A stretch of DNA of 64,000 bases from a virus. The stretch covers positions 7,964 to 71,963 of the IMG/VR virus record IMGVR_UViG_3300010167_000860; one strand, 5' to 3'. Positions 1 to 64,000 of the stretch are shown here, piece after piece (within the stretch, counting starts at the first letter, position 1; the number at the start of each line of letters is the position of its first letter). A model generated the notes under the pieces. The model did not search any database and was not told the origin of the DNA. It worked only from the letters and a program-made list of their open reading frames with translations. Made by a program: the position numbers and the translations under genes.

Positions 1-945
1 TAAAGAAGCTGTATTACCTTCAGTTCAGTTAGATTGAACAGGTGTTACAATATTATTGATTGCTGTATTAACATCCACTACTCATTCTAATAATGTTGAG
101 TATGCACCAGGAATATCACCTGTAATATCTTCAACACTATGCTCATGTATAGGTATAGATCCAAAAGTATAACTTGTTGCTCCAGTTGCCTGTAAAATAT
201 GTCCTGCTGTTAATCCTGATACTGTATGATAACCTCCTATTAAAGGATGGTTTTCCATACCCACTCCTGGACCTCCTGAATCTAAATTAATAGTAGCAGG
301 TCCAGATTGGTTTAATGTAAAACTGCCTTTAGGAACACCTCCTTGATTTATAGTTATAGTTGGATTATATACAGTAGGTATAGTGTTTAAAGCAGTCTGT
401 AATCCTGTAATATCAGATATACCTAAGGTATGCGTATGATTACCTGCTGCTGCCTGATTAGCATTACTACCTATCTGTATAATACCTGCTAATGATGTGC
501 TTGCAGTAGGGATACCTGTTATAGAACTTCAGGATATTACTCCTCCATTCCCTGTACTGTGGTTATGGTTTAATAACCAATTATCTAAACTTACTCCTGA
601 AAAGGTCATATTTGCAGGAGCTATATTTATATTAGCAGATAATGACAAACCATTAACTGTTCTTGTCAAAGGAACAAAATCCCCTGATACACCCCCTGTT
701 ACCTGTACTCATTGTCCTCCTCCTGCTGTACCCTGTCTTCCATAAGTATTTCCATCATTAGGAGGTTCTTCAAAAGCCATTACTTCAGTACTAAGGGGCA
801 TCCATTTACCTTTCCTTCATTCTTTTCAGGTAAAAGGATCTGTATTAATATCTACTCATATATTTGCTTCACTTAATGAAGGGGCTACATTAGAAAAGAG
901 TATATTACCCTTTTCAGTAGATATTCTTGATAAAACATTATTCAT
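1..945 (-). CDS. Tail fibre / tail-spike-like structural protein (partial, runs off window start; TGA=Trp)
   Basis: ATG at 945; frame open to position 1 if TGA=W (7 in-frame TGA, 2 TGG). Fibre-type motifs EPPNDGNTYGRQ...W, ISWSSITGIP, HTHTLGISDITGL, VQSNWTEG. Contains track ORF 82..264. Confidence 0.75.
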
Positions 946-947
946 AT

Positions 948-3371
948 TTATTTCTTTATTGGTGATTTATTAATCTGTTTATTTTTAAGTCTCAACTCTT
1001 CAGCAGTTTTCTTTTTATCAAATTCAAACTTAGCTTTTTCAAGACTATGTTTATCATTCCACTCCCTTATTTTTTCTGATAGTTCTGCTTGTTTTTCAGG
1101 GTTATATGGAACTTCCTTAGGAACTTCATTAGCTTCATTATTCATAAGATTAGTTTCACTTTGTATCCCTGCAATCATAAGTTTTGTTTCATTATCTCTT
1201 ATATTATTTTCTTCCAATAATCTTAATTTTCCTTCTTCTAAGGCTGCCTGTTGTTCTAACTGTGCCTGTTGCATCTCCCTTTCTGCTTGTGCTGCCTCTT
1301 GTTGTTGTTGCATAGTTCTTGCTTCACTCTCCTGCATAGTCCTTGTAATTTCAGCAATAGAGTTTGTAGTTTTAATCTTTATAAGGTCTGAACCTGTCAT
1401 TAACTGATTTTGTACCATAGCCTGAGCTAATCCATCTAAACTTTGTATTAATTCCTGAGATTGTCTGCTATCCTGTATTACTAATCCATAATCACACTCA
1501 CAAAATTCATCCCCATCTATATCTATAATCTTATTAGTTCCATCTGATAATAAGTATTGAAATTTCTTTTTCTGTCCTCTTAATGCTGCTTTAGCTGTTT
1601 CTATAAAACATTCTAATACCCTTTTCTTGACATTATCATGTGTCATAAATAACCATTCAGTTATATGAGAACTTTGTAACACTGACCTTTCTACTCCCCC
1701 AACAGTTTCCCTGTTATCTATAGCCCCTTCTCTTTGTTTAGTTATACCTACCATAGAGGACATAGTCTCAGTTATCCATTCTAGGACATTAACATAATGC
1801 TGTATCTCATCTCCCTGTGTAGCATCTATAACCCCTGAGGATTGATTATTCATAAGTCCTGCTAATTTTCCCATAGCAGCACCCTTATTACCTTCTTTAA
1901 AACTGTCTGTTATAGCTATCCTGTTTATCTTGGCATAATAAAGCCATTTATCTACTTCCCATCCTGATGGTACAGTTGCCAAATCCATCTTAACTATCTT
2001 ACCCCAGTTAGTAGCCATAACCTTTAGCATATTATCCATAGTAACATCATACAGATAATTATACCATTTCATCATATCTACCATAGAGTAAGGCTTACTG
2101 TCATTAAGATTATATATACTTCCTACTATTCCAAAATGACACCTTGAAGGGTTTTCTAATCTGTTATACTGAACTACTCTAGGTCTCATATTAACATAAA
2201 CCTTGCCTATCTTAGTAGCTTCTCAGGCTTCCATTATATATAATATCTCTACCTCTTCTCCCACATCTTTGTTAGGGATATAGTCCTCTGGGTAAAAATT
2301 AAAGTCCTCTTCTCCAGTCATAGGGTCATAAGACTTGACTTTTTTAATTCTTCTGTAGGATTTTCAATAAAGTCTAAGTACCCTAATATTACCAAGATTA
2401 TCAGTGATATTAGAATAACTGTACATAGGGGGACCAAATAAACCCAGCCTACCTTCAACAACAACACCTTCACCATATTCTCCTCCTCAGGGATCTAATA
2501 AATTATAACTCTTTTCCTCATCATAATTAGCCTGATTATCTAAAGATGTAGAACCAAAAGGAAGTTCTGTTATATACTTTATATCACTTTCCTTTAATAC
2601 ATCATAAAAAGTATCCTGTATCCTCCCTGGGCTTCAATAATCCCATAGAAGTATCATATCTGCATCTTCTACCCTGTTTGAAAAACCTGACCTTATAACC
2701 TGTATTTTCTTAGGATTTATTCTTTCCATAGTAGGTTCTCCTCCTACTATATCACATTGATATATCTCCTCCCCACATATCATAGCATCCATTATCCCTG
2801 AATTAAATTTTAAAGCCATATCAAGTTCTTGATAATAATGCTTTAAAAGATAATTAGCTCTTATTTCCCTAAGATCTTTTCATTTATATTTGTAGTAATC
2901 CTCTATCTTAGCTAATTGTTTTTGCTGTTCCTCCTCTGCTCCTTCCTGTTCAGGATCTATTCCCTGAGTTATCCACTGTTCTAATTCCTGCATCATAAGT
3001 TCTTTTTTCTGCTCATTCATCTCACTTATAGCTTCAGGATTAGTTACTACAACCCTTGCATCAAATCTTCTACCTCACTCTTCTCCCTTAATAATATTTA
3101 ATTTTGAATTTATAATAGGATAATGCTGTATCTTGTCAGGATTAAAACTGGATTTAATCTGATTAGGATTAAGAACTAACTGTACATCATCCATATCAAG
3201 TATTCCATTAACCAAGTTATAATTGATTATCTTATTCTTAATGGATTTTCTTGTATATGAATTATGTATAAAATAATTCTTATCTGCTCAATCTATACAC
3301 TCCATCCTCCACTTCTTATTTTTACTCCTGTAAGAAAGTTTTTGAGGAGGCATTCTATTAAAGTCTTGCAT
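948..3371 (-). CDS. Portal protein, crAss-like (~807 aa; TGA=Trp)
   Basis: Track ORFs 948..2189 and 2634..2819 share one frame with ATG 3371; the junctions examined are TGA at Trp-like positions (MEA-W-EATKIG). crAss portal-like motifs QREGAIDNRETVGGVERSVLQSSHITEW. Confidence 0.85.
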
Positions 3372-3392
3372 ATTTACAATTTTAAATATCTA

Positions 3393-3400
3393 CAAAAATA
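3393..3400 (-). promoter_or_regulatory. Bacteroidetes sigma-A -7 box (TATTTTTG) upstream of portal
   Basis: Matches the TAnnTTTG consensus ~20 nt upstream of the portal ATG. Confidence 0.55.
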
Positions 3401-3571
3401 ATAAAAAAAATAATAATTCAGTCAAATATAAAATTTTCTGTTAGATTACATAATCAATTAAAATAATAAAATAGAAATTAAACTTTCCTAAATCCTTTAT
3501 TTTAAATTCAAGTATCAAATTTATTCTTTTACTTTTGTAATGAATTTAATTAATATTTTATGAAAAAAAGT

Positions 3572-3603
3572 AAAAAGAAAGGAGGGAAATTTGCCCCCTC
3601 CTT
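3572..3603 (-). terminator. Intrinsic terminator after terL
   Basis: GGAGGG/CCCTCC stem followed by a U-rich tract on the minus strand, just after the terL stop. Confidence 0.65.
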
Positions 3604-3620
3604 ATGAGAATTTTTTTACC

Positions 3621-5981
3621 CTAATCTGCTGTAATATAACTTTTGATTTTATATTTTTCATCATACTTTCTTAATTTCTCTAACGTATTATCATTCATAT
3701 TATTATTAAACCTGTCATCATAATTTTGAGTAAAGAATTTATCATTACCTAAATAGTTTTTATCATTAGCCCTATTTTCCTTTTCTCCTGTTCCTCCTCC
3801 ATAAAGTATTAATCTTTCTTCCCTAAGAAGCATTAAAGCTCCTAAAGCATCGTGCCTATCAGTGTTTAAATCATTACTAAATGCAGCTAATTCCTTTAAT
3901 AATGCCCTATATACTATTCTTCTCAGGTTAGGTATTGTTTCTTGTATTTCCTGTGCTTCTCCCTCCTCTGCATTTTTTGATGTAAGGATTTCCACTGGTT
4001 TAAGGAGAAAGTCTCTGATATGTCTTCTGTACATATTTTTGACAGGTTCTGTGGCTGTAAATCCATAGGAACTACTTCCCAATGTTTCTTTGTAAGCATG
4101 TTTATCTTTTAAATATTCTAAAGTTTTTGATAAATATCTAAGTGAGTTATATTTTTGCATATAACTGTAAAATCCCTTTTTATTATTTTCATAACAGCAT
4201 TGTGCATTATAATACATTAATAACCTTCTGGCTATTTCAAAAGTATCATCTGAAAAAGTATATCTTCCTGTATATTCTGCTACTATATCATCTGTTCATA
4301 AATCTAATACATATACAGATAATAAAGACATAGATTGTGCTGGTCCATCAATTATATCCACAGGGTCTAATCCTGCTATATACCTTCCCCAAGGTATTTC
4401 TCCTGAACTATCATTCTCAGGATGATTTTTAATATATACTGCCCCTTCAGCTTTATTATTATTCAAAGGAAATTCCTGAATAGCTTTTACATCTAATGAA
4501 GGTTCAAAAATTACCTTACTATCCCTTATAATAAGATTGCCCTGATACATTCTATTTAATATGTCAGGATTATTATCTATTTCAAATACCCTGTCATTTA
4601 AATCTGCTACAGGGTATATAGTTCCATCTCTTCTCATTATAGCTTCCTGAAGGGTGAATGCTATCTCTGCCCTTCTTTGGGTAAGCTCCATTGGATTATT
4701 AGAATTATACTTTATAAAATATCTTTCTTTTAATTCATACACCAAAGCTCCTATAACATCGGATACCCCATCTTTATTAAAAAAAGGTCTGTAATTTACA
4801 TATCCAGGAAAAAAGAAAACAGTGTTTTTTGCTCCTAAACTGCCTCTATCATATACATTAGGAATACCATAAACATTCTTAGTTTCAGGAGAATATATCA
4901 TATCTAAAGCCCCTTCAAATGAATTTCCAGGAGTTCCTCCGGTCCCTGTACAGAAGGCTGTACCAAATACTATAGCCCCTTCTTGAACATTAGGCATAGA
5001 AGTAGCAAACCACTCATTAAATTTAGGAAATTTACCAAATTCTTCTGCAAACAATAAATCATTCCTCCTCCCTCTTGTTTTTCCAGGGTCATCTGCTATA
5101 GATATACCATTTATAGCATTTTGAGGACCTCTTTTATTATTATCAGAATCTACTCATCCACATACCCAGGACATATTAGAAGGGGATTTTTGAGAACAGG
5201 TAGTAGGAAACTGTGTGGTCTTAGATAGATGATCTAACCCAAATTCAAACTTTCCTAATATACCATCTTCTCCTGATAAATACACCTTATCACTTGCAGT
5301 AACTAATCCTACCCTATTATTACTCCTTTCCTTATCTATACCTATTGTAAATAATTTAAGCAGCATTGAAGCTAGGGAGTAGGACTTGGATTTAATCCTA
5401 GAAGATATTTCAGCACCATGAGAACCATTTTCCCTTGCTTGCTCTATATAATGAAATCTTCAATAAACTCCTTCCCAACATTCTGGTAAATCATCTTTTC
5501 TAAACCCAACTTTTTTACCTGTTTTGGTTTCAATAGTTGTGTTTAATTTCATTAATAAGTAATTAAGATAAAAATACATATCTCCTGTTATTCACTCTCC
5601 ATCACTCTCCCTTACCATACCATTTCAACACCTATCTAACTCCTGCCTAAACCATTTCATATATTCAGATTTAGGAGAAGTATTAAGTTTTAGTTTAGTA
5701 TAACAACCATACTCTTTAAAATGTAAAGCAGCAGGTCTAAAGAAATCCATATTTTCGAGATAATGAGGCATAGTTAAATTAACAATTATTCTTCCAGTTT
5801 TGTCACGTGGAAGCTCACAAGCTCTTTTTCTCTTTAGAGAAATTAAATTTTGAATAAAAGGAACATTGTTGATATAACCTAAAAAATCTTCTCAACATTC
5901 TTTTGGCATACTATCTCTAAGTTCTTCAGTAATTTTAGTTTGAAATTTATTAGTAGGAATAATTTCATTTATATTTTTCAT
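3621..5981 (-). CDS. terL: Terminase large subunit (786 aa; TGA=Trp)
   Basis: Track ORFs 3621..4217, 4296..5054 and 5154..5366 share one frame with ATG 5981. Read-through restores crAss TerL motifs ELDRC-W-NGMVRESDGE-W-ITGDMYFYLNY and DL-W-TDDIVAEYTGR; Walker B-like LFAEEFG; RNase H-like YIAGLDP; ends in TAG. Confidence 0.92.
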
Positions 5982-6841
5982 AAAAATCCTCCTGCATGTT
6001 TATATTTGCCTTCAGCACTTCTCATTATACCTCTATTATCTATTGATGTTACTCTGCTTGCTTCTCTAATACTATTAAATTCCTGAATATAATTTCCGTT
6101 CATATCATATTGAGTTACTTTTATAGACTTATTATATTTGTTTTCTTGAATTTTTACTCTTCTATCTAAATCCTCCAATTGGTTTTCTCATAAGAATATA
6201 TATCCATTAGCAGTACTACAATTTTTAAAAAAATTGCAACATGCTAATATATTTATATTACACATATTTAATTCTCTTGATGCTTCATTGGCTGATCTGA
6301 AAATTTCTATCAATTTCCCATCAAGAGAAAATTGATACACTTTTTTCTTAGAATGAGCAATTTTTATTTTTTCTATAGATTCTGCACTTCTTTTAGAACC
6401 TCTATTTTTGTTTTTATCACTTAATAAAAATGATTTTATTTTTTCTATTGTTTCTTGAGTAGGTTTATATCCACATATTCCTTCTCCACCATCAGTCATA
6501 TTATAAGACATTTCATGTGTTTTATACCATGCAATAAGATATTTTTCAGCATATACAGCATGTTTTTTTGATATACTTTCTAAAACAATTTCTTGTTTTA
6601 TATTTTCCCACCCATATTTTTTTATGGCTCTATTAAACAATTTTTGATTTTTATAGCCCCTTCCATAATTTCATCTATTATTTATACCAATTGAAGTAAT
6701 GCCAACATACACTCTATTTGAAGGAGAGGTGTGTTTATATACTGTTCATTTATTATCTTCCTCTACCTCTTTAGGCAAAGTATCTAATAACTCTCTGGTT
6801 ATTTTTGTTTGGTAGGAATTTGTTTTTATTATTTCTTCCAC
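5969..6841 (-). CDS. GIY-YIG homing endonuclease with NUMOD-type DNA-binding repeats, N-terminally fused to a TerL-like leader (290 aa; TGA=Trp)
   Basis: From GTG 6841: ...K-W-TVYKHTSPSNRVYVGITS...NNR-W-NYGRGY...FNRAIKKYGW, then two VxQ(Y/F)xxxG...HTH repeats ending ANGYIFL-W and AGGFL-W-KI*. Joins track ORFs 6188..6640 and 5978..6178. Confidence 0.88.
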
Positions 6842-6934
6842 TCTTCTTTGTTATTTATTAAAATTACTTATTTTTGCCCTTAATTCATAATATTATGAAG
6901 AAATTTCTTTTTACATTAAAATATGAAAAAGAAA

Positions 6935-6971
6935 AATAAAAAGGGAGGTGGCAGCATTAACCACCTTCCCT
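6935..6971 (-). terminator. Intrinsic terminator
   Basis: GGGAGGTGG/CCACCTTCCC stem with an A-tract on + (U-tract on -). Confidence 0.6.
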
Positions 6972-7197
6972 GATTAGAAATAATCAGTATAGTTGTTACA
7001 CTTATTAGCATTGTTATAGGAATTGCTATCCTATTCTCTGCTAACCAACAAAAAGTAAACAACTTTCATATTTATTCTCCAATAATTATTGTAGAATAGT
7101 GTCTCTTTATTAAAAAGAGTTTAACAAGTATCATCACATACTTGATAAAGCTGTATAATCAGTTTTTCCTCAGGATATGATTCCTGAGGATTTTTCT

Positions 7198-7362
7198 TTA
7201 TTCCAAAAAAAATCCCATTACATAATCACACTTTTCACATTTATAAACATCCATAATTCTTTTCATTTTTATACCTTCTTTATTCATATTAGATTCTATA
7301 AAGCTAACAAGTTTTTTCTTAATATAGTTACATTTAGGACAAGGATAGTCTTGTATTTTCAT
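7198..7362 (-). CDS. Small zinc-ribbon protein (54 aa)
   Basis: MKIQDYPCPKCNY...YKCEKCDYVMGFFLE*; two CxxC pairs; below the track length cutoff. Confidence 0.6.
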   Translation of the reverse strand: MKIQDYPCPKCNYIKKKLVSFIESNMNKEGIKMKRIMDVYKCEKCDYVMGFFLE

Positions 7363-7480
7363 AACTCTTTGTTATTATTTCCTGTTAGGAATTTTGTGAG
7401 ATATATTTTATAGTACTATATGTAATGCTTGTTTACAGGAGTACTTTTTATTCCACAAAACTCCATAACAAGAAAATTAT

Positions 7481-7789
7481 TTAACATCCCTCATTACCTT
7501 CTTTATACATATCTTTAACCAAGTCATAGTTCTTTCATTTCTTATATTCACCTGATATTAGTATATCAAATAAATATTCAAATATATCAGCTTCAAGATC
7601 ATCAAATCCAGTATTTTTAAATTCCTTCAATAACTTCCTTGAGGTATCAGGATAATTAACCTGATATAATCTGAATATAAAAACATTCTTATTTGTAAAG
7701 CCTTGTCTTTCTACTCCCTTCTCAACAACTAAAGTACATAGTCCTGAGATTTTTTTGTTTATTAGGTCTAATGATTTATATATATTCAT
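7481..7789 (-). CDS. Hypothetical protein (extended through TGA 7535)
   Basis: Track ORF 7535..7789 stops at TGA; read-through adds WKNYDLVKDMYKEGNEGC to TAA 7481. Confidence 0.55.
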
Positions 7790-7945
7790 AGTTTAATATT
7801 CAAGTATTATATCTGCTAATTTTATCTTAATTCAATTAAAACACAATTCAAAAAAATTATCATCTTTTTTCATTGATTTTTCTTTTCTATCTTTTTTTCT
7901 TCTTTCTGAGTTTATCTCTAAATTATCATTTTCTTTCATAATATC

Positions 7946-8167
7946 TTATAATGTATTTATTAACTCTTGTTTTGTTCTAAATAGATTTTCTTCACGAAAA
8001 CCAGCAATAGTAAGACCATATATATGAAAACAAACTTCTGATTTTACATTTAAAAAATATAAAACTTTATCATCACTATCTAAAAAAATACCTGTAATAA
8101 TATCTTTTTTAATCCCATCTTCAGTTATACGAAATACCTCATCATATAAATTATACTTGTTTTTCAT
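7946..8167 (-). CDS. Hypothetical protein
   Basis: ORF track; resembles the short phage family pattern of 27404..27628 (F-x-I-x-E/D-E-V-F...LF-x-T-x-E-E). Confidence 0.55.
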   Translation of the reverse strand: MKNKYNLYDEVFRITEDGIKKDIITGIFLDSDDKVLYFLNVKSEVCFHIYGLTIAGFREENLFRTKQELINTL

Positions 8168-8180
8168 ACCTTATAATATT

Positions 8181-8711
8181 TTATACATTTGACAAGCCAA
8201 GATCACCTATTGTAAGTTGTGTTTTTCCCCTTACCTTAGCACTCTGTTCCTCTATATCTTTAAATATCTCCTTTTCAGCTATAGACAGTTCTACTGCTAA
8301 CTTATTACTATCTGATATAGCCTTAGTAAATTTAGCCATATTATCATCATCTAATACAAGTTCATCTAAAAAGGTATTAAGTTTATCCATCCTTCTCCTA
8401 TTCCCATCTATAAGTTTTGAAGAAGATGTTATTACCATTTTCTGATAAATATCTACACACTGTTTATATTCAGGAAAATCAAGAAATTCATTTATATCTT
8501 CTATTCCTAAAGCCTCACTTACTGTTTCTATTTTCTCATCCCAGTCAGTTATATAATTATAATCAGAGCCAGGATGAAACATAAAATACAAATAACCAAA
8601 GATAGTCATAGCCTCATCAGCATTTCTTTCATACATATCCCTGAAACATTTTATATGAAATGCTTCATCAGATATTACTAATTCATTATTTTTAAATTCT
8701 ATTAGTTTCAT
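8181..8711 (-). CDS. Conserved crAss-like hypothetical protein of the terminase neighbourhood
   Basis: 176 aa; GYLYFMFHPGSDYNYI motif recalled from crAss genes near terL; no in-frame TGA. Confidence 0.6.
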   Translation of the reverse strand: MKLIEFKNNELVISDEAFHIKCFRDMYERNADEAMTIFGYLYFMFHPGSDYNYITDWDEKIETVSEALGIEDINEFLDFPEYKQCVDIYQKMVITSSSKLIDGNRRRMDKLNTFLDELVLDDDNMAKFTKAISDSNKLAVELSIAEKEIFKDIEEQSAKVRGKTQLTIGDLGLSNV

Positions 8712-8898
8712 CTTCAGTAGTGTAATAAGGATTATCTGTCATATATAATATTACTTTATGTTTACTATTTTCTCCAACATAACATTTAGGTAGTATCTTG
8801 TAACACATCTTATTCTTTACATCATTTTCAAACTTTACAAATACCTTTGCTTCATTAGAAAACTGTTCCAAATATTTTTTAAATTCTATTAGTTTCAT
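8692..8898 (-). CDS. Hypothetical protein flanked by 21-bp direct repeats
   Basis: ORF track; repeats at 8691-8711 and 8878-8898. Confidence 0.55.
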   Translation of the reverse strand: MKLIEFKKYLEQFSNEAKVFVKFENDVKNKMCYKILPKCYVGENSKHKVILYMTDNPYYTTEDETNRI

Positions 8899-9124
8899 TC
8901 CCTGTATCTATTATTAAATAATCCCTCTTATCTTTGTAAAGTTTATTATCAAGATATATACCTCTAACATCTATTTCTTTGAATCTTTGATCTGGAACTT
9001 TATTTCCTTCTTCAGTAATTGTATGTCCATAACTTTTTTCTATGATATTTATATTAGGACATTCAGAGGCTTTTAAATGTTTAACTACTGTTTCTAATAT
9101 CTGAATTAAAATTATTCTATCCAT
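8879..9124 (-). CDS. Hypothetical protein
   Basis: ORF track; overlaps and is translationally coupled to the next gene. Confidence 0.5.
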   Translation of the reverse strand: MDRIILIQILETVVKHLKASECPNINIIEKSYGHTITEEGNKVPDQRFKEIDVRGIYLDNKLYKDKRDYLIIDTGNETNRI

Positions 9125-9155
9125 TCTATATATCTTATTTTTTATAAATCTAAAT

Positions 9156-9500
9156 CTATTTTTTGTTTTCTAACCTTTCATTCCACTTATAAAATTGTAA
9201 TACTCTACTATCCATCACCCCTTCCTCTATAAGTGTTATAGCCTCACTTTCTGTTATAGGGAATATCCTAAAGTGCAGAAATACAAAGTAGAGGTATGCT
9301 AAACTTACAGCTAAAGGAACAAACATTAAGTAAAATATAAGATTTATATCCTGATAGGAATAACCACACATTAAGGCTGATAATACTAATGAAGGAAATC
9401 CCCACAAAGTACACTTATTATAGTTAAGTTGATGTTTCCCTAATTTAAGCGCTGAAGCAATACAAAATTGCTTTATTATAAATAATCTAAATTTTGTCAT
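9156..9500 (-). CDS. Small membrane protein (two hydrophobic segments)
   Basis: LWGFPSLVLSALMCG and LIFYLMFVPLAVSLAYLYFVFL segments. Confidence 0.55.
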   Translation of the reverse strand: MTKFRLFIIKQFCIASALKLGKHQLNYNKCTLWGFPSLVLSALMCGYSYQDINLIFYLMFVPLAVSLAYLYFVFLHFRIFPITESEAITLIEEGVMDSRVLQFYKWNERLENKK

Positions 9501-9511
9501 ATTAATCTTTT

Positions 9512-9546
9512 AAAAACCCCCTGGCTATCCATCAACCAGGGGTAAA
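9512..9546 (-). terminator. Intrinsic terminator
   Basis: CCCCCTGG/CCAGGGGG 8-bp stem with an adjacent A-tract on +. Confidence 0.65.
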
Positions 9547-9574
9547 GTGTACAACGTGTTAATTTTAATGTTAA

Positions 9575-10009
9575 CTAGTTCAAAAGATGGATTTTTGAAT
9601 TTTTCTTTTTCTTATATGCCTTACCTGAAGATACCTCTTGTTGTTCTTCCATTTCAAGAATAATAAACACAATATCATTACATCTAAGGTTAAGACATTC
9701 CTTATTATCTATATCAATAGTAGGGATACTAAATGCTAATTGCTGACTATACTGCTCATCAAATCCCTGTATAGCATCTTTCCTTTGTACAGGTCTGGCG
9801 TAATTATAAAAATTTACCATAACTGTATCTCCTACATTAATTCCTCTTTGTTCTGCCCCTGATGAGGTAAACAAAACTTCCTGGTATTCCTTAAAATTAC
9901 CAGACTTTGTTGGATCTAATAATCCCCCTGTAGTATAAACTTCATCATACCTGTTTCCTGTGGTTATTATCCCATCCATTAATGGTTTTACTTTCTTTAA
10001 TACTAACAT
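9575..10009 (-). CDS. GroES-like co-chaperonin (crAss type)
   Basis: KKVKPLMDGIIT...GINVGDTVMVNF...DIVFI resembles the GroES KPLxDRV / VKVGDxV pattern. Confidence 0.6.
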   Translation of the reverse strand: MLVLKKVKPLMDGIITTGNRYDEVYTTGGLLDPTKSGNFKEYQEVLFTSSGAEQRGINVGDTVMVNFYNYARPVQRKDAIQGFDEQYSQQLAFSIPTIDIDNKECLNLRCNDIVFIILEMEEQQEVSSGKAYKKKKNSKIHLLN

Positions 10010-10068
10010 CCTTTTTTTCCTCCTTTTTTACCACCCTTTTTTACTGGGCTATTTTTTTGTCCTTTCAT
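10003..10068 (-). CDS. 21-aa Lys/Gly-rich basic peptide MKGQKNSPVKKGGKKGGKKGC
   Basis: ATG 10068 after an A-rich leader; TAG overlaps the start of the GroES-like gene. Confidence 0.5.
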   Translation of the reverse strand: MKGQKNSPVKKGGKKGGKKGC

Positions 10069-10089
10069 AATTTTGTTCTTTTAATTGTT

Positions 10090-10383
10090 TTAATCCTTTA
10101 ATATTTCAATTCCATACTCCTTACATACTTGATGTTCTACCCTACATCCTCTTGCATCCTGCCATCCTTCCATAAAATATACACAATCTGCATCTGATAT
10201 ACATTCTATTGATTTTGCAAGATATTTTACTGGCACATTTCCTTTACTTATAAAATCAGGAAATATAGTACTTATAATCTCATAACCATCCTTTAATAAT
10301 CTTTTTATAACAGGTTCTCTCTCTTCCCTAATTTCCCCTTCTGTCTTACCATTCATAGGCTGACAAATAACTACTTGCATCAT
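10090..10383 (-). CDS. DUF4406-like / nucleoside-deoxyribosyltransferase-fold protein
   Basis: ICQPMNG...ADCVYFMEGWQDARGCRVEH pattern. Confidence 0.6.
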   Translation of the reverse strand: MMQVVICQPMNGKTEGEIREEREPVIKRLLKDGYEIISTIFPDFISKGNVPVKYLAKSIECISDADCVYFMEGWQDARGCRVEHQVCKEYGIEILKD

Positions 10384-10384
10384 A

Positions 10385-10657
10385 CTACTTATACTTTATA
10401 ATATTTAACTCTCTCTTTTTCCTTAATTTCTTTAAATCTATAAAAAATCTACAAAACTTAGGAATAAAAAAATTAGTCCCAAGTTCTGCAATATTTTCTA
10501 CAGGTAATCCTTTTAATTCAGGTAATCCCTTAACTGTAACCTTCATAAATGAAAATACACTATCATATACCTTTTTTATTACCTCAGGGCTTCTATGATG
10601 CTTATTTCCCAAAGTAACAAACAAATCATTCAAAGATTTATAATTAGTCAGTTTCAT
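10385..10657 (-). CDS. HU/IHF-like DNA-binding protein (crAss type)
   Basis: Basic 90 aa; VIKKVYDSVFSFMK...TNFFIPKF resembles crAss IHF-like proteins. Confidence 0.5.
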   Translation of the reverse strand: MKLTNYKSLNDLFVTLGNKHHRSPEVIKKVYDSVFSFMKVTVKGLPELKGLPVENIAELGTNFFIPKFCRFFIDLKKLRKKRELNIIKYK

Positions 10658-11036
10658 TTATATTAAAAGCTACTAACAATGTAAATTTATTATTAGATAT
10701 ATCAGGAATAATCCTCCTGTTTAAATCCCCATTCTGTATAACACCTATACTCTTAAACAAAGATATTAAGTTATAATACCCAGCCTTTGAAGTTTCTATA
10801 CTCTCCATAACACAATTCCTTGTTTCTACAGAGAATAATAACTGTGGGATAAGTTTAGGTTCAGTAACCCCTTTAGAAATTTCATACCTCTTAGTTAATA
10901 AAACTGCTAAGGCTTCCATAGGTTTAGTTCCTAATTTTGAAATAGGTTCTAAAGGTTTTATAAACAGTAACCATTTCTTGTAAAAATCTAATAATGAACT
11001 ACAAGTTAAATTTATTGATGAATTACCTTTTACCAT
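10644..11036 (-). CDS. Hypothetical protein
   Basis: ORF track, 130 aa, within the operon. Confidence 0.55.
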   Translation of the reverse strand: MVKGNSSINLTCSSLLDFYKKWLLFIKPLEPISKLGTKPMEALAVLLTKRYEISKGVTEPKLIPQLLFSVETRNCVMESIETSKAGYYNLISLFKSIGVIQNGDLNRRIIPDISNNKFTLLVAFNINETD

Positions 11037-11038
11037 AA

Positions 11039-11353
11039 CTACTGATTATCTGTGTTAGTTTCCTCTTCCTCTTTAGGAGGATAAAGTATAGCTATTAATT
11101 CATTAGCCATAATTTTGTTAGCCTCTTCAGGAAAACATTCCTTATTAAATTCTATGTAGGAACACTGTAGTTTCAAACATTCTAATAATAATGATATTCT
11201 ACTTATTTTCCCAGCTTCCTGATAAGCCTTTTGTTTCCATAAATTAGCCTGCTCTTCCATCTGTAGTAAAGCATTCTTTAGTTGTTCATAAGACAACTTT
11301 TCATCTTTTTGTCCCATATTAATTATAGGAGCTTCATTCTTATTTTCTTCCAT
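11039..11353 (-). CDS. Hypothetical coiled-coil protein
   Basis: KLSYEQLKNALLQMEEQ helix; ORF track. Confidence 0.55.
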   Translation of the reverse strand: MEENKNEAPIINMGQKDEKLSYEQLKNALLQMEEQANLWKQKAYQEAGKISRISLLLECLKLQCSYIEFNKECFPEEANKIMANELIAILYPPKEEEETNTDNQ

Positions 11354-11364
11354 TTGTTTAAAAT

Positions 11365-11745
11365 TTATTCTATATTTATATGTAAATAATTTAACTCTTC
11401 TCTTGTATATTGAACTACATAATATTCACTTATCATTTCTTCAATTTCATTAGTTATACTGTCCCTATCATTCTTCTTATTTAAAAATTCCTGGTATTCT
11501 TTATACTCTTTGAGATTTTTAAATACTCTGGGAGGTTGTAAAGCCAGTCATTCAAAAATACTTCCCTCACTAATATTAGTACTTAAACAATGTTCACAAT
11601 AAGTATTGGGACATCCTTTAACAGTACTGTTTAAAGATAATATAGATAAAGACAGACATCTATTACATCATAAGACAGGTTCATCATTATACTCAGTATT
11701 TATCTGTGATGGACTGTATTCTTGCAAACATTCTTCAATTTCCAT
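11365..11745 (-). CDS. Zinc-binding protein, crAss-type (126 aa; TGA=Trp; absent from track)
   Basis: MEIEECLQ...YNDEPVL-W-CNRCLSLSI...YCEHCLSTNISEGSIFE-W-L; two CxxC pairs; two in-frame TGA. Confidence 0.75.
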
Positions 11746-11746
11746 A

Positions 11747-12139
11747 TTAAGTTCAGTTAATATTATTCAAATCCATCTTTACAGCAAATTTAGGAATTAT
11801 AGACTGCCTTGCTAATTCCTCAACAATCTTATAATCCTTATCCAAAGTTTCCTTCAATATCCATCTAACATTTCCTGTCATTTGATACTTAACTTTAACT
11901 GCTAACTCTGAAATTTCAAGGGTATAAATCTCTATTATCTCAGGAGGAGTAAATAATGGTCTTGGAGTACCATAAATAAGGTATCTATTAAGTACCTTTA
12001 AATCTTTAGTGCTTAAACTATTACTCTTACAGCAGTTCTCTATATTTTCCACAGGCACAGGTCTTTTCTTTTCTTCCTGTTTCCTTATTTTCTCATCAAT
12101 AACCTCTTCCATTGTAGGTTTTACTTTCTCTTTTTTCAT
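11747..12139 (-). CDS. Hypothetical protein (TGA read-through to TAA 11747)
   Basis: Track ORF ends at TGA 11753; read-through gives ...NINWT* with TAA-T-ATG coupling to the next gene. Confidence 0.6.
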
Positions 12140-12166
12140 AATTGTTATTTTATTTATTTTTAATTG

Positions 12167-12238
12167 CGGGCTTACAAGGCTATGCTCCCTGGACTTTAGT
12201 TTTGAAGACTAATATATTTCTGATTATACTATAAACCC
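12167..12238 (-). tRNA. Opal suppressor tRNA-Trp (anticodon UCA), non-canonical D and T loops
   Basis: GGGTTTA-TA-GTAT-AATCAGAA-ATAT-A-TTAGT-CT[TCA]AA-ACTAA-AGTC-CAGGG-AGCATAG-CCTTG-TAAGCCC-G: 7/4/5/5-bp stems, 72 nt, U33, A37, G73 discriminator; CCA not encoded. Confidence 0.85.
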
Positions 12239-12243
12239 CTATT

Positions 12244-12489
12244 TCAATATACTGTTAAAAACATTATACAATTTTTTCCATTTTTATTCTCACAAAAAAT
12301 ATGTTTCCTTTTATTATACATTATATAGTAATATACTAATGAATTTTTTCTTTCAATTACATCTATCCCTTTTTTAAACAAATCTGCTAAATATTGAAAC
12401 CTTTCTCCAGGTCTAAGATTTAGTCTTTCTTTAAGTCTGTTAGAACCGTGATTAGTTATTACTATATTCATATTACTTATTATACACAT
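12244..12489 (-). CDS. Small protein with possible BECR/DUF4258-like RNase-fold signature
   Basis: ITNHGSNRLKERL near the N-terminus, MFLTVY at the C-terminus; ends at TGA (read-through extends to TAG 12229). Confidence 0.45.
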   Translation of the reverse strand: MCIISNMNIVITNHGSNRLKERLNLRPGERFQYLADLFKKGIDVIERKNSLVYYYIMYNKRKHIFCENKNGKNCIMFLTVY

Positions 12490-12689
12490 AAACTCTTTTG
12501 AAATAATTCTTCCCTATATTTATCATAAGCCTTAGTATCTCCTAATAAAGAGTGCATATGGGGATCTATCTCCAACATAATCTTTCTTACTAAATCTCTT
12601 GAGGGATGTCCTGAGGCTTTCTGTGTAGCTTCTATAGTATAGCCTTTCCTAAGACAAGCTTTTATCTTTGTTCTTATAGATTCATTCAT
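12480..12689 (-). CDS. Hypothetical protein, possible HTH
   Basis: KACLRKGYTIEATQKASGHPSRDLVRKI. Confidence 0.45.
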   Translation of the reverse strand: MNESIRTKIKACLRKGYTIEATQKASGHPSRDLVRKIMLEIDPHMHSLLGDTKAYDKYREELFQKSLCV

Positions 12690-12784
12690 AATTGTTCTAT
12701 TTTATTAAGAAATTTTAGTTAGGAACTCTGTAATAACTCTTTTATTAAAAAAGAAAGGAGCTTAATAAACTGTTGAAAAAAAGT

Positions 12785-12818
12785 AAAAACTTCCCCCTGC
12801 TAGTTCAGGGGTTTTTCT
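12785..12818. terminator. Possible bidirectional terminator
   Basis: CCCCTG/CAGGGG stem flanked by AAAAA and TTTTT. Confidence 0.5.
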
Positions 12819-12894
12819 ATTACAAATATTCCTAACTAAAAACTTCCTAATACCATTCATAATTGTTTTATTTTTTTAAACTTCATCATTCTTG

Positions 12895-12963
12895 AAAGGA
12901 TGGCAGGATATAAACCTGCAATCTCCTGATAAAATCCAGGGCTTTAATTTAAGCTACATCCCT
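12895..12963 (-). tRNA. Degenerate tRNA-like cloverleaf (pseudo-tRNA; anticodon not assignable)
   Basis: AGGGATG/CATCCTT acceptor, GCTT/AAGC D-stem, CCTGG/TCAGG stem with a 6-nt loop ATTTTA, GCAGG/CCTGC T-stem with loop TTTATAT. Confidence 0.55.
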
Positions 12964-12976
12964 TACTACAAAAAAA

Positions 12977-13183
12977 TTATTCTTCAACTGTACTAATATT
13001 CAAAGTATCAGATTCCAAGTAAATATCTTCTAATTCCTCAGTAATCTCATAAACTTCCATCTTTACTTCTTCTTGTAGTTTACCCTTGTTATGCTGAATT
13101 ACACATAACAAGATTACTAACATTACTATTAAGCCCACTATTCCAAATATTACAGGCTTTAACCAAGTTTTTAATGTTTCCAT
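12977..13183 (-). CDS. Small bitopic membrane protein
   Basis: VIFGIVGLIVMLVILLCVI transmembrane segment followed by an acidic tail. Confidence 0.6.
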   Translation of the reverse strand: METLKTWLKPVIFGIVGLIVMLVILLCVIQHNKGKLQEEVKMEVYEITEELEDIYLESDTLNISTVEE

Positions 13184-13210
13184 TCACAAATATATTTATT
13201 AAATTTTTCA

Positions 13211-13218
13211 CAAAGGTA
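13211..13218 (-). promoter_or_regulatory. -7 box TACCTTTG heading the leftward operon that contains the suppressor tRNA
   Basis: Exact TAnnTTTG match on the minus strand. Confidence 0.55.
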
Positions 13219-13400
13219 AGGATTATTTTAATATATCCAAACATATTTTAAAATATTTTTATTGATTTTTGTTATAAATATATAAATATTATAAACACTA
13301 TATCTTTTAAGATAAAATTACGTTTACAAAATTATAACAAAAGTTTAAGAAATTGAAATGTTTAAACTATGTTTAAACTATTAGTATTATTAATTTTTAT

Positions 13401-13408
13401 TACCTTTG
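13401..13408 (+). promoter_or_regulatory. -7 box TACCTTTG immediately upstream of the half-tRNA
   Basis: Consensus match ending 5 nt before tRNA position 1. Confidence 0.6.
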
Positions 13409-13413
13409 ATTTT

Positions 13414-13452
13414 GCCTTCTTAGCTCAGCGGTAGAGCAGCTCACTCGTAATG
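13414..13452 (+). tRNA. Truncated tRNA-Thr(CGT), positions 1-40 only
   Basis: GCCTTCT-TA-GCTC-AGCGGTA-GAGC-A-GCTCA-CT[CGT]AA-TG, then unrelated A-rich sequence; no T arm or 3' acceptor strand. Confidence 0.85.
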
Positions 13453-13552
13453 GAAAAATTATATTAAAAAACACAGTATTTACACATTTTCTCCCTTATA
13501 CTTTTTGCAATAATCCATTAATTGTTTAAACTATGTTTAAACCAAAATTTTT

Positions 13553-14761
13553 ATGAGTACATCTGTTTCTATAGTATGTTATAAGTCAAAAATATTATCT
13601 AGCGGGAAACATCCCCTAATGTTGAGAATTATAAAAAACAGAAAGCCTAAGTACAAAAATTTAGGCATTTATGTATATCCTGATGAATGGGATTTTAAAA
13701 AGAATAAGCCTAAACTAAAATGTCCTAATAGGGAGGCTATACTTAATATTATACGTCAGAAAGAAACAGAAATACAAAGTGAAATAATTGAATTAAATAC
13801 TATAAATAAAGAATATACACCACAATCATTACTAAGCCCTAATAAAAAAGTTACTATAAAAACAGTTGAGGAATTATTTGAAAAAACTATAACACAATTA
13901 AAAGAAGAGAATAGGTTAAACTATGCAAGAATATTTAAACATACTAAAGGCTCAATAAAAAAATTCTGTAATAATAATCTAGATTTCTTATTTCCCAGTA
14001 TAGATGTTGAATGGCTTAGTAAATATGAACTGTGGTTAAGAAAAAACAACTGTAATGAAGTTACTATAGCCACAGTCTTTAGGATACTAAGAAGAATGTA
14101 TAATATAGCAATAACTGAAAAATGTGCTGCAAAAGATAGTTATCCTTTTAATGAATTTAAAATATCTAAATTTGATATTACAACTGAGAAAAGAGCTATT
14201 CCTAAAGAAGCTATAAAGAAAATAATAGAAACAGATGTAGAAGAAAAAGACCACTATACAAAACTTAGTAAAGACCTGTTTATATTTAGTTATCTATGTG
14301 GGGGTATAAATTATACAGACATTGCTCATCTAAAACAAAGTAACCTTGTAGATGGAAAATTAAAGTATATAAGAAAAAAAACAGGTAAGAAAATCAATAT
14401 ACCCCTATCTAATGAAACACTGGTTATTATTAACAAATATCTTACAGAGGATAATGCTTTTATTTTCCCTATATTACACAGTAAAATTCATTTAACAGAG
14501 TTACAAAAATTTAACAGACTGCATAAAGTATTAGCTAAAATAAATAATTCATTAAGAAAAGTGTCTGAACTAGCAGAAATAAAAGGAAATATAACAACCT
14601 ATGTAGCCAGACATTCCTTTGCTACAATATTAAAAAACTCAGGTGTAAATATTGCCCTTATAAGTGAAACATTAGGACACTCTGATTTAAAAACTACTCA
14701 AATATATCTTGATAGTTTTGAAAGTAGTCAGATAGGAGAAGCATTTAAAAATCTATTATAA
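13553..14761 (+). CDS. int: Tyrosine recombinase / integrase, Bacteroidetes three-domain type (arm-binding, SAM-like, catalytic)
   Basis: MSTSVSIVCYKSK...HPLMLRI arm-binding N-terminus; RKKT, YVARHSFAT, LGHS, TQIYL catalytic motifs; box I reads GGINYTD. Confidence 0.92.
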   Translation: MSTSVSIVCYKSKILSSGKHPLMLRIIKNRKPKYKNLGIYVYPDEWDFKKNKPKLKCPNREAILNIIRQKETEIQSEIIELNTINKEYTPQSLLSPNKKVTIKTVEELFEKTITQLKEENRLNYARIFKHTKGSIKKFCNNNLDFLFPSIDVEWLSKYELWLRKNNCNEVTIATVFRILRRMYNIAITEKCAAKDSYPFNEFKISKFDITTEKRAIPKEAIKKIIETDVEEKDHYTKLSKDLFIFSYLCGGINYTDIAHLKQSNLVDGKLKYIRKKTGKKINIPLSNETLVIINKYLTEDNAFIFPILHSKIHLTELQKFNRLHKVLAKINNSLRKVSELAEIKGNITTYVARHSFATILKNSGVNIALISETLGHSDLKTTQIYLDSFESSQIGEAFKNLL

Positions 14762-15097
14762 TAAAACCTCTTGGTTATCAGCCCTTATCCCCTGAATATT
14801 TTCATAGTATCTGTATAAGATACAACAGGCTATTTAAAATTCCATGCTTTGTTATCCCAAGAGGTTAAGCAAGAATCCCTATAAAGGACCCCGTATCTCC
14901 TTTAACTATGGTTAATGAGATTATCTTGTCCCAGCTAATAATATCATACTGGGAAATCCTTTACTTTCTATCCACTCTGTAAAGCTCATAAATGGATTAT
15001 AATCACTTAATATATTTCTCTCAGGCATATAGCCCTGTATAGGTGATGTATGATTATAGTTAAACTTTGTTACTAAAGTACTCATAATATTATGTTT

Positions 15098-15403
15098 TTA
15101 ATTTTTTCTTCTTTTCTTTGAACCAAGCTCTTCTTTAAGAGAACCCTTAATATTCTTAATTTTCTTTGCTATTCTCTTGGAACTTTCTTTTGGTAAAACA
15201 CCATTATTTTCAATAAAAGCCCATTCATCTCTATAATTCATTCTGGACCTGTTATAAATTACATTAGCCATATTATCTACCCCAGTCTTACCATATAATT
15301 CCCTAATATATTTCTTTCTTCTAGAATAATTTTCAGCATTCTTTTTCTTAACCATCTTGTCTACAGCTAAGTCCTTATAAATATTTGAAATTGAATATCC
15401 CAT
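15098..15403 (-). CDS. Basic hypothetical protein
   Basis: ORF track, 101 aa, Lys/Arg-rich. Confidence 0.5.
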   Translation of the reverse strand: MGYSISNIYKDLAVDKMVKKKNAENYSRRKKYIRELYGKTGVDNMANVIYNRSRMNYRDEWAFIENNGVLPKESSKRIAKKIKNIKGSLKEELGSKKRRKN

Positions 15404-15419
15404 AATTACAGTTTACTTC

Positions 15420-16310
15420 ACAATTGGGCATAGCTATCCCCTAATTATTTTATTAATAATTACTTAAAATTAAGACAATAAGAGACCCTGGCAATTTATT
15501 TCATTTTTTTACTTTTTAAAGGAAAAGCTTTATTAAAAATGTTGCCAAATGGTTTTACCCTCTGTAGTACAAGTATTATCCCCCGTTCTCTCCTTATTAT
15601 TAGTTTCCCTGAACTATCTATAATTGTGTTACTTATCTAACTCTTAACTATCCTTTCAGGTAAATGGTTAACACCCCATCTTTTTTCTACCTTACTAATT
15701 CCCTTGCCTGACCCTTCATAATACCCTTTATTCTCTTATGCTGGTAGGGACAAAGATAATCCTACTACATTAAAATTTATTTTACAAAGATAATACATTT
15801 TTTTAAAAAATGGTAAGATATAATAAAATTTATTATATGTTAGGGCAAAATTTAACATTTGAAAGTCTATTTAACATAATATAACTAAAATTAAGCCCTT
15901 ATTTGTGAGTACATATATATAAGGTATGGTATAAGGTATGTTATAAAGATAAAATATGGGGTTCTTCTCCCTTTAAATTTACCCCCATCCCTTTGTGTGT
16001 ATAGGTAAATATACCCCCTGTTCTTTATATAATACTCTTTTATGTGTATGTCTGTAAGTAAAGCAGTAAAAAAATCTCCCCTATTCTTTTATGTGGTAGT
16101 CTGTTTATAGTAAACCTTACACTTATTTATGTGATAGTCTAAAATTACATATACCCTTTTATATGTATGTCTGTCCAAGTAATTTTTTATCTATACTTGT
16201 TTATAAGGGAGTCTTTATATAAAAATACTATACTTGTTTATATGTTACTCTATCCCCAACCCCTCCCCTGCCACTATTTGCAGTGGGACTATACCCCTGT
16301 ATAACCTTTA
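15420..16310. other. Large non-coding strand-switch region (candidate origin / early-promoter region)
   Basis: ~900 nt without ORFs between divergent gene blocks; minus-strand TATCTTTG boxes at 15751-15758 and 15785-15792; repeats and C-runs. Confidence 0.55.
16038..16251 (+). repeat. Six degenerate TTTAT(G/A)TGnnnGTCT-type direct repeats (iteron-like)
   Basis: Copies start near 16038, 16087, 16126, 16157, 16200 and 16237; exact CTATACTTGTTTATA at 16191-16205 and 16228-16242. Confidence 0.65.
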
Positions 16311-16322
16311 AATTTGTATATT

Positions 16323-16658
16323 ATGGATATGGAATTTGTTGAAACTTTTACTCTTGATGAGTTCTTTGATGAATATGGTAGTACTTTCATCAAAGTAAGA
16401 ATAAATATTGCTACTAAGAAAGTTCACTTCAGATATGGAGAGGATAAAACTAACACTGGGTTAGTGAGTAAACCTTTTGTTAGTATGATAGATGAACTTT
16501 CTGAAGAAGAATTAATGAAAATTAGTTCTATTAGTCTGGTAAAATATGAGGATGATGATGGCAAGGAAATTACTAATTTAATGCTGCATCTATCTGAGGC
16601 TCAATACAAAGACCTTCTTACCTTCACTAAGAAAACTACTAAGAAAAGAGGTAAGTAA
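16323..16658 (+). CDS. crAss-type early protein (first gene of the rightward block)
   Basis: EFVETFTLDEF...IKVRINIATKKVHFRYG...TGLVS...MLHL; apparent paralogue at 19683. Confidence 0.6.
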   Translation: MDMEFVETFTLDEFFDEYGSTFIKVRINIATKKVHFRYGEDKTNTGLVSKPFVSMIDELSEEELMKISSISLVKYEDDDGKEITNLMLHLSEAQYKDLLTFTKKTTKKRGK

Positions 16659-16665
16659 CATTAAA

Positions 16666-16700
16666 TAGCAGAAGCACTATGTGCTTTTGCTTTTTTTATT
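16666..16700 (+). terminator. Intrinsic terminator
   Basis: AGCAGAAGCAC/GTGCTTTTGCT stem plus T-tract. Confidence 0.75.
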
Positions 16701-17230
16701 TTTATTATTTGCAAATAATATAAAAAAATTATTAATCTTCAATAAGATAAGTGGAGTTGCTAATTATAAACCACATCTAAAATTTAAAGCAATGTAGTAA
16801 CTGAGAAGATTATAGATTTTTATAACAGGAATAGCAATATTCCTGTTTTTTTTAATCATATTTTTCATATAATTTTTAATGCAACTGATTATTTATAATC
16901 AACTGTCCAAAGTCAGTTTATATGCAGATGGAAAATTATCTATATCTTATTACTTTATTGTGTACAGATAAAAGACAGTATTATTTTGTAACAAGGTTAA
17001 AATAGTATTTAAGATGAATTATAGAGTAGGTATTTAAGTTTGTGAAAGTTCTTGTAGGATAGCAAACATTAGAGTAATTAACTAATAACTTACCTCGATA
17101 AATCTCATATATTACTTTCTTATAGTTCTAAATGATAATAATGATAATAAAAACATTTAGAGTATAAAACAATTAAAAATCTATAGCATTTAATTGGAAA
17201 GTAATATATAAAAAAAAATTAATTATTAGC

Positions 17231-17265
17231 AAGGTAAGGGGAACATTCCTCTTACCTTTATTTTA
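17231..17265 (+). terminator. Intrinsic terminator
   Basis: AAGGTAAGGGGAA/TTCCTCTTACCTT stem plus T-rich tail. Confidence 0.65.
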
Positions 17266-17324
17266 ATGTAGCCAATGATTTATCATTGAGAGTTCAAAGC
17301 CTCTATAAATACAGATGAAAATAG

Positions 17325-17385
17325 AAGCAAATAAAAGCAAATTATACCTTTAATTTTTTAGTTATTAGCAAGTAAAATACTTTTG
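17325..17385 (+). promoter_or_regulatory. Composite promoter: AAGCAAATAAAAGCAA + N37 + TACTTTTG
   Basis: Identical motif and spacing at 22575-22635. Confidence 0.65.
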
Positions 17386-17420
17386 TAAAATGAAATATTA
17401 ACCAATAAATAAAATATATT

Positions 17421-19325
17421 ATGAGTCCTAACTATTTTAAAGCAATGCTTGACCATTTAATTGATTTATGTACAGACAATTGTAATAATTTAGAAATTAA
17501 AGAAGTAGTAAATTCATTAGAAAGACACTATACAAGTGTGTATAATAAGAGTAATAAAAGATATGATTTTTTAAATCAATTGCAATTACTTGATTTATAT
17601 GAATTTTATAATAATGGATTAATAACAATAAAAGAGGATAATTAATATCCTCTTTTTTTTAAAATTTATATATTATGAAATCTGAAATTAGTAAATTAGT
17701 TTATTATCATTCAAATCCTGAATATCATAGAGGAGGGGAAAGTGGCAATATTATAATTGCTGCATTTCTTTTAACAAATAAAAATCTTGAATATGATGAT
17801 TATTTAAAAGAATGTGCATATTATAATATTGAAAATTACAATGAAAAAGTATTTAATGAATATAAAGAAGGGATAAAATATGTTTATTAAATAATTTTTC
17901 AACATAATATTTCAACAGTTTTAAATGTATAAAATTAAACTGTTATTAATTTTACAAATAATATCTGTAAATCCTCTGTAAGCCCAAAACTAAAGTGGTG
18001 GCATTAATATACAGTTGTAAATCAGTAATTAGGAGAATAACCTAATAGTATTATAAAAAAATATCCTGAGTAAGATATAAAACTGCTCATTGTTTAATTT
18101 GATTATTAACACTTTAAATAAATATATTATGCAAATAATACATCAGCCTTATAAATTAACAAGAAATATTCTATATACTACATTTAATGAATTAACAGGA
18201 GAAAATAATTTTATAGAGTTAGATAATTTTTTCATAAAATATAAAGATTTAGGCATTACTCATAAACTGATTTTTAGTAAAAGAGAGTGGTTACATGCAA
18301 GTCATACTTATGAAAATATAAAAGATGAATTATCACGTAATTTTGATAAACACTTGGAAGAACATAATAAATATGCTGCTGGACTATCTTTTAATATAAA
18401 TATTACTGATAGGTTTTTAAATGATTCAGAAGAATTAGAAATTACAGTTGATGTTTATAATGTACAAATAAAAGATTAAAATATTAACACTTTAAATAAA
18501 TAAATATTATGGAAGAACTTTTAACTAATCTCAATAGAAATTATAAATCTATTGCAGATTATAGAAAATTACTGGTATATAATTGTGATAAATGGTTAGA
18601 TGAATATAATCAACATTTTTATATCTCAGGTTATACAACCATATTAACTGGAGTAGAACAATTAGAAAGAGAATATTGTTCTAAAAAGGCTATTAAATCA
18701 TTTTTAGCTGGTATAGATAATATGGTTAGTGAGATTTATTTATTCTATCAATTACAGGAGAAAGAAGATGAGGAAATAGAAAGAATAAATAGATGTAAAA
18801 AAAGAGATTTACATATGCAGGAAATTGCTGATAAGGTAGCTAAAATGCCTTATATAGGTCATTTTATACCTTCAGATAATTCTACAGATTGTCAAGAATT
18901 AGAGCAATCTTTAGATGATAACTATGAACCTTGTGAAGGAGATTATTATCAAAATAAGGAGGAACAGGGCTATGAATAAATCTTATTTTATACAATTTAC
19001 ATTAAAAGCCATATTAGTTATAATAATGTGGCTTTTATGTTCTTTTACAGTGATACATTGTTTTAATATACATAGGGCAGATATAGAAGAGGAATATTCC
19101 TATAAATATGTATTAACAGATGGATTATTAGAATATGTAGTTACTGATATGGATGGAGAATATTATGATAATATTATTGATAATTTAACTACTCTGGTTA
19201 ATAATAATATATTATCATATATTGAATATACAGATATACTTGCTGTAATCTTATATAAACTACAGCAAGATATATTATGGGAAGATATTAATTTGGATGA
19301 TATAATTGATTCAGTTGATATTTAA
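17421..19325 (+). CDS. Cluster of five small early hypothetical genes (17421-17645, 17675-17890, 18129-18479, 18509-18979, 18972-19325)
   Basis: ORF track with starts adjusted to ATGs after A-rich leaders; the last has an N-terminal transmembrane segment; terminator hairpins at 17630-17660 and 19354-19383. Confidence 0.55.
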
Positions 19326-19682
19326 TTAATAAAATTTTTTGGATTTGTTTTTTCAGGGGGTATAGAAATATATCCCCTTTTTTAACCTTTAAATTAATGA
19401 ATTATGAGAACCAGAACTATTAGTAAATCCTACGGAGAAAGGTTTAAATTAATAGGCATAGTAAGAGAGAAAAATGATTTTAGATTTACATCTATACCAC
19501 AATATAATACTCATTTATCTTTCAAACAGGTGTGTAGTATGGCTAATATAGCCACTAATAATGTATGTTTTAAATAAATCCTATCTATTAATCTATATAA
19601 CAACAGGTTGATAGTTAGTCTTTATATTTTTATAGTTAATTTTTATTTTTTAATCTTAATTTTAATCTTAATTTTTATTATT

Positions 19683-19985
19683 ATGGAAAAGAATTTGGAA
19701 TTTTTAAAAACAGAACCTTTAGCAGATTTTGCTAAAAGAACAGGTATTTCTAGTATTGATGTTAAAGAAAATTCAGAAAAACCTGAATGGGGATATTGTT
19801 TCTTTCTTGCAGGAGTAAAATACTCTATAACAAGAAAATTTGACCCTACTACAGGTATTGGGGGGTTAGTAAATCCTGCTGTTTCTATAGTAAGAGACAA
19901 AAGTGATTCTACAGGAAAAACTTTTGGATTATTACATGAACAAGGCAGCACTCTTTCTACTGTAGGCAGTTTCCAAATTGCTTAA
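19683..19985 (+). CDS. crAss-type early protein, paralogue of 16323..16658
   Basis: NLEFLKTEPLADFAKRTGISSIDVKEN...NPAVSIV...FGLLHEQG. Confidence 0.6.
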   Translation: MEKNLEFLKTEPLADFAKRTGISSIDVKENSEKPEWGYCFFLAGVKYSITRKFDPTTGIGGLVNPAVSIVRDKSDSTGKTFGLLHEQGSTLSTVGSFQIA

Positions 19986-20729
19986 GGGCTTAAAAGTTAT
20001 AATTATAACATCTTTATTAAAAAGAAAAAGCCTTTTATTGCTAATATATATTAGCAATTATAAAATCAATAGTTTTATTAGTTTTTTCTTTTAAAAAAAA
20101 CTTGAAAAATCACAGCAGGGCATAAAAATAAGTCCCTGCTTTTGTTTTGAATATTCATTTAATATTATATATATGGAATACATTAATAAGAGAAATGAGG
20201 TATTTGCTGCTTTAGATGCTTTTAAAGAACTAAAAGTAAATCCTAAAAATATACAGCTATTTAGAAGGTTGCAGAATGAGTTATATAATCTATATAAATC
20301 CAGTCAATCTCCTTATATAGCTGCATAATGTTTTGTTTAAAGGTTAATATTTTGGTATTCTGGGAGACAATGGTTTTAATTAATTATTCTCCCAGAATAT
20401 TTTCTATTTATCTTTATACATTAAATTACAATATTTTTATTATCTTTGTATTATTATTATTCAGTTAAGTGCTACGCACATAACTTCAGGGCATCAATGA
20501 GTTACAGAGATTATCTAAAGTATTTGTTTAAGTAATTATATATAATTTATTGATTAAAAATATATTAAAGAATAGACTTAACAGGATTAAATTATAGTTA
20601 CCTGTTATTTGGGAGACCATTATACTATATGAACTGATGTCCTTACTATTCTTTTATAAAATAATATTCTATTTAATCAGGTATGTGTTTTATACCTGTT
20701 TTCCTTAGGATATTTATAAGTTGGAGTAT

Positions 20730-20807
20730 TTACCTCTTCTTATTTCTGCATATAATAAGCATATATGCAACTATAAGGACTAATACCAATGTTATTGTTA
20801 TTCACAT
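20730..20807 (-). CDS. 25-aa single-TM peptide M-[TGA]-ITITLVLVLIVAYMLIICRNKKR (type I toxin / holin-like)
   Basis: ATG 20807, TGA at codon 2, TAA 20730; upstream TACTTTTG box at 20866-20873 on -. Confidence 0.55.
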
Positions 20808-20994
20808 AGGGAAAAGTTTAAATTAATACTATACCTGCTTGTTAGAAATTTCGCAGGATTAAGTACAAAAGTAAATAACATAGGTAAAAGTATATAAGGT
20901 AAGAGAAAGTTATAACTATAAATAACTTTCTTTTACTTTTTTAATATAATATTATTTGTAATTTTGTAGTTTATAATTTGTAAACAGAAACCTT

Positions 20995-21150
20995 ATGAAA
21001 AAGAAATATAAAGTAGTAATATATATATTTATAAGTATTATTTTAGCAATACTTATTTGCAGTTTAATTATTAGCCTTATTGGAATTAGAGATCCAATAA
21101 ATTATAGAGAAATTATGAAGGAAAACACTAATTTAATATTTTCACAGTAA
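20995..21150 (+). CDS. Small membrane protein (51 aa)
   Basis: MKKKYKVVIYIFISIILAILICSLIISLIGIRDP...; TAATTTTG box at 20959-20966. Confidence 0.5.
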   Translation: MKKKYKVVIYIFISIILAILICSLIISLIGIRDPINYREIMKENTNLIFSQ

Positions 21151-21735
21151 TCCTCCAAAATTATAATTTTCTTGGGCATTTTTAGGTCTTGTTTTTAGAT
21201 AATGAGAATTATTTTCATTACTAAAAGCTTCTTTTTCAAAAGGATTATTTCAGTACCATTTATTTTTTTCAGTCTTATTTCCAAAAATAGGATAGCCTTT
21301 CAAATATCTTAGATGATAAAATGGAAAATTATCTTTATGCTGAGCATGATGAATTAATTCATGTGTAATAGTAGAACTGTCTTTAGGATCAGCAATAGAT
21401 ATTTTTGATAAATTAGGGTGAATACCTCTATAACTTCCTAGATATCCCTTATTTAACATAGAAGGGTTTATTGTAAGTTTGCTGGTATTGAAATTTGATG
21501 TATAACTTGGTAAAAGGATATTATCTCTTATTTCTTTATCTCTTTTATACATATTATAATTATCAGCAGAATAATTATAAACTTTAGTTGATACAGCTGG
21601 AGGGGTTAATCTTTGTAACTCTTGATTCATAAAATAACTTAATGAATAATTTTTTGGGTTATTATAAGCAAATCCAATTAAATTATTGTTATTTCCCTTA
21701 CTTCAAGGGTTAAGTTTCAAATATTGTTCTTCCAT
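21133..21735 (-). CDS. HExxH metallopeptidase-like protein (200 aa; TGA=Trp)
   Basis: THELIHHAQH; read-through of TGA 21250 restores Y-W-NNPFEKEAFSNENNSHYLKTR, typical of the distal Glu motif of such proteins; ATG 21735; TATATTTG box at 21755-21762. Confidence 0.72.
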
Positions 21736-21801
21736 AATATAAATTTTTAAACCACAAATATAGTAAAAATAAATGTAAAATCTAACAATCTAATAAATTT
21801 A

Positions 21802-22182
21802 ATGAAGAAGTATAATATTTTATTAGTATCCCTTTTATTTTGTATATCTGGATATTCTCAGAAATTTTTAAGTTATAGATATATATCTGAATATGACACT
21901 ATACAGGGATGGAGTATATTAAAAAATGAGTATAATAGTTTCATTTTTCATAATAATGGAACTGTTACTCATAATAATAATGATAGTATATGGTATATGT
22001 ACAGTAAAATATCAAAAGTATGGGCTGTAATAAATGATACTGCAATATATGAATATTCTAAATATTTATATAAAGCAGACACTATTATTATAATAATAGA
22101 TGAAGAATGGGCTATACAGATAAATTACCCTACAGGCTCTGCCATAAGATTTAAAGAATATAAACCAAATAAAGAGAGATAA
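21802..22182 (+). CDS. Secreted/periplasmic protein with signal peptide
   Basis: MKKYNILLVSLLFCISGYSQ signal-peptide pattern. Confidence 0.55.
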   Translation: MKKYNILLVSLLFCISGYSQKFLSYRYISEYDTIQGWSILKNEYNSFIFHNNGTVTHNNNDSIWYMYSKISKVWAVINDTAIYEYSKYLYKADTIIIIIDEEWAIQINYPTGSAIRFKEYKPNKER

Positions 22183-22207
22183 AGGTAGTTTATAAGTTCA
22201 ACACACA

Positions 22208-22486
22208 TTAACCTCTCTTTATATACCATTTCTCAAGTAAAAGGTTTATATCACTGTTTTTATAGTAATATATGCCTTTTAATTGGGTATAAGGAATAAT
22301 ATTTTCCTTCCTGTAAGTTTGTAAAGTTCTTGGGGATATTTTTAATTTCCTCATAACTTCAAAACTATCTATCCAATCTTCTTTATAAGGTTGGATATTT
22401 TCTAATATTTTATTTAGCAGTTCTTCAATAGAACCTAATTTGCTTAGGATATTTATATCCTCATCTAAACTTTTTTTGTATCACAC
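22208..22486 (-). CDS. HTH_17/MerR-like excisionase (RDF)-type protein, 92 aa; start requires TGA read-through or a -1 slip
   Basis: EDWIDSFEVMRKLKISPRTLQTYRKENIIPYTQLKGIYYYKNSDINLLL matches the Bacteroides Xis-like HTH pattern; frame begins GTG-TGA; absent from track. Confidence 0.75.
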
Positions 22487-22564
22487 ATAATGCAAAACTT
22501 TATATATTAAGAATGTAAAGATAAAAGTATTATATTGTATTATTCAAAATATTTAAGGATAGAG

Positions 22565-22635
22565 AAGCAAAATCAAGCAAATAAAAGCAATAGATACTGT
22601 AAATTTGGAGCATTATAGTATGCACTATACTTTTG
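22565..22635 (+). promoter_or_regulatory. Composite promoter with three AAGCAA repeats at 10-bp period, -33 TTTG and -7 TACTTTTG
   Basis: AAGCAA at 22565, 22575 and 22585; TTTG 22604-22607; TACTTTTG 22628-22635; lies between divergent xis-like and helicase genes. Confidence 0.65.
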
Positions 22636-22669
22636 CCCCATCAATTTTATTGATAATAAATATTAATAA

Positions 22670-23926
22670 ATGAAAGCAACAAATTTTAGAGATGAAACAT
22701 TAAAAAATGTATTAAATCTTGCTGAAGAAAACTCTGTTATTTTCCTGAATATGGCTACTGGGAGTGGTAAATCTAAACTTGCCCTGGCTATAGCTGAAAG
22801 TTTAATAACTGAAGAACCTATAATGTATAGTAATGGAGAAATGTCAAGAGATTTACAAGTTATATATCCTAAGATACTTGTAATTATTGCAGAAAGGGCG
22901 CATCAAAGGAATTGGTGGGATGAATTTAATAAACATAACTATGGAATGTTATTACAGAATACTACCTTTACTTGTTATGCTTCCCTACATAAGTTTAGAA
23001 ACACTGGATGGGATATAATAATTGTTGATGAAAGTCATCACCTCTCAGAGCTTAGATTAGGGCATTTATCTACTCTTAGGTTTAATAAGGCAGTATTTTT
23101 ATCAGCTACTATGAAAAAAGCTGTAAAAGCCTGTATAGAATATACATTCAGAGATAAAAAAACTTGTACTTATAAAGTATCCTTAGATGATGCTATAACA
23201 GCTGATATTTTACCTGAACCTAAGATATTTATTCATAAACTTACTTTAAATAATACCTATAGAGATTTAACAATTGAAACAGGTAATAAAAAAAGTAATA
23301 AAACTATTGAATGTAAATATCCTGAAAGATGGGCATATATTAAGATGTACAGTAAAACAGCAAAGATTATTATTAAATGTACAGAACAGGAAAAGTATAA
23401 TTACTTGACTGATCAGGTAGATTATCTTAAAAGGAGATTTATGGCTGACCCTTCAAATATATTTGCTAAAAATAAATGGTTAAGGACAGCCTTAGATAGA
23501 AAAATATTCCTTGGTAAATTAAAGACAGATTATGCTAAGGTTATTATTAACAAAGAGAAAGATAAAAGGCTTATTTGCTTCTGTACAGATATAGAACAGG
23601 CTAATTTATTAGGGGGTAAAGATAATATTGTACATAGTAAAATTAAAGATGTAGAGAAGGTTATAATTAACTTTCAACTGAAAAGTATAAATAGATTATA
23701 CTGTGTAAATATGCTTACTGAAGGAATGAACTTAAATAGTTTGGATGTTGGGATTATAGTCCAATTGGACTCAGAAGAATTAAAAATAATCCAAAAATTG
23801 GGGAGATTATTACGCAGTGATAGTCCAAAGGTTCATATTACAGTTTATTTAAATACTAGGGATAGTGAGTATTTGGATAAAGTTTTAGAAACTATTGATA
23901 ATAAATATATTAAATTTATAGAATAA
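22670..23926 (+). CDS. Superfamily 2 (DExH) helicase
   Basis: ATGSGKS Walker A, IIVDESHH, FLSAT, MLTEGMN, QKLGRLLR. Confidence 0.9.
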   Translation: MKATNFRDETLKNVLNLAEENSVIFLNMATGSGKSKLALAIAESLITEEPIMYSNGEMSRDLQVIYPKILVIIAERAHQRNWWDEFNKHNYGMLLQNTTFTCYASLHKFRNTGWDIIIVDESHHLSELRLGHLSTLRFNKAVFLSATMKKAVKACIEYTFRDKKTCTYKVSLDDAITADILPEPKIFIHKLTLNNTYRDLTIETGNKKSNKTIECKYPERWAYIKMYSKTAKIIIKCTEQEKYNYLTDQVDYLKRRFMADPSNIFAKNKWLRTALDRKIFLGKLKTDYAKVIINKEKDKRLICFCTDIEQANLLGGKDNIVHSKIKDVEKVIINFQLKSINRLYCVNMLTEGMNLNSLDVGIIVQLDSEELKIIQKLGRLLRSDSPKVHITVYLNTRDSEYLDKVLETIDNKYIKFIE

Positions 23927-25173
23927 TGGAAGATGTAACAACATTAGATTGGATATTATTATCATTTGTACAAATGATACTAACTTTCTCTTATATATGG
24001 ATTTTAACTAAACTTAAATTTAATTTCTCTGAAGAGCTTTTACTTTATAGTTTCAAAAGAAAATATCTCTTTTTTGTATTATTATCAGGATTTCCTTTTA
24101 TAGGACTTATAGTCATTCTTTTATGTTATGCCTTTATACTTATCGCATTAATAATGGGAGGCTTAGAACTTAATAATTCTAAATACCCTAATAGATGCAA
24201 AGAATTTTGGAATAAAGAATTGTTTAACCCTGTTAAAAATTAATACTATGATTGTACTTATGGGAGGTATTACAACACTTTTAAGTATGTTGTTTGTAAT
24301 GTATATACTTTGGAATAACAGTTATTTCTGGCGTGAAAATAATCCTAAATATGAGTATAAAAACTTTCTTATTAAAGAAACTATATACTCTTATGATGGT
24401 GAATCTAATATAAAAGATATTAATTATTACATAGCCTTCAGATATGATAAAAAGGGAAAAGTATTTAAAATAGATGGTAATGATGATTTTTATACTTTAC
24501 CATTAGCTAAAAATATTAGATGGAAATATATAGATTAATAATAAATAATTATTTAACCCTATTAAAGATTAAAAAGATTATGAAACTTACTGAAGAAGAG
24601 AAAGAATTTTTAAGAAATTTACTTGAAGATGTATTATTTAATTATGATGAAATACTTGAAGAACAGGGCTATCAATATTTATATGCAAGAGGAATGATGA
24701 GAAGTATTGGAGAAAAATTAGAAATTAATATTCAAACTGTACTGTAAAAATAGATATGAAGAGGTTTAAAAATACATTGATAGTAAAAAATAATTCCCTT
24801 GAATGGGAAGATGAATTAGAATATTGTCCTAATTGTGGTAGTAAAAACATAGATATTTTTACTCCTGAAGAGGATAATAATGATGATGGGGATATAAGTC
24901 TTAATGGCTTATATTCCTTTATTTGTAATAAATGTAATACAAAATTTTAAAATTATGAGTAATAAAAGTAAAGTTAGTTTTGGATGTTCAGGTATATTTG
25001 GTATAACATTTATAGTATTGCTAATATTTAAGTTAGGCGGATTTACAGAAATAAATTTAAGTTGGTTTATAGTATTCCTGCCTTTATTTATTCCCTTAGT
25101 ATCAGTTGTATTAGCATTACTTACTTTATTAGCTATTGATATTATATCGGATTTTAACATTAAAAAATGGTAA
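23926..25173 (+). CDS. Cluster of small hypothetical genes (23926-24243 TM, 24248-24538 TM, 24580-24747, 24756-24950 Zn-ribbon, 24955-25173 TM)
   Basis: ORF track; hydrophobic segments; CPNC...CNKC. Confidence 0.5.
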
Positions 25174-25174
25174 T

Positions 25175-25732
25175 ATGAGGATAATATTAGACACAGAGTT
25201 CCTGGAAGGGCTTTCCATAAATTTAGCCTATCTCCTTCTCTACAGAAATACTTTAGATAATCCTGATAGTTTAACAGATATAGAGAATAAGAATTTTCTT
25301 ACTGATAATGGGCTAACAGATAATTCTGGAAAGGTAACTGAAAGAGGTAGGGAAATGCTTAAAAAGATAGTTTCTGGAAACACACCTCTGGTAAATATAG
25401 AGAATTTAGCCCAAAGAATGAGGGAAATATTTCCTTCAGGTAAAAAGTTAGGTACAGAGTATTATTACAGAGGTAATCCTGCTGAAATTAAGCAGAAATT
25501 AAGAAGGTTCTTTCAGTTATATGGAGATAAAGAAAAGATAACTGAAGAAGAAGTTATAACTGCTACTGAAAGATATGTTAAAGATATGGAGTATGATAGC
25601 TATATGAGAATATTAAAGTATTTCATACTTAAACAGAATGATGAGAAAGACCAGTGTAGTGATTTATACACTTGGATTATGGGAATAAGAGAAGGTATAG
25701 AAGATATTAAAACTGATAGTATATTAATATAA
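25175..25732 (+). CDS. Conserved crAss replication-module protein upstream of DnaB
   Basis: LAQRMREIFPSGKK...YYYRGN...KLRRFF...YMRILKYFILK pattern; function uncertain. Confidence 0.55.
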   Translation: MRIILDTEFLEGLSINLAYLLLYRNTLDNPDSLTDIENKNFLTDNGLTDNSGKVTERGREMLKKIVSGNTPLVNIENLAQRMREIFPSGKKLGTEYYYRGNPAEIKQKLRRFFQLYGDKEKITEEEVITATERYVKDMEYDSYMRILKYFILKQNDEKDQCSDLYTWIMGIREGIEDIKTDSILI

Positions 25733-26106
25733 TGAATGAATTACTTATACTAATAATGATGGTATTTGCAGGATTTGTTGATGATTTTTACCTGCAAAAT
25801 ATACGTATGACCAATTTAAAACAAAAAGATTGGTGGAAGGATAATGTACCTGATGTAAAATATAAATATGATTATATCATAGTATTATTTATACATAGTT
25901 TTTCTTGGTCTTTTATGATTTTATTGCCCTGGTTATGGTTTTATGGATTTAATTTTAATTTAACCTGTTTTGTAGTTTTTGTATGTAATATAATAATACA
26001 TTCAATTATAGATGATTTAAAAGCAAACAGAAGAAAATTAGATTTAATACAAGACCAAATTTTACATATAGGACAAATAGTTATAACATGGTTAATGATA
26101 ATGTAA
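25732..26106 (+). CDS. DUF3307-like membrane protein
   Basis: DDFYLQ...LKQK, LFIHSFSW, IIHSIIDDLKAN, DQILHI. Confidence 0.7.
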   Translation: MNELLILIMMVFAGFVDDFYLQNIRMTNLKQKDWWKDNVPDVKYKYDYIIVLFIHSFSWSFMILLPWLWFYGFNFNLTCFVVFVCNIIIHSIIDDLKANRRKLDLIQDQILHIGQIVITWLMIM

Positions 26107-26110
26107 AGAA

Positions 26111-27226
26111 ATGAGCATTTGGAGAAGCAGGAAACAACACTATGAGGATAATAGAAAAGTTATTACATCAGGAGGAGTAAACTGTATTCCCTTTCCTTTT
26201 GAAAGGTTTAGGCAAATATTCCCTGGAATACAACAAAGTAAGTATTATGGTATAACAGGACAGCAGAAGAGTGCTAAATCTCAAATCTGCTTATATTTAT
26301 TCTGCTTACAGCCTTTATGGTATGCTTTCAATAATCCTTCTAAAATATCAGTTAAAATATTATATTTTAGTCTTGAGATGGGTACTGAGCAATTAATGGA
26401 TAGAATAGTGGGCTACTGGTTATATATAATAACAGAAGGTAAAGTTCAATTATCTACTCAAAATCTTAATTCATTAAACTCTGCTATACCTGAAGAAGTT
26501 CTTAGAATAATGGATACTGATGAGTTTAAAAGATTTATGGATTATATTGAAGATAACTTAATGATTTACAACACAATACGTAATCCAACTGGAATTTACA
26601 AAGAATGTGTAAATTTTGCTCTTAGCAGGGGTAAATTAAGTTATAAAGATTATTTATATACTGACCCTATAACAGGAGAAAAGGAGACTAGAAAGGCTGT
26701 AAATAGCTATATAAAGGATAATCCTAATGAGTATCATATTTTAATAACTGACCATATATCTTTATTAACCCCTGAAAAGGCTTTTGGAGGGCAATTACTA
26801 AATTTAAGAGAAACTATAACTAAGTTTAGTAATAATGATTGCTTGATTTTAAGAGATCTTTATAAATTTAGTATTTGTAATGTACAACAACAGAATCTAG
26901 AAAGTGAGAATATTGAACATTATAAATTAGATAAAATGATGCCTTCTGCTGCTAATTTAGGGGATAGTAAAAATACAGTAAGAGATTTTAACACTCTTTT
27001 TGGTATATATAATCCTCACAAATATAAAGTAAATAACTATCTGGGATATGATATTAATAAATTTAAGAAGAATGTCAGATTCCTAGAGATAATTGAAAAT
27101 AGGGAAGGAGAGGGCAATGAAACAGTTGCATTATTATTTAAAGGAAATGTAAATTTCTTTGAAGAACTTCCTAAACCTAATGATAGTGCAGGATTAAATA
27201 CAGTAATGACTAAATATAATATTTAA
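26111..27226 (+). CDS. dnaB: DnaB-like replicative helicase
   Basis: ITGQQKSAKS degenerate Walker A, FSLEM, ILITDHIS, VQQQN, LGDSK...RDFN. Confidence 0.8.
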   Translation: MSIWRSRKQHYEDNRKVITSGGVNCIPFPFERFRQIFPGIQQSKYYGITGQQKSAKSQICLYLFCLQPLWYAFNNPSKISVKILYFSLEMGTEQLMDRIVGYWLYIITEGKVQLSTQNLNSLNSAIPEEVLRIMDTDEFKRFMDYIEDNLMIYNTIRNPTGIYKECVNFALSRGKLSYKDYLYTDPITGEKETRKAVNSYIKDNPNEYHILITDHISLLTPEKAFGGQLLNLRETITKFSNNDCLILRDLYKFSICNVQQQNLESENIEHYKLDKMMPSAANLGDSKNTVRDFNTLFGIYNPHKYKVNNYLGYDINKFKKNVRFLEIIENREGEGNETVALLFKGNVNFFEELPKPNDSAGLNTVMTKYNI

Positions 27227-27403
27227 ATGGTATGAGTAAATTTATAACAATATTAGATTATTGTACAGGAACAGTGTATGTAACTAAGGGTAAAATTGAT
27301 GACCCTGAAAGTTCTGTTATGCTATTTTGTAATGAAATAGACATAGACTTTAATGATTGCCATTGGATGGAAACTGATAATATTATAATGAATTTTAAAT
27401 AAA

Positions 27404-28950
27404 ATGGAAATAAAAACAAAGTTTACAATAGGGGAAGAAGTTTTCTTTATAGCAAATTATTTAATTTGTAGTGATAAAATAAAATCTATTTATACACAAC
27501 ATTCTGCTAAAAATAGAAAGTTTATTTGTTATGTTTTTGAGGGATATGTAACGGATAGGAAAGAATATGAATTATTTGAAACTGAAGAAGGAGCTGAAGC
27601 ATTTTTAAATAGATATAATAATGAATAAAACTAAAGAACAATTAGCAACTGAATTATATCCATATAATATGTTTAGCCATTCATATAGAAGAGAAGGGTT
27701 TAAAACAGGATGGGATAGGGCTGTAGAAAAAGCAGTAGAAATATTTGATGAAATATGTCCTGAGGAATACCAACACATTTTATGTAATGAATTTAAAAAA
27801 TTAATTGGATATGAAAAGTAAAGAACAAGCAGCAATAGATTATCACAAATGTAATCCTAAAAATAGCAATAAATTAGCATTTTTAGCAGGAGTAGCCTTT
27901 GCAGAACAGTGGATTTCTCTGGAAGATGAGTTGCCTGAAATAGTAAAAAATAATAATTCAGATTTTGTATTATTATTATTTGAAGATCATTTTACGATTG
28001 GCAGTTTGAATAATAATGGTTATGGGTGGAGAGACTTTTGGGGCAACCCTATAATATATGAAATACTTGGGTGGAGACCTATAAACAGAAAATAGTTATG
28101 GAATTAGGAACTAAAAAAAAATTATTAAATTTAATAGAAGAATATGAAAAGTAAATTTGAAGCAGCAAAAGAACATTCAGCAAAAGTTCAAGCAGAAGAG
28201 CCTTATGTAACATCAAATGCTTTTTTAGCAGGAGTAGTCTTTGCAGAGGGGTGGATTTCAATTGATGATGAATTGCCCGAAGAAAATCAGATGTGTATTG
28301 CAAAAATTGAATTTGACGGATTCCCAGAAGAAACTACATATTCTATAGCAATGTATGTAAAAGATATAGAACAATGGGTAATAGAAATTCATTATTATTT
28401 CCCAGATTATATTTATAAACCAACCCATTATAGACCAATTAACAGAAAATAATATGGAATTAGAAGATTTCTTAAAAAAGTTTTTGCCTGATTATAAGGT
28501 AAAAGCAGAAGATTACAGAAGGAGTTTTTATAGTAGTAATCCTGTGAATTGGGAAATGTTTGGAAAAACAGATTTTCACAAAGATAATTTTCACAAAGCA
28601 CTTCAAAATTATACAGATTTTATTTGTGAAAAGCAAAGAGACTGTGTTAATGATTATTGGAAAACAAATTTTCGTAATTATATGGGATGTAGAGAAGCAA
28701 TTTTAAATGCACAACAACCTAAAATACAAGAATTATGAAATTATTAAGTTACGAAATTAGTCCTTTTCACTCATTAAATTCAAATTTTTGGGTATATGAT
28801 TTAACATTGGAAAAATCTTACTTTTTTGGTTTGAAAAAGAAAATCATAAAGAAATCTTATGAACTTTCTCCATATAGCGATTTTAGAAGTTATATAGAGC
28901 ATTGGGATTTTTTAATTAAAGAGAAGAAAAATATTAAGTATAGTATGTAA
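27404..28950 (+). CDS. Cluster of small hypothetical genes including two tandem DUF551-like paralogues (27811-28095, 28144-28452)
   Basis: Both paralogues carry AFLAGVxFAExWISxxDELP and end RPINRK*. Confidence 0.6.
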
Positions 28951-29005
28951 AACGCATCACAACCTAAAATAGAGGAATTATAAAAACAATTAATAAATAA
29001 TTAAA

Positions 29006-29683
29006 ATGGGAAAACTTATAGGCATATTAGGTTCTACAGGTTCAGGAAAATCAAGAAGTGTAAAACATCTTGACCCTAAAACCACTGTAGTAATAAATTG
29101 TGCAAATAATAAAGACTTGCCTTTTAAAGGCAGTAGAACTATATGGAATAAAAATGAAAAGAATTTATTCTTTATAGATAACTATCCTGACCTTATCAAT
29201 ATGATAAAAGGGATAGATAGTAAAGCTCCTCAAATAAAAACTATAATACTTGATGATTTTAGATACCAAATGTCAAGGGAGTTTTTTAGCAGGGCTAAAG
29301 AGACAGGCTATGGTAAATTTACCTCTTTAGCTGTTAATTTTCAGTCAATTCTGGAATTAATAAACACTATAAGAGATGATATTACTGTGTTTGCAATGTT
29401 ACATGATGATGATGTTATTAGTGATAATAAGATTGTAGCAAAGAAAATTAAATTAGTAGGAAAATTAGTTGAAGATCAATATAATCCTGCTGAATTAATG
29501 AGTATTTTATTATATGCTCATTGTAGTGTTACTAAAGAAGGAGCAACTTGGAGCTTTTATACTAATAAAACTCTTATTGATGGGATAGAGATACCAGCAA
29601 AAAGCCCTGAAGGACTTTTTGAACTAACTATGCCTAATGATTTATCATTAGTACTAAAAGCAATTGAAGAATATTATAATTAA
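29006..29683 (+). CDS. AAA_24-like P-loop ATPase (recombination-associated)
   Basis: ILGSTGSGKS, IILDD, PAKSP. Confidence 0.8.
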   Translation: MGKLIGILGSTGSGKSRSVKHLDPKTTVVINCANNKDLPFKGSRTIWNKNEKNLFFIDNYPDLINMIKGIDSKAPQIKTIILDDFRYQMSREFFSRAKETGYGKFTSLAVNFQSILELINTIRDDITVFAMLHDDDVISDNKIVAKKIKLVGKLVEDQYNPAELMSILLYAHCSVTKEGATWSFYTNKTLIDGIEIPAKSPEGLFELTMPNDLSLVLKAIEEYYN

Positions 29684-29702
29684 CAATTTAATTAATTAAA
29701 AA

Positions 29703-30026
29703 ATGGAATTAGGAAAATTTGAAAATGCCTCTCTAACAAGGCAAAAAAGAGAAATTCAAATGTTAGACAATAGAACTGAAGCTATTGAGAAAAAAATAAG
29801 AGGAGTTGTTGAAAAATACAGGGGGGAACTTACAGCCCTTAAAGAAAGAAGAAATTATCATCAACAAATTATTAACCTTATTGAAGGCGGTAAAATTAAT
29901 GGAGAAACTGTAAAGGAAGTTCCTGGGGTATCCTGTGGAGAACCTGACATTCCTGTATTAAAAGATACTGTTGCAGAAGAGGTAGGTTGTGAAGATGTTG
30001 TAGATAATTTTGTTTTACCATTTTAA
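29703..30026 (+). CDS. Coiled-coil hypothetical protein
   Basis: ORF track. Confidence 0.5.
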   Translation: MELGKFENASLTRQKREIQMLDNRTEAIEKKIRGVVEKYRGELTALKERRNYHQQIINLIEGGKINGETVKEVPGVSCGEPDIPVLKDTVAEEVGCEDVVDNFVLPF

Positions 30027-30039
30027 GAAAGGATAAATT

Positions 30040-30930
30040 ATGGCATTTGGAAAAGGAACAGAAAGTGTAAGTACAGGTGATAGTAATTTTGCATTATATA
30101 CAGGAATAGCCCCTGTTAGTATAGTAGCAGTTAATCCTACACCTGAAGAATTATCTGCTATATATGGCAGAACAGTTGAGAAAATAACAGATTATACCTC
30201 TAAAAATGAAGAGGGAATTGATACCTTGAGAATAGATTTTATTCTTAAAGTGTCTGAAACTTTTGCTAAGAAAGAATTAGGTATAGAAGAACCTATATTT
30301 AGTAAATTATCTATATTTCTTTCTGGCAATGTTATGGCTAATAAAGAGAACACTAAGTTCAAAGTAATAAATAATTATGGTAAAACTCAGTGGGTTACTC
30401 AGGAAATATTTAAAGCTGGGGGGTATCCTGTGCTTAATGATGGGACTGAGATGACTAATTATTTATTACCTTATAAACCCTGTGTAAAGGGAGAAGAGGA
30501 GTTAGTAGAGTTCCTAAGGTGTTTTATAGCTATTGAAAGCCCCACTTATCAGGAAAATGATGTGTGGAAAGTTAGACCTGAAGAAGAACTTGCAAATTGT
30601 CAATGCTATTTTACTGTAGAAGAAATTAAAACATTCTTAAAAGGTAATGTAAAATTGATAAAAGACTTAGTTAGTACTGTTTCTAACAATGAAGTGGCAG
30701 TATTATTTACTGTAAAAATATCTGATGAGAATAAAAAATATCAGCAGGTATTTAACAGATTCTTTGCTAAGGCAAAAGATAGAGGATATAAAAACAGGTT
30801 TGTTGATTATATTAATAAAAATGCTCAGGCTGTACAAGGGCTGGAATATACTATACCTTTTATGAGATATGTAGAAAAGCCTGATGAGGTTATAGCCCCA
30901 GCAGTACCAACTCAACAAATGCCTTGGTAA
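30040..30930 (+). CDS. Putative single-stranded DNA-binding protein (crAss type)
   Basis: LYTGIAPVSIVAVNPT...LRIDFIL...QVINNYG-like motif; located between ATPase and primase. Confidence 0.5.
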   Translation: MAFGKGTESVSTGDSNFALYTGIAPVSIVAVNPTPEELSAIYGRTVEKITDYTSKNEEGIDTLRIDFILKVSETFAKKELGIEEPIFSKLSIFLSGNVMANKENTKFKVINNYGKTQWVTQEIFKAGGYPVLNDGTEMTNYLLPYKPCVKGEEELVEFLRCFIAIESPTYQENDVWKVRPEEELANCQCYFTVEEIKTFLKGNVKLIKDLVSTVSNNEVAVLFTVKISDENKKYQQVFNRFFAKAKDRGYKNRFVDYINKNAQAVQGLEYTIPFMRYVEKPDEVIAPAVPTQQMPW

Positions 30931-30931
30931 A

Positions 30932-31921
30932 ATGTTCTCTAAAGGTTCTTTATCATTAAGTTTACCAGAGTATATCTCTGATGAGGATATTCTAAATCAT
31001 TATTTTGGAATATCAAGGATTCCCTGTTTAATTAGCAGCCCTTTGAGGGTAGATAATAATCCTTCTTTTAAATTATTTAGAGCAAATAATCTTAGAGTTT
31101 ATTATAAGGATTTTAGTAATAATGATAAAGGGAATATTATTGATTTACTCAAAAAATACTTTAACCTTACTTATGAAAGTGTAATATTAAAATTATATAA
31201 TGAAAGTAAGAATATAGGATATAAATACAAGATAATCAATGATAAACTTAAAAGTAAAACCAGGGAACACAGTATAACTTACTCTGACATAAAAGTTAAG
31301 ACAAGAAAATGGAAAAAGTATGATATAGAATACTGGGAAAGTTATGGGATAAATTTACATACTCTAGAGTTTGGAAAGGTTTATCCTATAACTACTATTT
31401 TTGTATATAAATATGATAACACAGGCTGTTTAAAAGAATATAAAATAAATGCTGATAAATATGCCTATGTATTTGTTGAAAATAAAGATGGTATTGAAAC
31501 ATACAAAATATATCAGCCCTACAGTAAAGCCTTTAAATGGAGAAATAAGCATAATGGAAGTGTATGGAGTTTATGGACACAGTTACCTGAAAAAGGTGAT
31601 AGACTTATTATAACTTCATCAGTGAAAGATGCTTTATGTATTATAGCTAATACAGACATTCCATCTGTAAGCCTTCAATCAGAAAGTACTTTACCTAAAA
31701 AACATATAATACAGCAATTAAAAGATAGATTTGAGAAGATATATGTATTATATGATAATGACAATACAGGCATAGAGTGTGGAAGGAAACTGGCTAATGA
31801 ATATGGGTTAATATATACAGAAATACCTCAGAATTTAAGTACTAAAGATCCGTCAGACAGTTATAAACTTTATGGTAAAGAGAAGTTTATTGAAATTATA
31901 AATAAATTATTAATTAGTTAA
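30932..31921 (+). CDS. DNA primase (Toprim)
   Basis: SSPLRVDNNPSF, YKDFS, ITSSVKD, LYDNDNTG, KDPSD. Confidence 0.85.
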   Translation: MFSKGSLSLSLPEYISDEDILNHYFGISRIPCLISSPLRVDNNPSFKLFRANNLRVYYKDFSNNDKGNIIDLLKKYFNLTYESVILKLYNESKNIGYKYKIINDKLKSKTREHSITYSDIKVKTRKWKKYDIEYWESYGINLHTLEFGKVYPITTIFVYKYDNTGCLKEYKINADKYAYVFVENKDGIETYKIYQPYSKAFKWRNKHNGSVWSLWTQLPEKGDRLIITSSVKDALCIIANTDIPSVSLQSESTLPKKHIIQQLKDRFEKIYVLYDNDNTGIECGRKLANEYGLIYTEIPQNLSTKDPSDSYKLYGKEKFIEIINKLLIS

Positions 31922-31933
31922 TTAAAAGTAAAA

Positions 31934-32641
31934 ATGGAAGAACTAGTAAGTATAAAAAGAAATATTTTAGCACATTCTCCTTCAACAGGGAAAGTGATTT
32001 TTGAAACTATTGCAAGAACAGTAGGAGAATTAAAAGAAGATCTTAACAGACATGGGTTTAATTTAGATGTAAATTTTAAAGAGGATGACAGAGGGCATAA
32101 AATTGAGCATACATATAAAATAACTGAAGGACAAACCCAGGTTACATTTGAAGGTGATAATGCTTTATTACCTACTAATATAATGTATGAAGGAAGAGTA
32201 ACTAATGATTTACTTATCCTTGTAACTCCTATAAAGATTGACCATGGAATATTACCTTATAAAGAGATTAAAAGAACTCTTAAAGAAATATTTGAGGCAG
32301 TCCCTTCATTTAAAGAGCATATAAGAGATAATAGAGGTAATTGGACACAGTTTACTACTGAACAGTTAAACCAGATTCTTGATGAGTATAATAACAACTG
32401 GTCAAGTGGTAATGTAAAAGAAGAATCTTGTGAAGAACCTTGTAGAGAGTGTTCTGAAGGACACAGAGAAAAGAAAAATAAATTCTCACAAGAATATGCT
32501 ATGGAACTTATTACTGAAGGTATAAGTCTAATTAATACTGGTATTTCAGTTCTAAGTTCTCTTCTAAATCTTAAATCTATTATTCATATTTCTAATAAAG
32601 ATCTTGGAAAAATAATAGAAGAAATAAATGGAAAACAGTGA
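31934..32641 (+). CDS. Putative ubiquitin-like (beta-grasp) domain protein with C-terminal extension
   Basis: TVGELKEDL...LLPTN...LLILVTPIKIDHG; first gene of the E2-JAB-E1 cassette. Confidence 0.45.
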   Translation: MEELVSIKRNILAHSPSTGKVIFETIARTVGELKEDLNRHGFNLDVNFKEDDRGHKIEHTYKITEGQTQVTFEGDNALLPTNIMYEGRVTNDLLILVTPIKIDHGILPYKEIKRTLKEIFEAVPSFKEHIRDNRGNWTQFTTEQLNQILDEYNNNWSSGNVKEESCEEPCRECSEGHREKKNKFSQEYAMELITEGISLINTGISVLSSLLNLKSIIHISNKDLGKIIEEINGKQ

Positions 32642-33788
32642 TAATCTGTATGATATTTATATAAATAACCTGAAAGAGGGAAAATATACTATTCCCCTCT
32701 TTTGGGATATTTATAAAACTACTGTAAGGAAATATGGAGAAGATAAAGTTGATTTATTAATTACTCCTAAAAAAGAAAAGTTTGAATATGTGTGGGATAA
32801 TCTTGAGGATATAAAAACTTTTGATATACTTTGTAAATATTTTTTATGTAATAATACAGAAGTTAATTCACAAACACTTGATAACTCAGATTTCATAATT
32901 AATAACCATGGGATTATGTACATGAAAATTATTATCTATTTCCCTAAAGTAGAAATATCTAATAGTGAAGGGAGAAAACATAAAATCTATGATATTTATG
33001 TTAAGTTCACATTTGATGATAACTGTGCTTTAAAAAGGAAACCTGGTTTTATGAGATCCACTTATACTCCTGAAGAATTTAATATAAATTATGCACATTC
33101 TCACATCAGTACTTCTTATGTATCAAGTTTAAAAAATAGAGGAATTCTTTGGGGAGAAGCCTGTTTTGGAGGGGGTACTACTATAAACAGCCTTTTAACA
33201 CAGTGGCAGTGTAATAGTCATAAATTATACATTGAGCAGTGGATGCAGGTACTTATTACAATAGATATATTTTTAGAATGGGAAAGTTTAGAAGGAGGTC
33301 CTTATGTTAAAATGGAATATATACAGAGGGATAGATCTCTTAATTATCCCCGTGATTTAAGTAATTATATTAGAATATATGAAGATACTATTAAATGTAT
33401 ATTAGAGAAAATATTAAATGAATATATTTCAATAAAAATATGCTCTGATAAAAAGGGATTTTTGTATATAGATTTAGTTAAAGATAGGGATGGTTTAGAA
33501 GATAGATTTCTCAAAGAGTGGTTAAAAATACATAATTTTATCCCTGAGGCTTTTATATGCAGGAAATATAAAGATAGGCTTAGTACCAGGTATTATAATA
33601 CTATTAGGGATACTTCAACAAATGTGTTGGATTTAGAATTATTTCAATTTAAAAATAAGCCTGTTAAATTAAAATTTATAAAAAATCAGGAGGAAAATAT
33701 GGACAAATACTGTATTATTCCTATGATTTTAAATGGGTTTTTAGAAAATCTTAAAAATAAGTTAAATGATAGAAGAAAAGTTTTTTAA
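32628..33788 (+). CDS. Prokaryotic E2 (UBC)-like protein
   Basis: YAHSHI...WGEACFGGGT (His...Cys pattern) and ESLEGGPY; adjacent to JAB and E1. Confidence 0.55.
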   Translation: MENSDNLYDIYINNLKEGKYTIPLFWDIYKTTVRKYGEDKVDLLITPKKEKFEYVWDNLEDIKTFDILCKYFLCNNTEVNSQTLDNSDFIINNHGIMYMKIIIYFPKVEISNSEGRKHKIYDIYVKFTFDDNCALKRKPGFMRSTYTPEEFNINYAHSHISTSYVSSLKNRGILWGEACFGGGTTINSLLTQWQCNSHKLYIEQWMQVLITIDIFLEWESLEGGPYVKMEYIQRDRSLNYPRDLSNYIRIYEDTIKCILEKILNEYISIKICSDKKGFLYIDLVKDRDGLEDRFLKEWLKIHNFIPEAFICRKYKDRLSTRYYNTIRDTSTNVLDLELFQFKNKPVKLKFIKNQEENMDKYCIIPMILNGFLENLKNKLNDRRKVF

Positions 33789-34917
33789 AAAGAGTTTACC
33801 TGAGTTAATTGATAAAAATGAAGTGTTTACATTATATATACCTAAAACTGTTTCAAATAAAATACAGTATGTCTGTGATGAAATTCCTAATAATGAATGG
33901 TCAGGAATACTGTTTTATAAATATGAAGGCAGTCTTTTAGATATAAATAATTTAAGAGCAGAGGTTGTTGATATATTACCTTTGGATATAGGTTCAGCAG
34001 GATTTACTTCTAATGAATTTCCTAAGGAATACAGTGAGTTTTTATTGAAAAATCCTCATATGATGGAGTATAATCATGGAATAGTGCATTCACATAATAA
34101 TATGGGAGTATTTTTCTCAGGTACTGATAATGAAGCATTAGCTAAAATTTCTGACCAATATGCGGGGTTAATATCTCTTATAGTGAATAATAAAGGGGAA
34201 TATTGTGCTAAATTAGGAGTATATATAAAAGCAGACAGGGTAGATAATATTACTGTAAGGGATATAGATTATAAAGATAAAGTTTTATCTGAAAATGTGA
34301 GTGTAGGTTATGTAAAAGTTTATAATGCTAAAATTGAAAAAGAAGTTATTAATGTAGATCTTAGTTTTCAAAATAGAATATATAATCTTAGAGTTAATTC
34401 TGAGTTACAGAATGCAAATAAAGAAAGAAATCTTTTTAATCAGGGGGGGTTTTATAATAATCCTGATACTCCTTCAAGATGGATAAATCCCAAAGTAGAT
34501 GATAAATTACCTGTACCTCTTAAAAATAAAAAAGAAGATAGTATAGATATATGTACAGAAGATGTAGATTATATAAATTTTATATGTAAAGTTATATCTT
34601 TTAATCCTTTTCTTGATTCTGATTGTTATGATTTTGAAGAGGATTTTAATATAGCAATAAGCGCTTATAAGGGAAAAGATGTTTTAAATGAAGGTGTAAT
34701 AAATAATATTAACTCTGTTCTGAGATTAATTCTTTATAATAATACAGCAAATCCCTTTGAGATAAAGGATATGTGTAAATATCTTATACTTGAACTTGAA
34801 GAATTAGAGCTAAAAAGGATATATAAAGGAAATGTTAAAGAACTTATTAAATCATTGATAACTACTTTTAGTAGGTATTTAGAGAATTATAATGCGCCAA
34901 TAAACTTTAGTGAATAG
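33766..34917 (+). CDS. JAB/MPN metalloprotease
   Basis: NNEWSG (catalytic Glu) and GIVHSHNNMGVFFSGTD = HxH-x7-S-xx-D. Confidence 0.8.
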   Translation: MIEEKFFKKSLPELIDKNEVFTLYIPKTVSNKIQYVCDEIPNNEWSGILFYKYEGSLLDINNLRAEVVDILPLDIGSAGFTSNEFPKEYSEFLLKNPHMMEYNHGIVHSHNNMGVFFSGTDNEALAKISDQYAGLISLIVNNKGEYCAKLGVYIKADRVDNITVRDIDYKDKVLSENVSVGYVKVYNAKIEKEVINVDLSFQNRIYNLRVNSELQNANKERNLFNQGGFYNNPDTPSRWINPKVDDKLPVPLKNKKEDSIDICTEDVDYINFICKVISFNPFLDSDCYDFEEDFNIAISAYKGKDVLNEGVINNINSVLRLILYNNTANPFEIKDMCKYLILELEELELKRIYKGNVKELIKSLITTFSRYLENYNAPINFSE

Positions 34918-36064
34918 TATGGATTTAGATGAATTAATAAGAAGTGTAATAGGAGAAAATACAGCAGCACCCTCTTATAATCTTGGAGTTGAATCTGTAA
35001 ATCCTGTAGAAATTGAAGAAACTATAGAAACTATTGCTGAAGTTGTTGAAGAGGAACACAGTATAATTAATATATCTGATGAAGAACTTGAGAATAGGAT
35101 AAGGGAAATTAACTCTACTATACCTGTAAACACTGTTCCTGAAAATACTGTAGAAGAATTAGAAGATAATACTGAAGAGGAAGAAGAGGAAGAAGATTAT
35201 TATGATTATCCAGAAGAGGAAGAGGAAGAAGAAGAAACAGTAGAAACAATAAATCCTGAAGTTGATGAGTATAATATACCATTAGCAAGTACAGACGTTA
35301 TTCAAAGTATAGAAAATCAATCTCAGGAAGGAATACAGGATAATTTAATAAGATTTAGCAGTGCTTCATGGTTTGATGTTGTGCAGGAACAGGAAATAAT
35401 ATTAGCAGGATTAGGGGGTATAGGTGGATATGTGAGCTTCCTGTTAAGCAGATTAAACCCTAAGAACCTTATTTTATTTGATAATGATCTGTTTGAAGCT
35501 CATAATTTAGGGGGCCAGCTCTGTAGAACTACTGATATTCAAGAATATAAAGTCCGTGTAGCATCAAATATAGCTCAAGATTTTAGCAGTTATTATGATA
35601 TATCTGATATTAGTAGAAAATATGTTGAAGGGGAAATTACAAGGAATATTATGATATGTGGATTTGATAATATGCAAGCAAGGAAAGTATTCTTTGAAAG
35701 TTGGCTTAAAAGAGTAAGATTAGTAGGAGCAGAAGAAGCTAAGAAATGTCTTTATTTAGATGGGAGACTATTAGCTGAAACCTTTCAAATATTCTGTGTA
35801 AGAGGAGATAGAGAGGATTATATAGAGAATTATCAAACCAGACATTTATTTGGAGAAGGAGTTGCTGTAGGTACTACCTGTACTTTAAAGCAGACCTCCC
35901 ATATAGCTATGATGATAGCAAGTAAGATGGTAACATACCTTGTTAATCATTGTAATAATATAAACCCTGATAATTTTCCAAGAAGGTATCCTTACTATAC
36001 TCACTATGATGCAACTTTTAATATAATAGAGGAGGTGTACGAAGATGTTAACAAAGTATATTAA
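34910..36064 (+). CDS. ThiF/E1-like activating enzyme with long acidic N-terminus
   Basis: LAGLGGIGG, FDND, HNLGGQ, CGFDNMQARK, YLDGRL, TCTLKQTSH. Confidence 0.88.
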   Translation: MNSMDLDELIRSVIGENTAAPSYNLGVESVNPVEIEETIETIAEVVEEEHSIINISDEELENRIREINSTIPVNTVPENTVEELEDNTEEEEEEEDYYDYPEEEEEEEETVETINPEVDEYNIPLASTDVIQSIENQSQEGIQDNLIRFSSASWFDVVQEQEIILAGLGGIGGYVSFLLSRLNPKNLILFDNDLFEAHNLGGQLCRTTDIQEYKVRVASNIAQDFSSYYDISDISRKYVEGEITRNIMICGFDNMQARKVFFESWLKRVRLVGAEEAKKCLYLDGRLLAETFQIFCVRGDREDYIENYQTRHLFGEGVAVGTTCTLKQTSHIAMMIASKMVTYLVNHCNNINPDNFPRRYPYYTHYDATFNIIEEVYEDVNKVY

Positions 36065-37045
36065 TATCTATGCTAATGTAGATCTTACAGCCAGCTATGG
36101 TACAAATAGAATTGTTCATAAATGTGATTATACTAAATTACTCACATTAAAGGATATTACTTACTCAGATATATTAAATAATACTGATAAATTTTACACT
36201 CTAATTGCTAAAACTATTGAGAATCTTTTTATAGGAAGTAGGGAACTGGCTGTTTCTAGAAAAACTTTTGTTGATGTATTTATGTACAGTCAGTTACTTG
36301 TAAAAATAAATGTAAAAGGTTCTAAATATATTATAACAAGAGGTATTATTATGGATAATAATTTTAATATCCTTTTAGCTATTATGACTAGGAAGAATAT
36401 TTTAGAAGGTATTGATGCAAGTAATAGAAGACTTCTTTGGCAGAGACTCATAGATATAAAAGATTTAATAGTTTTTGTGAACAGAAGTTTTTATACAGTA
36501 AAAAGAACTAAATCTGATATAGTAATGAACTTTATGAAAAATGTAATAATGAATAGTATGGAGAATAATATTGAAGTGAGAGTAGTAGATAAAATAAGTT
36601 GTTTTACTGTACCTGAGGTTTATACTACAGATATTGGGAATCCTATCTCTATTGATATTATTAAAGAAATAAATGTTGTATGAAAAATGTAAATTTAAAA
36701 AAAGAAATAGAAGAAAATTTAGATAGATTGGGGAGGAATTGTTGTGTAAACTGTTTACCTCCTGAAATTTATGAAGAATTTCTTCATCATAATCCAAGAG
36801 AACTTTTTGATATATATGCTAAAAGATGTGCTTTATTCTTTAACAAAGATTCCAATAAGCATATAAAGAAAGAACCTGAGTTATGGTATATAAATACTCC
36901 TTGTCTAAGTGTAAGAAAGTATAATGAAAATCCTAAGAAAATTCCAAGATGGAAATTAAGGTTTTATCCTTTCTTTAGAAGTCAGGCAGAAGCAATAGCC
37001 ACAGTAATATTTCTAAGAGATATTTATAAAAAGGCAAATGAATAG
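36045..37045 (+). CDS. Two hypothetical proteins (36045-36683, 36680-37045)
   Basis: ORF track; ATGA-coupled. Confidence 0.55.
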
Positions 37046-37502
37046 GAAGATAGCTAATGCTGCCCAGATTAAAGTAGATAATATAAAGTTTCAATCAAAA
37101 CTTGAAGCTAAGTGTTATACTTTACTAAAAGAAGCAGGTCTGAAATTTGATTATGAAAAGTATATAATTACTCTATTTGAAGGTTTCAGACCTACTTTTA
37201 AAATATATGAAGTGAAAAATAAGGTATTCAAAGAAAAGAAAAGTAAAATAGGCTCTCCTCTTATAAGAGATATTACTTATACCCCAGATTTTGTATATAT
37301 AGATGATAAAAGATATATTATTATAGAAACTAAGGGATTTAAGAATGATACTTATCCTTATAAGAAGAAATTGTTATTTAGAGTGCTGGAGAATAAGAAA
37401 AAAGACAGGGATGTATATTTCTTTGAACCTAATAATATCACCTCAATAAAGGCTACTATAGATACTATAAAGGATATTCTAAGTAGTGATGATATTAATT
37501 AA
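37038..37502 (+). CDS. PD-(D/E)xK endonuclease (endonuclease I / resolvase-like)
   Basis: FQSKLE...YTPDF...IIETKG. Confidence 0.75.
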   Translation: MNRKIANAAQIKVDNIKFQSKLEAKCYTLLKEAGLKFDYEKYIITLFEGFRPTFKIYEVKNKVFKEKKSKIGSPLIRDITYTPDFVYIDDKRYIIIETKGFKNDTYPYKKKLLFRVLENKKKDRDVYFFEPNNITSIKATIDTIKDILSSDDIN

Positions 37503-37513
37503 TAAAATATATT

Positions 37514-38542
37514 ATGAAGAGTTTTAAAGAATTGTGTTTAGAAATAACAGAAAATCAGTATAGAGAATTAAATGCTATAAATTATTCCTTATTATCAAGA
37601 TATAGTCAGAATGGAGTAAGAGCTTTAAAAGAGGATATTTCTCTTGAAGGTCCTGGAATAACCTTTGGAAGTATGGTAGATACCCTTATAACTAATAAGG
37701 AGGCTTTTAATGATCTTTATTATGTATCTGATGTATTTGTTACCCCAGGTATAAAACAGATTGTAGATTATATTGTATCTACAACTAGTTATCAATGTGA
37801 TATTAATAGTATTCCTGAAGAGGTTTTAATTTATGCAATAGAAGCCTGTGATTGGCAACCTAACTGGAAAATTGAGACTAAAATTAAAAAGGTATTATCA
37901 GAAGGAAGGGATTACTATAAAGCAAGGATAGCAGCTATAAATAAAATTCCTGTCAGTAATTTTGATTTTAAAGAGGCTATGGAACTGTGTAAAGAAATTA
38001 CTCAGGGAATGTGGACTAAAAATATATTTGGGATTAAGGGCAAAGAAGGGGTAGAATTTCTATACCAGCAAAAGATGAAATATACCCATGAGATGTGGAA
38101 TTTATACGGACCATCAGGTAAATTTATAGATTTAAAGGCAATGATAGACATTATTATAGTTGATCATAATAACAAGATTATTATTCCTTTTGACATAAAA
38201 ACTACAAGCAGCAGTCTGTATAATTTTAAGAAATCCTTCTATAAGTACAGATATGATATACAAGCGCAGTTATATAATTATATCCTTGAGAAAAAGTGTG
38301 TTAATGATGATTATTTTAAAGATTTTAGTTTGTTAGATATAAGGTTTATTGTAGCAAGCAGGGAAGATATGAAAGTAGTATCTTTTATAGATGATTCTGA
38401 ACAGGGTGTTTATGAAAATAATTTTAAACATTGGTCAGATTTATTAAAAGAGATAGTATTTCTTAAAACTAATGGTATGGAGTATGAATATGATGCTTAT
38501 ATAAATGAAGGTTTAATTAAATTAAATGCAAATGACAGATAA
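37514..38542 (+). CDS. PD-(D/E)xK exonuclease (RecE/Exo VIII-like)
   Basis: YSLLS, FGSMVD, KAMIDII, DIKTT, YDIQAQLY. Confidence 0.75.
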   Translation: MKSFKELCLEITENQYRELNAINYSLLSRYSQNGVRALKEDISLEGPGITFGSMVDTLITNKEAFNDLYYVSDVFVTPGIKQIVDYIVSTTSYQCDINSIPEEVLIYAIEACDWQPNWKIETKIKKVLSEGRDYYKARIAAINKIPVSNFDFKEAMELCKEITQGMWTKNIFGIKGKEGVEFLYQQKMKYTHEMWNLYGPSGKFIDLKAMIDIIIVDHNNKIIIPFDIKTTSSSLYNFKKSFYKYRYDIQAQLYNYILEKKCVNDDYFKDFSLLDIRFIVASREDMKVVSFIDDSEQGVYENNFKHWSDLLKEIVFLKTNGMEYEYDAYINEGLIKLNANDR

Positions 38543-39047
38543 GGACAGATTAGCAAAGGTTTTTAGAGGTAATTATTTAGCAGCAGAAAAGTATATTGAA
38601 AGGCAAAATAATAAAAAACAGTTATTATCATTCTATGAAGTTCCTAAAAGACCTGATGTTTTAAAATCTGAAGTTCATATAAAACATTGTATGGATAAGA
38701 AATATGCTGTAGTTATGGGATTATATCAAAATAAGCCCTATGAAATATTTGTAAGAGATATTACTGATTTCCCTATAGTTAAAAGAAAGTTTATAGGGAA
38801 AACAACAAGAGTAAGAAAAAATAGATATGATTTTATAGCTGATGATGATTCATTAATTTTAAGATGTTTAGATGATAATAAAGATAAAGAACTTATTATT
38901 TGCTGTGCATTTGTTTCTATGTTATTAAGGCATAATTGTAATATAAAACTGATTAATAAAACTATTAGTCAATTGTGGGGTAATAGCCACAAACTGTGGG
39001 AAGCTTCAATAAGAAGAACCCTGAATAAATTTGTAAAGAGTAAATAA
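38526..39047 (+). CDS. Protein resembling the C-terminal domain of class II ribonucleotide reductase
   Basis: PKRPDVL...VVMGLYQNKPYEIF and VSMLLRH; no catalytic core present. Confidence 0.5.
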   Translation: MQMTDKDRLAKVFRGNYLAAEKYIERQNNKKQLLSFYEVPKRPDVLKSEVHIKHCMDKKYAVVMGLYQNKPYEIFVRDITDFPIVKRKFIGKTTRVRKNRYDFIADDDSLILRCLDDNKDKELIICCAFVSMLLRHNCNIKLINKTISQLWGNSHKLWEASIRRTLNKFVKSK

Positions 39048-39497
39048 ATGGTAGAAAAAATAAAATGGGAATCCATAGATATAGAGAAGGAAATTTTCTT
39101 TGAAACAGGTTTATCTCTTATCAAGATAAATATATATGATAAAGATTATTTATTTCTTGTAGATACAGGGGCTAATGATTGTATCATAGATACAGATGCT
39201 GTAAAAGAATTAGGTCCTAATATAGAACTTGTAGAAACTGATAATATGTTAAAAGGATTTGAAAGTAATATGCAATTAAAAGAGGTAAATATTCCTGTTA
39301 AAGTAGCTAATATTGATGAAACAATGCTTTTTAGTGTGTTAAGTCTTGATAATATTAATGAATATTTTAATGAAAAAAATGGAGTAATCACCGGTATAAT
39401 AGGCAGTAATTTTCTTAGATATTTTGCATTAATTATTGATTTTCATCAGTTAAAACTATGGTATCCTGTTAAATATATGGAAGAAGAAGATTTATGA
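39048..39497 (+). CDS. Retropepsin-like aspartyl protease
   Basis: FLVDTGA and GIIGSNFL. Confidence 0.8.
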   Translation: MVEKIKWESIDIEKEIFFETGLSLIKINIYDKDYLFLVDTGANDCIIDTDAVKELGPNIELVETDNMLKGFESNMQLKEVNIPVKVANIDETMLFSVLSLDNINEYFNEKNGVITGIIGSNFLRYFALIIDFHQLKLWYPVKYMEEEDL

Positions 39498-41452
39498 TTT
39501 ATTTAGTAACAAACCAAAAAGAATTATGTATTGAAGATAGAATATATGAGATTATTTCTGTAGAAGAAAGTCTTAGTATGCTTAAAGAACTTAGTGTTAT
39601 AGGTTGTGATACAGAAACTACATCTTTAAGTCCTATTGGTGGTAAAATAATTACTTTACAATTTGGTTGTAAGAAATTTCAAATAGTGGTAGATTGTACC
39701 ACAGTAAATATTGATAATTATAAAGAAATATTAGAAAATCCTAAGCAATTAAAGATATTTCATAATGCAAAGTTTGATGTTAAGTTTTTATTAAAAGCAG
39801 GGATAGTCCCAGAAAATATCTGGGATACATTTCTTGCTGATAATGTATTATTTAATTCAGATAATTATGAATGGGTATCTTTAGAAGAATTAGTTCTTAG
39901 ATATTGTAATTATCAATTAGATAAAAGTGCAAGGGACTCAATTATCATAGGAAGTTTTTGTAATAGATTTGTTAAATATGCTGCTGAAGATGTAGAATAC
40001 TTAGAAGGGGTTTATTCTTGTCAAATGTTACAGGCAGCAAATGATAACTGTGGGGTAGCTATAAATATAGAAAATAAGTATGTTATAGTTTTAGCTTATA
40101 TTGAAAATTGTGGAATATATTTAGACAGAAATAAATGGACTAAATTATATGAAACAAATAAATATAAGTTATCTGAAAGTATAGAAACTCTTAATAACTG
40201 GGTAATAAAGAATTTACCTGAATTTTTAGACCCCCAATTAGATTTATTTAGCCCTGAGAAAAGGAAAGTAAATATTAACTGGGCAAGTAGTAAACAGGTT
40301 ATCCCTATATTTAAGAAATTAAAGTTAGATATAATTGTAAGAGATAAAAAAACAGGTAATATTAAAACAAGTATAGAAGCTACTGTTATAAGTAAATATG
40401 CTGAAAAAAATGAATTTGTAAGATTATATCTTGAGTATAAAGAAGTAGATAAAGCAATCACCACCTATGGATTAGATTTTTTAAAGCATATAAACCCTAT
40501 AACTAATAGAATACATCCTGATTTTATTCAATTAATATCTTCAGGAAGAATGGCTTGTACTAATCCTAACATGCAAAATATTCCAAGGGACACATCTTTT
40601 AGAGAATGTTTTACTAACAGTAATGAAGGTACTATACTTGTTGATGCAGATTTTTCAGGACAGGAGCAGGTAGTATTAGCAAATTTTTGTTTAGAGCCAA
40701 GACTGTTAAAGTTTTATGATGAAGGTAAAACTGATATGCACAGTTATATAGCAAAATTATGTTTTCCCGAAGAACTAAAAGATATTCCTGAGGAGGATGT
40801 AAAGAAAAAAGAACCTGAATTAAGGTACTTGGCTAAAACTTGTGGTTTTTCAATAAATTATGGTGGGACAGGAGAAACTATTGCTAAAAATGCTAATATT
40901 CCTGTTGAAAGGGGCAATGAGGTTTATAATGCCTATTTTAAAGCATTTCCTGACCTTAAAAAATATTTTGATAAAGTAGGTAAGGAAGCTATAAAAAGAG
41001 GCTATGTGCTTATTTCTGGTAAAACTGGAAGGAGATATTATTTTGACTTCTTTGAAGAATTTACAAGGATACATAATATAGTATCTCAAGAAGGATTTTG
41101 GGGCTATTATAGAGAAAATAAAGAGGAAAATAAAAGTGAAGTAAAAAATTACTTTAAATATATAGGTACTATTCAAAGAATTGCAAATAATTACCCTATA
41201 CAGGGGTGTAGTGCTGAGATAGTAAAAATATCCTTAGTACATTTCTGGGAATGGTTAAAACAAAGCGGATTAATAAATTCTATTTTGATAATAAATTCTA
41301 TACATGATGAAATAGTACTTGAAGTTCCTGTACCCTTTGCTCAAACTGCTGCTAATATACTTAAAGAGTGTATGGAGAAAGCAGGTAAATATTATTGTAA
41401 TAGAGTTAAATTAACTGCCACACCTGTTATATCTAATGTGTGGGGTCATTAA
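39494..41452 (+). CDS. polA: DNA polymerase, family A, with 3'-5' exonuclease
   Basis: DTET, HNAKFD, YAAED; DADFSGQE (motif A), RYLAKTCGFSINYG (motif B), SIHDEI (motif C). Confidence 0.93.
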   Translation: MIYLVTNQKELCIEDRIYEIISVEESLSMLKELSVIGCDTETTSLSPIGGKIITLQFGCKKFQIVVDCTTVNIDNYKEILENPKQLKIFHNAKFDVKFLLKAGIVPENIWDTFLADNVLFNSDNYEWVSLEELVLRYCNYQLDKSARDSIIIGSFCNRFVKYAAEDVEYLEGVYSCQMLQAANDNCGVAINIENKYVIVLAYIENCGIYLDRNKWTKLYETNKYKLSESIETLNNWVIKNLPEFLDPQLDLFSPEKRKVNINWASSKQVIPIFKKLKLDIIVRDKKTGNIKTSIEATVISKYAEKNEFVRLYLEYKEVDKAITTYGLDFLKHINPITNRIHPDFIQLISSGRMACTNPNMQNIPRDTSFRECFTNSNEGTILVDADFSGQEQVVLANFCLEPRLLKFYDEGKTDMHSYIAKLCFPEELKDIPEEDVKKKEPELRYLAKTCGFSINYGGTGETIAKNANIPVERGNEVYNAYFKAFPDLKKYFDKVGKEAIKRGYVLISGKTGRRYYFDFFEEFTRIHNIVSQEGFWGYYRENKEENKSEVKNYFKYIGTIQRIANNYPIQGCSAEIVKISLVHFWEWLKQSGLINSILIINSIHDEIVLEVPVPFAQTAANILKECMEKAGKYYCNRVKLTATPVISNVWGH

Positions 41453-41464
41453 AACAATTAAATT

Positions 41465-43176
41465 ATGGCTAAACATTATAGAATATCTGATGGTAGTGAA
41501 GTACCTGAAGAAGAATTAATAAAATGTCCCTTATGTGGACAAACAGAATATATTCATGAAAGGGAAACCCCTGTGAGAATGGTATATACTCTTGATAATG
41601 GTGTAATTATACCAATTAATGGAGAATGTAAATATTTTTGTGGATATTGTAATAAAGATTTCTAGTAAATAACTTTAAATATAAAAATTATGGGAAAAAC
41701 TAAAAATGATTTTATGAATGGGTTTGTAAGAGATTCAGATTTTGAATATTACTTACAGAAAAAAAGAAATAATGAAATTAATGAATATGAAGATTTTCTT
41801 AGTGCTTCTGAAGAAGAAGATGAAGATGATTTTTTTGAAGATAACTGATATGACTAATAATAAAGAAATTTGGGTTTGTAAAGAATGTGGGAGTACTGCC
41901 ATAGAAAGTTTAGCTTGGGCAGATGCTAACACTGAAGAAGTATTATCTTTTGAAGAAGAAAAATCTTACTGTAGATTATGTGAGAAAAGAGTAGAAATAA
42001 TAACTTTAGAAGAATATAATGAACAATAGTAAATATGATAATGCTCCTTTTAATGAGAAAATAAGAAAAATAAAAGTCTTTGCTACACTAGAAGGAGAGT
42101 TTATATGGGAAGTAAATAAAAATTCCTCAGAAGAAGATATAGAAGATTGGGTAAAGGAAGAATTTATAGGATACCGAGGATTAACAGGAGAAGTTGTTAG
42201 TATAGATAATATAAAATTTTTATAATGGAAAATAAAAAAGAAAAATTGAGTTTAAAAGAACTTGTAGAATTTCTGAATAATCAAGAAATTATACAGGAAA
42301 GAGATTGGTTAGAAGATATTCCTGAGGATATTTATAAGGAATATTTTGACCTGCCTAATAATAGGGCATATTTAGATACAGTAGCTGTAAATGAACATAG
42401 ATGGTATGAAGATGCTATAGAAGTATATAAGTTTGATGATGAATTTTTAGGGGTAAATACTATAACTAAACTTTATAGTGAAAGCTCTGGATATGAAGAC
42501 TGTTATCATACTTTAAAATTCTATGTGATGGAACAAATACCCTCTGTTACTTATAAAGTAAAATAATTATGACAAAGAAAGAATTAATAGACTTTTTAGA
42601 AGACTATGATGGTGATTTAGAAGTAGTAGCAGAGGTGTATATTTGGGATACATTAGAAGAACAAACCTATAAAGAGTTTAGAGCAATAGATAATGTTTTT
42701 AAATATCCTAATGGTAAATTAATTTCATTAATAACAAGAGAATAATGAATGTAGAAGAATTAAAAAAGAAGTTAGAAAATTATGCTGATGATATTCCTGT
42801 ATATGCTGAGAATGTTATTAAAACAGAAGAATACCCTTATTATCAACAAACTCTTTATGATATAAAAGGAGGAAGGTGTGAGATAAAGAGTAAGGAGGAT
42901 GTTAATTTATATTTAGCTATCAAGAAATGTGAGGATAATACTGAAGAAAAAACAGATAATAAACCTATAACATCAGTTATAGTAACATTTAGCAGAGTAT
43001 ATGAAGTTCCTATAGAACAAATTTATGATAGACTTGATCTTAATATTGATAATATTGAAGAAGAAGATATTAAAGAAGAAGCAAAACTTATGGCAACAGA
43101 TTGGCTTAACGATGAAATAGGACTTTATGATACTGAAGATTTTGCATCAGCAGAAGTAACAGTAATGAGAAATTAA
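41465..43176 (+). CDS. Cluster of small hypothetical genes (41465-41665 Zn-ribbon, 41690-41848, 41850-42029 Zn-ribbon, 42019-42225, 42225-42566, ~42569-42744, 42745-43176)
   Basis: ORF track plus manual reading; CxxC pairs in two. Confidence 0.5.
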
Positions 43177-43327
43177 ATGGCTTAGATGTGCACTAAGACG
43201 TAAATTACCACTCTTAAAAAGCTATTATAGTAATATAATAAAAGAGCAAAGGGGTAGGGAAACGTAAGTCCCCCTTACTTAGGAGGTGCAGGGTTAGTAA
43301 CCTCCCTTTTTTAAAAAACTTAAAATT

Positions 43328-43744
43328 ATGTTAGGAAAAATATTAGTTCTACAAGGAAATGTAGCAAGTGGAAAAACTTCTTTTGCTAAAACTTTAGTAA
43401 CAAAAGATACTTCTTATATAAGAGTAAACAGAGATGACATTAGAAATATGTTTAGAACTGTATGGCAAATGAAGGATGAGGAACTTGTTAAAGAAGTTGA
43501 GAAAAGTATAGTAAAAAAGGCTATACACTATGATTATAACATAGTTATTGATGATGTAAATCTTAATCCTGAAACCTGTGATATGTGGAAGGGTTTAGCT
43601 AAAGAACTTGGTTGTGCTATAGAATTTAAGTTTATACAGTGTCCTTTAAAAGAATGTATAAGAAGAGATGCTTTAAGAACTCCCTCAGTAGGAGAAAAAG
43701 TTATAATGAATTTGTATAGTAAATATTTAAAAATGAAGTTATGA
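43328..43744 (+). CDS. AAA_33 / polynucleotide-kinase-like P-loop protein
   Basis: LQGNVASGKTS, RVNRDDIR, VIDDVNL, CIRRD. Confidence 0.85.
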   Translation: MLGKILVLQGNVASGKTSFAKTLVTKDTSYIRVNRDDIRNMFRTVWQMKDEELVKEVEKSIVKKAIHYDYNIVIDDVNLNPETCDMWKGLAKELGCAIEFKFIQCPLKECIRRDALRTPSVGEKVIMNLYSKYLKMKL

Positions 43745-44086
43745 TAATATCTTGTAAAGACTGTGGCAGTGAGGAATTATATAGAAAAGCCTGGGTAAGA
43801 TATGATACAGGTTCTTTTGGAGATTGGGCAGAAGATAGTGAAGAAACTGCTGTGTTTTTTTGTGAAAATTGTGAGGAATTTGTTGATGTATTAATAATAC
43901 TATAAATTATGAAAAGAAAAAAGAAGTTTATTTTGGATCTTGAAGTAAGTGGTAGGAACTATGGGTTGGCATTTAAAGGTTCAAGGGGTGAAGTTATACA
44001 ATGGGAAGATTTTACTAAAGAAGATCAAATTACCCTATGTAAGGCTTTATTTAGTTTTTATGAATTATTTAGTAAATGTATAAAAA

Positions 44087-44644
44087 ATGATTAATATGGA
44101 ATGGTTATTTTGGTTAAGTGTAGCAGTGTTTTTAATATATAACACTGTAATTATTATGAGGTATGGAGTACCTGTAAGTTTGTCGGAAACCTTCTATCTA
44201 ATGCCTAAGAAGTATGGTAAACATATATTCTTGATGGTATTTACACTGATAGGTTTACCTTTGATGATATTTGGTACAGAAATATCTCCTGAAACTTTCC
44301 CTTCAGAATTTGCAATATTCTTTTGTGGGAGTTTCTTTATAGCAGTAGCTGTAGCAGCAGAATTTAAAGAAAAGTTTGTAGAGAAGTATCATATAGCATT
44401 TGCTATGATATGTGCTGCTTTATCTATTGTATGGACAGGGTTTACTTATATTATAGGACTTGTAGTATTTGCTTTCTTTGCTGCTATATTTATCCCTATA
44501 GGATTAAAAACTAAAGGTGTAAGAAGAAATAGAAATGGAGATCTTAGAGTAGATGGTAATTCCAAGACCTATTTTCTAGAATTAATCTGTTTCTTTGGCT
44601 TATATATTTGTATGATGTTATATTACTATAAAGTATTGATATAA
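44087..44644 (+). CDS. Multi-pass membrane protein
   Basis: Several hydrophobic helices; SLSETFY motif. Confidence 0.65.
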   Translation: MINMEWLFWLSVAVFLIYNTVIIMRYGVPVSLSETFYLMPKKYGKHIFLMVFTLIGLPLMIFGTEISPETFPSEFAIFFCGSFFIAVAVAAEFKEKFVEKYHIAFAMICAALSIVWTGFTYIIGLVVFAFFAAIFIPIGLKTKGVRRNRNGDLRVDGNSKTYFLELICFFGLYICMMLYYYKVLI

Positions 44645-44868
44645 TGATAAGTGAAAAGGAAAGAGATCTAAGAACATTAGAAAAATTAAAAGACCAGTTT
44701 GAATCTTTACTTGATGATTATAGATTAGATAATTATACTTTTCATCTAGTTACTGATGAACTGGAATATGCAATAGAAAATTCTAATAAAGATTAATAAT
44801 AAGGAGAAATTACTTATCACGTAAAATGAATTTTAGATAAGTAATTTTCTCTTTTTAAATAAATAATT

Positions 44869-45459
44869 ATGATTGATAAATTGAAGAAAAGAGGAAGACT
44901 TTTAGACAGGGCAACAGATATACTTACAGGTTCATTGGTTATAGTTGCAATAATGCTTATTTTTTCAACAGCATCAAATAAAAATAGTGTAGATAACCTT
45001 AAATATGACACTCAAAGGCTAAAAATGGATGTTCTAAAGTTTCAAAGAGAAATAGATAGTTTACAGAAAAGAATATTATTTCTTGAGAGTGTAGATTATT
45101 TTAAGGTAAATCTTGAAAAGGAATGGAGTTTAGCTAAAATTGCCCTAGCTATTGTTGAAAGTAATCTTGATAAAACAGCAATAAATCCTACTTCAGGAGC
45201 TTCAGGAATATATCAGATAATGCCTATATTTCTGAAAGAGGTAAACAGGTTACAAAAGGCTGTAATATATACTCCAGAGTGTGTATTTGATATTAAAAAA
45301 TCCTCTGAAATGGTGGAAATTATAAATTTTCACAGAAATCCTGAAAAATCTATAGAAAGATTAGCCTATCTACATAATCCAACAGAAAGGCAAGGATGGT
45401 ATTTAAATAGGGTAAAAAATACTTATGAAACATTAAAATTAATATGTTATAATGACTAA
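44869..45459 (+). CDS. Membrane-anchored lytic transglycosylase (SLT-like)
   Basis: N-terminal TM helix, coiled coil, IVESN...AIN...GASGIYQI. Confidence 0.8.
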   Translation: MIDKLKKRGRLLDRATDILTGSLVIVAIMLIFSTASNKNSVDNLKYDTQRLKMDVLKFQREIDSLQKRILFLESVDYFKVNLEKEWSLAKIALAIVESNLDKTAINPTSGASGIYQIMPIFLKEVNRLQKAVIYTPECVFDIKKSSEMVEIINFHRNPEKSIERLAYLHNPTERQGWYLNRVKNTYETLKLICYND

Positions 45460-45992
45460 AAAAGAAAAAAATATGATGTCTGAACTATCTGCAAGTGTAT
45501 TTATAGACAAATACAAACCTATATGTAATAACAGGTTTCCTACATTTAACACTATATTACCCCTAAATCATCCCTTACAGCCTTATGTATGGGATAAAAG
45601 AGAGAAATTTCTTATATCTGAATATATACCTAACAGGTGTTTCTTTAGTGTTGTCCTTTCTCCTGATAAAGAGGGGTATTATAAAGTAATTCCCAGCAGT
45701 ATTCCTTCATTAGGAATAGCTTGGATAATTACAGAGTGTGCTTGGAGACCTGAAAGTAAAGAATATGTTGAATTTAATTTAGAATAATATGGCTACTAAT
45801 AGGAATAAAGAATATAAAGAATATAAAAAAGTATTAGAATCTATGAATTTTAATATGTGTGAAAGTGAGTTTCATTATGAATTAAATAAATTTTTATTAA
45901 CAAATTCAAATATTAAAATTGAACATATCATTGAACATGGGAAATACAATATTACTTTAATTTATTCATATTTAAAAGAAGTAGAAAAATGA
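45452..45992 (+). CDS. Two hypothetical proteins (45452-45787, 45789-45992)
   Basis: ORF track. Confidence 0.5.
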
Positions 45993-46873
45993 AATTAATA
46001 AAACCAAGCGTAGAAATTTTAAAAAACTACTTAGAACAAGTAGATTATATACCTGCTAAAGAAGAGGTTTTAAATAATATATTTCAACAAATAGAAGTAG
46101 CAGGCAGAACCTGTTTCAAGTCTGAAGATAAGATAACAGAAGATTCTTCAAAAGCATTTGTACGGATGCTTATTAAAAAAGGTGATTTAAGTTTGTTAGA
46201 ACAGGGGACTGTTTACCTTAAAGTTCCTGCTGGAAATTTAGATTTGTATCATAAATATATAGGTAATAAATATTCAATATTAAATCTGGATGATTGTTTA
46301 GCTGGAAAACAAGGATATTATGCTGTTACAACTAATTATCGAGTTCTTGTAAAGAACAATTGGTTAGATGATTTACAGTATCTTTGTGAACCAACTGAAC
46401 ACCATGAAAAAAGAGTATCTGTTAGATTTATTTGTGATAGAGGCACAATGACAGAATTTTTAAGACATAGAACTTTTAGTTTTGTAATAGAAGATATAAA
46501 CAATCTTAATAGCAGAGAATTAACCTTTATTTTACCAATGTGGTGTAAAAAAGAAGAAGGTTCATATAATAGAATGTCAGATGGTTATATAGCAGGGTTA
46601 TATAGATATTATTCATCTGATAAAGATATAGCATTTATAAAAGCTTTAATCTCTGTTGAGGAATACTATTATAATTTACTTAAATATGATAACCAACAAG
46701 CAAAGGTTGTATTACCTAATGCTTTAAAAACTGAAGTTATTATGACAGGATACTTATCTGACTGGAAAAAGTTCTTTGAGAAAAGAACTATTTCTGATAA
46801 TCATCCACAAATGTTACAACTTACTATTCCTTTACAGGAAGCATTTAAAGGGAATGGATATATAAATAATTAA
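45989..46873 (+). CDS. thyX: Flavin-dependent thymidylate synthase ThyX (Thy1)
   Basis: IEVAGRTCFKS, EFLRHRTFS, AKVVLPNALKTEVIMTG, HPQM. Confidence 0.85.
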   Translation: MKLIKPSVEILKNYLEQVDYIPAKEEVLNNIFQQIEVAGRTCFKSEDKITEDSSKAFVRMLIKKGDLSLLEQGTVYLKVPAGNLDLYHKYIGNKYSILNLDDCLAGKQGYYAVTTNYRVLVKNNWLDDLQYLCEPTEHHEKRVSVRFICDRGTMTEFLRHRTFSFVIEDINNLNSRELTFILPMWCKKEEGSYNRMSDGYIAGLYRYYSSDKDIAFIKALISVEEYYYNLLKYDNQQAKVVLPNALKTEVIMTGYLSDWKKFFEKRTISDNHPQMLQLTIPLQEAFKGNGYINN

Positions 46874-46883
46874 ATAAAATAAA

Positions 46884-47570
46884 ATGAGAAATTACAGTTT
46901 AGTAAAAGACGGAGTTATCTTAAAAAATAATGTAAAAAGATACTTTGAGCAGATATATAATTTAATGGAAACTAATGAAGAGTTTCCTGTGGATTTTGAA
47001 TTAGTGTACTTTTTAGTATATGCTAATAAACAAAATGCAGTAAGAGAATTAAGGAATAATTTTATACAAGACATTGATTATCAAATTTCCATCCTTAATG
47101 ATGGAAATATGGTAGGCAGAAGAACAGAAAATTATAAACTTTCTGTACCTTGTATGGAACATTTTATAGCAAGGAAAGTTCCTGAAGTATTTGAAGTTTA
47201 TAGACAAGTATTTCATCAAAAAGTTGAGGAGATAAAACAGGAAGTAAAACCTTCTATTAATAATGATGTTATAAGTGCATTAGAGTTATTTCTTGATGCT
47301 ATAAAAAACCACAATATCAGGATAGGAAAGTTAGAAGATGATGTTGATGATCTAAAAAATGCAAGATTTACAGATTATTCAGCAGTAACAGAATATGCTA
47401 AGAAAAATAACATTTTAGGGATAGATACAGGCACTTTTAGAAGATTAGGGATAGATGCTTCTAAAATATGCAAAGAGAGAGGAATAGAGGTTAAAAAGGC
47501 TAAATTTGCTAATGCTTATCCTGAAAGTATATGCAAAGAGGTATTTAGAAATAAAAGCCTTGCTGCTTAA
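46884..47570 (+). CDS. Antirepressor-like (AntA/B-type) DNA-binding protein
   Basis: EEFPVDFELVYFLVY...AVRELRNNFIQDIDYQ...YKLSVPCME, then coiled coil. Confidence 0.6.
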   Translation: MRNYSLVKDGVILKNNVKRYFEQIYNLMETNEEFPVDFELVYFLVYANKQNAVRELRNNFIQDIDYQISILNDGNMVGRRTENYKLSVPCMEHFIARKVPEVFEVYRQVFHQKVEEIKQEVKPSINNDVISALELFLDAIKNHNIRIGKLEDDVDDLKNARFTDYSAVTEYAKKNNILGIDTGTFRRLGIDASKICKERGIEVKKAKFANAYPESICKEVFRNKSLAA

Positions 47571-47573
47571 CTT

Positions 47574-48359
47574 ATGTTGAAAGTAAAGAAATACAAAAAA
47601 TTTGCAAATGGTATAGTATGGTGTTTAGAACTTGAAGATGGTAGATTAATAGAAACTACAAGTACTTTTTTACCATACTATACTAAAGATGCAATTAACA
47701 GAAAACAGAATACTCTTAATAATACATCATTAGGAGATTATTCTGAAAGATGGATGATAGGAGTATCTGTAATGTCAGGGTGTCCTGTAAAATGTAAATT
47801 TTGTGCTACAGGGCAAATGAAGGGCTATAGAAATCTTACTTCTGAGGAAATTGTTTCTCAAGTTACTTTTGCCGTTGAGGAAATAAAAAGTAATCCCTAT
47901 GACGCCAAAGAGTTTAAAATTAACTATACAAGAATGGGAGAACCCTTTCTTAATATAGAGAATGTTAAACAAGCTATAAAACAGATTACCAATGTTTATC
48001 CTCATACCCATCATTATATTTCAACAATAGGTATAAAGAAATCTGATTTTTGGTTTATACAGGATAATATTACTTTACAATTATCTTTACACAGTTTAGG
48101 TGAAGAACATAGAAATTGGTTAATTCCTTATAAGAATAAAATGACTATAAAGGAGTTAGGAGAAATAAAAACAAAATCTAATCTAAAAACTACTTTAAAT
48201 TTAACATTAGTTGAAGAAAAAGATTTTGACATTAACAGATTAAAAGAAAATTTCTCTCCTGATAATTTCTTTGTAAAGATTAGCCCTATAAATCCAAATG
48301 TAATATCAAAGAAAAATAAATTAGGCAATGGAATAATAGATAGTATAAATTTAATTTAA
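47574..48359 (+). CDS. RlmN/Cfr-like radical SAM enzyme core (C-terminally truncated)
   Basis: SGCPVKCKFCATG, RNLTSEEIVSQV, RMGEP, ISTIG, SLHS; lacks the AACGQL tail. Confidence 0.85.
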   Translation: MLKVKKYKKFANGIVWCLELEDGRLIETTSTFLPYYTKDAINRKQNTLNNTSLGDYSERWMIGVSVMSGCPVKCKFCATGQMKGYRNLTSEEIVSQVTFAVEEIKSNPYDAKEFKINYTRMGEPFLNIENVKQAIKQITNVYPHTHHYISTIGIKKSDFWFIQDNITLQLSLHSLGEEHRNWLIPYKNKMTIKELGEIKTKSNLKTTLNLTLVEEKDFDINRLKENFSPDNFFVKISPINPNVISKKNKLGNGIIDSINLI

Positions 48360-48370
48360 AAATCAATCTT

Positions 48371-48496
48371 ATGACAGAAGTGATTAAAAACCAATTAGAA
48401 GAAGCAGGTTATGAGTATGCAGTTGCAGTAGCCACTCAAAGTGAAGTGGAAAATGGAGCAGCATGTGGACAATTGTCTATTATAACTGAAGAGTAG
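48371..48496 (+). CDS. 41-aa peptide carrying the RlmN C-terminal AACGQL motif
   Basis: MTEVIKNQLEEAGYEYAVAVATQSEVENGAACGQLSIITEE*; own ATG 11 nt after the upstream stop, different frame. Confidence 0.8.
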   Translation: MTEVIKNQLEEAGYEYAVAVATQSEVENGAACGQLSIITEE

Positions 48497-48502
48497 TAAT
48501 TA

Positions 48503-48545
48503 AAAAGGAAATTACATTAATTTGTAGTTTCCTTACTTTTTTTTA
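48503..48545 (+). terminator. Intrinsic terminator closing the rightward block
   Basis: AAGGAAATTACA/TGTAGTTTCCTT stem plus T-tract. Confidence 0.75.
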
Positions 48546-48680
48546 CTTGTTAAATGAAACTTAAATGAAACTAAATAATAATAACAAAAAATCAGGAAAA
48601 GATATAATTTATACCTTTGTCCTGACGTAGGTTCTGTTATTATTAGTCTTTTTGCTATTAACTATTTAATACTTAATAAT

Positions 48681-48755
48681 ATGAATATATTAGAAGAAAT
48701 ACTAAAATTAATGGTATCAATACTTAAACTTTTTGTTTTAATCCCGTTCAATTGA
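48681..48755 (+). CDS. 24-aa amphipathic peptide MNILEEILKLMVSILKLFVLIPFN (candidate type I toxin)
   Basis: Lies between convergent -7 boxes (48612-48619 +, 48807-48814 -) inside an 11-bp long-range inverted repeat. Confidence 0.4.
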   Translation: MNILEEILKLMVSILKLFVLIPFN

Positions 48756-48885
48756 TATTTTATTAATCTTAATATGTTAATAACAGAATCATTTTTTTTA
48801 AAAATGCAAAGATAAATATTTTTCTTAAATATTTTAAAAAAATGAAATAAATATAGTAATTTTGTAGTTTTAAATTTTAAAAATT

Positions 48886-49077
48886 ATGGAAGAAATCACT
48901 GAAGAAGAAAAATTCTGGATTAAAAGGTTAGATATTATAATAAAAGATATGATTAATACAGATGATGATAATATTATTTTTGATAAAATTGGAGAATTAG
49001 AATCAAATCTTAAAATGCTCAAACATACCAGAAACAGTCTAAAAAAAAATAATTTTTTATTTAGGTCAGGGAGCTAG
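48886..49077 (+). CDS. Hypothetical protein
   Basis: ORF track; TAATTTTG box at 48857-48864. Confidence 0.45.
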   Translation: MEEITEEEKFWIKRLDIIIKDMINTDDDNIIFDKIGELESNLKMLKHTRNSLKKNNFLFRSGS

Positions 49078-49368
49078 CTCAACGCTTTGCCCCCAAATAT
49101 TATTATCAACAACATTTATGGTATTATAATTTGTCTTAATATTTGGGTTATAATATCTAAAATTACTTGGAACAAATATATCATTACCTATCTTTACAGG
49201 TTTATACTTAAATTTATTTAATCCTGTTAATTTTGCAACCTCAGAAGTAGTCATATTAGTGTTTGCATAAAACACATATCCAGCTTCTTTTAATAAATCC
49301 TCTGCATTAATATTATTTCCTCTTTTAATTTGATCCATTGCTTTATTGTAAGATCCTTTATCAACCAT
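49057..49368 (-). CDS. Hypothetical protein (read-through of TGA 49066 to TAA 49057)
   Basis: Track ORF 49066..49368 ends in TGA; adds WPK. Confidence 0.5.
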
Positions 49369-49571
49369 TTGTGTTGAGATACTACCATCTCTTGATTTTA
49401 GACTGTTACATTAATTCATTTTTCTGTCTTAAACTTAAATTATCTCACATAACTATAATATTTAATTTACCTTTAGGATTAGCATCCTTCCTCCCCTTAC
49501 TTTTTTTTAGCTCTTAAAGAAATAAGAGTAAAAAAAGTTTTAACTTAATTTACCCTTATAATTATTCAGTA

Positions 49572-52500
49572 TTAAAATACTCCTTTATTAATAACATTTA
49601 TCCTTTCTTTAGGATCTGCTATTACATCTATCATTCTTACACCAGGTATTACTCCTGAAGCTGATCTCCATAATTTATTTTTACCTGTATGTCTTCCTCT
49701 TTCTACTTCATCTGCCCAATTCCAAGGAGTTACTAATCTTGTTCCAAAGGTCATTACATTCTCTAAATAAGTAGTTGCTGCAACAGGGGCTTTAAAAGTT
49801 TTTCAGTTATAACTTAACAATTGATGGTTAGGTATAACAGAACCTAATTCATTCTTAGTCCTAAGTATCCCCAAAGTAAGCATATTTAATCCCCAATTAT
49901 CATCATCATCATCTCCTCCTCCCTTTAAATTTAATAAAACCATAGTTAATATTGAAGCTGAAATTAATCCTATAATATCTACCATAGTTCTTATCATATT
50001 AGCCTTTTCTTCATCTGACAGGTTTGAGTATAAATCTGCAAATTCTTTAGATTTTCAAGCCTTAGCAGCTTGTCTTAAAAATGTTCTGTAAAACCCTTCA
50101 GTTACAGCATCAAGATTATAATCATAATTAGCTTGTTGCCATCTCCTATTTATCATTTGAGGTACAATATGCTTTTTAAACATAAAGAATAATTTAGCAA
50201 GAGCATTTCTTTGTGCCATAGCCATATCATCTTTATTATATATACCATTTAATCTTTGGTATACTGCTAAGGATTTTCTTGAAAATTTTCCCACATCTGC
50301 GTCATTAAATGCTGTGCCATCGGTTTTAGTATAACCTTTCTTAATAACCAATCTTGCTATATTTCCTGTTTCTACTACTTCCATAGCATCTCATAAGTTA
50401 GTCTCCTTTCCATTAGGATCTATCATTTTGTAATTATAAGCTAATGCAAGCCCTATTTCATTATAAGCAGAATGTTCCCCCATATTATTAAACATATACA
50501 TAGTATCAGCGTCTAAAGCCCTTCCTAATTTAGTTTTTCTGTGCATTTCAAATCCTCTTATCCTATTCTCCTGATCTTGCATAATATTAAATTTCTCTGA
50601 GAATAAGCTTAGTTTATTTTTCTTAACCCTGTTACCAAGTTCTTTTAATACGTAGGGAAGGTTTTTAGTGTAAGTAACTTTTGCATCTTTTATATTAGTC
50701 TTACTAAAGAACTGCCCTGAAAATCCTTCTATCCACATCTGAAATCTATTATTTAATGAGTTAGATATACCTGCTGGGAAGTTAAAAGCCATACCATTTA
50801 AAGATACTATTGTGCCTAATGCACCTAAAGCTTTATTAATAGGAACATCTTTTTTCCCTATTTTCATAACTCCAGCATCTTTTATATACTTTCCATATAC
50901 CTGAGCCTCTATATATTCATCAAATTTTGTTAATAAATTTGAAGCTAATACCTCAACAGTACCATCTTTATTTATAGTGTCTTTCCCATATTTAATCTTT
51001 TCAACTAACTTTTTATTACCTCTTGTAGCATTTATTTTATATTTATTCACTAAAACATCTCTTAATACTGATAAAGAGCTAACTACTTTAGTCATTTCAC
51101 TAAAATTATTAGCCATATTAGCATATACTATCATTGAAGAGGTTAAGTCTGTAGAAAGTTGTGAAGTATCTTTTATTCTGTTAGTATAATAAACAGGCAA
51201 TATATTTAGGGGCTTATTATCAAATCCTAAAGATATATTACTCTTATTACCCATTTCATCTTCTGTTTCCCTCATAAGGAAAGTGTCCCCTAAAGATGAT
51301 TTTAACTCTCCTAATAACCCTTTAGCCCCTGTTACTCCCTTTAGCCTCTCTATAAAACTTTTCCTTATTTGAGGAGCTTTAAATACACTTGTTGCTATAG
51401 CTAAATCTCCTTTATAATCTCCTTCAGTATAAGTTCTGTCTATTAACCTGTCCATAGGGAGTTTTTTATCTAATCTTCTTTTTTCATTTATTATAGTATC
51501 ATAATATCTCTTTTGGGCAGTATTTAAAGCCTCATATTCAGGATTACTATAAACAGACCTTTTAGGAACACTATAACCATTAATCTTTTCAGAATTTGCT
51601 AAATGTCATTCTCTTCATAATTTCTTTATTTCAGGCAGTTTATCAGGATCATTAGGGTACATATTTTTTAACCTTTCCCTTTCTATGTAATAATTTTGCC
51701 AGTAAGTTTCATAATCTCTATCCTGTAATAAATTACCTGTTTTTTCCCCTTCTTTATTTTCATACATAAAATCAGTATTTTTTATACCTGATTGTTCTAA
51801 TTCTATGTGAGCATCTGTAAATATCTTACTATCTTCAGTAGTAAGTAATCTTGCATTATCTTTATTAGTCCTTACTATCTGATCTACAGTTCTTAACATT
51901 AGATTATTACTGTTAGCCATAGAGTATATTCAAGTATCCATAAATGTAATATCTGAAAAACTTTCTTTTATTAATTCCTGAAGAGTAACTTCTTTACCTT
52001 TAAAATCTACTATCCTTCTATCTCCAAAGAAAGGTTTAAATAATTGTTCTGTTAAAGGTAATCCATTTCTTATATATTCCCTTTCTAATTTATTCATAGC
52101 ATCTAAAATACTTGTAGAGCCTTTATAAATCCTTTGTTCTATAACACCTGTATCACCTTCATATAAATCAATTAATCTTTCTACTAAAGGTCTATAAGCC
52201 TCTATATATGTTTTACCATCTAAAAGAACTTTAGCTACATCATTAACTTCCTTTCCAGGAACTCCATTCTCTATTTCAAGATTATTTCAATCTTCTTTAA
52301 GTATCTTTAAATCCCTTCAGGCTTCTTTTAATACATCTAAATTTCCATCTAATATTTCTCCTTTATCTAACCTTTTTCTTATAGCTTCCCTTCTTCTATT
52401 TTCCTCCTTAGATAGTCCAACATTTCTTTCCTTCCAATTTTTATTTATAATAGATAATCTTTTAACTGTAGCTTCTTTTCACTCTTCTAACACTGTTTTA

Positions 52501-55500
52501 GCATCATCTATCTCAGTATTTAATTTATATAACATATCATCATCAATGATATTATCAGGATTTAATTTAAGAAAATACTTACCATCTAATATTGAAGTAG
52601 CAAGTTTAGAGAACATTTTATCAGCTTTTAATAATTTTTTATCATATTCTGAAACATTTACTTTCTCAACTTTTCTTTTAAATATGTTCTTAACTCTTTC
52701 AATAAAACTTTGTAAGATACTTAACTTAGGCTTAGCAACATTATCCATTCTTAACTGTATCTGCTGTACTATAGACCTTCCTATCATCTTACCTATAGCT
52801 TCCCTAAGCATTAAATCCTGCCTGTCATTATATCTCTTTTTATATTCTTCATACTTCCCTTCTCCTTCTACATTAAAAACTGCTTCCATCACATCTTTAT
52901 TAGCAGCAAGATAATCACTTAACCTACCCATTATCTTTTCATTTCTTAAAGCAGCTTCTATAAAGTGTCCAAATTCTTCAGGTAAAGCAAAATCCCCTTT
53001 TATACCTTTAGCAACTCTTATTAAATTACCAATATCTTTAGCAACATTACTTAATACTGAAGGGTCAAATACTCCTGTTATACCTTTCCTTTCCTCAAGT
53101 TCTGTTAATGCTCCTATAGGAATACCTGCCTGTTCTAATAACCTTTCTATCTCTGACCTTATTTGTTTGTATAATGCTTCTCTTTCTTTTGTATTTTGAT
53201 TATTATTATCTGTGCCTAAACTATATAATTGTTTATTTTCTGTTTGATTATCTATATCTTCAGCCTTAACATTACTTAACCCTGTCTCATTTAAAATAGA
53301 TATTCCTACTTTTTTTAAAGTATCTATATCACTTTCCTTTTCCTCTATACCACCTTCATAGTGATATGGGTCATATTCTTCTTTATAAGCATCAAAACTA
53401 CTTTTTTCTTCCCCCCTTTCTAATAAATAAGGATTTTCTGAGTAAAATTTAATAGGATATTCTCTTTTATATCCTGTACCATCAAAAGAATAATAAGCAT
53501 TACTATCGCCAAAAGGATTAGGATAGGCTAAAGGTACAGAAACAAAGTATCCATAAGGATTTTCTCTTGTATTAATTACATCTTTACCTGCTACCATTCC
53601 TTTATATACAGTATTATCTCCTTCAATAGGAGCAAAAACACTATTAACTAAATCTTTATTATCAAGATTTCTTAGTATAAACTGTTTTCAAAATCCCCAA
53701 TCTTCATTATTATTTCCCCCTGTTAAATCTCCTTCTTTACTTTCAAAGTGATTATCTGCTCATTGTTGTATTCTTCTTAGATAATTTATATATTCAGGCA
53801 TTGCTTCTTTAACAAGACTTGGTATAAGATGTGCAAAGGATTTAGCTTCAAAATTAAATCCTGATTTATAAAATGTATATACTGCAAGGTCTATTGCTAA
53901 TTGTTTATAATCATCATCATATAATAACTGTTCCCACTCCCTCATAACAACATTAACATCCTCAGTAGATAGTTTACCTGCATTATTAAATACTATACCT
54001 TCCTTTTTATCAAATTTTAAAGACTTAAATAATTTTAGATTAGCTAAATAATCATCATTTTCTCTTAGCTCTTTAAATAGTTTAGGAAACTCTTTTATAA
54101 ACATATCTCTTTGATTACTATCTCTTAATTCTAAAAGACTATCAAATGCAGAATCCCTTTGAAGTTCCATATAATATTCAAATATATTCTGATATATCTT
54201 ATTTATAGTTTGTGGACTCAATTTATTTCTTCTACTAGCTTTTATTAATCTATTCACAACACTTTGAAAAGATGTAGATAATTGAGGGAATAATACTTCT
54301 TCTCCTACTTTATTTAATACATTCTTTGTACTTTCTAATCCTAAGGTATAAAACCCTTGTAAGAATTTAAGAGGAGCATTATTTAATTTTTCTCTTAGTA
54401 TATCTTTATTTTCATTAAAATTCTCAGCAGTTATTCCTTTTGTTAAATTATCCTCATCTAAAAATAATTCCCTTACACCTGATAAAGGATACCATTCCTC
54501 TGTACTATCTGATTTTATCTTATCTATTTTATTAAGATTACTTATAGTATCTGCTATTTTAGGTCCTGAAGGTATAGTATCCACTTTTAATAATGCTGAT
54601 AAATCTCTTATAGCTTCCCCTGCTTTAAGCATCTCTGCAAAATTATTTGCTACTTCTATCTGAAAAGCAAGATGATCTACAAGGGATTCTGTAGATAAAG
54701 TTTTTAATCCTTTTTTATATTGAGTTATACTTCTTTCTAATTCATTGATAGTTAAAAGTGATCCTTCTTTAGAGGACTTTTCTACTCCACTTTTAACTAA
54801 AGTATCTTTTATATATTTTTCTGTTTTACTTATAAGTTGTTTTATAATAGTATCTTTATCAGGGTATAATTCCTGTCCTGCTATTTTAGTAAATTCTTTT
54901 ATTACAGGCTGATTTAAAAATAATCCTATCTCTTCTCAACTATACCCTGTTCTTGCTAATAATGCTGCTACATTAACAGTATTTAAGTCCACATTTAAAC
55001 TTAAAAATACAGGCTCTTTTACTGCATCTACTGAAGCAGCTAAAGGCTCAGAAACATTTCTTGCTGTAAAACTATTTTCACTTGATAAATTTGTTAAAGA
55101 TTTTCCATTAAGCACATAATTACTTTTTACAGTTACATTATGTTGTTGTAAAATTGCGTGAGAAGTATTATGATTAGCTCATATTCCTATTAAATGAGTT
55201 GCAGCAGCATTTTGATTATGTAAAAATATTTGTGTGGAAGGTAATGTTATATCTAAATCTGTTTCAGGAGTTCCGTTTAACTCATCCATTTCCTTAGCTA
55301 CCCTTTTCATAGTATCAAATCCACCAGGTGTAAACATATCCACAGCAGCCTTAGGATGTGTTAATACTGCCCACATTATATCTTTTAATTGATTATCCCT
55401 TTGTGCTAAAGTTAAATCTTTTACAGGAGTATGAGAAGAATAAGGTATAACTTCATATTTACCTGTATCATAATTTAATTGCATAGTAGGTAATATAATA

Positions 55501-58500
55501 TATTCTTTATCTATATCAAAGTCTAACCCTGCTATATTAGTTATTTCAGTAGGAAGTTGTAGGTTACTGCCCCCATTTTGAGGTAAAAATTCTACTATCT
55601 TTATGGGTATCATAGAATATTTATTTTCTGTAGGTATTCTATAACCTATAATCTTTCTTGCCTCATCTGATAGAATACTAATATCTAATATACCTGTTTT
55701 TTTATAATCATCAAGCATCTTTCTTTCAGTAGGATGTAGGTCCTGACCTTCCATATACTTTCTAATAAATTCCATAGAATGAAATGGCAACCTCCCTTCA
55801 AAATAATCTAATGAACCATCCTCTTTAAATACTATCCTTAAATCATCTTTTAAATCAGATTTCATCCCTCAATCTGTAAAGTTTACTGCTGAGCCTCCTG
55901 TAATTTTTTGTTTAGTTACAGTCTTTTTAATAACAGAAGTTAGTAGTTGTTGAAATTTTACTGATCTTAATGGTTCATAAGAAGGTATAGAAAATCTTTT
56001 CTTTATTATAGCATCTCCTTTCTCACCATTTTCATTATACTCATATCCTGCAATATAATCTTCTAATTCTATAGCTTTTAATCAATCATTATCATACCTT
56101 GCATTACTCCTTATTTCTCTAACAAGCATATTATATACACTCTCTACATCTTTAAAGTCATTTAACAGGTTTTCAAAAGAAGTAAGCAAGTTTTCATTTA
56201 TTAGTTCTGTATATCTTTGTAATAATTCATCTTTTGTTGTTTTTTTACCATTTATTTCAAAATCAAATATATCATCAGCAGAAAAGTTACTTATTAATAA
56301 CTTTCTTAACTGTGTTCCTACCAAAGATGTAGTATCTATTAAATGTTCAGGTACAGGTTGCTGTATTTTATAATATTCATAAGGAAATTCTTGCATTTTC
56401 CCTTGTTCTAATGCTTCAGATAAGATATTATAAGCTCCTTCTGAGGTTGTTGTATTGTTTAAATCTATTTTACTATGCCCTCCTACTTTAACTGCACTCT
56501 CAAATAATATTAAATCTATGTCATTCTTTGTCATAAATTCATACATACCATTTAACTTACTGTCTTTATCATTAACATTGGGTAATAATATCATTTCAGA
56601 ATCCTTATGTTGTGTAGAAGTTCTTATATATTGAGTATCCCCATTATTATCCTTATGAGATACTACAGGTACATTTCCATAAGAGAAGGGTTTAAAATTC
56701 TGATATACTATATTATAATCATTAAAATCTCAATCTCCCTTTTTAATATTAAGATATGCTGTAAATATAGCATCATTCATTTGTCCTGCCATAGTAATAA
56801 TCTGTACAGCAGAATCTAAAGTTCTGTAAGCTCCTCCATCTGTCCTGTTTATATTTTCATAAGTAGCTAATACTCTTTGTCCTTCTTCATTGAAATTACC
56901 ATTTTTATCAACTAAATTTTTATTTTGTTTTAATATATTTTTAATCTGGTTATATGATGAACTTTTAACTTTCTTTTCATCATTTATTATCATAGTATTT
57001 TGGACTTTCTTTGAAACACTGTGTCCCCCTGGAAATATATTACCAACCTCTTCTCCTCTATAAAAAAACCTTGCTTCAGTATCTAAATGTTCCCCTGGGG
57101 AGTATATTTGTTTAAATCTCTTATTAAAGTCTTTGGTAGATTTAAAAAAGGCTAAATCTCCTATTGTAATATTTACAATATTTTGAATAAACAAGGAATT
57201 ATTTCAGAAATAATTCTCTAACAGGTTATTAACCTGTTCTCTTGATAATCCTGATAATGCAGGTATTTTCTCTAAATGTTTGTATTTATCCTTTTTATAT
57301 TCACTCTTATCAAATAACCCTAGAGTTTCATAGTTTGCTAATTCTGATTGGAATAACTTATCCATATTTTCAGAGATAATATTCTCTAACTCTGCATTAA
57401 ACATTTCCTCTTTACCTTCAAACTCTCCTATAACAAATCTATCAAATAAACCTTTATTATTTTCAGTATTATATTGTCCATTAAGATATGGAAAATGTAA
57501 AAATTTATCACCTCTTGTATCAAAATTATCTATAAAAGGTTTCCTTACTTCAACTAACTGTATTCTTTTAAACTCTGCAATAGCAGCATTTTTTAATTTC
57601 TCAACAATAATATCTTTATAATAATTTACACTCTTTTCATTCATATTATTGTATCTTACAAACTTTACTCCTGCAAAGGTCATACTATTACTCATTACAG
57701 GTAATGTATAAGTACTAACATTATCTCCGGAAAAGAAGTTTATTAACTGTGGGATAACATAATTTACATTAGACTGATTATCATTCTCTATACTATCATA
57801 ATGAAGTAATTCTTCAAATTCAAGCATATCTCTATATTTCTTACTTTCCTTTCATAATAAATCATCATATTCCTTTTGTAGTTCTTCTACTCTGTAAGTA
57901 TCTATAAATCCTGAATCATCAGGTAATTGTGCTTCTTCTAACTCTGAAAGTTTATCTGCAAATTTTTCCCTAATCTCTGTAGATTTCCCTGTTAGTAAGT
58001 TAAGATATTCATTATAAAACTGGTCTGTTTCTTCATTATAATAAGCATCTCCATATTTTAAAAACTCTTCTTTTATAAATTCTTGAAACCTTTCCCTACC
58101 ACCAATCTTATTATTAAATCTTTTAAATAAATCTGATAAATAAGAAGTGTATCTATAAGAACTATATCCAGCTCCTAATTCATGTACAAAATCATCAGTT
58201 ACATCATAATTAACTTTATCAAATAACCTTGCTATTTTACTATATGCTCCTGAATTATCACTAACTAATTTTTCAGGAGTTTTTATTTGAGTATCAGATT
58301 TATTAGGAATAATTGAAGATGATATTCCCATTATTGATGTTAATATAATAGATATATTTTTTTCATCTGAAGATAATACTTCCTCAAGGTCTTTTGTAGT
58401 ATGACTTACACCTATACTTTTTAGTAAGGTAGATATATTTTCAGAATTTTCTATAGCATATTCTATTATCTTACTTGGATTTTTAATCTTACTTATATTA

Positions 58501-59720
58501 GTGATGTGGTTTTCAGCAAACATAATAACCTCTGTAGCATTATAAGTATTTAATCCTTCAGCATTATATATAGAAGTACCTTCATTTAAAACAATAGGTT
58601 CTTCTCCTGTAATATTATCCCCCCATTCTGATACTAATCCTCTTTGAAAATCTGATACATTTACATTTATTTTGTTATACTGTTTTGTCTTTTTATCTAG
58701 TTTTATAACACTAAAATTTGTAAAGGCTTTATTAAAATGCCTAAAAAACTGTATTTTAAGATGAGGATTATCTTCTAATTTTTCTATTAACTCTTCTGCC
58801 CATAAATTATTATTATCCTTTAATAACCCTTTTAACAGCATAATAATATCACCCTGCTTTTCTACACTCTTTAAAGTTCTTAATATTGTCTTTTTTACAT
58901 CAGAGGCATCTACTTTTCTATGATAACCTAAAAAGTTAGTAGAATTTGCTGTTTCCTGTTCCCCTGTTTCTTTATTTACTTTTACTTCTTTTTCTTTTAA
59001 TCCAAATAAAACCCTTTTAATTTCTGAGGGTAAATCTGCTAATGCTGATATTTGTCTGTAATTTATTTGCCATCCTTCTTTAGCCTTTTCCTCAGGAGTA
59101 TAATAATCTTCAGCCATATCTTCTAATTCTGATACTCCAAAATCATTCTCCATTGAATTTAATACTTCTAATATATCTCCATTATAAACATCAAATTCAA
59201 ATCCTTCTATAGCTTTAAAAGTGGACATAGCATTTTGCATAAGTCCATAGAAATTATCTAATATCATCCCAAAATTACTTGCTTTTTCTATATTTCCTGC
59301 TTGTTCTGCTTTATTCTTTTCATTGGTAAAGACTGTAACTATATGCTTGTATATATTGTCAAGATTATTATTCTTATTTTTTAATGACATAATATACTCC
59401 TTACTATCTCATATACCTGCTTTATTCTTTTCCATTTCTATACTTTTATAGAACATATCTAATATCATATCAGATAAATGATGTAATGTTACAGGATCAT
59501 ATACCATTCTTACTTTATTTAAAGCAGGAATATCATTAAATTCTTGTATTAATTCCTCTAACCTTTCTTTTGTAGGGACAGTTTCATTGTTTAGTATAAA
59601 TAAAGTTCAGGCTTTATTTACAGCCTCTTCTGTATTTATAGGATTACCCTTATCATCTTTTTCTGAAAGAGTGTTTACTAAGTCTTTTCACTCTTTACTA
59701 TTTATTACTGGACATTTCAT
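49572..59720 (-). CDS. Giant virion-associated RNA polymerase (~3,382 aa; TGA=Trp)
   Basis: Twelve track ORFs share one frame and are separated only by TGA; start MKCPVINSKE-W-KDLV; catalytic GLDFDIDK (DFDID at 55509-55523), GYRIPTE, LAASVDAVKEP, GDLAFFK. Confidence 0.9.
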
Positions 59721-59727
59721 ATATTTA

Positions 59728-62700
59728 TTATTTTGGGTTACAATCTTCTTTTTTAGTTTCTCTTGTAAATTCTTCTTTTTTATCCATCTCTTCTAAGGAT
59801 TTTTCAAATGTAAATTCTTCCTGAGATTTACCTTTATTAACTTTAAATATTTGTTTTCTTCCTCCTTCTTTTGTTGCAGAACTAAATCCTTCATATTTTG
59901 TAGATTTAGCAGGACTTGGTTTTTCAGATATATCTTCTCCAAGAAATTCCTCAACACTAATTTGAGATTCTGCTTGTTGTTGCTTACTTTGTTGTTCTAA
60001 AGCAGCAAGTTCAGCATCATACTTAGCATTAATTTCAGAATTAATAGTATTTAAAAGAACTTGTTCATCCTTTGAAAGGGTAATTATAGGAGCAGTTTTT
60101 ATTTTTTCTGTAAGAAGTTTTTGTCTTTCAAATTCCTCTTGTCTCCTCCTCTCAATATCTGCTTTCTGTTGTTCTAAAGTTGGTTGTTCTTTAGATTCTA
60201 TTTTATTAACTCCTTTCTTAACAGGCTTACCTGCTTTATCTTTTAAAAAAGCATCCATAGCTCCATTACTTTTTGTTTTAACTCCCTGTTCATTATATTG
60301 ATTACCTTGTTTATCTTCATAAGCAGCCTCATTAAGATTACCTTCATCATCAAATAATGTAACTTTTGGTTTTTCAACAATAGATTTAGGATCTTGTAAC
60401 CCTGCTTTATTATATATTATTTTTCTATTACCATCATTAGCCTCTGAATATACTGTAGTTCTACCTGTTGCAGCAGTTGAATAGATATTACCCTTATCAG
60501 TAACTATATAATCAGTGCTATTATGTTCTACAATCTTATAATTTCCTTGTACTGTAATATCTTTATTATCTTTTAAAGGAGTTCCTGGTAATCTTTCTCC
60601 ATTATCATCTATTAATTGTAATCTTCCTGCTGCATTAACTCTTCTTACTAATGCCTTTTTTCCTTTATAATTTATTACAGAGCCTGCTTTTAATGTTTTA
60701 TCCTTTGAGTTAAAAGATTTTACTACAGGAGTTTCTTTTTTATCAGAAGTTTCTTTTATAGCCCCTGTTTTAGTTAAAAATTCCCTTGTCTTTGTACCTT
60801 TAGGAGTTACTTTATTTCCTAAAGAACTTTCAGTATTATTTCCCATAGGATTTCTTACAGTAACTTGTTTTACCTCAGGTGTTTTTCCTATTATATTTCC
60901 CTTCTCATCTAAAGGATTAAGTACATAATTTATTCCGTGAACAGCAGGACTACTGATATTAGTGCTTAATATTCCTGATTCTATTAATTTAATTACATAA
61001 TCTTGTCTTTTTAACTCATCTTTTCCTATTGAAAAGCCTATGTCTATATTTCTTACTTTTGTATCTCCTTTTCTGGTAAAATACTCATATAAATTATCTA
61101 ACAAATAAGCATTTAACTCATTATTTTCTCTTCTTACCAACACCTTAGCCTTTTCTACTCATTTATGATTATCATCAAGTCCTTTTATGGTTAACCTTCA
61201 CTCTCCATCTATTTCAACAAAATTTGCCCTATGATTTGCATTATTACCTATCCTAAAATAATTATTTAATTTTGATAATATTGACCTAAAATCTGTCTCA
61301 ACTTCTTTTGCATCCCTATTAACATTTATATTCTCTAAACTATGTGCAAAATCTCTTAATGCAAGTAATGCTTCCTCAACAAATGTAGGATTTTCCATAA
61401 CTTCTCCATTAAATATCTGCTCTTTTCTACCTATTAATTGAGTACTTAATTCACTTAATTTTTGTACTCTTACTGCTAAAGGCATAAATTCTCCTTTACC
61501 CCCTCTTAATCCTAAGTATAATCTGCCTGCAATATCTTTAAAATTTTGTCAGGTTTCATTATCCCTCATCTTATTAAACCTTGTATTAAGAGATATGCCA
61601 AAACTAATTCTACTGGGTATATATTTTTTCCCTGTTTTTTCATTAATCTTAACAAGATCAAGAGAATTTAAATCTGTTTCTTCTTCAGTAAATTTAACCT
61701 GACCATTCTTTACAAACTGTACAGTAGTTTTTTCTTTGGATACTCAAACAGGAGTATCCTTTACATAAGTTGTAGTATTAGTTATTGCACTTTCTTCTTT
61801 CTCCTTAGCCTCTTTATTATCCTTATACTCTTTAATTACTCTATCTCTTAAAGCCTGTACATTAGCCATTCCTGATAAAGTATCTATAGGTTGATATTTA
61901 TTTCCTCTTTTTACTGCCATAAATATAGCATCAGATTCCTTTATTTCAGGTTTAGAAGTAGATTGATATTCAGGTCAGATTATAAAATAAACCTCATCTC
62001 CTGCCTTTACACTATTATTATCTCTAACTGCTTTAGCTCCTTCATTTTCTAAAAAATTATCAGTAGAACTTAAAGGCTTATCTTCTAATTGCCTGTTTCT
62101 TACTACATATCCTGTTAAATTTGCAGTGCCTAAATAATTATCCTTATCATTTACAGTGTATAATTCTGTTTGTTTTTCTTCAAAAGCACTATTTTCTTTA
62201 GTAACATCCCCAAAATTATTTGCAGGGTCTCCTTCAATTATTTCCCTACCATCCTTAGTAAGGGGAGCTATGTTTTTACCATCCTTATCTATACCTGTAG
62301 CAGCAGTCCTAATCTTTTTATTAACAGTATTAAAGAATTTCTTTAATGCTTCTATATCTTCTTTTGACATATTTTTAGGAATTTCCTTATCTTTAAGATA
62401 CCCAAGTATATCATCAAATAAACCATTATCTAATCTATCCTTTAAAATAGATTTTGCAAGATCTCTTATAGCAGGAGTTGTAGTTACTGTTCTCCCTACT
62501 TCATTAAATTTATCAACTTTTTCTTTTCTATCTAAATACTTTTTTACAAAAGGATTATCTGCTGTTACTTTTAAGATATTATCTCTTTTATCTTCAGGGA
62601 GTTTGTTTATTTCACTAAGTACTTCTTCATATTTTTTAGTATTGGATATAGCATTAACAAATCCTACAGCCTCTGCTATATCTTTTAATTCTTTTACAGC

Positions 62701-63999
62701 CTGTTCTTTCTGTATAGTTTCCTTTTCTATTTCTTCAGGATTACCAAGAAATTTATTATATTTTTCAGCAAACCTTGTACTTAATCCTTTTAACATTAGA
62801 TTATTAGCAAGTGCTTTTTTAAATTTATCAGTTTCCGTAGGATTACTTTTCTTTAATAAAGCATTAAAATTTACTTTATCTTCCTTAGGCATTGTAGATA
62901 ATATATTTATAAGCTCACTTGCAGGAGTTTTTAATAACTCTTCAAAGGTTATAGTTTTACCTTCTCTTTGTTCTTTAAGTTCTTTACTCTTTTCATCCTC
63001 TACAAGTTCTTCAGTATAATATCTAAATTTTTGTAACTTTGTTTTATCATCTTTAGGGCTTGTCTTACTTAATACCTCATCTATCTCTGTAAGCCCATTA
63101 GCATATTCTGTATCTATATTTCTTAATTGTGTTGCTAAAAAAGTAAGGCTTTCTAATCCCTTTTGGTCAAATTTATCTCCAACCATTTCCCTGAGATTAT
63201 TAGATATGTCAAGAAAATTTGTATATTTCTTTTTTATACCCTCAAGATTTTTCTTATGTTTTAATAGAATTGCCTCATTACTCAATCCTTTAAATGGATT
63301 TATATTCTTACCCTCCACAGTTATACCCATAACCTCTTTTAAATCCTCTACTATATCATTTATCATCTCTACATTATTAGGAGAGGATAATGCCTTATTT
63401 ACACTTTCTAACTCTATATCTATTGTATCTAAAATATCATCTAATTTATCAGCCTTATTAAAAGTAATAAACATATTAATAAGGCTTTCTGTTTGAGCAT
63501 TATCATATTTTATTTTATCATCCTCTATTATAGCATCTCTTTCCTTGTCAGTAAGTTCTCTATTAGTAGTAAGAAAATCAGCATATATTTTCCTTATATT
63601 CTTTTTATCAAAAGTATTTAATTCTTTAGTAACACTTTCTAAGGCTTTATTATCATAATATCTATCTACAGCTTCTCCTATAACACCTCCTTGTCAAGTT
63701 AATCCTGTACCTCCTTTTCTATTCCTACCAACAGTAACTACCCCTCCTGCCCCTATAACAGCTCCAAAAAATCCTTCTTCTCAATGTTCAGGATTAGTAA
63801 AAGTCTCTTCATAGCTTTTTAATATACTATTTCATAAGCTATAAGTCTCATCTCTTTTATCAGGATCTACATATCCTAAATAAATACTATCATTTACATA
63901 ATCCTTTGCAGCCATAGATACAGCATTTTGTCCCATCTCTTCTCACATACCTTCAGAAAGTGCATTTTTAATAATAGTATAAGCCCCTTGTCCTATATA
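59728..63999 (-). CDS. Large virion cargo / ejection protein (partial; TGA=Trp)
   Basis: Track ORFs 59728..61143, 61198..61485 and 61975..63474 share one frame open to the window end; SEGM-W-EEMGQ, EH-W-EEGFFGAVIG, LT-W-QGG; adjacent to the vRNAP gene. Confidence 0.8.
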
Positions 64000-64000
64000 A

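Follow-up and report, generated by a model that had tools for sequence, protein, structure and literature searches.

Predicted ubiquitin-like protein activation and conjugation genes in the replication module of a crAss-like phage

A cassette of overlapping genes next to the primase

The window analysed is a stretch of 64,000 nucleotides (IMGVR_UViG_3300010167_000860:7964-71963) from the 105.8-kb record of a termite-gut phage related to the crAss phages. Among its DNA-replication genes, in a replication module of the lytic type, lie four ORFs on the plus strand, orf1 (31934..32641, 235 aa), orf2 (32628..33788, 386 aa), orf3 (33766..34917, 383 aa) and orf4 (34910..36064, 384 aa), which overlap by 14, 23 and 8 nt in turn, at the coordinates given by the initial annotation. 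That annotation ended the cassette one gene early, as orf4 overlaps by 20 nt a fifth coupled gene, orf5 (36045..36683, plus strand, 212 aa); similarly, the placement between primase and nucleases holds on the primase side, while on the other side orf5 and orf6 (36680-37045) intervene between the E1 gene (orf4) and the nucleases. A promoter and terminator scan returned nothing above shuffled controls.

Of 45 related loci, 43 have the order primase-orf1-orf2-orf3-orf4, and the remaining two are truncated at contig edges; such recurrence indicates an association beyond chance. The genes gp80-gp76 of crAss001, counted among the 43 loci, keep the cassette order, and the Flavobacterium phage FpV4 carries this cassette too (gp53-gp50). 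At 50% identity, the orf2 protein family alone amounts to 3122 clusters. In 44 of the 45 loci the E1 gene is immediately followed by an ORF of 214-278 aa, the deviating locus (L025) being excluded from the orf5 alignment; an HMM of these ORFs scores 23.8 bits against orf5. The family shares the motif YYGGxGxILD..NPL, has no invariant Cys or His, and orf5 matches no family in Pfam, PHROG or PADLOC.

The predicted ubiquitin-like precursor, protease, activating enzyme and transfer enzyme

The product of orf1 has an N-terminal beta-grasp domain, followed by a module of three helices, a disordered linker and further helices at the C-terminus. In the AF2 model (mean pLDDT 77) the beta-grasp spans residues 9-101 with the topology beta-beta-alpha-beta-beta-beta, and ubiquitin-superfamily domains account for 49 of the 50 VIA-align matches listed and for all top Foldseek matches; the fold presumed by the initial annotation is thus present. 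The best structural matches of the ubiquitin-like (Ubl) domain are the protein modifiers FAT10, ISG15 and ubiquitin, and not ThiS or MoaD, whereas searches with orf1 gave no Pfam family and only a weak match to phrog_15560 in PHROG. From the model and the structure alignments, the Ubl domain is predicted to cover residues 1-105 (31934..32248, plus strand) and to end at Gly105 (codon 32246-32248). This residue closes the sequence KIDHG that had already been singled out as the end of a putative beta-grasp, and 130 residues follow it. Residues 1-75 of ubiquitin align to residues 9-103 of the model and residues 80-154 of ISG15 to residues 10-104, ranges that bring Gly105 within one residue of ubiquitin Gly76. 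Moreover, Gly105 lies four residues past the last strand of the model (E93-101) and is the sole invariant glycine in the alignment of 36 orf1 homologues; the FpV4 counterpart reads ...KSGG at this position. At least six relatives carry free-standing Ubl ORFs of 90-91 residues, with a stop codon one or two codons past the glycine, and in one locus (L013) the counterpart of the extension is a separate ORF.

The C-terminal extension (residues 106-235, 32249..32641, plus strand) comprises a conserved helical module, a low-complexity linker and a C-terminal helix. Its consensus in the 36-homologue alignment is GKNFTxCKTxDLIxL, and the helices 109-122, 124-134 and 142-156 are modelled with pLDDT above 90. 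No family was found for it in Pfam or PDB searches, and an ESM Atlas feature search was uninformative. The extension gives the impression of a SAP/HeH-like DNA-binding module followed by an SSB-tail-like acidic C-terminus, a resemblance that we mention without claiming it. Gly105 is the predicted site of both JAMM cleavage and E1 adenylation. Cleavage after this residue is suggested indirectly by the position of the glycine, by the naturally split genes and by the Bub precedent, in which the JAB domain of BubCD cuts the Ubl precursor just past the conserved glycine (PMC11601596, Ye et al. 2024). In the fused forms, the beta-grasp could otherwise remain as one stable domain within a larger protein.

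The orf3 product combines a JAB domain (residues about 15-160) with a conserved C-terminal helical domain. The HxH-x7-SxxD motif noted at first sight is indeed there, as HSHNNMGVFFSGTD (34087..34128, plus strand; H108, H110, S118 and D121), and the catalytic Glu44 upstream (codon 33895-33897) completes the full E...H-x-H-x7-S-x2-D motif of JAMM metalloproteases; none of the five residues varies among 29 homologues. Matches were obtained to the PADLOC JAB model (E=1.4e-5, residues 15-156), to Pfam Prok-JAB (E=0.014, 15.7 bits, under the cut-off of 25) and, by profile search against the PDB, to Pyrococcus JAMM1 (5lda, E=0.013), CSN5 and an Rpn11-like protein. As far as sequence can tell, the JAB assignment is solid.

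The same grade applies to the predicted E1 function of orf4, in which a variable acidic N-terminal region (start codon GTG at 34910 or ATG at 34919) precedes one adenylation domain of about 240 residues (about 146-384; 35345-36061, plus strand). This protein scores 48.7 bits against Pfam ThiF (PF00899; cut-off 28.1) and matches phrog_15670 with E=3.7e-40. Its profile retrieves 63 E1-family matches in the PDB (best 9e-11), with MccB, UBA5, PaaA, UBA6, UBA1, ThiF, Cap2, MoeB and BubCD between 1e-10 and 1e-3. The nucleotide-binding glycines G167-L-G-G-I-G172 (LAGLGGIGG, 35402-35428) and the cysteine stretch GTTCTLKQT (35870-35896), which the initial annotation had pointed out as GxGxxG and TCTLKQT, are both in place; no variation occurs among 33 homologues at R148, the GxGGxG motif, D191, D193, N199, K214, D253 and C324. 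Cys324 (35879..35881, plus strand) is the candidate thioester-forming cysteine. It lies 71 residues past the invariant DN motif (D253), against about 57 residues for the cysteine of ThiF and about 67 for that of UBA5, a spacing that would place Cys324 in the crossover loop. Gly202 is likewise invariant and takes the place of the NLxRQ arginine of ThiF, MoeB and UBA5, so the E1 chemistry may differ. The predicted complex of the E1 (140-384) with the Ubl (1-105) scored 0.11, 0.33 and 0.11, which is evidence neither way.

For orf2 the predicted structure shows a UBC-like core (residues about 18-236, 32679-33335, plus strand) with a helical insert, followed by a poorly modelled C-terminal domain. 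The candidate E2 active-site stretch (33090..33164, plus strand) contains Y155-A-H157-S158-H159 (33090-33104) and Cys179 (codon 33162-33164), then G181 and G183. H157, H159 and C179, the E2-like His...Cys recognised at the outset, are invariant in the alignment of 33 homologues, and in the model the stretch occupies the loop that leads from the last core strand (140-146) to helix 185-195. UBC enzymes carry their HPN...Cys in the corresponding loop. With regard to the UBC fold proposed for this gene, the confident core does resemble UBC, UEV and RWD structures, including bacterial Cap2 (7to3), and also matches chain 9eav_D of the BubCD-BubB-BubA complex and a Prok-E2_D cluster of the ESM Atlas; on the other hand, Foldseek with the orf2 model against the PDB gave nothing at an E of 0.001 or better, its top rows being unrelated, and no E2 family was matched by sequence. 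No match was seen for orf2 in Pfam and PADLOC (UQ_con, Prok-E2_A to E, BilB) at E up to 0.1, for the 33 homologues against Pfam E2 families at E up to 1, or for the orf2 profile against the PDB, and hhalign against an alignment of 11 Bacteroidota Prok-E2_D proteins returned a probability of 1.3. When the profile of the core was compared with 1.84 billion representatives, the 150 matches listed belonged to its own family only and offered no bridge to named families. A BFVD search returned uncharacterised crAss-like proteins only, and an ESM Atlas feature search with orf2 was uninformative. The model thus provides middling evidence for the fold, and orf2 is probably the transfer enzyme.

A candidate conjugation pathway and its alternatives

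It is reasonably probable that the five co-translated genes form a module for the activation and conjugation of a phage Ubl. What the analysis shows is the predicted folds, the motifs, the invariant residues, the coupling of the genes and their strict co-occurrence; all chemical steps, and the existence of targets, are what we infer. The orf1 product would be made as a precursor, a ubiquitin-fold domain to Gly105 joined to the helical C-terminal module, and the orf3 JAMM protease would cut past Gly105, freeing this module and exposing the glycine carboxylate. The minimal E1 encoded by orf4 would then use ATP to adenylate Gly105 and form a Ubl thioester on Cys324, from which the Ubl would be handed on to Cys179 of the E2-like orf2 product. 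This enzyme would attach the Ubl to lysines of host or phage proteins in the replication phase, perhaps via its C-terminal domain or via orf5, and orf3 could also undo the tagging. If so, each cut precursor would yield a second protein in equal amounts, as with the eukaryotic ubiquitin-ribosomal protein fusions. The broader proposal, that crAss-like and FpV4-type phages run their own full Ubl pathway on thioesters, the E1 being minimal and the E2 unrecognisable by sequence, and tag host or phage proteins with it during replication, we regard as evenly balanced.

An adenylated glycine could also serve sulfur transfer. The orf1 product would then be a carrier of the ThiS/MoaD type, with Gly105 exposed by the JAMM protease, in the way that Mec+ acts on CysO and QbsD on QbsE, adenylated by the E1 and turned by a host donor into a thiocarboxylate. 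This group would go to the thiolation of a nucleotide, a tRNA, a DNA base or a cofactor, with orf2 as the sulfur-using enzyme instead of an E2. We hold this to be unlikely. The Ubl resembles protein modifiers more closely than sulfur carriers, the core of orf2 is UBC-like with an invariant His/Cys pair, and no sulfur carrier is known to bear a large conserved C-terminal module. In addition, rhodanese, cysteine desulfurase and PP-loop domains (PF00581, PF00266, PF01171) are absent from the 105.8-kb record, whereas control genomes match, although host enzymes could serve. It is also conceivable, with rather low probability, that the cassette is a counter-defence device against Bil, type II CBASS or Bub, in which the JAMM protease strips host Ubl or host enzymes are soaked up and nothing is tagged by the phage itself. 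Bacteroidales hosts do carry Ubl-based immunity: a Bil-like system has been reported in a Bacteroides host (PMC12135933), and Prok-E2_D genes were seen in 9 of the 401 Bacteroidota genomes sampled, as well as in B. thetaiotaomicron. According to PMC11601596, Bil tags phage tail proteins, so that a phage deconjugase would pay. A deconjugase alone would nevertheless suffice for this purpose, whereas the Ubl, E1, E2-like protein and JAMM protease are all kept in 43 of 45 loci with intact catalytic residues, and the phage proteins are distant from the Bil models, with no match to BilA, BilB or BilC and 24 bits to BilD. This reading overlaps with conjugation by the phage, since own tagging could itself serve counter-defence.

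A further reading is that the neighbouring genes share no Ubl pathway. The beta-grasp would be a structural or DNA-replication accessory domain, orf2 would bind metal or act as a Cys/His enzyme of an unrelated kind, and the substrate adenylated by the E1-like protein would be, for instance, a peptide, as for MccB and PaaA, or a nucleotide, as for TcdA. The best PDB matches of the E1 are in fact the peptide-modifying MccB and PaaA, with TcdA scoring too, the NLxRQ arginine is missing and the fold of orf2 is not firmly established. Even so, this appears very improbable, given that an invariant glycine at the ubiquitin-like position, an intact JAMM motif and an E1 with an invariant Cys, a combination that is the signature of Ubl activation, are strictly linked and coupled, and that the natural gene splits fall exactly past the glycine. 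As for metal binding by orf2, a 2His-2Cys site was considered and judged unlikely because the window's protein has Leu where Cys209 might have completed it.

Relation to known systems and to phage annotation

The cassette belongs to neither of the described operon families, Bil and Bub. In Bil (BilA-BilB-BilC-BilD; 10.1101/2023.09.04.556158 and 10.1101/2023.09.26.559546, as summarised in PMC11601596), as in the cassette, the Ubl, E2, JAB peptidase and E1 roles fall on separate genes, there is no E3 gene and the active sites predicted for E1 and E2 contain cysteines, an indication of thioester chemistry in both. The two differ in setting, Bil being a bacterial anti-phage defence and the cassette part of a phage replication module, and in architecture, as orf4 has its single adenylation domain after the variable acidic region, the Ubl bears a conserved 130-residue extension and the E2-like protein has 386 residues with an extra domain. 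In PADLOC no Bil model matches orf1, orf2 or orf3, the last matching only the generic JAB model, and the BilD match of orf4 is restricted to residues 162-261, the Rossmann part. Type II CBASS fuses E2 and E1 in Cap2, which conjugates the C-terminus of the CD-NTase and not a beta-grasp Ubl, and has the JAB protein Cap3; the cassette contains no CD-NTase. With ThiF/ThiS, MoeB/MoaD and CysO/Mec+ it shares the single-domain E1, the beta-grasp with a C-terminal glycine and the JAMM trimming predicted for the extension; those systems have no UBC-like partner and need a donor and a sulfur-using enzyme, neither of which is detectable in the phage record. Type I Bub (formerly 6E.1; BubAB, BubCD, BubE) is bacterial, with regulators that tie it to defence, and fuses Ubl to E2 and JAB to E1, whereas the cassette genes are separate and its Ubl is fused to an unrelated helical module; moreover, Bub works without such cysteines in its E1 and E2, through oxyesters of a Tyr in the E1 crossover loop and of a Ser in the E2 (PMC11601596), in contrast to the invariant Cys324 and Cys179. 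DUF6527/BubE was not found in the 105.8-kb record or in orf5.

Bacterial Ubl conjugation has so far been described as anti-phage defence (Bil, type II CBASS, probably Bub), and comparable machinery is found here on the phage side, where a very large clade has it fixed in its replication module. If the cassette conjugates, it would be the first full Ubl cascade encoded by a prokaryotic virus, adding a third architecture to those of Bil and Bub, and would raise the questions of which host or phage proteins are tagged, whether host Ubl immunity is countered and how minimal E1/E2 pairs evolved. The crAss-like phages rank among the most abundant animal-gut viruses, and the members available in culture (crAss001, DAC15/DAC17, Kehishuvirus and Kolpuevirus isolates, the FpV4 family) make the cassette directly testable. 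Literature searches on crAss with ThiF, ubiquitin or JAB found no account of the pathway, and the searchable text on the annotated block proposes no ubiquitin-like pathway. In the supplementary genome map of Yutin et al. 2021 (PMC7886860), the crAss-like block runs from the primase through two uncharacterised genes, 'MPN, metalloprotease' and 'ThiF family' to one uncharacterised gene, and crAss001 gp76 is publicly labelled 'thiamine biosynthesis protein ThiF' and gp77 'metalloprotease'. Public annotation therefore holds the same genes in the same order with two of the five named, and the 'thiamine biosynthesis' label in public phage records is corrected here.

Gene string and conserved block

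The virus record containing the window spans 105.8 kb (CheckV completeness 92%, G+C about 28%), and by gene content and synteny the phage groups with crAss-like phages. Positions 30932-38542 of the window hold a single tightly packed gene string on the plus strand, which opens with a primase gene (phrog_12622, E=2.9e-53), continues with orf1 (31934-32641), orf2 (32628-33788), orf3 (33766-34917), orf4 (34910-36064), orf5 (36045-36683) and orf6 (36680-37045), and ends, up to 38542, with genes for a Holliday-junction resolvase-like nuclease and then a PD-(D/E)XK exonuclease. From orf1 to the resolvase gene, consecutive genes overlap by 14, 23, 8, 20, 4 and 8 nt, and promoter-like and terminator-like sites do not exceed the frequency seen in shuffled controls. 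The start of orf4 is ambiguous, either GTG at 34910, which gives the 8-nt overlap with orf3, or ATG at 34919, one base past the orf3 stop. The orf1 stop TGA is directly followed by TAA (32639-32644), so that TGA read-through would lengthen orf1 by one residue only; orf5 also terminates with TGA (36681-36683), and no in-frame TGA lies within any of the five cassette genes.

The initial annotation had read orf1-orf4 as a coupled cassette for ubiquitin-like (Ubl) conjugation, and the motifs that it named were all recovered at their positions on the sequence. Scanning IMG/VR with the E1 protein returned 44 loci, 45 with crAss001, and the order primase-orf1-orf2-orf3-orf4 is kept in 43 of these, the remaining two being truncated by contig ends. 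Directly 3' of the E1 gene an ORF of 214-278 residues is present in 44 of the 45 loci; locus L025 differs there and was excluded from the orf5 alignment. An HMM built from the post-E1 ORFs matches orf5 of the window (23.8 bits), with the motif YYGGxGxILD..NPL common to both, and the conserved block therefore comprises five genes, not four.

In crAss001 the counterparts of orf1-orf5 are gp79 to gp75. Just two of them bear names, gp77 as "metalloprotease" and gp76 as "thiamine biosynthesis protein ThiF". The same cassette is found in Flavobacterium phage FpV4, which lies outside the Crassvirales classification (gp53-gp50; locus L069, NC_041872.1, 62787-67889), and by hhalign its Ubl precursor matches at a probability of 97.9 and its JAB protein at 99.9. 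A uracil-DNA glycosylase gene sits between primase and precursor in FpV4, and 28 related records, likewise unclassified in Crassvirales, have the cassette.

The putative precursor, the protease and the E1-like enzyme

The product of orf1 (235 aa) has no Pfam family match. The beta-grasp fold first proposed for it is borne out by its AF2 model (36 homologues, mean pLDDT 77), in which residues 9-101 form a predicted beta-beta-alpha-beta-beta-beta domain; the best Foldseek rows against the PDB all belong to the ubiquitin superfamily, with probability 0.96-1.0 yet E-values of 6e-3 or worse. Past residue 101 the confidence dips; three well-modelled helices (109-156) come next, and a disordered linker joins them to the helices at the C-terminus. 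Residues 9-103 of the model align with ubiquitin 1-75, and residues 10-104 with ISG15 80-154, which places Gly105, the sole invariant glycine among the 36 homologues (consensus KKIKSG), within one residue of ubiquitin Gly76. The FpV4 precursor has a di-glycine, KSGG, at this position.

Shorter relatives of orf1 include at least six clusters of 90-91 residues, in which the stop lies 1-2 codons past the glycine (...KSGKF, ...KSGIY, ...KSGN). At locus L013, on a 98-kb contig (3548-4477), the Ubl ORF terminates KKIKSGKF-stop and the extension is a separate ORF containing MTRTEAY..., and at locus L071 Ubl and extension overlap in different frames, possibly through an assembly error. These split relatives indicate that Ubl and extension can exist as separate polypeptides; the break coincides exactly with the predicted protease cut site, and such naturally split genes are evidence, at the sequence level, for Gly105 as a putative functional boundary. 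An HNH/NUMOD-type homing-endonuclease gene occurs in or beside the split, intact at locus L070 (403-1873), where HNH_3/NUMOD4 genes flank the short Ubl gene, and apparently decayed at L013, where a remnant resembling such a gene follows the Ubl ORF.

The orf3 protein (383 aa) carries a complete JAMM motif (E44, H108, H110, S118, D121), invariant in 29 homologues, and residues 15-156 match the PADLOC JAB model (E=1.4e-5); the Pfam Prok-JAB score fell under the cut-off. Its family profile matches Pyrococcus JAMM1, a SAMP-processing enzyme, CSN5 and an Rpn11-like protein, and the C-terminal half, about 200 residues, is conserved.

For orf4 (384 aa), Pfam ThiF scored 48.7 bits (cut-off 28.1), and the family profile matched 63 E1-superfamily chains, with MccB and UBA5 near 1e-10 and further matches, in order, to PaaA, UBA6, UBA1, ThiF, TcdA, NEDD8 E1, Cap2, MoeB and BubCD. 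The protein consists of a variable acidic region followed by one adenylation domain; its invariant residues are R148 (RFSxAxW), G167, G169, G170, D191, D193, N199, K214, D253 (ICGFDNM) and C324, together with Gly202, at which related enzymes have arginine (NLxRQ motif). Cys324 is placed in the predicted E1 crossover loop by spacing, judged from its distance to D253 only. The N-terminal region includes a long acidic low-complexity run (35120-35290; EEEEEEEDYYDYPEEEEEEEE); the acidic region differs in length and sequence between homologues, with a different conserved insert at loci L017, L021, L026 and L027.

The E2-like protein

The weak link of the Ubl-cascade reading is orf2 (386 aa). Sequence matches were found neither by Pfam, for orf2 or all 33 homologues, nor by PADLOC for orf2 or PDB profile search, and in hhalign, comparison with aligned Prok-E2_D proteins from 11 Bacteroidota genomes gave a probability of 1.3. 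The AF2 model has a mean pLDDT of 68, with core residues 98-230 at 75-96 per ten-residue block. The UBC fold claimed for this gene receives a mixed answer: Foldseek of the model against the PDB found nothing, and the ESM Atlas search ranked the protein's own viral family first, with a Prok-E2_D cluster (TM 0.47, rmsd 4.2 A over 119 residues) among the later matches. Three structure comparisons beyond PDB Foldseek, the ESM Atlas included, point the same way, to a UBC-like core in the predicted model. Among representatives of 50%-identity clusters, 3122 relatives of this core score at E <= 0.001.

Among the orf2 relatives seen, the closest (28% identity across residues 6-380) belongs to locus L047, a cassette at 16-29 kb of a 640-kb contig in a Bacilli MAG (JBMNLZ010000002.1); another cassette, L054, is on a 374-kb contig in a Puia MAG (DASYBV010000020.1). 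Either prophage integration of crAss-like phages or chimeric contigs may account for these long-contig copies.

Known systems, alternatives and a proposed order of steps

The cassette comprises the same set of roles as Bil, but PADLOC Bil models do not match it, and its E1 is without the tandem domains and mobile cysteine domain whose architecture defines BilD (PMC11601596). The minimal E1 and the precursor with its predicted processing resemble those of Type I Bub, whereas the fusions are arranged differently; DUF6527, known from Bub, is absent from the 105.8-kb record, and the invariant cysteines argue for predicted thioester rather than Bub-type oxyester chemistry. We have filed the cassette as a phage-carried variant of prokaryotic Ubl systems, distinct from both. 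In the genome map supplied with Yutin et al. 2021 (PMC7886860), the labels in the block are limited to "ThiF family" and "MPN, metalloprotease", and no description of a Ubl pathway in phages was found in the searchable literature.

A sulfur-carrier pathway instead of conjugation appears unlikely, being weakened by the absence of rhodanese, cysteine desulfurase and PP-loop ATPase genes from the 105.8-kb record, although host enzymes could supply sulfur transfer. That the cassette serves purely in counter-defence is improbable, and there is very little chance that its genes are unrelated neighbours sharing no Ubl pathway.

For conjugation, the preferred reading, we infer a likely order of steps by analogy with Type I Bub, in which the JAB domain cleaves a Ubl fusion directly after a conserved glycine (PMC11601596). 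The orf3 protease would cleave the orf1 precursor, orf4 would adenylate the Ubl and form a thioester on Cys324, and the Ubl would be handed to Cys179 of orf2 and conjugated onto targets; candidates for a specificity factor are orf5 and the orf2 C-terminal domain. Each cleavage would also free one copy of the helical C-terminal module per Ubl. At locus L015 (3615-4553), the orf1 homologue (312 aa) contains a ribosomal protein L7/L12 C-terminal domain in its extension (PF00542, E=1.6e-12), an arrangement that recalls eukaryotic ubiquitin-ribosomal protein fusions.

Follow-up and report, generated by a model that had tools for sequence, protein, structure and literature searches.

A phage gene pair that probably encodes a two-chain, single-cysteine relative of the radical SAM methylases RlmN and Cfr

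We propose that two neighboring phage genes, one for a radical SAM core and one for a 41-residue peptide, probably encode the two chains of one heterodimeric enzyme, a single-cysteine relative of the class A methylases RlmN and Cfr that is split by nature. To our knowledge, class A radical SAM methylases are represented by just these two enzymes, both of which are single chains that carry two cysteines and act on RNA. Our literature searches turned up no account of a split or Cys118-less RlmN-like enzyme. Several elements of the proposal are strongly supported: the [4Fe-4S]/SAM site lies in the core, the counterpart of RlmN residues 79-349; the peptide is translated independently of the core; it supplies in trans the cysteine loop that RlmN bears on its own C-terminus; and the pair is a mobile two-gene cassette of many unrelated phages. 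The carriers include human-gut crAss-like phages, Bacteroidales prophages, and cultured Bacteroides, Pectobacterium, Yersinia, Vibrio and Moorella phages. Both genes are found, for example, in Kehishuvirus 'tikkala' (WEU69814 and WEU69813) and in Pectobacterium phage Wc4-1 (QFP94031 and QFP94033).

The pair was analyzed within a 64,000-nucleotide stretch of DNA of a gut phage, referred to here as the window (IMG/VR record IMGVR_UViG_3300010167_000860, positions 7,964 to 71,963). Its layout is the one given in the original prediction, a core (261 residues long) accompanied by a 41-residue ORF that lies in another frame and contains an AACGQL motif. The features on which the argument rests are the following, numbered from the first nucleotide of the window:

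47574..48359, plus strand: core subunit gene, encoding a 261-aa RlmN/Cfr-like radical SAM protein (ORF with stop TAA)
47760..47762, plus strand: Gly63 codon, at the position of RlmN Cys118 in HMMER alignments, seven residues before the first cluster cysteine
47781..47804, plus strand: CxxxCxxC motif (C70, C74, C77), the radical SAM [4Fe-4S] cluster ligands, read from the sequence
48360..48370, plus strand: spacer of 11 nt in the sequence between the core stop TAA and the peptide start ATG
48371..48496, plus strand: peptide subunit gene (ORF), 41 aa, pI 4.05, in frame -1 relative to the core
48464..48466, plus strand: Cys32 codon of the peptide, the equivalent of the RlmN methyl-carrier Cys355, within the sequence GAACGQL
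48505..48542, plus strand: terminator-like hairpin with a 12-bp stem followed by T8, from a scan for stems and T-runs

Judging by its sequence, the hairpin just past the peptide gene probably closes the plus-strand operon; the scan returned 2 hairpin and T-run sites, compared to 0.4 expected in shuffles.

Profile searches place the core near RlmN and below the thresholds of the curated families. The best NCBIfam match is RlmN TIGR00048 (E 6e-21), at 74.8 bits against a cut-off of 290 and spanning just profile positions 100-244 of 355, while Cfr TIGR04432 scores 50.2 bits against a cut-off of 550; neither curated cut-off is reached. Pfam returns Radical_SAM (28.7 bits, cut-off 29.5) and Fer4_12, both below their cut-offs, and nothing else, and the single PHROGs match, phrog_24834, has no annotated function. 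The PDB sequences matched by the core in HMMER are RlmN and Cfr. In alignments A1 and A2, the columns of C70-x3-C74-x2-C77 are invariant. The AlphaFold model of the core (pLDDT 91.6) aligns over its full length, residues 1-261, with residues 79-349 of E. coli RlmN (3RF9; VIA-align Z 23.6, rmsd 2.7 A over 233 residues), followed by Cfr at Z 16.7 and unrelated radical SAM folds at Z 12.5 or lower, and Foldseek assigns an RlmN-type fold to the model with an E value of 5.8e-12. On these model-based comparisons, RlmN and Cfr appear to be the sole close structural relatives of the core.

RlmN (PDB 3RF9, 3RFA, 5HR7; TIGR00048) is a dual-specificity C2-methyltransferase of 23S rRNA A2503 and tRNA A37. 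The phage pair shares with it the radical SAM core fold, the CxxxCxxC motif, the N-terminal beta extension and, in the helix, strand and AACGQL cysteine loop of the peptide, a counterpart of the Cys355 tail. Unlike RlmN, the phage system bears this loop on a separate 41-aa polypeptide, has glycine in place of Cys118, carries an extra insert at core residues 34-58, and is located among phage replication and nucleotide genes; sequence identity to RlmN is only about 22%. It also lacks RlmN residues 1-78 (RlmN_N). The structural alignment begins at RlmN residue 79, leaving the N-terminal region of RlmN unmatched, and Pfam detects no RlmN_N domain (PF21016) in the core, whereas a true RlmN (P0269) does match. 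Cfr (PDB 9P0P; TIGR04432), a C8-methyltransferase of 23S rRNA A2503, has the class A architecture and two-SAM logic in common with the phage pair, its structural match being weaker than that of RlmN. In contrast to the phage pair, Cfr carries C105 and C338 on one chain together with an N-terminal domain, and there is no hint of an antibiotic-resistance role for the phage genes.

The peptide has no match in Pfam, NCBIfam or PHROGs. Its counterpart in single-chain RlmN-like enzymes is the final helix, beta-strand and cysteine loop (GAACGQL), and a profile of the peptides, searched against a set of 282 proteins, finds the C-terminal tails of single-chain relatives just where this would place them (E 4e-6 to 1e-4). 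The equivalent of Cys32 is invariant across every peptide found, and identity is higher in the peptide than in the core (for example, 70% vs 46%). An extra cysteine close to the C-terminus of the peptide (..IICE) is lineage-specific. Co-folding of core and peptide yielded an ipSAE of 0.76, with the best control at 0.00; in a benchmark, 51 of 78 solved complexes and 2 of 108 mismatched pairs scored at least this high. The core-peptide complex suggested in the original prediction thus finds support in the modeling. The predicted mode of docking, which is likewise strongly supported, would involve the peptide helix and complementation by its beta-strand of the core's last strand and N-terminal sheet, with contacts between peptide residues 5-21 and 36-38 and core residues 205-238 and 7-27. 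The cysteine loop is placed at low confidence (partner pLDDT about 60), and the co-fold may in part reproduce the intact RlmN fold as learned by the model.

A concern raised with the original prediction was that the split might be a local lesion in a protein that is otherwise a single full-length chain. A survey of homologues showed instead that the split is conserved. Nearly all of the 3991 core homologues are 260-262 aa long and end in G[IV]NL[IV], and the peptide gene adjoins the core in 104 of 108 viral loci and is present in 45 of 46 genome loci (core identity of at least 41%). The frame of the peptide relative to the core can be 0, +1 or -1, and the gap between the two genes ranges from 9 nt to 1.2 kb. 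At some loci the peptide gene precedes the core or follows it at a distance of 1.2 kb, and it sometimes has its own ribosome-binding site, as with AAGGAGGA in L001. Natural fusions also exist, in which the peptide precedes the core in one chain (P0126, in two runs; P0152, which has 46 member sequences) or follows it (P0209, P0243, L155, L157, L161); a search for further multidomain fusions based on P0152 returned just its own small family.

Could the split nevertheless be only apparent, the product of a lesion or sequencing error, or bridged by a programmed -1 frameshift that yields one full-length protein? The peptide does lie in frame -1 relative to the core in the window, and a slippery-type heptamer, A_AAT_TTA (48346-48352), is located inside the 5-codon overlap of the two frames. 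However, slippery heptamers occur at 0.9% of codons (65/7062) in this AT-rich phage, five of them in the core gene, and no equivalent heptamer is present in L005 or in L113, the latter representing the commonest arrangement. We rejected a programmed frameshift, since neither the frame relation nor the window's heptamer is conserved and such heptamers are frequent by chance. A sequencing error or lesion was rejected because the stop position, identical in thousands of homologues, and the peptide gene are both conserved. With all three relative frames in use, gaps of up to 1.2 kb, gene order reversed at some loci and a dedicated ribosome-binding site in L001, we give hardly any credence to an apparent split.

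The second departure from RlmN concerns the resolving cysteine. In HMMER alignments, the phage core sequence ERWMIGVSVMSGC is aligned with DRATLAVSSQVGC in 4pl1 (a C118A chain) and with DRTTVCVSCQVGC in 6fz6, and in both cases Gly63 is opposite residue 118. All 119 close homologues have glycine at this position, and divergent members have G or A. Together with the structural match to RlmN (Z 23.6), this upholds the original description of an RlmN-like core with glycine in place of C118. A different cysteine might have replaced C118 structurally, but among the 119 close homologues the conserved cysteines of the core are the three cluster cysteines only. Core Cys17 was considered as a substitute and rejected: it is present in 110 of the 119 and touches the peptide in the co-fold, but it is not the family's resolving residue, because Ala, His, Leu, Ser or Val is found at its position in divergent members.

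In the known enzymes, turnover is abolished when C118 (RlmN) or C105 (Cfr) is lost, and RlmN C118 mutants stay cross-linked to RNA as a stable protein-RNA adduct (PMC9692996), in agreement with the original prediction; the titles of the PDB records 5HR6 and 5HR7 likewise describe an RNA cross-link of an RlmN C118 mutant. A catalytic mechanism that relies on a single cysteine would therefore be without precedent. Resolution without Cys118 could depend on another base, on a substrate that needs no deprotonation, or there could be none at all. The trapping mutants of RlmN (C118A/S; 4PL1, 5HR6, 5HR7) resemble the phage family in the absence of the resolving cysteine. They are, however, laboratory-made single-chain RNA enzymes that are catalytically dead and form a stable RNA cross-link, whereas the loss in the phage family is natural, ancient, common to whole clades and under purifying selection. 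Loss of Cys118 is shared by large clades, defined by a quick-search tree of moderate support, and one cellular example resides in a metabolic operon. Other short RlmN-like clades (with tails IGSNCGQ or IGGGCGQL, or ending GFxYAxRN), for which no informative family names were found, have homologous cores that also lack RlmN_N and, in several clades, lack Cys118 as in the phage pair. They differ from it in that their tails are fused or wholly absent, and in some the chain also carries a NUDIX, HD-dNTPase or isochorismatase domain.

The genomic context provides clues to the substrate. NAD salvage genes are found within 3.5 kb of the pair in 8 of 31 core lineages (a raw count), mostly within the same operon, several of these loci being on MAG contigs that could be either viral or cellular. 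The genes concerned are those for nicotinamidase-NAPRTase, NAD synthase, NMN adenylyltransferase-Nudix, NAD kinase and NrtR. A small class I methyltransferase joins the pair in 7 of the 31 lineages, nearly always with a second radical SAM gene, whose main cluster (6/31 lineages) is MoaA/viperin-like; three second radical SAM genes of different lineages are mutually non-orthologous. These NAD operons, the MoaA/viperin-like and methyltransferase partners, and the domain fusions of the short clades make a nucleotide-type substrate likelier than RNA. The same preference is suggested by the missing RlmN_N domain and by ThyX, which adjoins the cassette in the window and likewise in L172. Literature searches on phage NAD pathways, with the NARP3 paper included, turned up no radical SAM partner. 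In the window's own genome, a search for three NAD-related families, NMNAT-type (PF01467), NAD synthase (PF02540) and NUDIX (PF00293), returned none, and neither a second radical SAM gene nor a methyltransferase homologue was found, so the cassette must work alone here.

An ordinary catalytic two-piece RNA C-methyltransferase would be the most conventional assignment, installing m2A or m8A at a phage-chosen tRNA or rRNA site with another residue or water in place of Cys118. The closest characterized relatives all methylate RNA adenosines, and some copies of the cassette have genes for RtcB and an AAA_33 kinase nearby, proteins characteristic of RNA repair. We nevertheless consider this assignment doubtful in view of the absent N-terminal domain, a score far below the RlmN/Cfr cut-offs (74.8 vs 290 bits), and a context and domain fusions that indicate small nucleotides. 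In addition, RlmN is already carried by nearly all bacteria. A linkage to tRNA was rejected: tRNA genes flank the cassette only in the L005/L041 lineage, with none at the 30 other loci scanned, and none was found in the window. The original prediction had also related the enzyme to the switch in genetic code. While the late genes of the window are TGA-recoded, the cassette is also present in phages without sign of recoding (Pectobacterium, Yersinia and Moorella phages and lambdoid prophage-like elements), which makes such a link unlikely.

A small peptide accompanied by one or two radical SAM enzymes and a methyltransferase resembles the gene clusters of RiPPs. Radical SAM enzymes also build peptide-derived cofactors, for example PQQ and mycofactocin. 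The 41-residue peptide might accordingly be the product, a RiPP-like precursor or peptide-derived cofactor modified by the core and, where present, by the second radical SAM enzyme and the methyltransferase. We regard this as very unlikely: the peptide shares homology with the C-terminal tail of the enzyme itself, relatives carry it joined to the core in one chain, it is near-invariant over its full length rather than divided into a conserved leader and a variable core, and it is predicted to complete the beta-sheet of its partner. Moreover, by Pfam and by conservation among close homologues, the core contains no SPASM domain, RRE domain or auxiliary-cluster cysteines.

For the heterodimeric enzyme that we favor, a reaction can be outlined by analogy with RlmN chemistry. 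One SAM would S-methylate the peptide cysteine. A second SAM would then give rise to a 5'-deoxyadenosyl radical that converts the cysteine methyl group to a methylene radical, and this radical would add to an sp2 carbon of an N-heteroaromatic ring. From the context, 23S rRNA or tRNA is a less likely target than a nucleotide of the adenine or pyridine type or a metabolite related to NAD, and the peptide is more likely to be a stably bound subunit than a consumable.

The original prediction leaned the other way, suggesting that the peptide may be a consumable co-substrate left attached to rRNA, tRNA or another nucleic acid, possibly in the service of translation takeover. Without Cys118, the methylene bridge would never be resolved and each peptide would stay covalently attached through a Cys-S-CH2 link to an adenosine of host rRNA or tRNA, much as the RlmN C118 mutants accumulate a stable cross-link. 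The invariant glycine and the lack of any further conserved cysteine are consistent with this idea, and a detachable cysteine carrier would permit reuse of the core, which would explain why the split is kept. By analogy with those mutants, peptide-RNA cross-linking would be chemically coherent. Still, such a role for the peptide seems unlikely to us. The RNA-binding N-terminal domain is missing, the core is near-neutral and the peptide strongly acidic, and in the natural fusions of peptide and core the whole enzyme would become the adduct. Among the clades without Cys118, at least one enzyme is cellular and belongs to a metabolic operon, the context is one of nucleotide and NAD metabolism and not of translation, and flanking tRNA genes are confined to one lineage. 

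There is also a small chance that the pair is a natural radical SAM peptide-nucleotide ligase, which would join the acidic peptide via Cys-S-CH2 to a target base, the conjugate itself being the functional product. Since nothing would resolve the methylene bridge, the peptide would be a stoichiometric partner. Its target could be an RNA adenosine or, given the NAD-operon context, an NAD/ADP-ribose-type nucleotide. If so, the conjugate might, for example, counter NAD-consuming defence enzymes as their decoy or as an inhibitor, or it might block a host RNA.

Whichever reaction the heterodimer catalyzes, the family departs from RlmN and Cfr in that the carrier cysteine resides on a separate peptide, the resolving cysteine is gone, and the genomic context suggests nucleotide and NAD metabolism in preference to RNA. 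Once solved, its chemistry would reveal either that class A turnover is possible with a single cysteine or that a trapped intermediate is used as a product. The two-piece design is a ready tool to trap and study the methylene-bridged intermediate. More broadly, the family may lead to a phage nucleotide modification not seen before, or add a participant to the defence conflict between phages and bacteria over NAD+.

The core, a 261-aa RlmN/Cfr-like radical SAM protein, and the peptide, a 41-aa Cys-loop protein, are encoded by a gene pair (the cassette) that forms the last genes of the replication and nucleotide block of this crAss-like phage. The original observation of a separate 41-aa ORF in another frame carrying the Cys loop was confirmed.

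Features of the locus in the window
39494, family A DNA polymerase, replication and nucleotide block
43328, AAA_33 kinase, same block
45989-46873, ThyX (Thy1), adjoining the cassette
46884, 228-aa gene with no assigned function, between ThyX and the cassette
47574-48359, plus strand, core ORF, 261 aa, TAA stop, read from the sequence
48371-48496, plus strand, peptide ORF, 41 aa, -1 frame relative to the core, starting 11 nt past the core stop
48505-48542, plus strand, terminator-like hairpin with a T8 run that closes the operon (hairpin scan)

The core belongs to the RlmN type of radical SAM proteins without being an RlmN. Its cluster motif is C70-x3-C74-x2-C77, and its sequence matches among solved structures are to RlmN and Cfr only (~1e-10). 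The best NCBIfam match is RlmN (E 6e-21), which covers the middle of the profile only and reaches 74.8 bits against a cut-off of 290; Pfam searches gave Radical_SAM and Fer4_12, each under cut-off, and did not find the RlmN_N domain. An AlphaFold model of the core, built on a 46-sequence alignment (pLDDT 91.6), matched residues 79-349 of E. coli RlmN with a Z of 23.6 and an rmsd of 2.7 Å over 233 residues, compared with Z 16.7 for Cfr and at most 12.5 for every other radical SAM fold. The core therefore corresponds to an RlmN without its first 78 residues (the N-terminal domain) and without its C-terminal tail. It resembles the class A radical SAM methylases in fold, and probably in the first steps of the reaction too. 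It differs from RlmN and Cfr in four defining features, as it falls below the family cut-off and lacks the N-terminal domain, an in-cis loop with Cys355 (the RlmN methyl carrier) and Cys118 (the resolving cysteine).

On sequence grounds, the peptide is the tail that the core is missing. In single-chain relatives, a profile of the peptides picked out the C-terminal helix, strand and Cys loop where these were expected, for example at residues 288-315 in P0209 (347 aa) and at residues 214-244 in P0162 (259 aa), with E values of 4e-6 to 1e-4 in a searched set of 282 proteins.

The split is conserved and involves two genes. A word-indexed search returned 3991 core homologues, nearly all 260-262 aa long and ending in G[IV]NL[IV]; in the few longer ones, a different start call adds residues at the N-terminus and nothing else changes. 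Core and peptide gene occur together at 104 of 108 viral loci and at 45 of 46 genome loci (core identity at least 41%). Among the genome loci are some from Bacteroides congonensis, Segatella copri and Lepagella muris isolates, and others from MAGs bearing the labels Clostridia, Bacilli, CPR bacteria and DPANN archaea. All three frames of the peptide relative to the core occur, with gaps of 9 nt to 1.2 kb. The peptide gene has its own AAGGAGGA site in L001 and lies upstream of the core in L135 and L145, and in an Ounavirinae-type lineage the peptide is the C-terminal part of an 81-94-aa protein encoded one or two genes downstream. Given the conserved stop, the recurring peptide gene and the varied frames and gaps, a local lesion or sequencing error is ruled out. 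A programmed frameshift has a candidate site in the window, where an in-frame slippery-type heptamer, A_AAT_TTA (48346-48352), lies inside a 5-codon overlap of the two frames and a -1 slip would join core to peptide. Such heptamers fall at 0.9% of codons in this AT-rich genome (65 in 7062), however, and this one is not kept in relatives; together with the three frames, the gaps of up to 1.2 kb and the upstream order, this excludes a conserved frameshift.

Core and peptide are one unit. They are fused in nature in both orders, with the peptide N-terminal to the core in P0126 (two sequencing runs) and P0152, and C-terminal in P0209, P0243, L155, L157 and L161. Across the family the peptide is better conserved than the core, e.g. 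70% versus 46% identity to the window. The suggested core-peptide complex was recovered by co-folding the window's pair with a score of 0.76, the best of three controls reaching 0.00, with the Cys loop placed at low confidence and with the pass perhaps partly reflecting the model's memory of intact RlmN. Of 78 solved complexes, 51 score this high, as do 2 of 108 mismatched pairs. Confident contacts join peptide residues 5-21 and 36-38 to core residues 205-238 and 7-27, a predicted pattern that would be expected for strand complementation.

HMMER alignments place Gly63 of the core opposite RlmN residue 118. At this position, seven residues ahead of the first cluster cysteine, each of 119 close homologues has Gly and divergent members have G or A, confirming the glycine originally noticed. 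The only conserved cysteines of the core are the three cluster cysteines; Cys17, found in 110 of 119, is replaced in divergent members. In some family members (P0124, 601 aa; fragments P0171, P0174 and P0188), the CxxxCxxC motif is interrupted just ahead of its third cysteine by an intein-like stretch of ~340 residues whose sequence is homing-endonuclease-like. The resolving cysteine is lost across the family, and a quick tree of 89 representatives, with moderate support values, suggests that this loss is older than the split. In the tree's first clade, made up of true RlmN/Cfr and one short group, Cys118 is present and the tail is fused; the second has a fused tail with Ile, Asn or Val at position 118. 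The third lacks Cys118 throughout. Besides the window's family, it contains two single-chain members that have Thr at 118 and a sister group that has neither cysteine (260-287 aa; 14 representatives, including P0170, P0182, P0192 and P0200). Proteins of this last group end directly after the tail β-strand (..GFxYAxRN), just short of the Cys loop, and the short contigs available for them showed no separate Cys peptide.

These findings bear on the earlier proposal that the peptide is a consumed co-substrate left covalently on RNA. The chemistry is sound, since resolution of the RlmN-RNA adduct requires C118 (PMC9692996) and C118A RlmN has been crystallised cross-linked to tRNA (PDB 5HR6/5HR7 titles), and keeping the cysteine carrier detachable would neatly explain why the split persists. 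It is nevertheless a minority reading: natural fusions exist, Cys118-less clades are broad and old, the RNA-binding domain is missing, and the complex has an acidic character (mean pI 7.9 for the core, 4.05 for the peptide). Also against it, a clade 2 member on a 1.25-Mb cellular contig shares a metabolic operon with an FAD oxidoreductase and a gene of the isochorismatase family, and the cassette shows no link to tRNA genes or to recoding. The supposed relevance to the code switch is unlikely. Late genes of the window (49572-63999, minus strand) open only with TGA as sense, giving single frames of 3406 codons (49572-59792) and at least 1423 codons (59728-63999), both on the minus strand; recoding TAG has almost no effect on them, and the plus-strand early genes are normal under table 11.

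A nucleotide or NAD-related substrate is favoured instead, on the basis of gene context, fusions and the missing RNA-binding domain. Neighbours were clustered for 156 loci, which group into 31 core lineages when cut at 85% identity. Two partners recur most often, a small class I methyltransferase in 7 of 31 and a second radical SAM protein, a relative of MoaA and viperin, in 6 of 31; both are mostly encoded between the core and peptide genes. The substrates of the MoaA and viperin families are nucleoside triphosphates. In a four-gene variant, genes for the MoaA/viperin-like protein (255-265 aa) and the methyltransferase (~150 aa) separate those for core and peptide; crAss-like phages carry this variant, as do MAG contigs with the labels Clostridia, Bacilli or Tenericutes. 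By raw count, 8 of 31 lineages have NAD salvage genes no more than 3.5 kb from the cassette, usually in the same operon and in differing orders; they include a nicotinamidase-NAPRTase fusion, NAD synthase (NadE), NMN adenylyltransferase (NMNAT, alone or joined to Nudix as NadM-Nudix), NAD kinase, Nudix and NrtR, and some of these loci may be cellular, not viral.

Loci with extended context
L009 3780-4968; L124 5789-7004; also L115, L121-L131, L133, L136, L138, L149: four-gene variant
L131, L133, L145, L146, L148, L151, L152, L153, L154 (core flanks): cassette inside NAD salvage operons

Further short RlmN-like proteins are fused to NUDIX (P0175), HD/HD_assoc of the dNTPase type (P0226) or isochorismatase (P0199), and P0152 carries peptide, core and a second radical SAM domain on a single chain, which hints that the short clades act on free nucleotides. 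ThyX adjoins the cassette again, in different order, in L172 (6965-7603), whose core is 47% identical to the window's. As a caveat, NAD genes (searched as the NMNAT-type, NAD synthase and NUDIX families), a second radical SAM gene and a methyltransferase homologue were not found in the window's own genome. RlmN works by adding a radical to an electron-poor carbon of an N-heteroaromatic ring, a chemistry that, by inference, would suit an adenine or a pyridine ring alike. A wider form of the cross-linking proposal, in which a covalent peptide-nucleotide conjugate is the product, is likewise a minority reading. Elsewhere, TerC and two TerD genes come after the cassette on one Ounavirinae-like contig (L171 7520-10175), and in one lambdoid prophage-like lineage it is flanked by tRNA-Met and an odd tRNA-like gene, whose anticodon ARAGORN gives as four bases, catc (L005, 2476-2549 and 3929-4009; L041, 3479-3552 and 4932-5012).

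Literature searches found no published description of a split RlmN-like system. The genes are labelled "hypothetical" in GenBank for Kehishuvirus 'tikkala' (WEU69814, WEU69813), Pectobacterium phages Wc4-1, Arno18 and Arno162, Moorella phage MTATph1 and Vibrio phage D479, and generically as radical SAM protein in Yersinia phage P778. Cultured carriers include 'tikkala', which grows on Bacteroides cellulosilyticus, and FelixO1-like Pectobacterium and Yersinia phages.

Cassette in cultured phages
L175 (OQ198717), 3483-4405
L174 (MN270892), 5004-6347

These cultured phages are ready experimental systems for the cassette.
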